The notes: generated by a model from the sequence alone, not told the origin. A DNA stretch of 64,000 bases from the human T2T-CHM13v2.0 reference genome, Homo sapiens (GCF_009914755.1 NC_060929.1), one strand, 5' to 3'. Positions 1 to 64,000 are shown, numbered from the stretch's first letter. Made by a program: numbers and translations.

Positions 1-199
1 TTCTAATGCCTGTACACCATCAATAATTTCTTGTATTACTTGATTCTAGTAGTCTTGATTGTTAGCAACCATGTTCCAGAAATTTTCAGTATCTTATCAA
101 TAGCCTAATGCCACTTCTGTGAGCAGGACATTACTTCTGTGAGCAAAACAGTTTATTTTGATACAGTATTACATGAGTGTAATACAGGTATCAACAAGT

Positions 200-415
200 A
201 ATGTTTATCAGTTGCTTTCTGTGTGCCTATGCATTCCCAGCTAAGCACTTTACCTGCAGTATTTTATTTATATAAAAGCATGTTCCACTGTTACCCCCAT
301 TTTGCAAATGGAAAATCTCAGGCTTAATACTTTGCCCAAAGTTACACAACTTTAAGTGGGAGAGTCTGGATTCAAACCCAAATCTGTAAATTCATGTTCT
401 CTTATCTGCTATGTT
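200..415 (-). mobile_element. MIR SINE (degenerate)
   Basis: CCCATTTTGCAAATGGAAAATCTCAGG...GCCCAAAGTTACACA...GGATTCAAACCCA resembles the reverse MIR core. Confidence 0.65.
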
Positions 416-2304
416 GAGTTGCCAGAGTTAAATACATTTAGTGGTGTGCTTTAGTTAACTTGTGTCCCCCCATCTTAGCCCTTGAAATAATGAAATACTT
501 TGTCTTTTCCCATCCCAGCAAATGGTAGTTGTAATTAATATCTCTGGTATTGATTTGGCATGTGAAATAAACTTTACAAGATCAAATAAGCTTATTTTCT
601 GAGATTTATTATCATACTTCAGGGAAGAACTTTTCTATTAAAATTGTGCTGCAGCTTGACTGTAGAAGACATTAAACCAAAAACTACTTGCTTATTTGAA
701 ATTCAGTTTTCCAGTAGGCTTTGATCTGAAAGAGCCAGGATGGCAAGTAGTAGAGAGCTTTTATTTATGTGTTCTGATGAGAAAATACATTACTTAGGTG
801 GATTTATTATGAATAAATATCCATGATACCGTAAATACTTTATCGTAAACTGAGGCAGATTACAATTTAATTCACATAGGTTAAATCAATGTATAGTGTT
901 TTTATTTTTAAATCTATATTTCTGTTCTTTGGTTTAAAATGGCTATGTTCAAGCTGATTTAAACAGTCTGCTTTCTGGTCTCTTCCTGCACGCAAGACCC
1001 ACCTTCTGAATGCCAATAGAAGTTCTTCTTCCCCTGATGATGTATTTTTTTTTTTCCTGGACCTTTTCTGATTCTGGCTAAGGTACAGCTCTCCTGGGTG
1101 TCTTCTGGCTATTCCAGAGCTCCTCAGCTTTTCCTTGCCCTTCCCTCAAGCATCTGAAAGGAACTTGATATTCACGTGATGATTGTATTGCTTCATTTTG
1201 TTTTGAATTTGACTGATTTTGCATTTGCAGTAATTTGGACAGCTCAGGTAAAGGAAGATTTGTGCTCTCTTGGAGATAAGAGTCTAGGTAGTTAAGTAAG
1301 TGCTGGGATATGGAGTTTATGTCTTAGAGAACTTTGAAGTGTTTTAAAATAATTATTCGTATTAATGGTCAGTGTGCAATGAAATGAATTTTATTGTCTC
1401 CTTATTCAGAAATAGAAAAGTTGGTAAAATGAAATAAATACAATCTTTGAGAATGATATTTAACCTGCTTAATATCTTTTATTTAGCTTTATTTAAAATA
1501 AAACTAGACAAAAGTAAACTTTGAGGTTTTCATTTGATCAGTTTTGTACACTAACTGTGCATTTGTGTGTACTAACTGTACATACAGAAAGAGGAAGGTG
1601 GACTAGTTTTAACATACCTCCATTTGTATTTGAAAGCAATATTTTAGAAATAGTTTTTGAGTAGGACTTCTTAATTTTTAAAACATATTCAGTATCTTCT
1701 AATAGATTTCTTAACTAGAAATTACAGTTAGGCAGTTTCAGCTTCTAGAATGTGTCTAAGAATTTGGAACAAGGTAATGGACATAGCTGTTGTGAAGGCT
1801 GTAGACATTATTCAGCCCCTTTTTAGAGCACATATTTTATATATTTATAATGTAAAATATTTTAATAGTCTGGTTTCTTGGCACACAAAATAGTAAAAAC
1901 TCTAAGTGAAAAAAATATAATATTAAGTTATATTCTTCATTCTTTGCCAGAGGGACAGGGAAATAGAAATATACTTTAGAAGTGTCTGTTTCAAAATAGT
2001 AAAAGAAAAATTAGTATTAAAAGTGATGTGTTCTATAGTATCCCTGGAGATATGAGTCATACATAGGATTTCTATTCAGTATTATAAAAATAGCATTTTA
2101 TATTGTAGATTTTGATATTGGTTATTTTTCATTAATAATTTTTTCTCAGCTGTATGGTCATTAATACCAGCTTTGGTGTAATATAGTACTGCTGCAATAA
2201 GATGTGGAACCATTTAGTTTAAATCTGACTGACATAGAAAACATTATTAATGAACCATTAAAATTTGCTCTTTTGTGACTCAGGGGAAATGGCTGATTCT
2301 AGAG

Positions 2305-2634
2305 TAGGGGTCTCCAACCCCTGGGCTGTGGGCTTGTACTGGCCAGTGACCTGTTAGGAACTGGGCCACACAGCAGGAAGTGAGCACCAGCTAGCGAGCA
2401 TTACCACCTGAGCTCTGCCTCCTGTCACATCAACAGTGGCATTAGATTCTCATAGGAGCACAAACCCTATTGTGAACTGCGTGTGCAAAGGATCTAGGTT
2501 GCATGCTCCTTATGAGAATCTAATACCTGATGATCTGAGATAGTTTGATCCTGAAACCATCCCACCCCACCATACGTAGAAAAATTGTCTTCCACGAAAC
2601 AGGTCCCTGGTGCCAAAAAGGTTGGGGACCACTG
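2305..2634 (+). mobile_element. MER1B-like hAT-Charlie DNA transposon fossil
   Basis: TIRs TAGGGGTCTCCAACC ... GGTTGGGGACCACTG; internal ATTAGATTCTCATAGGAGC / GCTCCTTATGAGAATCTAAT palindrome. Confidence 0.85.
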
Positions 2635-3195
2635 CTTTAATGTATTCATGTTAACTCATTGCCATGTTTTATACTGGTTATAGAAATGTAAAAACCTTAA
2701 AATAGTCAAGACAACTTTGAAAAAGAACAATAAAGTTGATGGACTAACACCACCTAATTTGAAGACTTTACTAGAAGACTTCAAAATAGTATAATATTGA
2801 CAAAAAGGTAGACAAATAGAAGAGTGGGAGAGAATGGCAAGCCCAGAAATAAACCCAGCCATAGACAGACTACTAATTTTGAGAAAGGTACAAAGGGAAC
2901 GTAATGCAGAAAGGACAGTCTTTTTAAGAAATGCTGCTAGAACAATTGGATAACCATATGCAAAAAAGAACTTCATACTTGATATGATATTTTAAAAAAT
3001 TAACTCAAAAAAGAACATAGACTTGAATGTAAAACTGAAAATAGAAAACTCCTAGAAAAAAACAGGAAAAAAAAAATCTTTGCATTCTTGGCTTTGGCAG
3101 ATTTCTCAGAAACAACAGTAAAATCAAGATATATAAAAGAACAAGCGTGAATACACTGGAGTTCGTAAAAAGGCAAAACTCCTTTTCAAAAGAAA

Positions 3196-3719
3196 CCTTC
3201 TTCTTCCTCCTCCCTCCTCCCCCTCTCCCTCCCCTCCCTTCTTTCCCCTCCCTCCTCCCCTCCCCTCCTCCCCTGCCCCCCTTCCCCTACCCCTTCCTCC
3301 CCCTTCTCCCTCCTCCCTCTTCTCCCTCCTGCCTCCTTCCCCCTTCCTCCCTCCTTCCCCCTCTTTCCCTGTCCTCCCTCTCCTCCCCTCCTCCCCCGTC
3401 CTCTCCTCCTCCCTCCTCTCCTCCTCCCCTCTCCTTCCCCCTCCTCCCCTTCTCCCCGTTCCCCCTCCTCTCCCCCTCCCCCTCCCTCCTCCTTTCCCCC
3501 TCCCCCTTCCCCCTCCTCTCCCCCTCCCCCTTCCCCTCTTCCACTCCTCCCTCCTCCCCGCTCCTCTCCCCTCCTCCTCCTTCCTCCTCCTTCCTCCCCT
3601 TTCCTCCCCCCCCCCACTACTGCTACTACTACTTCTTCCTCTTCTTCCTCCTCTTCTTCTTCCTCCTTCTCCTCCTCCTCCTCTTCCTCTTCCCTTTTGT
3701 TTTTTTTTGTTTTTTTTTT
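3196..3719. repeat. ~520-bp polypyrimidine/polypurine low-complexity tract
   Basis: Almost entirely C/T on + (CCT, CTT, CCCCT units). Confidence 0.97.
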
Positions 3720-3840
3720 AAATAAAGATGGGTGTGTCACCATGTTGCCCAGGCTCATGTCAAACTCCTAGCCTCAAGCAGTCCTCTTGCCTCAATGTCT
3801 AAATAGCTGAGATTACAGGTGTGAACCATTACACCAGCTC
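3720..3840 (-). mobile_element. FLAM / old Alu left monomer
   Basis: CACCATGTTGCCCAGGCT...CTCAAGCAGTCCTC...GATTACAGGTGTGAACCA. Confidence 0.8.
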
Positions 3841-4228
3841 CCAAAAGACACTCTTAAGAGAATGAAAAGACAAGCAACAGACGGAGAGAAAATCTTTGTC
3901 AAGGATATATCTGAAAGAGGACTTGTATTTCTAGAATATAGTTTTAAAAACTCTCACAACTCAACGATAAAGGAAAAAGCAATCTAATTACAACATCAGA
4001 AAAATATTTTAATTAGTTCATGAAAGAAGATCTATATATGACAAAAAGCACATAAAAAGATGCTCAACAACATTACTTATTAGGAAGATGCAAATTAAAA
4101 CCATGTAAGATATTACTGTACAGCTATTACAATAGCTAGAATTAAAAAGACTGTAACAAGTGTTAATGAGATGTGGAGGAGCTGGAATACTCATGTACTG
4201 CCAGTGGGGATGAAAAGTAGAACAACCA

Positions 4229-4525
<297 letters not shown>

Positions 4526-5444
4526 AAAATGTAAATAAAAATAGAACAACCTGTTTGTAAAACAGTTTGGCAGTTTCTTAAAAAGTTAAACGTATACCTA
4601 TGATATGTTCCAGCCTTCCCACTTGTAGGTATTTACCTAAGAGAAAAAGGAAATATATGTTCATGGGAAGACTTGTACATGACTATTAATAATAGCTTTA
4701 TTATGAATAATAACAATAATAACTTTATTTATAATAATAAAAAACTAGAAACAACCTAACTGTCCCAACAGTGAATGAATAAACTGTGGTATATTTACAC
4801 AGTGGAATACTACTCAGCAATGAAAAGGAATGAACTTTTGATACATGCCACAAAACTGGGTGACTCTCAGAATAGCTGTGCTGAGTAAAATAAGCCAGAC
4901 AAGGAAAAAAGACTACATAATATATGATCCCATTTATATAAAATTCTATAAAATAGTCAAACTATGGTAACAGAAAAACAGTGGGTAGGGTGGGGCTACC
5001 AAGGGGCTCAAGGAAACTTTGGGGATATGCTCATCATAGTGATTGGGGAATCAAGTATATAAATATGTCAAAAATTATTAAAGCGATATTTTAAATATTT
5101 GCAATTCATTGTGTGTTGATTGTAATTCTATGATGCTGTTTAATAAAAGAAGAAAACGAGTAAGTTTTTTTGTCAAGAGGGATTGTGGTGCAGTTGGAAA
5201 TTGAAAGTTTGTCCTTGTGAGGTTGGAATAACGATATCTAGTGTTAGCATGACGAGTTCACATAAGTTATTACAATGTTGTTAACTTGAGGCCTCAGGTG
5301 GTTGCCACTTTTTTTTGTTTGTGCTTTTAAGGTTTGAATGTCATTCTGCAGGTAAATGTAAAGATAATGAGAAAAATGACGTTTTTCCCCTTCTTTCTCT
5401 CCCCCTAACCCCCTTTTTTCTTTCTTTCTTTTTTTTTTTCAAAG

Positions 5445-5546
5445 GAGTGACAGTTCATTTAGATTCTTTGTATTCTTCTTCGTCTATATTTGTCAGTTTG
5501 CTGTACATGTACTCCAAGCTGCAGGATTTCATAACTGGGGCAATTG
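5445..5546 (+). CDS. SCAMP1: SCAMP1 internal coding exon (third from last), 102 nt, phase 2-2; includes a hydrophobic TM segment
   Basis: Branch-like CCTAAC at ~5404, long pyrimidine tract, AAAG|G acceptor and TG|GTAAGT donor. Translates (R)[33 protein letters not shown](C), recognised as SCAMP1. Not called in the ORF track. Confidence 0.95.
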
Positions 5547-6761
5547 GTAAGTTTTTTTTTTTACTAGTTTTCAGCTTTAATCTAATATTGTAATATAATT
5601 TTTGGCTTCCTAATCTAGTTAACACAGATAAACCAGATTAGAAAAATTAAATAAAAAGCAAAAATTGTTTTAAAAATACAATTTTAAAATGTCATAAGGC
5701 ATAAACTTTGGACAAACCTGTGTCTTTGAAGATTATGTTCCCATCTATAAAAACAGCACATTTTTTCTAGTTTAAATAAAACATGTATGTAAGGGCGCTA
5801 AGAGGAAGACTGCAAAAGAGACTGAGGTGGTCAGAGAGATAGAGGGACCAAGGAATGTGGAAGGGACAGGAAAGAGCTTCAGGGATTTTAAGGAAAAGGG
5901 ATACCTATTATGTATAAAGCCCTATTTTAGGTATACAAACAGATATATTTTTATATACGAATATGCATGGACACTTGTCTTTGAAAGGTAGAATAACTGC
6001 ACACACGTTATATACATATATCTTTAAACAATCGAATCATTCTCATGGCTCATTCAGTGGGGGACCTCAGAAATGGAGACTATCTGGACCCAGGCTAGGA
6101 GGTAATAGCAGATTTAGGTCTCTCTTTACATTCTGATGCAAACATTCCTTGAGTGAAATGGTGGGTGGAAGAGTACACATCTCTAAAATTATCTGTTCCT
6201 CTCTTCTTTCTTTTATACTGACTTGCATTCAGCTGTATTCTTACATGTCAGAAGAATGTGTGATGCAACTTTGTTCCACTGTGTACATTAAACCAAAATT
6301 GAAATTAGCATTTAATTAGAATGTGTTGAGGACTTACATTTAGTATTCTGCTACTGAAGTGGAGAAGTGATTGGCAGACAACTCCTGGCAGTTCTGCAGA
6401 GCTCCTAATGGGCATAAATACATGCAGAAAATTTATATAGATATTTAAAATCAGTTCTCAGATAAAGTAGTTTTTATTATTATTTTAAATAGTGTCTAGT
6501 TTTTGGTATTTTAGGGAAAGGAAATGTTTTAAATGTTTAATTAAAAATATACTGCTTACTTTAACAGCACGAGGTTTTTTTAATTCTCGTGAAAGTGAGG
6601 TAATTTCTTTCGCTTTTTAGCACAGACATAGGGAAAATGCTAAAATTGAGCATAACAGCATGTATGTGACTAAATAGCGTAAAAAGAGTCTGCTAATGAG
6701 GGTGCATACAGAATTGACCTGTTTTAAGATAGACCCTCATGTAGTTCAGATTTTTTAGGTT

Positions 6762-7677
<916 letters not shown>

Positions 7678-7917
7678 GCACATTTAGTTTTCTTTTCTTT
7701 TTTTTTTTATTATACTTTAAGTTTTAGGGTACATGTGCACATTGTGCAGGTTAGTTACATATGTATACATGTGCCATGCTGGTGCGCTGCACCCACTAAC
7801 TCGTCATCTAGCATTAGGTATATCTCCCAATGCTATCCCTCCCCCCTCCCTCCCCCCACCCCACGACAGTCCCCAGAGTGTGATATTCCCCTTCCTGTGT
7901 CCATGTGATCTCATTGT

Positions 7918-11764
<3,847 letters not shown>

Positions 11765-11800
11765 TTAGTTGATGCAGTTTCTTCCTAGTCTCGATGGTCT

Positions 11801-12817
11801 TTACATTTTGGCATGATTTTGCAGCGGCTGGTACCGGTTGTTCTTTTCCATGTTTAGCGTTTCCTTCAGGAACTCTTTTAGGGCAGGCCTGGTGGTGACA
11901 AAATCTCTCAGCATTTGCTTGTTTGTAAAGTATTTTATTTCTCCTTCACTTATGAAGTTTAGTTTGGCTGGATATGAAATTCTGGGTTGAAAATTCTTTT
12001 CTTTAAGAATGTTGAATATTGGCCCCCACTCTCTTCTGGCTTGTAGGGTTTCTGCCGACAGATCTGCTGTTAGTCTGATGGGCTTCCCTTTGAGGGTAAC
12101 CCGACCTTTCTCTCTGGCTGCCCTTAACATTTTTTCCTTCATTTCAACTTTGGTGAATCTGACAGTTATGTGTCTTGGAGTTGCTCTTCTAGAGGAGTAT
12201 CTTTGTGGTGGTCTCTGTATTTCCTGAATCTGAGCGTTGGCCTGCCTTGCTAGATTGGGGAAGTTCTCCTGGATAATATCCTGCAGAGTGTTTTCCAACT
12301 TGGTTCCATTCTCCCCATCACTTTCAGGTACACCAATCAGACGTAGATTTGGTCTTTTCACATAGTCCCATATTTCTTGGAGGCTTTGCTCATTTCTTTT
12401 TATTCTTTTTTCTCTAAACTTCCCTTCTTGCTTCATTTCATTCATTTCATCTTCCATTGCTGATACCCTTTCTTCCAGTTGATCGCATGGGCTCCTGAGG
12501 CTTCTGCATTCTTCACGTAGTTCTCGAGCCTTGGTTTTCAGCTCCATCAGCTCCTTTAAGCACTTCTCTGTATTGGTTATTCTAGTTATACATTCTTCTA
12601 AATTTTTTTCAAAGTTTTCAACTTCTTTGCCTTTGGTTTGAATGTCCTCCCGTAGCTCAGAGTAATTTGATCGTCTGAAGCCTTCTTCTCTCAACTCGTC
12701 AAAGTCATTCTCCATCCAGCTTTGTTCCGTTGCTGGTGAGGAACTGCGTTCCTTTGGTAGAGGAGAGGCGCTCTGCGTTTTAGAGTTTCCAGTTTTTCTG
12801 TTCTGTTTTTTCCCCGT
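11801..12817 (-). CDS. L1 ORF1p: 338 codons open, but initiator is ACG; first ATG is codon 35 (12715)
   Basis: AAAG-ACG-GGG-AAA-AAA-CAG reads without a stop into the tracked 304-aa ORF; 1017 nt including stop, the canonical ORF1 length. Confidence 0.85.
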   Translation of the reverse strand, partial: TGKKQNRKTGNSKTQSASPLPKERSSSPATEQSWMENDFDELREEGFRRSNYSELREDIQTKGKEVENFEKNLEECITRITNTEKCLKELMELKTKARELREECRSLRSPCDQLEERVSAMEDEMNEMKQEGKFREKRIKRNEQSLQEIWDYVKRPNLRLIGVPESDGENGTKLENTLQDIIQENFPNLARQANAQIQEIQRPPQRYSSRRATPRHITVRFTKVEMKEKMLRAAREKGRVTLKGKPIRLTADLSAETLQARREWGPIFNILKEKNFQPRISYPAKLNFISEGEIKYFTNKQMLRDFVTTRPALKEFLKETLNMEKNNRYQPLQNHAKM

Positions 12818-13722
12818 CTTTGTGGTTTTATCTACTTTTGGTCTTTGATGATGGTGATGTACAGATGGGTTTTTGGTGTGGATGTCCTTTCTGTTTGTTA
12901 GTTTTCCTTCTAACAGACAGGACCCTCAGCTGCAGGTCTGTTGGAATACCCTGTCGTGTAAGGTGTCAGTGTGCCCCTGCTGGGGGGTGCCTCCCAGTTA
13001 GGCTGCTCGGGGGTCAGGGGTCAGGGACCCAGTTGAGGAGGCAGTCTGCCCGTTCTCAGATCTCCAGCTGCGTGCTGGGAGAACCACTGCTCTCTTCAAA
13101 GCTGTCAGACAGGGACATTTAAGTCTGCAGAGGTTACTGCTGACTTTTTGTTTGTCTGTGCCCTGCCCCCAGAGGTGGAGCCTTCAGAGGCAGGCAGTCC
13201 TCCTTGAGCTGTGGTGGGCTCCACCCAGTTCGAGCTTCCCGGCTGCTTTGTTTACCTAAGCAAGCCTGGGCAATGGTGGGCGCCCCTCCCCCAGCCTCGC
13301 TGCCGCCTTGCAGTTTGATCTCAGATTGCTGTGCTAGCAATCAGCGAGACTCCGTGGGCGTAGGACCCTCCGAGCCAGGTGCAGGATATAATCTCGTGGT
13401 GCGCCATTTTTTAAGCCGGTCCGAAAGGCGCAATATTCGGGTGGGAGTGACCCGATTTTCCAGGTGCGTCTGTCACCCCTTTCTTTGACTCGGAAAGGGA
13501 ACTCCCTGACCCCTTGCGCTTCCCAAGTGAGGCAATGCCTCGCCCTGCTTCGGCTTGTGCACGGTGCGCGCACCCACTGACCTGTGCCCACTGTCTGGCA
13601 CTCCCTAGTGAGATGAACCTGGTACCTCAGATGGAAATGCAGAAATCACCCGTCTTCTGCGTCGCTCTCGCTGGGAGCTGTAGACCGGAGCTGTTCCTAT
13701 TCGGCCATCTTGGCTCCTCTCC
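12818..13722. promoter_or_regulatory. L1 5' UTR: internal sense promoter (-) and antisense promoter (+, same direction as SCAMP1); CpG-rich; YY1 site at 13703-13712
   Basis: The most CpG-dense stretch of the window; CAAGATGGCC intact on minus. Promoter function is inferred from established L1 biology. Confidence 0.8.
13273..13488 (+). CDS. L1 ORF0 (71 aa, antisense to the L1 5' UTR), intact
   Basis: GCAATGG start context; MVGAPPPASLPPCSLISDCCASNQRDSVGVGPSEPG...RFSRCVCHPFL-TGA; internal donors CAG|GTGCAG (13378) and CAG|GTGCGT (13463). Confidence 0.85.
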   Translation: MVGAPPPASLPPCSLISDCCASNQRDSVGVGPSEPGAGYNLVVRHFLSRSERRNIRVGVTRFSRCVCHPFL

Positions 13723-14115
13723 GCATGTTTAGTTTTCTAAAGAAACAGACAAACTGTTCTCTAGAATGCTTGTGCTATTTTACACTCCCACCAACAATTA
13801 TGAGCAATTTAGTCTCCACTTCCTCATCAGCATTTAGTGGTTATTACTTTTTATTTTAGCCATCCTAATAGGTGTGTAGTGATATCTCATTGTGGTTTTG
13901 AACATCTTTTCATGTGCTTATTTGTCGTCTTTATGTCCTCTTAGTAAAATGTCTCTTCATGTCTTTTATCCATTTTCTTAATTTTTGTATTCTGTTGAGC
14001 TTTGAAAGTTATGTATATTCTAGATGTGAATCCTTTGTTGGATATATGGTTTATAAATATCTTCTTTCATAATTCAGCAGAATTGAAAATAAACATTTAA
14101 AAAAATGTAATAATA

Positions 14116-14399
14116 GGCCAGGTGCAGTGGCTCACGCTATAATCCCAGTTTGGGAGGCCGAGTCAGGTGGATCACGAGGTCAGGAGTTTGAGACCAGTCT
14201 GACCAACATGGTGAAACCCCGTCTCTACTAAAGATACAAAAAGTAGCCAGGCGTGGTGGCACGCACCTGTAATCCCAGCTACTCAGGAGGCTGAGGTAGG
14301 AGAATCGCTTGAACCCAGGAGGCGGAGATTACAATGAGCCGAGATCATGCCACTATACTGCAGCCTGGGCAACAGAGCGAGCTTCTGTCTCAAAAAAAA
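14116..14399 (+). mobile_element. Alu (AluSg-like)
   Basis: Dimer with GGATCACGAGGTCAGGAGTT; TSD ~GTAATAATA. Confidence 0.9.
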
Positions 14400-14469
14400 G
14401 AGTAATAATAAATTCAAAACTCATAAGCTTAAAAAATGTACAGCTTAAAAAATGTACAGTCTGGAATTA

Positions 14470-14700
14470 AACACTTGAGACTCTGGAGTTTGGTTTGCTT
14501 TTGAATTTAGACTATGCCATTTATAAGCTGTGTGACCTCGGGCAGATTACTGAATGTCTCAGTTCCTCATTTGTCAAATGGGGATTTAAAACAGCATCTA
14601 TCCTATTGGGTGGGTTGTGAGAATTAAATGCACTAATACACATAAAGAACTTGAATATTGCCTGGCTGATAAGTGTTGAATATGTGTTAGATATTATGCT
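14470..14700 (+). mobile_element. MIR
   Basis: GCTGTGTGACCTCGGGCAG...CTCAGTTCCTCATTTGTCAAATGGGGAT...GTTGTGAGAATTAAATG. Confidence 0.8.
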
Positions 14701-14756
14701 ATTTTTAAAAAGTTTACATCAACCTTTGCCTAATTACACTTTTTATTACTTTTTAG

Positions 14757-14874
14757 TGGTTGGATTTCATCCCTTACTGGTCTCAACCAAAATATTCCTG
14801 TTGGAATCATGATGATAATCATAGCAGCACTTTTCACAGCATCAGCAGTCATCTCACTAGTTATGTTCAAAAAA
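14757..14874 (+). CDS. SCAMP1: SCAMP1 penultimate coding exon, 118 nt, phase 2-0; last TM segment
   Basis: TTTTAG|T acceptor and AAA|GTAAGT donor. Translates (C)[39 protein letters not shown] and joins the previous exon in frame (TG+T = Cys). Confidence 0.95.
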
Positions 14875-16229
14875 GTAAGTGAAATTTTATGTCTAAATTT
14901 TTATAGTGAACGTGATGTAAAGTTCTCATTTTCCTGTTTTGCTATAATTTGGTGTAACCTGAAGCCATTTTATCGTTATTGTATGAGTTTGCTCTCTGAG
15001 GATTACTTTTTACAATTAAAAGTTATGCATAGGTACATTTTAGAAAATTGCATCACATTTTAAACTTCAGTAAAAAGGGAATATTTTAAAATCATTTTAA
15101 CTGAAGGCTTTCATGAGTTAAAGAGTCAGCCTCATTTTTAAAATTTGGATTTTTAAATATACTCTAAATTTCTTTTTTTTGATATGAAGGATATTAGCCT
15201 GTTAATAAATAGAAGTAAAATTATTATGTGATATGTACATTTTATTCATATATATCTCTTAGGTTTTTGTTTTGTTTTTTAATTTTTTATTATAAATTCA
15301 GAGGGAACATGTGCAGGTTTGTTACATGGTTATGTTGCATAATGCTGGGGTTTGGGCTTCTATTGAACCCATCACCCAAATAGTGAACATAGTACCCGAT
15401 AGTTTTTCAAGCTTTGCTCTTCTCCCTCCCTCCCTTTTGGGTCCCCGGTGTCTGTTTCCATCTTTATGTCTGTGTGAACCCTTTGTTTAGCTCCCACTTC
15501 TAAGTGAGAACATGCAGTATTTGATTTTCTGTTAGTGTGTTAATTCACTTAGGATAATGGCGTGCAGCTGCATCTATGTTGCTACGAAGGACATAATTTC
15601 ATTTTTTAGGTGGTGTAGTATTTCGTGATGTATATGTATCACATTTTCTTTATTCAGTCTACTATTGATGGACGCTTAGGTTGATTCTGTGACTTTGCTA
15701 TTGTGACTAGTGCTGCAATAAGCATATGAGTGCAGGTGTCTTTTTGATAAAATGATTTCTTTTCCTTTGGTTAGATACCCAGTATAGGGTGATTGCTGGG
15801 TTGAATGGAAGGTCTATTTTTACTTCTTTGAGAAATCTCCATACTGTTTTCCACAGAAGTAGAACAAATTTATATTCCCGTCAACGGTATATAAGCATTC
15901 CATTTTCTCTGCATCCTTGCCAACATCTGTTGTTTTTTGAGTTTTTAATAATAGCCATTTTGACTGGTGTGAGATGGGAATTATTGTGGTTTTGATTTGC
16001 ATTTCTCTGATTGGTGATGTTGAGTTTTCTTCCATTTGTTGGCTGCTTGTATGTCTTCATTCAAGAAGTGTCTGTTGATATCCTTTGCCTACTTTTTAAT
16101 GGGGTTTTTTTTTTTCTTGTTGATTTGTTTAAGTCCTTTATACATTCTGGATATTAGTCCTTTGTCAGATGCATAGTTTGCACATATTTTCTCCCATCCT
16201 GTAGATTGTCTCTTTCTTTACTCTGTTTA

Positions 16230-16640
16230 TTCTCTCTTTCTTTCTTTTGGTTTCTTTTCTCCCTCCTTCCTTCCTTCCTTCCTTCCTTCCTTCCTTCCTT
16301 CCTTCCTTCCTTCCTTCCTTCCGTCTTTCCTCTATCTGTCTCTCTTTCTGTCTTCCTGTCTCTTTTGTGAAAGAGAGTCTCACTCTGTCACCCAGGCTGG
16401 AGTGCAGTGGCTCAATCTCAGCTCATTGCAATCTCCACCTCCCGTGTTCACACAATTTTCCTGTCTCAGCCTCTTGAGTAGCTAGGATTACAGGTGTGCA
16501 CCAGCATGCCTGGCTAATTTTTATATGTTTAGTAGAGATGGAGTTTGACCATGTTGGCCAGCCTGGCCTTGAACTCCAGACCTCAAATGATCAGCCCTCA
16601 CAAAGTACTGGGATTACAGGCATGAGCCACCACGCCCAGC
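16230..16640 (-). mobile_element. Alu with an expanded (TTCC)n tail (16264-16322)
   Basis: Reverse Alu body at ~16370-16640 preceded by a C/T microsatellite. Confidence 0.88.
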
Positions 16641-17061
16641 CTGTTTAGTGTTTCTTTTGCTATGCAGAAGCTCTTTAAGTCCCATTTGTCAATTTTTGTT
16701 TGTGTTCCATTTGCTATTGAGGTCTTAGTAGTAAATTCTTTGTCTAGGCCAATGTCTAGAAGAGTATTTCCTAGATTTTCTTCTAGGATTTTTGTAGTTT
16801 GAGGTTTTACATTTAAGTCTTCAATCCATCTTGAGTTAATTTTTGTATGTGGTGAGAAGTAGGGGTCAATTTTATTCTTCTGCATGTGGCTAGCCAGTTT
16901 ACCCAGCACCATTTATTGAATAGGGTGTCCTTTCCCCATTGTTCATTATTGTCAGCTTTGTTAAAGATCAGTTGGTTGTAGGTGTGTGGCATTATTTCTG
17001 GGTTCTCTGTTCGATTGGTCTGTTTTTGTACTGGTTACCATGCTGCTTGCTTACCATAGTC

Positions 17062-17352
17062 TTTTTTCTTTTTTGAGACAGAATCTTGCTCTGACGCCCA
17101 GGCTGGAGTGCAGTGGCACAATCTCGGCTCACTGCACCCTCAGCCTCCCCAGGTTCAAGTGATTCTCATGCCTCAGACAGCCAAGTAGTTGGGACTAACA
17201 AGCGTGAACCACCATTCCTGGCTGATTTTTGTATTTTTAGCAGAGACGGGATTTCACCATGTTGGCCAGGTTGGTCTCTAACTCCTGGCCTCAAGTGATC
17301 CGCCCGCCTCAGCCTCCCAAAGTGCTGGGATTACAGGTGTGAGCCACTGTGC
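17062..17352 (-). mobile_element. Alu (S/J)
   Basis: Reverse Alu dimer. Confidence 0.9.
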
Positions 17353-17689
17353 ACTATAGTTTGAAGTCAGGCATTATGATGCCTCTGGCTTTGTTCTTTT
17401 TGCTTAGGATTGCTTTAGCTATTCAGACTCTTTTTGGTTCCATATGAATTTTAGAATTGTATTTTCTACTTCTGTGAAAAATGATGTTGGTAATTTGATA
17501 GGATTGTATTGAATCTATATATTGCTTTGGACAGTATGGTCATTGTAACAATATTGATTCTTCTAATCCATGAATGTGGATGTTTTTCCATTTCTTTGTG
17601 TCATGTGTGATTTCTTTCATCAGTGATTTGCAATTCTTCTTATGGAGTTCTTTCACCTTCTTAGTTAAATGTATTCTGGATGTGTGTAG

Positions 17690-17691
<2 letters not shown>

Positions 17692-17725
<34 letters not shown>
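17692..17725. repeat. (GT)n microsatellite, ~17 units
   Basis: Read directly. Confidence 0.97.
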
Positions 17726-17726
<1 letters not shown>

Positions 17727-17831
17727 TATTGTAAATGGGATTGGGTTCTTTATTTGGTTCTCAGCTTGAACGTTGTTGGTGTTTAGAAATGCTACTGATT
17801 TTTGTATGTTGATTTTGTATCTTGAAACTTT

Positions 17832-18119
17832 TTGTTGGTTTTTTGAGACAGAATCTCACTCTGTTGCCCAGGCTGGAGTGCAGTGGTGTGATCTTGGCTC
17901 ACGGCAGCCTCTACCTCCTGGGTTCAAGCAATTCTCATGTTTTAGCCTCCTGAGTAGTCGGGATTACAGATGTGGCACCTGGCTAATTTTTTTTGTATTT
18001 TTAGTAGAGATGATTTCGCCATGTTGGCCAGTCTGGTCTGTAACTCCTGACCTCAAGTGATCTACTTGCCTTGGCCTCCCAAAGTTCGGGATTACAGGCG
18101 TGAGCCACCACACCCAGTC
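17832..18119 (-). mobile_element. Alu (S-type)
   Basis: Reverse dimer; perfect TSD TGTATCTTGAAACTTT (17816-17831 / 18120-18135). Confidence 0.92.
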
Positions 18120-19123
18120 TGTATCTTGAAACTTTACTCAAGTTAGTTATCAGGTTTAGGAGTCATTTAGGATTTGTAACTGCCCAGTTGTTTTAGCTAC
18201 ACTTCTTCCTGTAGAATTCCCATGTCTGTTTTCACAGCTTTAAAAAAAAAATCATTACATAGAGGAAGGTAAATTAGTGTTTTTATTTGTTTATTTAAAG
18301 TTTTATTTTGTCTTGGATATATGTAATTTTGATATATTTTATATGTATTCAAACATGATATTGAGACCTTGGGAATAACACCTATGTTTTAAATGAAAAA
18401 GACTTTTTGATAGGTCTCACTTTAAAGAAAATAAGTCCTTATAATTTTTTTTACCATTTCATTACTTGAGACTATGTATGAGGAATGCATAGAAATAATT
18501 TTACCTTATATTTAAAACCACTTTGTACTCTTTCAGTACTTTACTCAGACATTTGTCTTTTATCCTTCTCAAAACCCTACGAAGGTTAGACTGTGTCCGT
18601 TCTTCCATATTTTCTCTATTTGAAATTTTTAACTTCTCTTCTGCACCAAACACACATACCATTGACACTCAGCTCTCTAATGTTACTAAATCCCTTTTCC
18701 AGTTTTCCTCCTCCTTAACCTCTGTAGCTTTCTACACCACAGATGGCTCCTCTGCTAAGACTTTGCAATGATGTTCTAATTCTCTTGACTCTCTGGCTAT
18801 TCTTTCTCCTCCATTTCTTCATCCAGTTCATAAATTAAGGTCTTAAATGTAATCGGCTCTTTGTGCTATGCAGTCATTTTCTTTGGGAATTTCATCTTCC
18901 CTTATTATTTCAGTTTCTTCTCTACCTAGATGACCTAGAATCTTGGAATTGGAAAAGATAATGCATTGCATAAACCTTTAGTTGCATCTTCAATTGGTCA
19001 TTTTCATCTCCAGTTGTTGATTGATGTCATCTTCTCGCAGTAATGCCTCATAAACTCTTCAGTTTCTTAGTGATAGATGTTCCTTTTGAACGTTCTGAGT
19101 AATATTCAAGAAGCATTTATTAA

Positions 19124-19368
19124 GACCACATATTGTATAGATTCCATTATTGTGAAATGTATAAAATGGGCAAATATATAGAGACAGAAAATGTGTTACA
19201 GCTTGCCTGTGGCTTATGGGTGGGGTGGGGAGTGAGGGTAATGAAAGTATTCTAAAATTAGGTTGTGTAGATATTATAGTCACAACTCTATGAATATACT
19301 AAAAATCATTGAATTGTACACTTTAAAGGGTAAAATGCATAGTATACAGATTTTATCTTAATGAAGCT
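19124..19368 (+). mobile_element. Old L1 (L1M) extreme 3' fragment
   Basis: CACAACTCTATGAATATACTAAAAATCATTGAATTGTACACTTTAAA. Confidence 0.75.
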
Positions 19369-19420
19369 TTTTTTTTTTGAAGAAACACTTATTGAATACC
19401 TACTAATGAGATGGCACTAA

Positions 19421-19921
<501 letters not shown>

Positions 19922-20769
19922 ACTTCCATTACTTTTTAATTCACTTTCTTAGATACCTTTTTAGTATCTTTTCCATTTCCAACCTCAGCTAATCCAGAAA
20001 TTCTTTTTACAGGTTACTTATATTCCCTCATCCTTCTCGCAGTCCATTTAATATATAATTCCTATATTAACCTTAAAAAAACCCCAACAAATTGGCACTC
20101 TGCAGATTTTTGACGTGGATCTGGGATTGGGAACGGCATTTTGGTGGCAGTGCGAAGAAGGGCTACATTCAGAAACACCAGCATTGCTAAGGTTGTAAAA
20201 ACACACTACATGCCATAAAGCCATCAAATGGGCCTTAATAACCTAATGATGAAATCACTTTTATTTTGCTCAGCCATACTCTGGGCCCTATGCAGAACAC
20301 TTCACCAGTATTATGCCATTTTGTCCTCTCGGAGAATCACAGATTGGGATTATAGTGGTGGTGGGAAGAAGGGCTAATGGTGACGTCTCACAGCTCCATG
20401 ATTCACACTTTCTATTCTTGTCAGACTGTACTGCTCGGTTTCTTCAAATACATCATGTACATTCCTTTGTTCCAGATTTTGTTTATATGATGTTTTTTAA
20501 TCCGTGCATTAATTCGTCTTCTCTGCTATTTGAAGACCTACTAGTATTCTTTCAAGACCCAGCTCCGATCTTGCTGTGTCTCCCAGAATGTTTTTTGTTG
20601 CCTTGTATCTTAGGGACCATGTCATTCTCTGTTTTCTTGGGGAAACTTAACTGTCTATATTGCTTACTGTGGCACCTGGGCATAAGCCAGTTTTTATGCC
20701 TTATGGTGCATGTATTCTGGGTACGCAGCTGTTAAGCACCCCCCGCGTGAACAAGTCTTTTAGCATTGG

Positions 20770-21125
20770 AATTAGATGAGAAGAGCAAGAGTTTTGCTTT
20801 GGAACCATACAACTCAGGTTGAAATTTTGACAGCTTCACTTACAGCTCTGTGACCTGAGACAGACTTCTGTAACCACTCAGGTTTGGTGTCCTCAACTGT
20901 ACTCCAAGCTGCGTGAGAGTGGAGACCTGTTCTGTATGCTTTCAGGTTGTAATTCTCACATCTGGAACAGTGACATGCAGTGATTGGCATGTGATAGGCA
21001 CTCAGATATTTGTTGAATAAAAGAAGGAATGGGAAGAGTAACCACTTTCATAGGGTTGGTGTGAGGATTAAATGAAACAGTGAATGTAAACTGCATAGAA
21101 TAGGGCCTTCTCAGTTAATAGTTTT
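20770..21125 (+). mobile_element. MIR interrupted by an L2 3' fragment
   Basis: MIR-like AGCTCTGTGACCT and CATAGGGTTGGTGTGAGGATTAAATGA flank an L2 end, TAGGCACTCAGATATTTGTTGAATAAA. Confidence 0.6.
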
Positions 21126-21199
21126 CCTTTCTGATCTTGACCTTTTTATCATTTTATATTCAGGGTCTGGTTTAGTGTCTACTTTTGTTTAGTAGATGC

Positions 21200-21559
21200 C
21201 TTTATCAGTCAGCATGCTATCAGAAACAGAAAGAATGAAAAGGTTAATTGCGGGGAATTGGCTGGTGAGGTCAGTCTGATATCAAGAGGGCAGGCCGGAA
21301 CTCTCAGGCAGAAGTTGAAACTCTGGTCCACAAGTGGGATTTCTTCTTCCTCAGAGGAACTCCAGTTGTGTTCTTAAGGCCTTTCAACAGATTGGATGGG
21401 GCATACCCAGATAATCTAGAACACTCTTCTTAAAGTCAACTGAAGGCAGATGCCGATTACATCTACAAAATACCTTCACAGCGGCACCTAGGTTAGTGTT
21501 TGATTGAATAATTGGAGACTGCGGCCTAGCCAAATTAACATGTAACACTGACCATCACA
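21200..21559 (-). mobile_element. MLT2-type (ERVL) solo LTR
   Basis: CTTAAAGTCAACTGA...CATCTACAAAATACCTTCACAGC...CCTAGCCAAATTAACA...ACCATCACA. Confidence 0.75.
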
Positions 21560-21679
21560 GCACCATTCTTTGGAGAATTCCTTTATTATTTCACATGTAT
21601 TATTGAGGGTGTTTTATAGAAGTAGAAATGTAATACATTTTGAGTATAGTAGAGGGTTTTGTGGTGTGTGGCAGTTTTC

Positions 21680-22750
21680 ACTCATTTGTTAAACAGCTGT
21701 TATTGAGCATATATTACGTGCCAGGCACTGGGCTGTGCATGAGCTCAGAGAGATCACCTGTTGGTGAGGAAGAGAAATAAATTGGTGGGCCCCCCAATTC
21801 AGTTATTTAATGGCCATGATAGAGGTAAGTATAGGGAGCAGAGGGACACCTATCAGGTTTTGGAGGTCTTTTTAAGTATTGCCTCAGCTGAGATATAATG
21901 ATGGCTGCTCATCATTATAGTTATCTAAGCAAAAGAATAAGGGACAGGGAAGAGGATAAGAGGGATAAGGAGGTACCAGAGAGTGGGGATACCACGTTCA
22001 CATCTAGTTGTAGGAAATAACATGGCAAATTCAGGGAATTAAATGTAGCTCAGAATGGATGGGAGATAAAACATGGTGTGTGAGCTGGGGCTAGGAGAAT
22101 TGTAGGTTGTTGGTATTGGAAGATGAAATTGAACACGTAAGTATAGTTTTATCCTACAGGGTCTTGTTAAGAAGTTTAAATCTTCTCCAAAAAGTGGTAG
22201 TGAGCCATAGAAGAGTTTTAAGGAGGAGAGTAATTGAATTGATTAGATTTGAATTTTAGAAGCATTTATTCTGAAATACATTTGGGATTTGCGGGGCCGA
22301 GCAGTCGTACTTGGAAACACTTAGGAGACGGGCTAGGAAGCTGATTAGTAATGATGGTGGCCTGAACTGAGGAAATGTGAAGAAAATGTAGTCAAGAGAA
22401 AACGAGCAGGTAAGGATTAATCCAACTGGGCCTGGAAGTAGGGGACAAGATAAGACTCAAGGATGACACCCAGGTTTTTAGATGATGGACCATTCAAGAA
22501 GAGAGTACAAGAAAAATGGTTTGGGGATCAAGATGTTTTCCACGTTGACCTTGAATTTGGGGAGTTTAAATTAACTGGTGGGGCATTAAAATATAAATAT
22601 TGAGTAGGCTTTTGTATATATGAGTTAGGAGCAAGGGAAGAACTTTAGGCTGGATTTCTAGACTGGAAAGTATTGACTTGTTGAAGTAAATGAAGCCTAG
22701 AAAGTGTATGGAGTCAGAAGAGGGCTTTGGGGAGAATACTCACAACAATT
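21680..22750 (-). mobile_element. L2 LINE (degenerate)
   Basis: Reverse L2 end TTATTGAGCA...GTGCCAGGCACTG; internal CTCAAGGATGACACCCAGGTTT. Confidence 0.65.
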
Positions 22751-24396
22751 AAGACTCTGCTGTGGGTGAAGTATAAAGGGAACTTTAACCATCACTGGCA
22801 GTGGTTGAGGAATGTGTGGCACAGATGATCAATAGAGCCAGGGTGTGGAGGAAGTGTTTATTCTGTAGCTGTTCTATAATGAACTACTCTGTGCACACTC
22901 TGAATACTTTGACCAGCAGTTTTTTTCCTTTCCATTTTCCAGGTATACAGTTTTTCAGGATCCACCACACAAAGGAAAAGTTATAGAATGGTGCTCATAT
23001 GCCAGGCATTGAAAAGAAATATGACTTTCTCGAATAAAAGTATTGATATGGATATCATGCAGCATACTCTAATATTTTGTTGTTGTTGTTGTTTTTACCT
23101 CATAGTTAAAGAAGTTACCAGAACTTCTGTTTATATGTGTTCACAAGTTCCTAAACTTCTCTGGGTCTCAGATTCTTTATCTGTGAAATAAGGAGTTTAG
23201 ATGAGATGATTTTCTGTATGATTTTATGAAGTACGATAGGGATACTATAAGCTAAAATATAATTTGCACCAGCTTTCATATTTTAATAGCAGGCATTTCT
23301 CTTGCTGTAATAGAAATTAAGATCCAATTTTAAAAACCTAATTTTTCCTTTTTAATTTTCTGTTTCACACTTGGTCAAAACTGGCAGTTTAATGACAAAA
23401 AATCCTTTGCAGGTATGTAGCAGTATTTATAACCACTAGGGGTCATGCTTTTCAAGAACAGTTAATGCCCTCTAACCGTAATCTGTGCACGGTTTTGACT
23501 CTAGAATTGTTGGGTTTTATTAAGCTGTTCTTCTCTTAAGGTAAATGTGCTCTGTCCTATATATTCATCCTAATTGAAGTGAATAGGATTTTGGTAATTT
23601 CGTTGGCTTTCTGTTGTCTTGCATAACTGAAGTGGGTCATCATTGGTGCTGCAGGGCCCAGTATGAGATTGTGCTGTTTGTTTCCCCCACAGTGTTGTTT
23701 TATACTCCACATTTCAAATATTGAAAGAATATATGTCTCCTATACATCTGCATGGAGAAGGGTCTAGTTTAGTCCTTATCTTTCACAAATAGATTTCTTG
23801 TTTTCTTTCAGATTATTTCCAAATGGTGTTTTTACAAAAGCTCCTCTTTCTATTAGAACTATCAGAAAGAATTGAGTAATGGTTTTGGGCCAAGCAGGGA
23901 GTTGTTATAAATGTGTCAAATAACAGTAAATGAATGCATCACAGGAGACTATGGATCAGGGAATCCAAAACTTTTCCCTTCTGTTAATTGGTATGGCTAG
24001 AATAACTTAATATGGAAGTAATTAATAGATGATATATCATTTGTATTCCTTTTGGGACCTGATTTTGAATGATTATCACTTCCATGAAATTTGTTCATAG
24101 ACTGTCATGTTCACATTAAGTAGTTTTTAATAGTGAATTTTTTGCATTTTGAAAGAATTTTAGAAAAAAGTTATTTTACCTCTTTAAAAAACAAGTTTTC
24201 TGAAGTGTTTCAAATCTTGTTTATTTACTACAGTATATATTCTGCAGATACTCATTTTTGTGGGAGCGCTGAATTGGGTCTATGATACAGAACACTGTGA
24301 TTAAGTCTCATTAGTTGGTGTTTTATGGTAAATGCTTTGTGAAGATATCCTATTATATATAAAGTGATAGTTTTCTTAGGTGAAAAGTGACTCTTA

Positions 24397-24620
24397 CAGT
24401 TATCCCTCTATATGCAGGGGATTGGTTTCAGAACCCACACATCCATATACCAAATCTATGCATACTCAAGTCTTGGAGTCAGCCCTGCAGAACCCATGTA
24501 TACAAAAAGCCTTCTGTGTACTTGGGTTTTACATCCCATGAATACTGTATTTTCTATGTGAGTTTGGTTGGAAAAAAATCACATATTATAAGTGGACCTG
24601 CCCAGTTCAAGGATTATCAT
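24397..24620 (+). mobile_element. MER8-like TcMar-Tigger DNA transposon fossil
   Basis: TA|CAGTTATCCCTC...GGGGATTGGTTTCAG...AAGTGGACCTGCCCAGTTCAA. Confidence 0.75.
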
Positions 24621-25179
24621 CTATACTTTCTTGAAAATATTGTTATCATTCACCTCTCCCCCTTGTCTCTTCCACTTTGTAACTTTATTTATGACCTAGG
24701 ATAGAAAGCTGATAATTCCACTGTACTATTTTTCTATAGTCACAAATAGGCATGCTACTTCTCTCTCAGAACCATTCAGCACTGTCGTCTTTGCTGACTA
24801 GGAATCAATTCTGGATGGTTCACATTGTCTATTAAAATAGTCATCCAGTTACTTGTCACCTTCTTCTAAGGGACACAGATAGAGTAATACTTTTGAATTC
24901 CTAGAAAAAAATGGCACTCTTGAGCAGATTGTTTATATTCTGTCCTCGGCTGATACTCTTAGTATATTCACCAAAAAAAAAAAAACTTTACCCCCAATTT
25001 TAATTTTGTTACCTTTTTCAATAAGTACTAAGCTAGCTACTTAATAGATCCCAAATCTAGGTTACTATAACTAAATTATTATTATCTTAGGCATCTTCAA
25101 ATTTGGTAGATTTCGTAGATTGGTGAGTATTTATAATGCTGTTCATGTGGCACTTTCATCTAAGTCATCTTTATATGCA

Positions 25180-25385
25180 TATTTTTATCAGCTTTATTGA
25201 AATATAATTCACATACAATTCACCCATTTAAAATATACGGTTTAGACTGTGCATGGTGGTTCACACCTGTAATTCTAGCACTTTGGGAGGGTTTGGGGGG
25301 CCGAGGCAAGAAGATGACTTGAGGCGAGGAGTTTGAGATCAGCCTGGGCAACATAATGAGACTACCCTCCAACCCCTTACAAGAC

Positions 25386-25417
<32 letters not shown>

Positions 25418-26340
25418 ACAGCCCAGGCATGGTGGTGTGAGTTTATTGTCCTAGCTGTTGGAGAGACTGAGGTGGGAGGATCACTTGAACCCAGGAGTTT
25501 GAGGCTGCAGTGAGCTATGATTGCATACCACTACACTCCAGCCTGGGCTACTGAGTGAGACCTTGTCTCTAAAAAATACAAAATAATTTAAAAAAACCTA
25601 AAGTATACAATTTAATGGCTTTTGGTGTATTGTATTTGTTTTAATTGTGGCAAAATATGTATAACATAAACTTTGACATTTTAATTACATTTAGGTATAC
25701 AATTCAGTGGCATCAATTACATTCACAGTGTTGTACAACCATTACTAATGTCTATTTCCAGAACTTTGCATCACCCCAAACAGAAACTCTAATCATTAAG
25801 CAATAATTTTATTCCTCCCTATTCTCAGCCTCTGGCAGCCTCTAATTTGCTATGAATTGCCTATTTTAGATATTTCATATAAATGGAGTTATACAATATT
25901 TTCCTTTTGTACTTGGCTTCTTTCATTACCATAATGTTTTCAAGGTTCATCCGTGTTGCAGCATGTATCAGAAATGCATTCATTTTTAAGACTGAATAAT
26001 ATTCCATTGTATCTGTATACTACATTGTTTATCTGTTGATGGGCATTTGAGATTTTCCCACCTTTTGGCTATTGTGAATAGTGCTGCCGTGAACATTGGT
26101 GTACAGTTATCTGTTTGAGTCTTTGCTTTTACCTCTCTTGTGTACATATATACCCAATGTGGAATTCCTATGTAGTCTTATAGTAATTCTATGTTTAGGT
26201 TTTTGAGGCACCTCCAAACTCTTTTCTGGAAGGACTGTATCATTTTACATTCCCACCAGCACTTTCTCTACATCCTTGCCAACACTTGTGATTTTCCGTT
26301 TTTCTCATTCCAACCATCCTAGCAGGTGTGAAGTAGTTGT
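25180..26340 (-). mobile_element. Old L1 (L1MB-like) 3' end with a nested AluJ
   Basis: CAGCTTTATTGAAATATAATTCACATAC...; CAAGGTTCATCCGTGTTGCAGCATGTATCAG. Confidence 0.75.
25244..25598 (+). mobile_element. AluJ with a long central poly(A) (25389-25416)
   Basis: GAGGCTGCAGTGAGCTATGATTG J diagnostics. Confidence 0.85.
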
Positions 26341-27721
26341 ATACTTTAAAAACATTTAACCTCTGAGGTGACTGCAAACTAAGCATTTTACTTTGTAACA
26401 CAGGTATAGTCTCCTTAAGCCATATTGCACTTATTTGGTACCTTCTAAAAATTATTATTAATGAGGACAATTTTGGAACATTTAATCCTCAGCAGGTAGT
26501 AATAATAATTATTCAGTGGCTTCTACTGCAGATTACTAAGCTGTGTCTTTTAGGGGGTGTAACAATGAGTAGAATTAGTTCTTGCCCTTAGGCAAGTAAA
26601 AGCATGTAGGATATAATACAAAATGGACAGAAACCCTGTAAAAGAAAAAGTACATACATGCTCCCCAAAATGTACAAAGGATTGGCGGTACTCTCAATAG
26701 GGAAAGCCATAGCTAGTTCAGGCACAAAATGGCAGACAGAGCATTATTTGAGATAGTGCTTAAAGGGTGCGTGAGATTTCGACATGGTGAAACTAGACTG
26801 GCAATTCAAGGGGTTACAAAAGGGATATCTGACCCATCTGTGGGCAGGAGGGTTCATAGAGGGTTTCCAGAAATTTCAAACTGAAAATATTAGGCTTAGA
26901 CGTCCATACTTTTTTAAAAACTCAAAACAAGAATTTAAAAAATATATTTAAAAAACTCATTTGTTTTTATTTTCCCAGCTTTTATAAAAGTTGAAATAAT
27001 TTTGGCATGACAGGGATCTTAATAAAAGCACAGTTTCTTGAAATGGTATTCTATATGTTTTAATGAAGACATATGTTTGGGTTATTTAAATAAAGTGCCA
27101 TTATTCTTTACTTCCCACACGATACAGTTTTTCTGTGTCATATACCACCACAGCATGTATTGTCTCTGAAGCTGCATTAAGGAGGCAGGACTCCTTTATG
27201 GAGCCGCATCTACATTTTGGCTGTGACACTTTGGCAGATACTTAAAAATTAATTTAACTTATGTTAGTGTAACTCATTTATATACATTCTGATTTGATCT
27301 TTAGGAAAACTCAGAGGAGCAGATAGTGTAACAAATATTCTTTTTTTATGGGAAGCAGACTTGAAGTTTTGAGTGGTGGCCAGCCAGCTAGAAAGTAGTG
27401 GAATTAGTATATACCAAATTTAATGCCTTTTCTGTGATTTTCCTAGAACTAAATATTATTTTAGGAGTAATGCAGTTCTCATAAGTAGAAAAGATAGTAT
27501 TTAAGTTGTTTAATTTTTTTTTTGAATTCTCTAGGCTATTCTGCATTTATGGAATTTTCCACTAGGTAATATGCATTCAGGTCACATACACAGTGAGATT
27601 TTCTAAAGTGACAGTACAGATAAAAAGGCTGTGCAACTTGGTGATAATTGTGCTCCATTTAAGCAACCATCAACTGGTGCATTTTTTTAAAGATAAATTA
27701 GATTTTATCAAAATTGAAATA

Positions 27722-27880
27722 TTTTTTCTTTTTGATACTTTAAGTTCTGGGATACATGTGCAGAACATGCAGGTTTGTTATGGGTATACATGTGCCATGG
27801 TGGTTTGCTGCACCCATCAACCCATTATCTACATTAGGTATTTCTCCTAACGCTATGCCTCCCCTTGCCCCCCACCCCCA
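27722..27880 (-). mobile_element. Short L1PA (PA7/8-like) 3' end
   Basis: ATACTTTAAGTTCTGGGATACATGTGCAGAAC...CATCAACCCA. Confidence 0.8.
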
Positions 27881-28939
27881 AGTTGTGTAATTTTTTTAAA
27901 AAAATTATAGTACTTGGTGTCAAAACCTTGTCCCTGATATCAGCAGTATGAATTATCAATAGATACCATCTGAAACCCTGGAGGGAAGTAATAAGCTTTT
28001 AAAGATGTTCATCCTGATGATTAGCCTGTCATCTTTCATGGGGCCCTGAAATCAAGAATCCACCCTTTTTCACATGGATATAATGGATTTAATACAGTAT
28101 TTAGCATTATGCACTGTATATATATGTGGTCTTTTCCCTCTAGGTGGCTCTCTGGGTCTATATAGATACAAACTATTGAGAAATGTGGCTATTCCTACCT
28201 TTATTTTGCTTCTGTGTTCTGTGGGACTGTGAATTACATTTTAGTAAACTGTGAAGCCCATGAACACATAGTATCAGCTGCTCAATTTAGTGCAAGTTTG
28301 AAAAAGGAAATAATAAAGCAAATAAGAATTAACATTTATTTATTACATGCTCACAAACTTGGGGGAAGAGGGGAAGAGACAGACAAGTGAATCCAATTGC
28401 ATTGCTCTGGTTTGGTCTAGTAAGTAAAGAAGGTTGATAAGATTTCTATAATACACTTCATTTTCTAGGATCCAATCATTTGTACTCACTTTGAGATAAG
28501 TGTCTGGAACATAGGAGTAGTGATTTATCTATATCTTTAATTTTCCATAGAAAACTTGGTTTTAAAAGGGAATAAAAATAATTACTTTTATACTTAACGA
28601 TAGTGCTAAGGTACTAGGGGAAAGGAATCTTTGGATTTACCAGTATATGTATTTGTGAGTGCTCTTTTTCTTCCTGACCATTTGACACTTTGATCTGTAG
28701 TAATATGGCGTTTGCTTTTACCACTGTATCAGAAGCACTCAGGGCTGTCTGGGTTATTTTTGTCTTGTACCGTGATAGATTTTCATGCATTAACTTGCTT
28801 TCTTGATAGTTTTTCTGACAGCTTTTCATGTGTTAACATGCTTTCTTCTCTTGGCATCAGTGAGAAGTATCTGTATCTGGTTCTTCCCTTTCCTCTCCCA
28901 GTCATTCTTTCTTCTTGTGGATGCCTCTTAAATAGTGTC

Positions 28940-29235
28940 TTTTTAAAACAATTTCAAGTTTTATTTTAGATTCAGGGGATACATGTGCAGGTTTGTTACA
29001 AGGGTATATTATGTGATACTGAGGTTTGGGGGACAGTTGAGCCTGTCATCCAGGTAGTGAGCATAGTACCCAATTGGTAGTTTTTCAACTCTTCTCCCCC
29101 TCCCACCTTCCCCTATCTTTTAAGTCCCCAATATCTATCGTTGCCATCTTTATGTCCATGTATACCCAATGTTTAGCTCCCACTTAAAAGTGAGAACATG
29201 TGATATTTGGTTTTCTGTTTCTGCATTAATTAGGT
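28940..29235 (-). mobile_element. Older L1PA 3' end fragment
   Basis: TTTTAGATTCAGGGGATACATGTGCAGGTTTGTTACA...GCTCCCACTTAAAAGTGAGAACATG. Confidence 0.8.
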
Positions 29236-29321
29236 TATATACTTGATTTTATTCTCTTTCTACTCTGGGTTCTCCATAGACAGTTTCATAAATGCCAAGG
29301 TTTCAGCTATCATTTATATGT

Positions 29322-29788
29322 TGTTTTAGTCCCTTTGGGCTGCTATAACAAAAATACCATAGATTGGGTAGCTTAAACAACAGATAATGATTTCTCATAG
29401 TTCTAGAGGCTGAGAAGTCCAAGATAAGAAAGACACTGACAAATTCAGTATCTCAGGGGGGCCAGCTTCCTGGTTCATAGACAGTTTCTGTGTCCTTTTG
29501 TGATGGAAGGTTGTCAGAGAGATCTCTGGAGTCTCTTTAAAAAAAAAAAAAAGTTCTTTTTGGAGACGTATATTGCCCAGGTTGGAGTGGAAGGCTGGGA
29601 CCATAGGTGTGTGCCACCACACTGGGCCTTGGGGGTCTCTTTTATAAGGGCATTTATTCCATTAATGCAAGCTTCACCTTCATGGCAAAATCACCCCCGA
29701 AAAGGCCTGCCTGCTAATACCATCATATTGGTGGTTGGGATTTTAACATAAGAATTTTGGGGGGAACACAAACATTCAGTCCATAACA
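29322..29788 (-). mobile_element. MLT1A-type MaLR solo LTR with a small Alu-derived insert
   Basis: TG...CA ends; 5-bp TSD TATGT/TATGC; GCTGCTATAACAAAAATACCATAGA and ACAAACATTCAGTCCATAACA. Confidence 0.8.
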
Positions 29789-30981
29789 TATGCCATTGGT
29801 TTCCAAGTCCATGTCTTTAGCCCATTCCTCTCCCAAGCTTTGAACCAAACCTTTACCTGCCTGCTGTGGCAGGCCTAGAGTAGGTTGTCAGTAGACTTGG
29901 AATGAATGAACAAATGTTTAGAACTTATCATCTGCCTTCTCCCCAAACCAGCCTATCCTCTCTTTTCTCTGTCTTCTTGAAACTACTTTCCCAAATGCAA
30001 GCTTGCTTTGAGAATCTTTGACTCATTCTTTTTCTTACCTCACAGTTACCAGTTCCTATCCAGGTTTGGAAAAAATACTGACTTGGATGCATTGGCCCTT
30101 CCCTAAGCCTGCTTTGATTGCATTCCAGTCAAGCTTCTAATTTAGATCCAGTCACAGTGCAGTGTAATTACCAGTATCTTTCTGTCCCCACTCTGCGAAG
30201 TTTGTGGGCATATAATTAATAAATGTTTGTTATTTCCTTCTTCAAATTTGTGTTAAAATAAGTGGCTGATGTTATGTATTGATGGACTCATAGTTTAATT
30301 ATGCAGGTTTTAAGACATATACTGATAGAAAATTTTTGAACCCTACTCCTGAAAATAAATTCCAAGATTTGAGTGATTAATCAGTATGGAGAAACAATTC
30401 CCAGAAGTGTTTCTTTGTGCATTCTTTAGGACTTGACCATAAACAAAAAGTTAAATTGTATACAGAGTGCATAGCGGCAATATGTTGAAGGACATAAGTA
30501 GTGCTTGGTACATTAAATGATAAAATGATCTCATTTGATTATAACAGGGCCTGTGGTGTATATGTAGATAAAATGGAAATAGATAAGGTACTGTTCTCTC
30601 TGAATAGTCTGGGGTAATAAATTAATGTATTGTTTCTTGTTATTATGTTTAAACCATTTCATTGTAATGCTGTAATAATTTCACTTGACTAATTGGGTGC
30701 AGAGGAAAATACAACTTTTTGAAGTTGGCTAAGAAGTTCTTTATTTTTGGTTTAAATTAGCATAATTATCTCTTCTGCTTGGAGAAGAAAAGGAAAACCT
30801 ATATTAAGAAAATGTTTAAATACAATTATTGTGTGTCAGTTTGGTGGCTAATATTCTTGATCTTAGGAATCATGACTACAATCTAGTATTTTTATGTTTG
30901 ATTAATGTTGAGATTAAGAGCTGCTGGAAATGAATGCGTAGGTTGCTACTTACCTTCTCCCACTTTTTTGTGCCTCTGTAG

Positions 30982-31146
30982 GTACATGGACTATATCGCA
31001 CAACAGGTGCTAGTTTTGAGAAGGCCCAACAGGAGTTTGCAACAGGTGTGATGTCCAACAAAACTGTCCAGACCGCAGCTGCAAATGCAGCTTCAACTGC
31101 AGCATCTAGTGCAGCTCAGAATGCTTTCAAGGGTAACCAGATTTAA
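30982..31146 (+). CDS. SCAMP1: SCAMP1 last exon, coding part (C-terminal cytoplasmic tail)
   Basis: TGTAG|G acceptor; [54 protein letters not shown] then TAA at 31144-31146; contains the [16 protein letters not shown] motif. Confidence 0.96.
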
Positions 31147-34100
31147 GAATCTTCAAACAATACACTGTTACCTTTTGACTGTACCTTTTTCTCCAGTTAC
31201 TGTATTCTACAAATATTTTTATGTTCAAAACACACAGTACAGACAGCATGGATATTTCCTGTTCACTTGTGCATGGGCTAAAACCAGGAAAACTTCCTTG
31301 TCTTATTACTTTACCTAATAGTTTCTTAATATTTCAGTGCCCCTTGCAGAAAAAATATTACATGCTAAATAAATATTCTCCATATTTTTGGGGGATGACA
31401 TTCAGTGAATTATTTCAGTGGTGACCCACTGAAAATTAATAATGGTACTTATGATTAAAAACGCATTTAATACTAACTGCAGTAGTTCTTTCAAGAATCT
31501 TTAGAGATAAGGATTGCACATTGGAAAAGTAAACCATGTTTCATTCCTTTTTCCCTATTTATATTGAAAGAAATAGGCCAGCAGAGACTTAGGGATTTTA
31601 AATTGGCTTGCTTTTTAGCTGTTTCAGTCACCAGTGAAGAGCCTATGTGCATTTTGTAGTAGATAATGTAAAATTTGTCATCTTTTTCTTTTCTTTTTTT
31701 TAGAATAGCTGATATTTTGATAACAATCTCTAATTTGCATGGGCACCACATTTCTTATATTAAAAGAATTAGTGTTTTGGCTTCTGTACTGCTTATGGTT
31801 GTAGGATTCAGGGGTTAATGGAATCACAGAAATGATATTCTGCAAGAATTTCTTTTAAATAAAAAGTTTGGGGGTGCAATATAAGAAGTTTATATAATAT
31901 GCAGTACATTATCCAAAAGAGAAGGTAGTTAATGCAGTAGAAAGTAGTGGTAATAATTCCTTTTTAAAAAAATTTCGGTAGTCATATAGTAACATTTTGC
32001 TATATGAAAACTTTGGTATATTCTGTGGTTACAACTAAGATTGTGTCTGGCAGCTCTTTTTTGGGGATGTGTGTGTGTGATTTTTAACAGAGGTATTAAA
32101 GGCTAGCCTAACTGTTGTCTAAAAAGATTGTACAGTATTTAAGGGATTTTCCTTTTAGCTTTTCATCTCCAGTGGCATTAAACATAAAAAGACCCTGGCA
32201 TTTTTTCACATACTTGAATCCCTAAATGCACCTGTCTTTCACTTTTTGAGACAGACTGAATATATCTAAAATTTCCAGCAATAAAAAAAAAAGCATTTAA
32301 CTTGCACCAAGCAAGAAAATATAAATACAGTTAACTGCATTAAGATAATCACGTTAAAATTGTTACTATGCAGCACAGAACTTCATTCTTATAGTATTCT
32401 TGGGTTCAACCTTTGAATCAATTTTACCACTGATTAAATAAATGACTCAAAGACATCTGTAAGTCATGCTGCTGTGTTTTGAAAGTCTTTAACTAAATTA
32501 AGATTGCAGAATGATAGTGATTATTCAATTAGATTTTAAGTAAGGATTGTGATATTAGAGGCTGGAAATCCTTATTTTTTAAAAAATCAGATAGGCATAA
32601 ATAGTTAAATCACTTTCATTCTCCCCAAACCTGTAGTTACAGAAAAAGTTTTATGCTAGAGGTGGGATGCCAAGTTTTCACTATCCATGAAGCAGCGCTG
32701 CATGTCACTAGGTAACACAGATCCATCCAGATGGTGTTTACATTTGATTTATTTGGGATCTTATTGACATCAGGTATACTTGGAAGACATTTCTTTTATT
32801 CTTCAGCGTATGAATTTAAAGCTATTTTTTGTAAATATTTCTAATCAGCGATAATTTCTACCTATGTTCTCAACCAACTTAGCCAGTTTGTTTTTCAGAG
32901 CCTGTAGTCTTATTGGAAATCTATTTTATCAGTGTGCTTTATTGAGTGTGGATTTTGCATACATTCAAAACATTAACCACAAAATACAGCAAGTGCACCT
33001 ATATTCACCATTAACTTATATCCCAAGTCCATTTTTTCCTGTACACTACAAACAAAAGATATATTAGAGACTTTTGAAAAATGCTGAAATACTTTGCTTC
33101 AGAATTGGAATGTTTATATTATGTAGAAATCTTCAAAGGTAGCATTATTAAATAGCAAAGAATAATTAGAACCCACATATCTTTTTTTGTGTGGATGGGG
33201 AAAATGTTTTAAAATCCAGTTATTTAATATGAGTTTGAGAGAGAAAATTGTTTTTTAAAAATATATGTGCATTGAAATGATGGCAATGCTTATAGTATGA
33301 TCAAGTATGAAAGGAACTTTAAATTCTTATATTTACTTTTCTCTCAGTAAATTGTTAAATTTTCACTCAGCAAAAGATTGGCATTTGTTAAGTGTTCTAT
33401 ATTTAGTACTAAAATCACAGTCATGAAATCATAGTCATAAAATGGTCTTCACACAGCAGTCATCCGTGTCATTTATCATTTTGTAATATTAAATTATGGC
33501 AATTTTATTTCAAACTAAAGTTTGAACACCGGAAAGTCATTACTCAGTGATTTGTAATTTGGGACTTGGATTATTTATCTAGAGATGTTTGTATATTTTG
33601 TCAGTAACTAATACTGCGCTGCCATCATGGTGACTGTCATGGTTCTACAGAAATGCCCTCCATGTGTCCCTCTAATGTTGCATGTTTCAGTGGGTTGGAA
33701 GTTTTGTATATTTATTGTATTAACACAGAGTGTCATAAAATAAAATGCTGTTTACTGGATGTTTGTTTGTATAATTTTGAACACTATAATAGCAATTCAG
33801 AGACAGACATTGTTAAAGGTTTGATGTATATAGAAATTCCATGTTTGATTTTTTAAAATATGTGTATAAGTCTGTCATGTGCTAAACAAAATAATATGAA
33901 AGACCTAGTTAAAAATTCTAACCAATGTAAAATGACCATTTTTCTGTTGCATTAGACCTTTACAGGTAATGGAACATGAGCTTCACCCATATTAAATATT
34001 TTGGCCCCTTTAAGGTCAAAATACAGATCATCTAGAAGTTAGATTCAAAATGGAAAACCTATTCATGGCTCAGATTTTTCATTGTGGGTTAAAAATGGGT

Positions 34101-35238
34101 GTCTCTGTACTAGTATTGTATTTATTCAATTGAACTTGTATTCTGATTTCTAACCTTGCTACCTATTGCTGTTTTATGTACTGATGAAAGTACCTATTTG
34201 TGTATATTGGATTTTTCACTTGGTTAGCTAAAGAAGATGTAAAAATATCTAAAATAATGTTCATGGTGAATCTTATTTTGAGAAATACATGTTAAAAAAG
34301 GAACAGTATTCTTTATTTTCTGGGTGTTATATTTAAAAAAGCAAGTTTGGATTTTTACACCTAATTTACTAGGAAAATATTTTATTCTGTAATTCATGTT
34401 AAGATTATGTATGGTTTGCATTTTAAGGGGATTTATGTTAGGTTAATTAGTTGTTTCTGTAAATCATTTGTAATAGCATAGTGCTTTTTACTCATTGCTG
34501 TATCTTTTTCTGAAAACACTGTTGTTAACATCTAATTCAGTATCCTTATTGGTACAAATCTGTGTTTGGCATGACTGTTTATATACAGAATTTGTTACAT
34601 TTTGAGCATTTTTTCCCCTGCTTATGTATACCTTAGAGTTACCATGGCTGTCATATACCATTTCACTATATCTCCTTTCAGTTTTTCCTTAAGGAAAATG
34701 TTTAGAGGAATTTGTTCATTTCATGTGATTAAGCCCTTTAGAGATGAAATAAGATTGGTTAATTTTAAAAAAATTGAGGATGGTTAAAAAATAGAAAACA
34801 CCTTACTTTGATACATTTTAAAGTACAATAGTATACATTTATTTAGAGTAGACTAATGTGTTTAAAACATGAGTTGTTTTAAATACTTTTTTATTGAGCT
34901 AAAAAGTTTTATCTCACATATTAAGTATTACAGAAAGTGAAGTATTTTGGCTAGAATTTTAGGGCATATTTTATAAAGCAGCATGCCTGTAATATTGGTG
35001 GGTATTTTTAAACTTTAGGACTTTATCACAGTATGTAGAGAGCTAGAAATAAATCTAGAAACTTTCTAAGCCAGGTATTGCCACTAACCTGTCTTATATA
35101 AGCAGATACCTCTTATTTGAAGATTGTAGGAAAATAGAGAAAGACTGTTCTCCAGTTTTCTCACCCCCGCTGTGGGTTTTATATTTACAATTTAACTTTG
35201 GGGTTTGGGTAAGACAAACATTTAATGTATAGGATTTT

Positions 35239-35564
<326 letters not shown>

Positions 35565-36190
35565 TCAAATGGCAAGGGAACATGGGAACTATCATGTGGC
35601 AATGTAGTGAGTGTTAAACTTTGTGTTTGTCCAAATCCTGATTTATTTTTCAGTTCATATCTTTCTGGGCTTGACATGGCTGATGGTGTAGCTGAAACCC
35701 TCCTAACACTAAAAGCCATTTAATCTTTTCTGTAATAGGAGCAGAAAATAGTTAATCATCCACCTAGTAATATAAGATTACTGTGAATATTATCTTCTAT
35801 ACATTAAAACAGTTCTAGTTTGTAGAATAATACCATACAAGTTTTATTTTTAAATTCTAGTTATTTTCAGTGCTTACTTAAATGTAATTCTAGAATTCCT
35901 CCACAACTTTTAATATTTTGTATGCCAGTGATTCTCAAGATAAATCATGATTGTAGTAGTTGTTACTGTTGGCAGTTTGTAGTAGTATTCAGGTATTTTG
36001 GGGATGGGGGAAAACACCAAAAATCAGTGTCTTTTATCTGGTGATCACTGTGGTATCTACAGTATTCTAGTCTCCTGCACAAAAACTGAACCCACTGGGC
36101 CTATGCATCCCTCACACTTTTTTTCTAGTATAAAAGCAATACATAATGTGTTGTAGAACAATTAAAAATTCAGAAAGTGATACATGAGAA

Positions 36191-36202
36191 AATAAAAATA
36201 AA
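36191..36202 (+). terminator. Probable distal SCAMP1 polyadenylation signal (tandem AATAAA)
   Basis: AATAAAAATAAA followed by T/GT-rich sequence (36240-36290). Confidence 0.65.
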
Positions 36203-39200
36203 TCCTTAATTCTGTCATCTTGGGGTACCTCTGCTAATATTTTATTGTCTTCCATTCTTTTTCTATGCATATGTGTTTTGTTTAGTTAAGAGATATAAGC
36301 AATATGGATTTTTAAAAACCTTATTTTCCCCTCACTTAGCTTTATGTCATAATGGCGCAATAGTTTAGTTTTTTAAATTAACTTTTTTAATTTATAAAAT
36401 TAATGTATATTTCAGTATAAATTATAGAAAATATAAGCAAAAGAAATAACCAAAATTCTCATAATTTTACATCCATGAATAACTTCTATTAAAATCTGGT
36501 TTATATCTTTCTATTTTTCTAGGAAGACAACTTCCTAATATTAAAAATGAGATGACCCCGTACATCCTTGTACATCCTTTAGGGATGTCTACCTACTCCT
36601 CAAAAGCCCCACTTCTTTGGGTCCTTAAAGTCCACATTGGTACTGGATGTCATCTGGCCATAGTGGACTCATTCCTGGCTTATCAGTTTTTTATTCTGAA
36701 TGTAGATATGTCTAGAACTCTACTGTTCCAGAATTGGAACATAAGAGGTAGCCATTTTCTGCCATGAGGAAGGAATCACCAAGAAAGCTGGTCTGCAATG
36801 AAAATGAAGAATGAAACAGACATAACAGGAGATGTAAAATGAATGACATAGAAAAGATCTTAGTGGCTTTCCTTTTCCTTTATGGAGCCCTACTTCTCAC
36901 CCTTATCCCATTATCCTCATAATCTTACCGCTTTTTCTCCCTCAACTATCTTGAATTGGTTTCTTATTACTTTTAACTGGAGGATCTTAACACAACAGTT
37001 TATCTTATTTCAGTTATGATATAAATATGTATTGAAGATTTTAATATCTCTGAATATATTTCTGTAACATTTAGTATAGCTATATAGCTAACATCATATG
37101 TATGTATCATAAAGTCTTGTTATTCCTTTAGGTTCTGATTTTCAGGGTTTTAAAGTTATAAATAATTTATCAAGGAATATATTGTTGCTAAATTTGGGGA
37201 CTCGGGCTTTTGTTTTTTCTTTAGGACAGATTGCTGAGTTAAAGGGTATTATGCATAGTTTTTAAAGCACCTTTCATGTGCTTTGCCAAGTTGCTCTCCA
37301 GAAAAATTTTATCCATATGTAACTCCATCAGCAATGTACGGAAAGGCCTCTTTCTTCACATCCTTGGCCAGCATTGGATGTTCCTTTTCTAAAAAGTCTT
37401 TTATCCCAATAGATTTTGACAAATCAGGTTTCTTTTCTGAGCATTCTGGTTTCACATGGCTTATGTGCTCACCCAATGCTACCGGTTTGTTTGTTTGTTT
37501 TTGTTTTTGCTAAATAGGAGTAACTGAGTACCCTGCATCCACTGAGAAATCTTCTGCTTCCTGAAAGCTCTAAGGTAAAGATAATTAGCTGAATGCTCTG
37601 TTATAACAGGATGGAAAAAGAAATGGTGGCCTCAGGTAGCCAATCCACTGAGTCTCTCCAGGTAAAATTACACTGGTTTCGACAAGTTATGTTACCTTTC
37701 ATAGAATGTAATTTTAAAATGATATTAGTCTGGGTGGGTAGTATTTTCTTAGTTTTTTTCTAATAATAGCTTATTGTGGGCTTAATTATATACCAGTGTT
37801 CTGTACTAAATGCTTTATATACATCACTTAATTTTCATACCAAACTTGTGATATAATTTCTGTTGTTGGCTCTGTTTTTGTAGAGTTCTAGGAAATTACC
37901 CCAAGGTCACTCAGTGAGTGGTGGTGGTGAAGGGCTGGAGAGGGATGATGGGAACAGGCAGGTCCCCTGACTCCTGCCAAGCGTGGCTGCCCCACCATGC
38001 CGCCTCGTTCCAGTTGTCTTCCCTTTCATCCTTCCACATTTCCAGTCATTCATGTCCATCCTTTAGGGACAACAGATACTAGAAAAAAAATCAACAAAAA
38101 AAATTTTTACATATATTTTTGAAGTCTCCAGACCAAATGCTAACACCTGCCACCTAAAGGTGAGTACCTGCTGCCCATTCTTCAGCAGTGTAAATTTACT
38201 AAAGGGTCTTTGGCGTTTGTGTGTTTGGAGAAACTTTAGTCGAGGACAAATCCTTATTATTAGGTTAAATATGCTTCTTATGTGATTATAATAGTTGCTT
38301 ACCCTGAATGAGAGATTATTTATACTAAGAAAACAATAAAAACTGTCAAAGCCTATCATTTATTTTCCCACTGTCACATACTTAATGAATTTCTTGTGTC
38401 TGTTTTCAGGATTGAGCTAAATCATGATTGATAAATTGAGACATATGGTGTCATCTTCAAAATTATGAAAAATCACTAGGTGTTTTCTCTGAAAGGGAGG
38501 AAGAAGCAGTGTTTTCATCAGTTGTGATGGTGAGGCCCTTTTGGAGTTTTATTTGGAAGTTATTCTAAGTGTTTACAATGTAGAGATATTGCCCAGGAGT
38601 TTGCATTGGCTGCCTTCCCACCTTGTGCATTCCAGGTAGAAGGAAACAACAGCAGTTTGAGTGAGTTGCCTTTGGTGTCAAACATATATCTGAGCTTTGG
38701 CTTTTCCGCTTATTAGCTTTCTAACCTGGGATACATTATTTAACCTCAGTTATTTAAGTGACAGTTATCTGTAAAACGATAGTAACAGTTTCTATCTCAT
38801 AGGATTTTGATGAATAAATGAATTTTATGAAGTATTTAGCATAGTATCTGCCCATAGAAGTTGCACAATAACTAAGGACACTTACCATCTCTCAGGTGTA
38901 TTGATGACTCCCAAATCTCTCTCTCTCCTTAGTATAGTCCTAGCTGCACACAGGACTTCTACATTGGCAGCCTAAGCTGAACCTCCTCACCTTCATTGTC
39001 CCTGCTTCTTCTGGAGTCTTCATCTTGGTGATCACATCACCTTCCACTCAGTGTCTACGCTAAATACCTGGCTGTCATCCTAGACTCTTTCCTCTCCTTC
39101 CTCTCCACTTCTGATCAGTCACCTGCCCATTCTTTTTCCCTAACATAGAATTCATCCCATTGACTGTCCTTTACCATCACTGCCTTAATTCAGGCTTTCG

Positions 39201-40705
39201 TCTCTTGTGAATAAAATCATAGTGGTTTCCCCTAAACATAGGCATTTGGACTGCCTACCTGTAGGTGTTCAATTTTTCAGGATGTTTGGCTAGAAAAAGC
39301 TAAAAAGCTGCTAATAGCAATGTGTTACTTGATTGACTTTTCTTTCCCATGTGGTTTTGGTTTCACTACTTCCTCTTTTTGTGTGCTTTTATCTGTGTCC
39401 TGTGTACCTTAGTAAAATTGGCAGTTCTTGTCTGCAAGACTTATCTTGCACAACTGTTCAGGGTAAGGAGAGGAAGTTGCAAGGAAGAAGATAGTAGTAG
39501 GGGGAGCAGTGGGATGGCTCTGCCAAATGACTCAGCTGCTAGTGAGGGCCTCTGAAATAAAGTTATTGGTTCTTACTGCTTTGAAGAGTAAAGTTTGCTT
39601 TGATACCCTACCCTTCATTGTTTGAGAGTTGAAAAAGATTGTTTGAAACTACTGAAATAATATCCACATAAAATATCCACGTTAGTAAGGACCGTTGTAA
39701 GTGGTTGTTTGGTTAAGCAAAAACTTTAAGGGGGTGTAGGTGTAATTTGAATGCAGCATGTTCCAGAAAGATCAGTGTGGAAAGTGGACCTAGTAGCAGA
39801 ATTGCTAGATAACAACTAAGGATGGGAAGCGGGGGAAGCACATGGGAGGATTCCCCAGCTTCTGCTAAAATTCAACCAGGGTCCATTCTCTGTGTGGATT
39901 AACTTTTGGGGAATATAATAACAGCTGAAAAAGCAATGGAAATTTTCTAATTTTTCTTGGGTTATTCAAATCATGATTATTTGGAAAACTGTGTGTGGTT
40001 TTTTTAAACTGATATGGGTAACTTTGTCAGCTTTTATTAGAAACCAAAACATGAATCTAATTTCAACTGTCATAGGCCCTAGATCAGGGGAAGAAACTGC
40101 CTTTTTTTGGTATGAAATAATAAATGCTTCATGGGATACAGAGAGTTGAGAGTTGAGAAGGGCATTTAGTGTCATTCTTGAGTTTATAAATTAGAATTCC
40201 ACCTCTTCTGGATGAGGGTTTATATGGCCAGGATTACCTTCAGGAAACATGGATGTGGAATGGCACCGTATCATTGGCTTTTATTTTTAGGGATGTTGTT
40301 GGAAGAGGAGGATGTGTCTTTCAGTTAACTTTTCCCCTTGTCATTGTTACATATTTATGTTTGAAAATCCCTTTTTAATACTTCGGAGCATTTTCATATT
40401 TCATAGCTTTACTTTAAAATATATGTTTACAATACTTGAGATGTTTTTTCCTATTTACAATTGTGTTGATGCTTCTTCAAGGAAGAAATACATACTTGAC
40501 GTTAAAGAAAGATAGCCCAGGGTAGGGACATATATGTTACTAGTGAATGGGATAGTTTAAAATACCTGAATATCTTTTTTCCATTCATCAATATTACATG
40601 TAAGTTAGTGTTTAAAATAAATGTTGACTGATTGATAGGTATTTTCTTGATCAGATTATACACATCATATTGAAGCCAGTATACTCAGACTTGAAAGAAT
40701 AAGAA

Positions 40706-43700
40706 TGAATTGCAAAATCTGGTTTAATTAAGATCTGGGGAGGGGAGCACATAGTGAAAATACATATGCACAGGAACCAAATCAATGCTAGACAATGTAT
40801 TAGTTTACAATATAATAGGATAACTACAAGTTTGAAGGCTCAAATTGAGTCCATCAGCTGTAAATACAATTTTATATTTGGCTCAAGTGGCTGTTGAATA
40901 TCAAGTGGTGCCGAGTCCCTCCAGAGCACCTACTGACCCCCTCAGCCTTGGAAGGAGTTTCACCACAGTCTCAGAAGAAATCCCAGTCGTGCCTTTAACT
41001 CTTTTGGCCCTTGGGAGTCATTGCAACCCCAATACAAATGCCGGCCCAGGGATTTCCAGTGGCCACAAGTTATTGCACAGAGAGGTCTGTTCTAAGCCAG
41101 ACTCTTACAGCTAAGGAGGTGTGAGATTAGCCCTTAAATACTGGTCTAGCATTAGCATGGTCTATAAAAGCATGTTAAGAAATAGCTCCTCAGTGATTAT
41201 GTACCAGCTACTAGTTATCCTACTAAGAGAAAAGGCAACATGGCAGCTTCACATTTCACATGAAAGACTAGCATTAACTGGGCCTGGCGTGCGGGCTTAA
41301 CTTTGACATAACACTAGCGATTATTTTAGACCCAGGAAAAAATGATTTCATACCAGTCTTTTCTTCACATAAGATTTGTGTAGCATTAAAATTATGGGTT
41401 ACTGAATAAGCCATGAAGGCAAAAATGTGGAACTCTCCTTTGCCAAAACAGAAACAAACATCCCTGTTTTGACTCCTGTCCAGTTTCCAAAACAAAACAA
41501 CAAAACATACATACACCTTTGTTATTGCACATCTTTCACACAAACTTGTGTATGTATAATATACATATATATTTTTAAATATGCTACACATAAAAAAAGA
41601 CTATGGCACTTTACAGAATATATGTTTAACAAAGATCATTACACCACAGATGTTTGAAAACTATACAAAAACCCTTATACAATTAATGCAACATTGTTTG
41701 AATTATTAGCACACAGGTTTAAAGAATCCACAGAATCCAAGGCAAATATTTCTGCCTCAGAGTTCATTGAGAAGCGCAGCCCATCCCATCCCGTCATGAG
41801 ACTTTCTTTAAGCCAATTTCAGGCAAAATAAATAAGACTTTCCTGGTAGTAATAATGGTCCTATTTATTAGAAAAATAAGTGTGAGCCAACAATCTATTT
41901 TTAACATTTCTTTCTAGCATATTCCTCATACCCAGTGGTTTTTAAACAGCTGTGTGGAAGAGCATGGTTTAGACTAGCATGATTTTAGATGGTCCTTTCA
42001 TCCCAAGCCTGGCTAATGGATTCAAGGTTTAAAAGTCCCAACATTACCTTTTTACTATTTACTAAGTCAGTGTTTAGGTAGTTTTTAGTGGTTTGGGGTT
42101 GTGTGTGTGTGCATGCCTGTGCTTTTGTCTTCTGTTGCATTCAGATTAATAACATAAACACTATCGAGTGAGTTTATTATGGCCAAGAAGTCACACTCCC
42201 TTGTGACTGTTCCCAGGTTGATCTAGAGGTACACTGCCACCTTAGCCAAAGAGCAGGTGATGGACATGCTCGGAGGATCCTGTGAGCTTAGGACTTAACT
42301 TGTAAGGACACTGAGATTGTAAACCTAGTGTCAGAAAATGGTTTCTCTATCCAAGAAAGAAAGAAAAGTGAGTCTTCTGATAAGTTTATGGAAAAATTTT
42401 GTGTTTTTCATCAAGGTTTGAGACTTGGTTAGAACATTATAAATGTACACACAGAGACAGAAGCTTTGTCCAGTGGCTCCTCCAGCCTCTTTCTGTGTGG
42501 TGTTAGAGATATGGTTAAGGTTTCCTAGGCTGCTATGAAGATACCCGTTTTTTTCTTCACCAAAATCACAGGATTTACATCTCACTCACTTTGAATTTTG
42601 GTTCAGGAATGGGAAACTCATTAAGGCTAGTTCCACACCTCCCACCCCTTTTGCCCTTAGCCCTTAATCTGTGAGAAGATGGTTTCTCATATAGGCCAAA
42701 CACCAGAATGTAGTAAAACTGCGGTTGTCCCATTCCATCTCTCTATAATTATCTGTTCTGCACCAAGATACGGTGCTTTAGACTCAGACAGCTTTAACAT
42801 GATTCACTCAGGGCAAGGTTGCAAACTCTGAAGTCAGGGTTGTATAGCTGGTAGCACAATACCTTGTCCACAGAAGGTACTTTTTCAAAACAAAGTCCTC
42901 AAGTGAGCAGATTAATGAACCCAAATACCTACACTTTTTCTCCTTCCAGAAATCTGGCAGTTCCATCTCACTTTCTTAAAGTGCTAAGGAGTGTTTCTGT
43001 ATCATGATACAATTTTGAAGCTCCCATAATGTCAGAGTAGCTTGTTTCTGTGCTGCTCTGGTCATTCTGAGATACTATCTTCCTGAATCAGTGATATTGG
43101 TAATTTATGGAAAGTAGATTAAAAACCCCTGAATCCTTATTCATAGTGGTATTTGATTCTTTTTGTAAACAGGTGTAGGCAGTGCTGTGACCTTGATCTA
43201 GCGCCTCTTTTTGAATTAACTTTGTCCTCTGTGCTTTCCTGGAATTAAGGTCTTGGCTGCAGTTCTTCAGTTGCAGCAATTTAATGTTATCTCAGTCTGC
43301 TTTCAGGATCAACACCAGTAACTACAAAAACTTAACTCCCATAACTAGCTTCTTTTTGTTGTAGAATGCCATTCTGCTACTGTCGGGATTGGAAATAGAG
43401 CTGACTACAGCATGGTCACCAAACTGGGAGTAAAGGTCTCCCCCCAAGTGCCGAGATTCTGGCAGGTCCTCCCAGTGAACATCTGCATAAGCCACAGCTA
43501 GCTTGGAGACCCTCAGTCCCTGGAAGGAGGAAACAGTGAGGTTTCCTTTCGCAGTCAAAGCACAATCCTAACCTTAGAAGAAAAACATGTGATCTCCAGA
43601 AGAAGAGGAGACTGGGCCAGAACTGGTGCTAGCCTGGCTGCTGGGAAGAAGAAAAAATACGTCTTCACTAGCAAGATTTCATATTTTTGTTCTCATATGA

Positions 43701-44374
43701 TTGTATAGGTCCTTATTGTTTCTTTACTCAAATTTCTAAAATCTCTGGAGTGACAGTTCAGTTGATCCACCTTACCCTAGGATTCAGCCTAGAATAAGTT
43801 CCACAGCATGACTCCACGCCATCCCTGCTGACCCCTTTGGTCAGCTAAGCAAAAGACAGTGTCTTGCTGTGCCCTTTAGCACACATCCTGTCCCCAGTAA
43901 GTTTATAGTTTTCTGTTCGTTGGAGACAACTTGAAAGAACAGAGGAAAACAAGAACTCCAACCCAAAACCCCATTCTGAGGCAGAGATGCTCACAAGCAA
44001 GCAGTGTTGGAGCAGAAACAGCCTGCAGATCTGGCGGACGGTCTCTTCCGTTACCAGAGAAACTGCTGCCCTAATGATTTAGATTATTATCCTTCATTGA
44101 ACCTGGGGGAGATGGAGTCTGACAGAACTTGGCAACTCCAGGTCTAGGATTATATACTATTTTCATGTTCCATTCCTTATAATGTGCACTGCAGACTGCA
44201 TGTCCAGTAACTTTGCGTAGCTGGATGTGGCCTCTCATTGGTCCTGTTTAAGCCTCGGGCCGTGGAACGTGGCTTTGGTAGGTAAAGGTTAGTTCTCCAC
44301 TTGACTCAAATGATGAAACTGTGGACTGTTTCACAAGATTACTCAAGGGAGAAAATGGCATTGTCTCTTCCAAA
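40706..44374 (-). other. LHFPL2: LHFPL2 3' UTR (end approximate)
   Basis: Repeat-poor stretch after the stop codon, ending near a minus-strand ATTAAA (40723-40728) with upstream TGTA motifs and a downstream U-rich tract. Confidence 0.7.
40723..40728 (-). terminator. Probable distal LHFPL2 poly(A) signal (ATTAAA)
   Basis: Plus-strand TTTAAT. On minus it is followed by ATTCATTCTTATTCTTTC and preceded by several TGTA elements (~40805-40870). Confidence 0.6.
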
Positions 44375-44631
44375 CTAAAGGAGGCAGATCAGGTTTTTCC
44401 CCTCTTCAATTTCTTCCTGTACTTTGTCACTAGAGGTTGCAATTTCTGCTTGTGCAGAGAAGACAGCACAGATGAAAGTGAGGACTGTGCCCCCAATGGC
44501 GGTATAAAAGGCCCAGCCCAAGGAGCAGTCTCCAGGTTTGTAGGCAGATGCATAATGTCCACAGTAGTCTATGGCCTTCTGGCAACCCCAGCCAGCAGGG
44601 TAGAGTATCAAACCGAGGATAAGGAATAGAC
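44375..44631 (-). CDS. LHFPL2: LHFPL2 (LHFPL tetraspan subfamily member 2) last exon, coding part
   Basis: Minus-strand TTCTGCAG|G acceptor at 44632/44631. Translates (G)[87 protein letters not shown]; the YPAGW and CSLGWA motifs are typical of LHFPL proteins. Confidence 0.95.
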
Positions 44632-44885
44632 CTGCAGAACAAAAGAGAAAACAGATTAGAAAATCCCCATGGTGCTACAACTGTCCAGATCTGTTGTAAT
44701 TGTTACTTGATTTGCTTGCTTTGGGCAAGGGCATCTATTCTGCAATAGAAAGTGTTGGGACTGTTTCATGCAAACTAATCTGACCTGATCAAGAAGTATC
44801 ACATTATTAGAAATATTTTCAGCCACTTTTTTACATGTTGGAATGTGAATCCACTAAATTCTCTTCTAGAAAAGCAAATTGGTAC

Positions 44886-45144
44886 TTTTCTTCTTCTTAA
44901 GACAGAGTCTCAATCTGTTGCCCAGGCAGGAGTGCAGTGGTGCAGTTGTAGCTCACTGCACTTGAACTCCTGGGCTCAAGCTATCCTCCTGTCTCAGCCT
45001 CCCAAGTAGCTCGGATTACAGGCACACACCACCACACCCGGCTAAGTTTTTAAGTAGAGATGAGGTCTTGCTATGTTGCCCAGGCTGGTCTCAAACTCCT
45101 AAGCTCAAGTGATCCTCCCACCTCGGCCTCCACCACGAGTGGCC
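44886..45144 (-). mobile_element. AluJ with internal deletions
   Basis: GAACTCCTGGGCTCAAG; GGTCTTGCTATGTTGCCCAGG. Confidence 0.85.
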
Positions 45145-45208
45145 AACTTGTTACTATGTATTCCCACAGGGCTTTTGGTGCACTGAGCATTTCTCTTTTG
45201 GTCTAAGG

Positions 45209-45395
45209 CAGATGTTGGTAAACTAAGGCCCTCAAGCCAAATGTTAACTTTATAAGTAAAGTTTTATTGGAACACAGCTGTGGCCATTCATTTTTGGATG
45301 CCTACGACTGCTTTGCTATGGTCTGCAAAATCTAAAATGTTTACTCTAAAATGTTTACTGTCTGGCTTTCTGCAGAAAGAGTTTGCCAACTCCTG
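45209..45395. mobile_element. MER58A-like hAT-Charlie MITE
   Basis: TIRs CAGATGTTGGTAAACT / AGTTTGCCAACTCCTG; perfect 8-bp TSD GTCTAAGG (45201-45208, 45396-45403). Confidence 0.85.
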
Positions 45396-45945
45396 GTCTA
45401 AGGAAATTCACACAGAACCATCTGATGTCAACCTGATTAAATGCAAGAGCAAGGGCCACGAGGGAGACCAGGTCTTTACCTGATTGTTAGTGCTTTAAGT
45501 AAGCCAGATATTTCTGTATTTATATACACATTTACAAACAAATTGCAAACTTTGTAAGGACTTTCTGTCTGCGTACTTTTAAGAGAGTGGACACTAATAA
45601 GCTTTACTTCCATTTTGCTGACCCTACTACCTTGTCATTTTAAACACCTATTTTCCTGTTCTTCACAGCATTACTGCTCACTATATAACCAGAATGCATC
45701 ACTTGAGTTATTTTTCCTGCCTAGTCCCACCAGAGCTAGGACTAGGGTGAGCCACAAAAGGAGTCGCTTGCTGACCTTCAGGTATCAGCCCTGTGCCTGC
45801 AGTGGGTGCCTCACCCTGGCTGCCAGTCACATGACAGTAGCTCCTCCCAAAAAAGCCAGAGGCCTGAAATGACAAAGGCAACCTAGGCCCCCCCAGATTT
45901 TACCCAGCAAAACTTTAAAACTTTCTTGGTAACAGATCTTCTTTA

Positions 45946-46299
<354 letters not shown>

Positions 46300-47099
46300 C
46301 TATGTAATCAAGAATGCTGTATCATAATCAAAGTTCCCACTTTTTAGATACTGGGGAATATCAATTCTATCCTGGTGAATTAATCTTGGCATCTTGGCTC
46401 TGAGTTCTGTTTCTTTACCGACCTTAACTGAAATTCTCTGGGTTTACCCCACCAAAGCTTCTAAGTCATTTACAGCAACTTCCCCGCAAAGAAAACATGA
46501 CTGACTTTATGGCAGTATGAGGCGTGAAGGAAGATTGGGGACAGTGTTTCAACTTACACATCACAACTTTCACAGTGGTCTTCATCCTGTGATGGTGTCC
46601 AGCTTGGCATGTCACTACCAGGGCATTTTGGGATTTCAGTGTCTCCACCCCATCCCATTGTTCTTCTCAGATGGCCTCAAGGGACTTTGTAGCAGGGGTG
46701 GAGTAGGTAGAGGGAATCAATTCAGATGCTCATTGTTTGAAGAGGGGTGATTCACAAGGAAGTCTTTCTAACCCCACGGCCCTCTCTATAGATCTGAATG
46801 GTGGGAACCTGGGAGGCAATGAGTTGTAGCAAGGAAATGTGATTGGTGCTGGGAAGAGCAAGTGAAGCTGGAGAGAGGCTGTTAGAAATGACCAGCAGCC
46901 AGTTCCCCCAAGGCTAAGGCAGCCAGTGCAGACTCTTGGTCGTCTAGAATATGGAAGGTCCTGAACCACAGCAATGAAAGGGTAGAAATCAAGTAGCAGA
47001 AAAGACCCCATAGTCTAGTGTGAGGACAGGAGGCTAGAACACAAACCAGAAATATGGTGGACCACAGCAGAGACTCACCAAATTAAGAGGTGATTCTGT

Positions 47100-47225
47100 T
47101 AATAGTTAAGAGCTCTGACTTTAGAGTTTGAATCCAGGCTCCGCCCTGTATGAGCTGAGTGACCGACATACGATTCCTCACCTGTAAAATGGACTAATCC
47201 ATCACTCATAGGTGGCTGTGAATTG
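47100..47225 (+). mobile_element. MIR fragment
   Basis: GTTTGAATCCAGGCTC...CCTCACCTGTAAAATGG...CTCATAGGTGGCTGTG. Confidence 0.7.
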
Positions 47226-50200
47226 TGAAGTCTGTTCTACCATCGTAACAAAAACTGGAAACAGATGATGAGCCTGAACACAGGTCAAAAGCCCTCGGCA
47301 GGCCCCTCTCACACAGAAGCAGATCAGCTCATTGTTAAGGGCATATTTTGAGAAGTATAATAATTTGGGGAGAGAGGAGATCCCCAGGCTACATTCAGTA
47401 CTCTTGAAAAAATATTCTCCATCTGAACAGAGGTTTGTTCAGCTGAGATCTTAAATGATTTAACCAATTCTTAAATATTTCTAAGGCCTATGATAAACCC
47501 CAATTAATCTTGTCTGCATCCCACTTTGTTCCCTATGAAGCCTCCCCACAAGGTATGATGGGGATGTTAATAGTCTTCTCCCTCCAGGTCCTAAGGTGCC
47601 ACTCTGGTGTACCCTCCATGGGCCTTCTGTACAATCTCCCCCAGCCCGGCACGCAAAGGCACTTTGGGTGTGCTGTAGCCTCTGCCCTAAAGCTCTGAGT
47701 GTAGGCCTGAGGTGAGGCAGCATTAGCTGCTCTTCCCTTTAAAAGACCAAAGTGTTCATATTTTTTGTTCCAATTCAACATTAACTGCACATTGCACTTG
47801 TATTATATGTGCACTTTAATATATTAGGGACAGAAGACAAAGCATGGAGTTTGCTGTCACATACCAGCTCTGCCACCTTGTGTCAGGCTCTGCCTAGTTT
47901 GTAAGGCACAAAAAATACCTTAATTTGGCTGTCTTGGGTTCTCTGGGGAAGCAGGCAGGTTTTACATCACTTAATACAATCCTTATTTTTGATAGCAATC
48001 AGGCTCCTTTCCACAGCGTGCTGAGCCCAGCCAGGAGCATTAATTGCCCTGAGGCGCTCCCTTTTCTAATGGCTCAGGTGTGACTGCTGAGGGGCTTCAG
48101 GCCATCTTCAAATCTTGTGGCTGCTCCTGGCTCAGTTTGTGAATAAGTAAAGCAGGGAGACTCTTGCTGTTGTTTAAGTCACATAAGAGTGCCATGCTTG
48201 TGAGCCTGTGGAAAGCTTCAGCTTGAATATTTATAAGCCCACAGGAAAGTCCATGTGACAGAGTAATACAAAGCGGGTGAGGTATATCTGCCCTGTGGGT
48301 GTGAAGTGTGCCAACCACACGCTGCAACCTGGGCAGCCAGCCCCGACAAGCACAAGAGCGCCTTAACCCAGGGCTCCGTGGGGCAGTGGAGGAAGTCACC
48401 ACTGTCCACTCTGCCCTGACTGGCGGGCCTCTGCTCCCAGTGCCCATCACAGTTATCATTAACATAGCCGAGGCCATGGAATAGGGTTTGAATCCAGGCT
48501 CTGCCCTCTATGATCCCTCACCTGTAAAATGGACTAATGTCTAAGAGAAAACTGGGCCTTCAGGTAAGCAAAAATAAATTTTTTTAAAAAATCTTATTTA
48601 TCATTTCTTTGGGTATGTAGATAAAGCCTCTTCTACCAAAGGAATCCCAGCAAGATCAGTGACTTGGGTGTCCCTCTGTGGTGAATGCCACACGTAGTCC
48701 TCCCCTCACGAGGTCCACAGTGGGAAGCAAAGCTACCTGTCTGAGCCCAGCCTGGCCCTGGTTCTCCACTGCTCTCAGGCTGAAGCAGCTTCAGAGCAGC
48801 CTGGGCAGGAGTTCCTGGGCCCTGACAAGCATCCCTCAGGCACAGACTTCATCCTAGCAGTCACAAGAAACTGTCAGTAGTTGATAATGTTTACCTACAA
48901 GAATTGTCATTTCATACGACTCAACCTACCATTTGATGATTATCCATCTCCATCCTTGACTTTATGCTCCATGAGGGCAGGGATTTTTGTGTATTTAGTT
49001 TACTGCTCTAATGCCTGTGCTTAGAATGATGCTGGGCACACAGCAGGACCTTAATAAAAATTTACTGACAGTGCAGTTTGCTTTGTAATAAAATATTTCT
49101 AAACCATAGTGCCCATGGAGGAAATCAGTAAAATAACTGAGATACCAGTCAATAAGAATGAAATGTGTCAGCAAGAAAGAAAATAGAGACCCTTGGGTGA
49201 TTGATGTATCCTGTTCTAGGCCGGTGAGCCCTGGGTTTTAAAAGCAATCTTGTGCCCTGAATTCCAAATGGGCTTGATACTAATAAAACAATTAAAATCA
49301 ATAACTTCTTCAATGGGCATATGAGACAAAGGCAAGAGAATACAGTAACAGATACGAAGTTTGCTGGAGACTTGGAATGGTTTTTCTGATACTCAATTTG
49401 GAGTACACTCAGGGACTATCAGCTTGGTCATAGGTTACGTCCAGAGGCCAAATGGAAGGTAAAGGATGCTTTGGACTGGGTTTCACATGACGGCTGAGCC
49501 AGAAAATGGTCTGTCTGCTCTCCCTTTGCAGCTATTAAAAAAGCAGTTCCTGAAGTGAGGCCACCCTCTCTGGTAGTCTCTGGGGCCCTGCCATCACCTT
49601 GCCTCACTGCACTGTTGTTTTGGGGGTGTGTTTGTGTGTTGTGAAGGGCAATGGAAGAAGGAAGGGACTAGGGCTGTGGGCATTTATTTTCTTCTGCCTG
49701 GCATCTCTACCTGATTCATGACTGGGTCGCAGCAAGCCCAGCTGGGAGGAAGAAGAAATGGGGGGGAGAATGACACTGGCCAGCCACCAAAGACAACGCA
49801 GCCACCATGGAAAGAAGCCATAGGTCACCTGGAGGGCTGCTCACCTCTGCGATGGCTCAACTTGACAGAATGGTGCCCTAGAAGGTAACAATTTTCATAA
49901 CCTTAAAAGACTCCAACATCCTCATCCCCGTGTTCTAACAGCCTCATTGTACCAAGGAGGTTAGAAGACGTTAGCATCTGCTGGCAATGGGGGGATCACA
50001 TGATTCAACCTTATCTGTAGAGGAAAAAAACAAATGAAAAGCTGATGGTCAGTCACTTGGACTGCCCAACAGGTGCCACCTCCAGCTGGAGACAGAGCCT
50101 TGACAACCTCACCGATGGTCATGGTATTGTATTGGGATAGCTGGTGCTCGCCCTCCCAATCAGCTGGGCACCAGCCATCCCAGCGCAGCACCTGCCACAC

Positions 50201-52239
50201 CCCACTGCCATTTTCATATTTTCCTCACAGAAGTTTTATCTACCCGTGCAAGAATCTTCAGAGTTTCTTTGGGGAATCTAAATACGTGGTTTGCATTTAA
50301 CAGAAATAATCAGACTGGGCTCTGTGAGGGCAGAGGCTACACAGAGGAACACAGTTTTATCACTGTGTTCCCAATGCAAACGTAGGAAACACACCAGGAA
50401 AAGCCAAGTCACAGTCCTGATTTCCTAGCAACATTTTGCACTGAGTGTGATCAGACCAGTCACAAATTTATGTCTTAGGTAAATTTTTAAAATACTGCCC
50501 TGGAATCAAATAATGGGATATCAAATACTTTTAATCAAATCCCTTAGGTGGGAAGAAAAGCATTTCCATAGTCCTGCCAGTCCCCCAGTTTGGGGAAGGC
50601 TAGATGTTGCTGCATACAGTGAGTATTTCACTCGGTCTGAAGGTGACCATGTCAGTCTCACAGTGAGGGATGCTAGGAATGGAGGAGCCAACTCTGAACC
50701 ACAGCATTTCAGTTTGTGAAGAAGTGGGATAAGGCTCCATGGTTATTTCACAGCCTTTCCCTGACCACCCCACCCTCTCCACATCAGTCATGATTACTAC
50801 CCTCCTTCACCACCTGCTGGCCAATGGATGGGACTCAAGGTTTCTTGTCTTTGTGGGTCACCAACCATTTGTACAGAAAAAGGCCTTTGTTCCTGCCTGA
50901 AAAGGGAGCACTACAGGCTGGCTCTTGTTCCACAGAGTAACTGTCTGAAGAAGTGAGTCTTTAGACACCACACTCCCACTTCCCCGTCACACAGGCTTCC
51001 AGACTAAATATTAAAGACTAGACCTCAGCTTGCAAAGGAAATTCTAAGAACAGAAACAAAAGAAGGTCACCTGTTACCACTACCAGCAATCTGTGGAGAG
51101 GCCACCACTGAGAGGGCCAACACTCAGCACCTTTACTAAGTCGAAATCAAACAGCTTATTCCACAGCTATGAAATATCGGAACGTCTCTGGAGAGAGTTC
51201 ACAGCAGACAATTGACAGCAGATGTAAAGTACCTCTGATCAACGTGGGCCCCACTTGGGAAGTTCCCAAGCGTGTCCACGGAGTGCATGCCATATGCTTG
51301 CCTTCACAGACCATTTATGGATGGCCATGGCTGGGTTATAGGAGTGGGATGCTGTAGGGTTTCAGAGGCTGGTGATAGTCAACAATCTGGTCACACTACA
51401 CACATCACCATTCCTCGAACAGGGGCCTGTTATTCACAGTGACCCCCTTGGACGCTCACGCATCTGGGCATTCTCTCCCTCATTCCAATGCAAATGTTGC
51501 CTCCCCGGGAAATGTTTGTCACCACTTCCTGCCACAGGGTTATTCTCGTTGTGTTCCCACCTCCAACGTACATCCCTCTTGAGCTCTTTCTCACTTTTAA
51601 AAATTTATTCAATAGCTGTTTACTGAGGGCATTACTCTCAACCCTGATGATACAACAGTATCCTAGTGGGACTCAGCCTCTTGAAGCAGAAAAGCTTTGG
51701 TATCTCCCACACCCAGCACACTTCGTGACACTTTTTAGGAACTTGGTTATAGGTTAATTAGAATCGATACGAATTCTAATGAGACATTGCAACTTTGCCT
51801 TAACATTCACTGATAAACCTGCTAGGTGTGTCACACAACTAGGTCAAGAGTTCATATTCTGTCTGTCTTTGAAATAGCTGGCCATTGGCCCTTTTAGGAA
51901 CATAGCAGCCCATCTAACTATTAAACATCAATTTCTCTTATAACATTTTTCTGAAAAAATAAAAAACAAATCCCTCTAGTGTTTTGTGTTGGTCTGCCCT
52001 GTGACTCAGAGGGCTGTGGATCTAGCTAAGTCTGAGCCCCAGCCCTTGTTGACCCAGCACAGCTCACTACAGCATAATGCCCAAGGGCTGCCCTGCCACT
52101 AAGTTGCTTCCTGTGTTCCATCTGACACAGCTTAGACAGCATTCCAGGCTTTTCAGTGGGGACAGCTTCACAAAGTACTGATGGTACTAGAATAAAGGAA
52201 AACTCTGACAGGACAGTTATTCTCATATGAATTTAAGAT

Positions 52240-53084
52240 CATCAGCCAGTGCTCTGCCTCCAGATGGGAAGCCTCACTGGCTTTTCCTTCTTGGTGTTCT
52301 TTGCTGCTCCCCCTTTACCTTTCCAGTCTAAACACAAGGGTGCCCAGGGCTCACTCCTTGGTCCTCCTCCCTATCTATATTCCCCTCCTGATCACAGCTG
52401 GCCCCATGGCTTTAAGTACTACCCCAAGCTGAGTTTTCATTTCCAGTTTTGAACTCCAGATGTGCATATCCAGCTGTCTACTTGGCCTCTAGCAAGGCAC
52501 TTGAAAATTATGTCCAAACCAGGACTCTTGATTTCCATTCCCCACTCAAAACCTGTTCTTCACCTTGTCCACCTGATCTCAACAAATGGGAGTTCAATTC
52601 TTAGACATGTGCAGGCCAGAGACCTTGCTATCATCTTTGACTCCTTTCTCAGAAATCCCAATTTACTCTATCGGCAAAGCCTGTGGGCCTTCATTCTAGC
52701 TGTTCCCTTTGCCTGGAATGTTTTCTCCTGATACCCACATGGCTAACTCCTCTATCTCCTTTAAGGCTGTGGTTAAATCTCTTCTTTTCAATAAATCCTA
52801 CCCTAACTATCTTCAACATTCCCTCTCACTATTCCAGCATACCCCGGCCTCTCTCACCCGGGCTACACCTTCTCCTGGCTCCTCTACCCTACTGCACACT
52901 ACCTTTTAACATACTATATAGTTTACTTATCTTATTTATTGTCTACCCCCGCCAGCTTGAATGTAAACTCCATGAGGACAGGGAACTTTATGCAGTTTGT
53001 TCTTTGTGTCCCAACTGCCTAGAACAAGGTCTGACATGTAACAGGTGCTTAGTAAATATTCACTGATTTGAATGGATGAATGAA
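52240..53084 (+). mobile_element. L2 LINE 3' portion
   Basis: GAATGTAAACTCCATGAGGACAGGGA...GTAAATATTCACTGATTTGAATGGATGAATGAA. Confidence 0.8.
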
Positions 53085-54774
53085 AAGATAAGGTGATGTG
53101 ATTATATTACATTTTTAAACAAAGCCATTGTAGAAAGTTCTTGACAAGTTTTTGAAATGGTTGGAGGAAAAGCTTCAGTTTGCAATTCTGGCCAACAGAA
53201 CGCCAGCTACACAGTTACTACTGAAACACATGTGCAGACCAAACCACAGGACTGGTCTTTTGCATAACTGCCTGCACTGAAAACCTTCCTGGCTACAGAA
53301 AATACCTGGTTGTTAGGAAATCACACAGAAAAAAGTAGTCAGTTGATTAAATGTAATACACTTTCAGGTATCTAGACACCAGCCTGAGTCTAGGCTCAGA
53401 TCTCTGAAATTGTTTCCAGCTTGGCCTGGCTGCAGCAAGGACAGCTGCCAAGACAGGCCGCGGCTGACCTGTGAGAGCTGGCCAGGCACTGGCCAGGAGA
53501 GGAGCAGCACGCGGGAGAAGGACGGGAAAGGACAGGTGAGAGAAGACAAAGGATACGTGGGGGAATGAGGTGAGCCACGACCACTTGTGAAAGAGGCAGG
53601 GTGGTAAATATTAGCAGTGTGAGCCTGGAGAACGGAAAACACCACTGCGAAGGTACCAGCACTATGGGCAGAGGATGCAGAACTGTTCTGCAGCCCAGGA
53701 AAACGCCCACTCCTCTTGGCAGCATCGCAGATCAACCTCTCAGGGTGGGGGTGTGTTTTTCTGTTTCCAGTAGATGTTTAGAAGTCAGGCCATCTGTCTC
53801 AGTCAAGTGTACAACAACTGGTGACTGAGTAATAAGCAGCATCTCTGTGTGTGGTTAATGCTCATCTGTGTGCTTCCCTCTGTTTTCTACGTTTTTAATC
53901 TTTCCCCAAGTCATCTTCCATGCTGATAGTCAGAAGTCATTCTGGCAGCCCCTAGCAGCTATTTGTAGGCCACCAACTGTTGCTAGGTGGAGATATTTTC
54001 TCTTTTACAATATCCTAAGGCAAACTGTCAGACAGTCTGAAGACTGTGCTTTGAGGAGGGCACATGTATCAGACCACATCCAGTTCCCTCGCCACTGAAT
54101 TTGCCATTAAGATATTCTCTTCCCAAAGACCACAGTGTGAACCTGCAGACTTCCCATGTGCAGGGACTCTGGAGACACTCTGCAGTACTGATCCTTACTC
54201 ACCAAGACAAGAGACACCCTACTTCAGAAGAAAGAGACATACATGATACAATTTAGAATGAATGTCTTGGGTAAAAATAATAAAAAGTGGATAACCATCT
54301 ATCTGGAAAACTATCCTGTAAAAAACAGAAGTCTTACTGTGACATAGATGCACTTGTCCCATTATAAAACAGCACTGGTTCCAAGACAGACTGGAGGCCT
54401 GAACTGCGATTCCACTGGAAACGTGTTGATAGTGGTAAAGAGTGTTCCTATTCCTCAGTTTCTATGTCTCCAGCCCTATCCCCATCTACACTCAGTGCCT
54501 CTTATGCAGTCCTCTACACATAATGGCAGTGTTGACCAGCTTCACATGCCATTTCTGATGCCCATTTCCTTTCCAAGCATCACTTCTTTGGAAGAACCTT
54601 CTGGAAAGGTCTTCTATAGTAAAAATGATAGACTCTAAAGATGAAATGGAGATGAAACTATAAACACCCTCCCCCAAATTTATAATATACATTCACAATG
54701 GATACTTTAGTTGGAAGTTTGTAAAGATGATTAGAACCCTTTAATAATCATGAAGATAACTTACACTAACAATG

Positions 54775-55015
54775 GGAGCATTTCATGCTTGTTGAGCACT
54801 CTGTGCTAGGCACTGGTTAAGCACTTTAAATATAACTCATGCAGTCCTGATAGCAATCCTATGAGGCTGATACTATTAATATCATTTGACATATGAGGAA
54901 ACTGAGGCACGGAAGGGCTAAGTAGGGTTACACAGTTAATCAACGGCAGGACAGGGACTCAAATTAGAGAATCTGGCTCCAGAGTCCACTTCCTGAGCCT
55001 TATCCTAGACTGCTG
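54775..55015 (-). mobile_element. MIR
   Basis: ATGAGGAAACTGAGGCACGGA core. Confidence 0.78.
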
Positions 55016-57055
55016 TTTTACTGCAGACCAGAGACTAACTTCCAAGACAAAAACATTTGTCCAGCTGAAGAGGAGAGACTGATATGCATTCAAAAGCTTG
55101 CTTAGTTATATCTACAAGGATTAGAGAGCAGGTGATAAGGAACTGTTATCAAGTGAGAAACCACAGGAGTGCCGTGAGGGGTTATGGAGAGTGGAAGACT
55201 GCACCAAAATAAAGGTAGCCTATTGTCAAGCAGGTTGACTTGCTAATCCTATTGCAAAACAACAGCAAGATAAAGAAATTCCATCTCCACTCTCTTCCAT
55301 TTGATCTGAGTGTCACCAACCTTACTGAAGCATTAGATGCCACTTTGGAATGGCTGCCCTTGGTCCGACCAACTTCTAGAAAGAAGCCTAATGAACAGGT
55401 CAGAACAATTTAAGGCTCACTATGATGTGAACCTTGTACAGAATGTGGAACACCTGTGAGAGCAGAAAACTGCAAACAGCACCAAACCCACTGGACCAGA
55501 AGGAAAAAAAAAAAAAGAGCAGTATAATCAACTGACGACTTAGTTTTTGCTCAGATCTTCTATGCTTGGGAACCATTTGAAATTACAGATCCATCCAGAA
55601 AAATAATGCCATCCACAAAATCACCCATAAAAAAACACATCCAAGAAAGCCATCTGTAGCCAATTAGACAAAATTGGGCAATGAGCATCTCAGTCCCAAA
55701 TCTCTCCTCCAATAGGTCAGGCCACTGTTCAGCCATCTCACCTCCCAAGCAGCCTTTCTCAATTCATAGAGCTAGATGATCTTTGTCTTTCCTGATTGCC
55801 TCCTACCCCTGAATCCTTGCACCACTATCCGTGATCCAGTGGGTGTTAGTTAAACCCATGTCATTGAGGGATCTGCTTATTCCTATGTCTGCATGCAGGG
55901 GAAGCTGCTCATAATCTCAGGCATCTGGCTCTCGTGAAATCTTGCTTAGAACAACTGTAAACACCGAGGGTTGGGGGGAGGCAAGATCTCTTCCTTCCAC
56001 CCAGGAAGAGTTCTGGTTCTGTACCCTACAAGCCCAAATGAAATTAGCAAAGGTATTCAATCCTGCTTGTCTTCCCCAGATGCCAGATGGGCTGCTATCT
56101 TCAGTACCAAAACTTCAGTTAGCCACTCAGAGTCTGAATAAATAAAAGTAATATAACAAAGTAGGAGTTATAACATGAATCAAGAATTTTTGCCCAATAA
56201 TGATCACTTTTGGTTAATCTATACCTTTGCCCATTAAGGTTCTCCAATGAAAACTTTTTCAAAGTCCAAGCAGAATTTGGTTTCAGTGATGACCAGTTCT
56301 GAAGTGATTCTTCAGATGATGGCTCATCAGTTACTTATGCCATAACTGTCTAGGAGGGCCGGGTCTATATCAGAATTGAGACTTAATGGCATTCGTTAAA
56401 TTCCAACACCTATAAATTTACAGCTGGGGCTAGAAGAGACTAATCAGTGGTTCCACAGATATGTGCCTGTCAGCGAACATACATTTACTGAGCATCTACT
56501 ATGTACGTAGTGGGTTCCATTCTGAACACTAGAGGTATAACTGAAAAGACACGTCACACCCTTGTGGGACTTCCTTATATTCTAAAACAGTGGTTCCTAC
56601 ACTTTCTGGACTTTACAGTCCAGAAAGATTGTTGGGAGGGCAACATTTTTTATTTTGCTAATAAAGACACTGAAAATAGCCTTTATTATCTCCTCTCATC
56701 ATTTCATAAAAGAATATTTTAATACAAGAAGGGTGAAGGATGTAATTGGAAAATAAATGACATTTCTTTGAAGTGAATACATCGGCTTGATGAAATGTTA
56801 CCACACTTACTAAACTTCCTTGATTTTGCCGTGAAATGGGAGAAGCCTTAGCACAGAGTGGACCAGCACTCGTTCAAAGGAAGCAACTTCTGGCGGAGGG
56901 CCCTTCTGCGGGGTAAGAGATGGGGGAGTGTAGAGGGTACCTGCGTTAAGATGCGGACCCCTTTCTAAGAAGCCTATTTATTTACTGTGCAAGTATCAAG
57001 ATACATGGTAAGGAGGCTCTGAGTCTCTTTGGAGTCTAGGTCCAAACTTAAGTTA

Positions 57056-57196
57056 GAAGAGATGAGGTCTCACTGTGTTGTCGAGGCTAGCATGCAGTTG
57101 CTATTCACAGACGTGATCATATTGCACTACAGTCCCAAACTCAAGTGATCCTCCTGCCCGTGTAGCTGGGACCACAGGCATGAGCCTACATGGCTT
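57056..57196 (-). mobile_element. FAM (fossil Alu monomer, 7SL-derived)
   Basis: Retains the 7SL-derived GCTATTCACAG segment that dimeric Alus lack. Confidence 0.7.
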
Positions 57197-58895
57197 ACTC
57201 CATCTCATTTTAAAGTTTCAAGAGTTCGTGGACAAGCTAAACCAGGCTTAACGTCGACATTTAGTAACTCATTTAGCTCCAGGGGCCAGATCAGGAACTA
57301 GAAGTCAAAGGGTTTCCTGGCAATAAAAGAGTTTTTGTGAATGACTACAGCATCTTTGAGAGCAGGTATCTACATGTTATTTTAGTACATGATCAATAAT
57401 TTTAGAAGCTTTAACCAGTAAGATTTCAGAGACAAGCAAGAGAAAAAGGGAAGGAACTGGTTATTTTCAAGTGTCAATTAAAAAAAAAAGAAGCTTGCAT
57501 TAATGCTTTTGCTGTTTCCCCAGAGAAATCTAGTAAGATATCCATTTTCTACTAAAAATACTCCCATGATATTATAGTTGGCAAGAAAAACACTCTCCAG
57601 GGTGGAGACAAGATGACAGATGAACATAAATAGCATTCTTTAGAAGACAATCAGAGCATAGTTGTCATAAAAAGATCTTACAACCAAGGTCCCCAAAGGA
57701 AGTTTCTGTTATAATTACTTGAAATTAATGGCCATCAGTTAAAAATTGTCTGATGCCCTTAGGATATGTGGAGAAACAATCTAGAAGAAAGATGCAGTTT
57801 CTCCATTGTTGAAGCCTCCCTCTTTCTCAGCAGTAATTCCTGTTTAAAAGCAAATTACTTCTGCTAGCAGTTTTTAAAGCCTTAACTCTAGAACGTTGAA
57901 ATACATCTCAACAGACTAACCTAGCCAGATGATTCCTTCCCATCAGTTAGTGATGAAGCCTTACTTCACATTCGGGGTGAGAAGCTGTTTGTTAACTGGC
58001 TTACATGCAACTGAAAGAACTTTATGAAATACGTTCTCCATAAGTTATTCATCAGACAGGCAGGATCACGAAAGACAGAGCTCCTGCTTGACTATAACCA
58101 AAATACATTGATAATTCAAAGTAAGTTACCAAAATAAACTGCAAAATGTAATGTGTAACAAGGTAAAAGGCACTTTTAAAAAACATAGTTACTAAGCTAT
58201 GGAATTTCTAGGACAAGTAAATTTCTTGCCTGCTGAGGTCTTTGGGTGCAGATAATGTTAAATAATTCCTACTACAGCAAACCAGGTGCTGTCTTTTCAA
58301 CACTACGTCCCTGAACGTGGCCTCTGTCACTCTGAACACACAGCCACTCTGCATTTTGAGTTGAAATTACTTAAGAGTTGTGGACACGTATTTGTACTGA
58401 TTCTTAAAGCATTTTAATATTGGCTTCATTTTCTCCGCATGTGTAGTTTTAGATTTAATATGTAATGGTGGCTGTCTTTAAAAGAAAAAAGTTGCTGGCC
58501 ATTTAATAAAGCTACTGGGAAGACCATCTACAATAAATGAGCTCATAAATGTGGCTGACCGCGCTGTAGGACAGTTCTTCATAGAAGATGCAGATTATTT
58601 TTGAAGTGGCTTTATAGCTTAAAAGAATACCACCTTTGCATTAAGCCCCTACAACAGAGTGCCAGAACTGCTCATGTAAATATTCAGGGCCATGCTTAAA
58701 TGATTATTTGTTAATGTAATTTGAATATAGATCATCCATGGCTCTGTGATAATTTATGTCGACAATTAAGTAGTTGCCATGGCAAACCACTTTTGCATTT
58801 TATTTGCATATCAATTGCTATATCAGAATTTTAAGAGAGTTTGCCATTTTCTTCCAGACTTTCCAACTCATTCTTTAAAAACAGGTCCCCGTCTT

Positions 58896-59200
<305 letters not shown>

Positions 59201-61254
59201 ACAGGTCCCCATCTCTAGAGATACTAAATTAATACCTGCTTGGTCCACTTGCTTTTCAGCAGTCATTTTTTTATTTATGATATGGTTGAATTCTTCATTC
59301 CCTTTATATATTATTTATTTTATATTTCTTTTGCTTCTCTATGGTACAGTTTGTGAAATGATGACTCTCTAATACAGCCTGGAAGCAGAACTCAGCAAGT
59401 TGTAGACCTGCGTCTACAGGTCTCTGCACATAGTAGGCATCCAATACAAGTGCCTAGGACTGAAATTGAATTCTGACCTACCTTCTCATAACATGTCTGC
59501 ATTTTTTTTACTTTTTACCAAGGGACTACTAAAGGCTGATGAATTAGGAAATGTGTCCTATCAGTGGTATTTTAAAACTGATTCAGACACGGAACTGTTG
59601 GACCTGACTTCTGGTGGAGCATCATCTGTCTGGACAGCCAGAAACCAAGAGCCTCCCTTTGGCAGCCAGAAGTCCTCAGGGCCTTGTGCTCACCAGGAAC
59701 AAAAGGAAGGGCTGTTCCCTCTACTCTCCCCATGCCTCTTTGAGGGTGTTCTGAAGGTGGGCAACCAAGGTCACACCACCCCAGAGAAAGCCCGGTGACT
59801 TTTTCAGGAGAAAAATTCTGAGGCAGGGCTCCATGTATGCCAGGCATCTCCGTCCATCTCCCTATGCTTCCCAAGCCCCTGTTCTGATTTCTCTCCTCTC
59901 AGTGGCTGACCTTGTCTTTTGGGCCTGAGAGTGAATGAGTAGGGCATGAGATCAGTCATGGGGTTGGGCTATGGTCATAACCTTGATGCTTAAGGTGATT
60001 TTTTACCCTGTGTAAAAAGCAGTAAGAATACCAAATCCTGGAGAGTGATCAGCTGCATTTCGTATGCCCACCCATACTTCCATGCATCAGATTTATGACA
60101 AAAGCAATTATATAAGCAGCAAAGGCAAAACCCCCACGTGTCTGTCTCTGCTTTTCCTTTTATTGCTTTTTTTCATGTTGTCCTCTTTCACCCTCAATCA
60201 TTGCTCACTTCCAAGAAGGCTGAGCCTGCATACACCAGGCCCTTCACCGCCACTGCCAGCGCCATTCCCACGACCACACACCCTTCACCCCAGCCCTGCA
60301 GAGGCAGGGTTCAGCCCCAGGGCAATCTATCTGGTCAGACTGGTGGGGCAGCTTGCTAAGGCTGTCCTGCTGGACTGAGACCCATGCAGGCAGAGGGCTG
60401 GAGGGAGTAGGGTGTGAGAGCCAGCCCAGCATAAAGGGAAGACTGGAAGATAGCAGGCAGCTGGCCGGTGGCTCATGCTTATGGCAGTCCCTGTGGAATA
60501 GGCCCAGCCAGCACAAGTGAGCCAAATCCTGAGCTCAGTTTAATGGCTTCGGTCCCAAACCTGAGTCACTGGGGATTCCATGGACTTCTAAGAGAGCCCT
60601 ACACGCATTTCCAAAAACAAACTGCTTGATGTTGTCATGGAAAACCTGGATCTTTGCATTCTATGGTTTCACGATGGATTACATCCAGGTCACAACCTAA
60701 GGAAGACAGCTGGCAAAAAGCCAACCCTGCTGGCTGATCACCCGGCTTTTGTAATGAATCCCAGAGGGATGCAAACTGATGTGTGTTGCTGCCTCTGCCA
60801 AGTCCTTGGACAAGTTCTCACCTCATGAAGACTAATCAACCTGTGATTTACTCCGCCAGGAGAATCTCAGAAGCCACCTGCAATCAACACTCAACGGCTA
60901 GAAGCTGCCTCCAGAAAGAGAAGGAATGGAAAATGTGTGTGTCAGGGGAAGGGGAGGGGGAGGAAGGAGCTCTGTTTTCTTGTCAATTTGACTGCTCTCT
61001 CCTGCCTTTTAAAAAAATGGTCTGAGGACACCCCTGGTTACACCAAAGCCACAGGACTGCTGTGCACCCTGAGCTCCAACACAGGCAGGCTCTTAAGGAC
61101 AGGGAAGGCCCCTACACACTGTATTTGTGTTTGATTGGAACAGAGTAAGGTCAATTCTAAAAGCTACAAGATATCCCTGTTCCGTAGAATGCAACAAATC
61201 CGGGAAACAAATAATATACTAAAACTTGCCAAGAAAGCAGAAATACTTTGATAA

Positions 61255-61440
61255 TGATTCTATAGCTACCATTTATTATTTACTGTGTGTTAAGCACTAT
61301 GCTTAAGCCTTTCTCATATATTATCTAACTTAATCCTCAGAACAGTCCTGAGGTATAAACCTATTGTTATGCCCATTTTACAAGTGAGAAAACTATGGTT
61401 CAGAAAAGTGAGGCAAATTGGTCCGTGTTTCACAGGCACA
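61255..61440 (-). mobile_element. MIR
   Basis: TTAATCCTCAGAACA...CCCATTTTACAAGTGAGAAAACT. Confidence 0.75.
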
Positions 61441-62532
61441 TTCAGGTGAGGCCTGAACCCTCATTACTGAGTGAGTGCTGAATGTCAAGGACATGTGCAC
61501 AGTATTTAGAAAGTATCAGCCGGGTGTCCACCTAATGGTGCCCTGAAGGCAGATCCTGCTATCTGGATTCACATAACAGGCAATGATTATATTTCATTAC
61601 TGCTTAAGTTAGCCCAGAGTTTGGGATTTCCATTGAAGTAGCAGATTCTTTCACACCCAGTTTCTAAACTCAGAATATCAAGATTTTGATTATTTATGCT
61701 GTGTTTTTTTATAGACAGTGAAGGCTACACAAGCCTGTGGCCTATTTATATCTTAAAATTAGGTGTAGCAAAAGAATATGCTTACGATCATTTCTCATCC
61801 AGTCACATTTTTGCCAAAATGTAAGTTGTAAGAACAAACACAGCCTGAGTGTATTTCTAAAGAATCCTTTTGTTGCTCTGGCAACAGCCTCCTTTCTCAC
61901 CATTTGTTTCAGTGTTGAAGAGATCCAGGGCTGAGGGAGAGGGGGCATAGGGAGAGAAAAGGCAGATGCTCCCAGCTGCAGCAAGTCCTTGCTGAGGCTG
62001 GGGCTGACCAGAGGCTATCACAGATTGGCCAACGGGAGAAAGCAAGCCAGCCCTTTCAGATGCCAGTATGGCAATGTCCTCAGCCACAGATTCAAGAACC
62101 ACAGCTGCCCTTTACATTGGCTTGATGTGCATGATGAGACCTCCAATAGGGGAGAAAGTGCCCACTGAATCATGAGAAGGATAGCTCAGTCCCTCTTTTT
62201 TATGATTTTTTCTCTGAGGGGTGATGCTAGGCTGGAAGGAGAAAAGAAACCAGTTCTTTCCTGTATTTCAGCACTTAGTCTTAGATCAGTGGCTCCTAGA
62301 CAGCAGTCAAACTATGCAGGAATCTCTGCCTTGTGCCAATTTAAAATTCTGAGTAATTTCAGAATTTTTGAGATGCTGCATAAGTAACAGGGGTAGGGAG
62401 GAAGTTAAAGCTTCCAGACTGGAAAGAGGCAGAAGATCAGCACCAGCCCTCAGCAGTGCTCCCACTTCTTTCTCCTCAACCTTCCTCCAAGAGACCTTGT
62501 GCAGAGAGAAAAGTCAGAAAAAACTCACTGGA

Positions 62533-62848
<316 letters not shown>

Positions 62849-63422
62849 TCACTGGAGTGTTCAAATAATACCTGAGAGCCATACTAATCTTTGTGCAATA
62901 ATGAACACCTTGCCATTAATGTGATGCCCACCAGAGTACCAAAATATGTTGGACTAATCCACACTCAGACATGGAATTCACTCAACTAACGCCTTATTAT
63001 AAACTGCATGTAAACAGTCTTGAAGGATACCTATGCTTTGCTTCTGAATGACTGCCAAAGATAGGTTTAGTGTTATGGCCCAAGATGTCCCACCCCTTCC
63101 AGTAAATGGCCACTGGTTTGCTCGAAGGTAGTTAGATCACCATCAAGTTCCTCAGGATAAGAAGCACTCCTACATGACAAACCAGGAGTCTCATCTACAT
63201 ACCAGCAAATCAATAAAGCCCATAATAAAGGCATGAAATCATCAAGGATGTGCAAATACAACAGAGCGAGGGAAAACTAAACAGAAATCCTACTCTCTGG
63301 TCAACCAGGGCTCTTCAACAGGATTAATAATTAGTGTGTGCTGGCTTCCCTTGAGCTACATGTTTGACTCTTCAAAAGCCTTCAGTAATACTTCCCTGCA
63401 AAAGTTTTAAGATATACACATG

Positions 63423-63425
<3 letters not shown>

Positions 63426-63458
<33 letters not shown>
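63426..63458. repeat. (AC)n microsatellite, ~16 units
   Basis: Read directly. Confidence 0.97.
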
Positions 63459-63460
<2 letters not shown>

Positions 63461-64000
63461 CCCCTGAGGCACCGTGTGTCCAAGGAGAATAAAGCAGGGA
63501 TATTTCTCTGACAAGAAAATGATGAATCAATCTTGAAACCCACCTTTAATATTTCTGGGTGGTGAGATGCCAAGCTGAAGGGGAGAGTCATCTTCAGAAG
63601 TGAGTCAAAAGGGGACAAGGAGCTTCACAGAATCAAACTCTAAGCCTAAAAAGTCCAAAGGAAGGTCACATTTTCCAATCTCCCTATTTTTCAGAAGGAG
63701 AACACTGAGACCCGGGGTGGTACATTTATCTCAAGTGAAACTGCTAATGAGGAGCAATGCTGAAATACAGAATCCTGGTCTCCCAAATTCCATGAGTGCC
63801 TGAGTCACTTGTGGTGTGGCTGATCCTGGCAGATGTAGAGATGAGGGACCTGAGACTTGTCCCTTTGGGCCAGAAAGTTTAAAGGGCCTGGTGTCTGGAT
63901 GGTGTATTCCCCCATGAAAGCAAATCAGAACTAAGGAGCAGGCCCTCTGTCATTTCTCTTGGCCCATTACTCCCCATCCCCCACCTCCACCCTACACAGG

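What the first reader, a model, noticed from the sequence alone, without database searches (positions are those of the whole stretch)
13273..31146. In-frame L1 ORF0-SCAMP1 fusion protein predicted from the antisense L1 promoter
Seen in sequence: ORF0 (ATG 13273) is intact. Its second donor CAG|GTGCGT lies 191 nt after the ATG (63 codons + 2, phase 2), and the next SCAMP1 exon (14757, ~1.3 kb away) needs phase 2. Splicing 13463->14757->30982 gives 63 aa of ORF0 + Ser (AG+T) + GWISS...FKK + VHGL...GNQI = 157 aa with no stop. The first donor (13378, phase 1) would be out of frame. Established: the L1 antisense promoter and ORF0 donors create chimeric transcripts. Inference: a hominoid-specific single-TM SCAMP1 isoform lacking the N-terminal NPF region, expressed when this L1 is demethylated. 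I recall L1-antisense/SCAMP1 chimeras being reported in the ORF0 literature, so the transcript may be known; a function for the protein is the more open question.
Basis: partly seen in the sequence, partly recalled or inferred. Interest (0 to 1): 0.85.

Follow-up and report, generated by a model that had tools for sequence, protein, structure and literature searches.

The report
Known L1 antisense-promoter SCAMP1 chimeric transcript
A dead L1 retrotransposon sitting backwards in a SCAMP1 intron can start a shortened SCAMP1 transcript, which is already in print, and the predicted in-frame ORF0-SCAMP1 protein is arithmetically correct but unproven and probably not what the known transcripts encode.

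Summary
The sequence observation holds. ORF0 (ATG 13273, 71 aa) is intact. Its second donor (CAG|GTGCGT after 13463) is phase 2. Splicing 13463>14757>30982 gives an open 157-aa frame, while donor 1 (after 13378) gives a 53-aa out-of-frame product.

The frame match is weak evidence. About one downstream coding exon in three would fit a given donor, and past the junction the frame is simply SCAMP1's own.

The transcript is already published. Criscione 2016, Table S7, lists 10 spliced ESTs from a bladder carcinoma cell line. They start antisense in this L1PA2, reach SCAMP1's last exons, and are flagged "previously identified".

Mapped onto the window, their 5' ends lie at or after the ORF0 ATG. 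My preferred anchor puts them 28-63 nt downstream, so 0 of 10 contain the ATG. The alternative anchor gives 5 of 10, with a leader of at most 6 nt. Without that ATG, the first AUG is 14809, in SCAMP1's frame inside its last transmembrane helix, giving 76 aa.

The fusion would keep only about 40 of 172 SCAMP-domain positions. Verdict: a known kind and a known transcript, with the protein and any function unproven. Low interest.

The parts
7694..13723 (-). Full-length L1PA2, about 6.03 kb, antisense to SCAMP1 in the intron between exons 5445-5546 and 14757-14874. It is coding-dead.
   Evidence: NCBI repeat mask 7679-12955 and 12959-13723 (hub table). Called L1PA2 in Criscione Table S7 and 'L1PA2 REF full-length, SCAMP1' in the Lanciano 2024 supplement. 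The ORF2 region is split into ORFs of 461 and 645 aa, and the longest ORF1-region ORF is 304 aa.
7678..7693 (.). Target-site duplication, 3' copy
   Evidence: 14 of 16 bases match 13723-13738. The two differing bases are CA versus TG, as expected if an ancestral CpG decayed in each copy (inference).
13723..13738 (.). Target-site duplication, 5' copy
13273..13488 (+). L1 ORF0: 71 codons plus TGA, at L1 nt 451-236 on the antisense strand
   Evidence: No ATG occurs in the 300 nt upstream. No Pfam family matches.
13376..13384 (+). ORF0 splice donor 1, CAG|GTGCAG. The exon ends at 13378, phase 1. It is out of frame with SCAMP1 exon 8.
   Evidence: 6 of 9 consensus matches.
13461..13469 (+). ORF0 splice donor 2, CAG|GTGCGT. 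The exon ends at 13463, phase 2. It is in frame with SCAMP1 exon 8.
   Evidence: 8 of 9 consensus matches.
13301..13336 (+). Cluster of the 5' ends of the 10 published L1-SCAMP1 ESTs under the preferred mapping (L1 nt 423-388). Under the alternative mapping the cluster is 13267-13302.
   Evidence: Table S7 coordinates, mapped. Fits Criscione's 'primary L1 ASP at ~400 bp'.
14757..14874 (+). SCAMP1 penultimate coding exon, encoding the last transmembrane helix. It is the acceptor for the chimeric transcript.
   Evidence: Hub annotation. Pfam SCAMP PF04144, profile positions 125-164 of 172, E=9.6e-07. EST BF208190 ends in or at the end of this exon.
14809..14814 (+). ATGATG in SCAMP1's frame. It is the first AUG of the chimeric mRNA when the ORF0 AUG is absent or skipped, and gives a 76-aa product.
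30982..31146 (+). Coding part of SCAMP1's last exon (cytoplasmic tail and stop)
   Evidence: Hub annotation. Nine of the 10 ESTs end in this exon.

Best explanation
A full-length but coding-dead L1PA2 lies antisense in a late SCAMP1 intron. Its 5' UTR antisense promoter can start transcription towards the gene's 3' end. A donor inside the ORF0 region then splices to SCAMP1's penultimate exon, giving a short L1-SCAMP1 chimeric mRNA that ends at SCAMP1's normal poly(A) site. This is an already catalogued member of the known class of L1 antisense-promoter chimeric transcripts. It has been seen in a cancer cell line and is probably confined to cells where this copy is unmethylated.

The 157-aa ORF0-SCAMP1 frame is a real possibility, but it needs two things together: a start site upstream of 13273 and use of donor 2. 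The documented cDNAs start at or after the ORF0 ATG. Their most likely product, if any, is therefore a 76-aa C-terminal SCAMP1 fragment starting at AUG 14809.

I read the frame compatibility as chance, and any fusion protein as a low-level by-product without a selected function.

Shown: the anatomy, the frame arithmetic, the existence of the ESTs, and the subfamily. Inferred: which donor is used, the true start sites, translation, and the lack of function.
For: - Anatomy and frames.
- Published transcripts: Criscione 2016 (PMC4908685) Table S7 lists 10 ESTs, all from a bladder carcinoma cell line. Each starts antisense in an L1PA2 within SCAMP1. Nine end in the last exon and one ends in the penultimate exon. 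[quoted passage not shown] The main text names SCAMP1 as a locus with both antisense-promoter ESTs and separate, non-overlapping L1-exonization ESTs.
- General mechanism in print: ORF0 has two donors that can fuse it to downstream exons (passages seen). Criscione, citing Denli, says 57 of ~3200 genic ORF0 loci showed exon fusions.
- Start sites: maps the EST 5' ends to L1 nt 388-423, so 0 of 10 contain the ATG. The anchor is the alignment end of BF208190 set equal to the exon end at 14874. The same mapping places the hg38 L1 coordinates exactly on 7699-13723, using a recalled hg19-to-hg38 shift. It also fits Criscione's 'primary L1 ASP at ~400 bp', just past a YY1 site at nt 448-453. In this copy the ORF0 ATG is at L1 nt 451-449.
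- Methylation: 10 of the 12 cell-line values for this copy are 0.88 or higher, and 2 are 0.12-0.17 (column order not verified).
- Little of SCAMP1 is retained: exon 8 covers profile positions 125-164 of 172. There is a single hydrophobic segment, residues 77-101 of the 157.
Against: - ESTs are often 5'-incomplete, so true start sites could lie upstream of 13273. No ATG occurs in the 300 nt upstream, so any such transcript would present ORF0's well-contexted AUG first.
- Donor 2, the in-frame one, fits the consensus better: 8 of 9 matches against 6 of 9. The fusion's stop is SCAMP1's own, in the last exon, so by the recalled rule that mRNA would escape nonsense-mediated decay.
- Under the alternative gene-end anchor, 5 of 10 ESTs do include the ATG.
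- The preferred mapping rests partly on a recalled hg19-to-hg38 shift.
- I could not read Denli 2015. SCAMP1 may be among its 57 observed ORF0 fusions, which would be direct evidence that in-frame fusion transcripts exist.
- I saw no human RNA-seq, CAGE, Ribo-seq or proteomic data.
Confidence: 0.75

Rival explanations
1. In cells where this L1 is unmethylated, the antisense promoter starts upstream of 13273 and donor 2 splices to exon 8. A 157-aa single-pass ORF0-SCAMP1 membrane protein is made and has a lineage-specific function.
For: - The frame is open, with a strong start context.
- ORF0's ATG is the first ATG for any start within 300 nt upstream.
- Donor 2 is the better donor.
- The stop lies in the last exon.
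- ORF0 fusions are an established class.
- The locus is hypomethylated in 2 of 12 profiled lines.
Against: - The 10 known cDNAs start at or after the ATG.
- The phase match is expected by chance about 1 time in 3.
- The product keeps only about 40 of 172 SCAMP profile positions. It lacks the N-terminal region and three of the four helices (SCAMP topology recalled).
- The ORF0 part has no hydrophobic, signal-like segment (maximum KD19 of 0.69). Native orientation of the helix would therefore need translocation of a 76-residue N-terminus carrying 7 Lys/Arg.
- The element is young, is one of thousands of similar copies (3816 first-look candidates), and is methylated in most lines.
- No paper in the searched library links SCAMP1 to an ORF0 fusion protein.
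Confidence: 0.15
2. The documented chimeric mRNAs lack the ORF0 AUG. Either they are translated from the first remaining AUG (14809, SCAMP1 frame) into a 76-aa fragment holding most of the last helix plus the cytoplasmic tail, or they are effectively non-coding. Which L1 donor is used then does not affect the product.
For: -: with a start at 13302, both donor choices give the same first ORF of 76 aa.
- 0 of 10 ESTs contain the ATG under the preferred mapping. Under the other mapping the leader is at most 6 nt, which by recalled knowledge favours leaky scanning.
- The AUG at 14809 has A at -3.
Against: - 5' truncation of the ESTs is not excluded.
- A 76-aa peptide that begins inside a transmembrane helix may be unstable.
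- There are no translation data.
Confidence: 0.4
3. The ESTs are not promoter-derived. They are 5'-truncated copies of longer SCAMP1 transcripts in which part of the antisense L1 is exonized or retained.
For: Criscione placed SCAMP1 in the ambiguous table (S7) because independent ESTs support L1 exonization at this locus.
Against: - The authors state that the two EST sets do not overlap.
- All 10 5' ends fall within 36 nt, at the position of the known antisense start zone.
- I found no strong acceptor-like site just upstream. This was not tested formally, because one search scanned only 13500-14760.
Confidence: 0.08

Closest known systems
ORF0 fusion proteins of primate L1 (Denli et al. 2015, Cell; known to me only through passages in Criscione 2016, Hancks & Kazazian 2016 and a 2026 Viruses review)
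   Same: A 71-aa antisense ORF in the 5' UTR of an L1PA2, with two internal donors. Donor 2 joins in frame to a downstream host coding exon.
   Different: At this locus no transcript has been shown to contain both the ORF0 AUG and the donor-2 junction, and no protein evidence exists. I could not check whether SCAMP1 is in Denli's list (paper not held).
L1 antisense-promoter chimeric transcripts (Speek 2001; Nigumann 2002; Criscione 2016; the bladder-cancer L1-MET case is recalled, not read here)
   Same: The transcript starts antisense in a young L1's 5' UTR, splices to downstream host exons, and yields a 5'-truncated host mRNA in a cancer cell line. This very locus is listed with 10 ESTs.
   Different: Nothing essential. 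Criscione filed the locus in the ambiguous table because exonization ESTs also exist.
'Gene-breaking' by intronic antisense L1 (named in the figure legend of Hancks & Kazazian 2016)
   Same: An antisense intronic L1 supplies a promoter for a transcript covering the downstream part of the host gene.
   Different: I did not examine the upstream half of the model, namely premature polyadenylation of SCAMP1 inside the L1.
Canonical SCAMP1 (NM_004866.6; Pfam SCAMP PF04144)
   Same: The last membrane helix and the C-terminal tail would be identical, read in the same frame with the same stop.
   Different: The N-terminal region, the first three helices and the loops between them would be missing. Only profile positions 125-164 of 172 are retained.

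Membership tests
L1 ORF0 | An ORF of about 70 aa on the antisense strand of the 5' UTR of a young primate L1 (L1PA1-8) | tested here: met
   71 codons at 13273-13488, which is L1 nt 451-236 of an element called L1PA2.
L1 ORF0 | Two splice donors inside the ORF | tested here: met
   GT donors after 13378 and after 13463. The feature itself is described.
L1 antisense-promoter chimeric transcript | cDNAs that start antisense in the L1 5' UTR and are spliced to host-gene exons | tested here: met
   10 spliced ESTs in Criscione Table S7. I saw coordinates only, not the sequences.
L1 antisense-promoter chimeric transcript | A capped start site, as opposed to a truncated longer transcript | not testable with these tools
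   No CAGE or RACE data were available. The clustering of the 5' ends within 36 nt is suggestive.
ORF0 fusion protein | Reading-frame continuity from the ORF0 AUG through a donor into a host coding exon | tested here: met
   Donor 2 gives 157 aa. Donor 1 does not, stopping after 53 aa.
ORF0 fusion protein | The transcript contains the ORF0 AUG with a usable leader | tested here: not met
   Under the preferred mapping, 0 of 10 ESTs contain the AUG. Under the alternative, 5 of 10 do, with a leader of at most 6 nt. EST 5' truncation remains possible, so this counts against the documented cDNAs, not against the locus in every cell type.
ORF0 fusion protein | The in-frame donor is used in real transcripts | not testable with these tools
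   Table S7 gives only alignment start and end. EST sequences and RNA-seq data are not available here.
ORF0 fusion protein | Evidence of translation (ribosome footprints or peptides) | not testable with these tools
   No such data are held.
SCAMP family (PF04144) | The full SCAMP domain with four membrane helices | tested here: not met
   The chimeric product would include only exon 8's match to profile positions 125-164 of 172 and one hydrophobic segment. It would be a fragment of a member, not a full member.

The most novel reading that the evidence does not exclude
In cells where this L1PA2 copy is unmethylated (early embryo, germline, embryonal carcinoma, some tumours), a share of antisense transcripts starts upstream of 13273 and uses donor 2. 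This would produce an ape-restricted 157-aa single-pass membrane protein that carries ORF0's N-terminal 63 residues on SCAMP1's last helix and tail. Such a protein could reach SCAMP1-type recycling membranes and interfere with SCAMP1 function. It could also serve as a tumour-restricted antigen through its junction peptide.
Probability: 0.12. Interest if true: 0.45.

Novelty: already known. Interest (0 to 1): 0.2.

Why it matters
The locus shows how a young L1 can cut a shorter transcript out of a host gene. If the fusion protein were really made, it would be one more primate-restricted ORF0 chimera and a possible tumour-specific junction peptide. However, the class is established and this locus's chimeric cDNAs are already catalogued. 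The in-frame match is what chance gives about one time in three.

The catalogued cDNAs appear to start downstream of the ORF0 start codon, so 'in frame on paper' should not be read as 'fusion protein expressed'. The same check, start site versus ORF0 AUG, applies to other predicted ORF0 fusions.

Tried and rejected
1. Gene-end anchor. I first mapped the hg19 EST coordinates by setting the gene end 77776562 equal to window 36217. That puts 4 ESTs exactly on the ATG. I now prefer the nearer anchor, the BF208190 alignment end set equal to the exon-8 end. It agrees with the hg38 L1 coordinates and with Criscione's ~400-nt start zone. The 22-kb span to the gene end also contains three long microsatellites or homopolymers (16211-16354, 17681-17725, 25389-25416), and the RefSeq 3' end may differ between versions. 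Both mappings are reported.

2. Papers not held. Denli 2015 and Speek 2001 are not in the library. I could therefore not establish which earlier source first listed SCAMP1, or whether it is among the 57 observed ORF0 fusions.

3. Supplements not seen:
- Criscione's Figure S5B is in a PDF that cannot be read.
- In Lanciano 2024, file 2 was not searched and file 4 is cut.
I did not call the tool again, so the Lanciano column header was never checked.

4. The search of earlier findings was not open.

5. Literature searches for SCAMP1:
- With ORF0, 'L1 antisense promoter', 'antisense promoter' + chimeric, or L1PA2: each returned only Criscione 2016.
- With LINE-1 + antisense: Criscione plus one unrelated 2026 review.
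- With 'transposable element' + 'alternative promoter': 0 papers.
- asked for any 2 of 3 terms. It found 903 papers, and only Criscione among the 25 listed held SCAMP1.
- Supplements and non-CC papers are not covered by these searches.

6. Pfam on ORF0 returned 0 families.

7. I did not send the spliced fusion protein to the structure, homology or complex tools, because it is a joined sequence. No human transcript, CAGE, Ribo-seq, proteome or other primate genome resource was available. As a result, donor usage, start sites, translation and the age of the insertion were not tested directly.


Full report
**Observation**

I read the three stretches named in the finding and recomputed the frames from window coordinates in a script.
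- The ATG at 13273-13275 has G at -3 and G at +4. It opens a 71-codon frame that ends with TGA at 13486-13488.
- Two GT donors lie inside it. CAG|GTGCAG follows 13378 (106 nt from the ATG, phase 1). CAG|GTGCGT follows 13463 (191 nt, phase 2).
- The annotated SCAMP1 exon 14757-14874 follows a pyrimidine tract and TAG, and begins with the third base of a codon.
- Joining 13273-13463, 14757-14874 and 30982 onward gives 157 codons ending at SCAMP1's own stop (31144-31146). The junction codon is AG+T = Ser.
- Using donor 1 instead gives a stop after 53 codons, 62 nt before the last exon junction.

**Is it more than chance?**

No. After an in-frame junction the read is SCAMP1's native frame, so its openness is automatic. 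The only coincidence is the phase match, about 1 in 3 for one donor. Because the two ORF0 donors have different phases, about 2 in 3 downstream coding exons would fit one or the other.

An intact ORF0 is also common.
- A 401-nt query around it found 3816 first-look candidates in the window's own genome. The 39 other scored matches are 96-97% identical.
- All 7 of the 7 closest copies I fetched have an open 71-aa ORF0. All 7 keep the donor-1 GT and 5 of 7 keep the donor-2 GT. These are best hits, so the sample is biased.

**The element**

- The repeat mask (7679-12955, 12959-13723) and a 16-nt target-site duplication delimit a full-length L1 of about 6.03 kb on the minus strand. The duplication copies are 7678-7693 and 13723-13738, matching at 14 of 16 bases.
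- The two mismatching positions read CA in one copy and TG in the other. That is the pattern expected if an ancestral CpG decayed in each copy (inference).
- Two independent sources call it L1PA2: Criscione 2016 Table S7 and the Lanciano 2024 supplement, which lists it as 'chr5:78452185-78458210:-:L1PA2:REF, full-length, SCAMP1'.
- It is coding-dead. The ORF2 region is split into ORFs of 461 and 645 aa, and the longest ORF in the ORF1 region is 304 aa.
- The 5' UTR keeps 36 CpGs (observed/expected 0.50).
- With L1 nt = 13724 minus window position, the ORF0 ATG is at L1 nt 451-449. Donor 1 ends at nt 346 and donor 2 at nt 261.

**What is in print**

Four searches pairing SCAMP1 with L1-related terms returned only Criscione et al. 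2016 (PMC4908685). The terms were ORF0, 'L1 antisense promoter', 'antisense promoter' + chimeric, and L1PA2. A fifth search added one unrelated review, and a sixth found nothing.

In Criscione's main text (passages), SCAMP1 is an example of a locus where ESTs supporting antisense-promoter transcription and ESTs supporting L1 exonization both exist and do not overlap.

Table S7 (supplement; header) lists 10 ESTs, all from a bladder carcinoma cell line.
- Their hg19 starts run from 77753611 to 77753646.
- Nine end in the last exon and one ends in the penultimate exon.
- The L1 source is L1PA2 on the minus strand.

So the chimeric transcript is known, and it was known before 2016.

[quoted passage not shown] Criscione, citing Denli 2015, gives 57 observed exon fusions among ~3200 genic ORF0 loci. 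Denli 2015 and Speek 2001 are not held. I therefore could not see whether SCAMP1 is one of the 57.

**Where the known cDNAs start**

This is the point that bears most on the interpretation. Table S7 gives hg19 coordinates, so I mapped them to the window in two ways.

Anchor A sets the hg19 gene end equal to window 36217.
- The 5' ends fall at 13267-13302.
- 5 of 10 ESTs contain the ATG, with leaders of 0-6 nt.

Anchor B sets the alignment end of BF208190 (77755185) equal to the end of exon 8 (14874), only 1.5 kb from the L1.
- The 5' ends fall at 13301-13336, which is L1 nt 423-388.
- 0 of 10 ESTs contain the ATG.

I prefer B for three reasons.
- With a recalled hg19-to-hg38 shift of 704,176, it places the hg38 L1 coordinates exactly on 7699-13723. 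Those positions are the start of the poly(A) run and the mask end.
- The 34-nt gap between the anchors is easily explained. Three long microsatellites or homopolymers lie between exon 8 and the gene end (16211-16354, 17681-17725, 25389-25416), or the RefSeq 3' end may have changed.

The recalled shift is a weakness, and ESTs can be 5'-incomplete. Under either mapping, though, no catalogued cDNA carries the ORF0 AUG behind a normal leader.

**Consequences for coding**

- No ATG occurs in the 300 nt upstream of 13273, and no further ATG occurs in the L1-derived exon.
- A transcript starting upstream of 13273 would therefore present ORF0's AUG first.
- A transcript starting downstream has its first AUG at 14809-14811. 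That AUG is in SCAMP1's frame inside the last helix, and gives 76 aa whichever donor is used.
- Donor 2 fits the consensus better than donor 1, 8 of 9 against 6 of 9. Which one the ESTs use cannot be seen from the table.

**The hypothetical protein**

- Pfam places exon 8 at SCAMP profile positions 125-164 of 172 (E=9.6e-07) and the preceding exon at 91-122. ORF0 matches no family.
- The 157-aa product has one hydrophobic segment, residues 77-101. No window in the ORF0 part exceeds a 19-residue Kyte-Doolittle mean of 0.69.
- The 15 residues after the helix carry a net charge of +2, against 0 for the 15 residues before it.
- Keeping the native orientation (tail in the cytoplasm; topology recalled) would require moving a 76-residue N-terminus carrying 7 Lys/Arg across the membrane without a signal peptide. 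This is inference. It makes a well-behaved isoform less likely but does not exclude it.

**Regulation**

The Lanciano supplement gives 12 methylation values for this copy: 0.17, 0.98, 0.95, 0.97, 0.12, 0.92, 0.94, 0.97, 0.98, 0.91, 0.97 and 0.88. They sit next to a list of 12 cell lines. I did not see the header, so I cannot say with certainty which lines are the two low ones.

The pattern fits a copy that is silent in most cells and open in a few. RefSeq's enhancer feature 12843-13452 (hub table) overlaps the antisense-promoter region.

**Verdict**

The chimeric transcript is real and already catalogued, and the mechanism is textbook for young L1s.
- The in-frame fusion is a chance-level compatibility, and the available cDNA evidence does not support it.
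- 'Hominoid-specific' should be narrowed to the age of L1PA2 (recalled: roughly the African-ape lineage). No function is indicated.

The most useful next step is trivial: align the 10 named ESTs to read their donors and 5' ends, and check Denli's fusion table.

Noticed in passing
window 13273-13278, compared with L002-L008: Codon 2 of ORF0 is GTG (Val) here. Four of the 7 closest paralogues have Ala at this position, 2 have Val and 1 has Glu. The ATG and the following bases lie at L1 nt 451-446, overlapping the YY1 site that Criscione places at nt 448-453. A CpG-to-TpG change in this copy may therefore have altered that site. This is inference and was not tested.
   Followed up: partly
window 7678-7693 and 13723-13738: The target-site duplication of the L1 matches at 14 of 16 bases. 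The two differing bases read CA in one copy and TG in the other, as if one ancestral CpG decayed independently on each side.
   Followed up: partly
window 16211-16354, 17681-17725, 25389-25416: A long (TCTT/TCCT)n array, a (TG)22 run and an A28 run lie in the last SCAMP1 intron. They are likely length-polymorphic, and they plausibly explain the 34-nt difference between hg19-based and T2T-based distances.
   Followed up: no
window 12843-13452: RefSeq's 'enhancer' functional element (hub table) covers the L1 5' UTR antisense-promoter region and the first 180 nt of ORF0. The experiment behind that feature was not available here.
   Followed up: no
window 13526, 13871, 14166: Three further donor-like sites (7 of 9 consensus matches) lie between ORF0 and SCAMP1 exon 8. 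Several acceptor-like sites also occur, with exon starts at 13528, 13733, 13831, 13860, 13945 and 14078. They could give alternative first-exon structures or the 'exonization' ESTs mentioned by Criscione.
   Followed up: no
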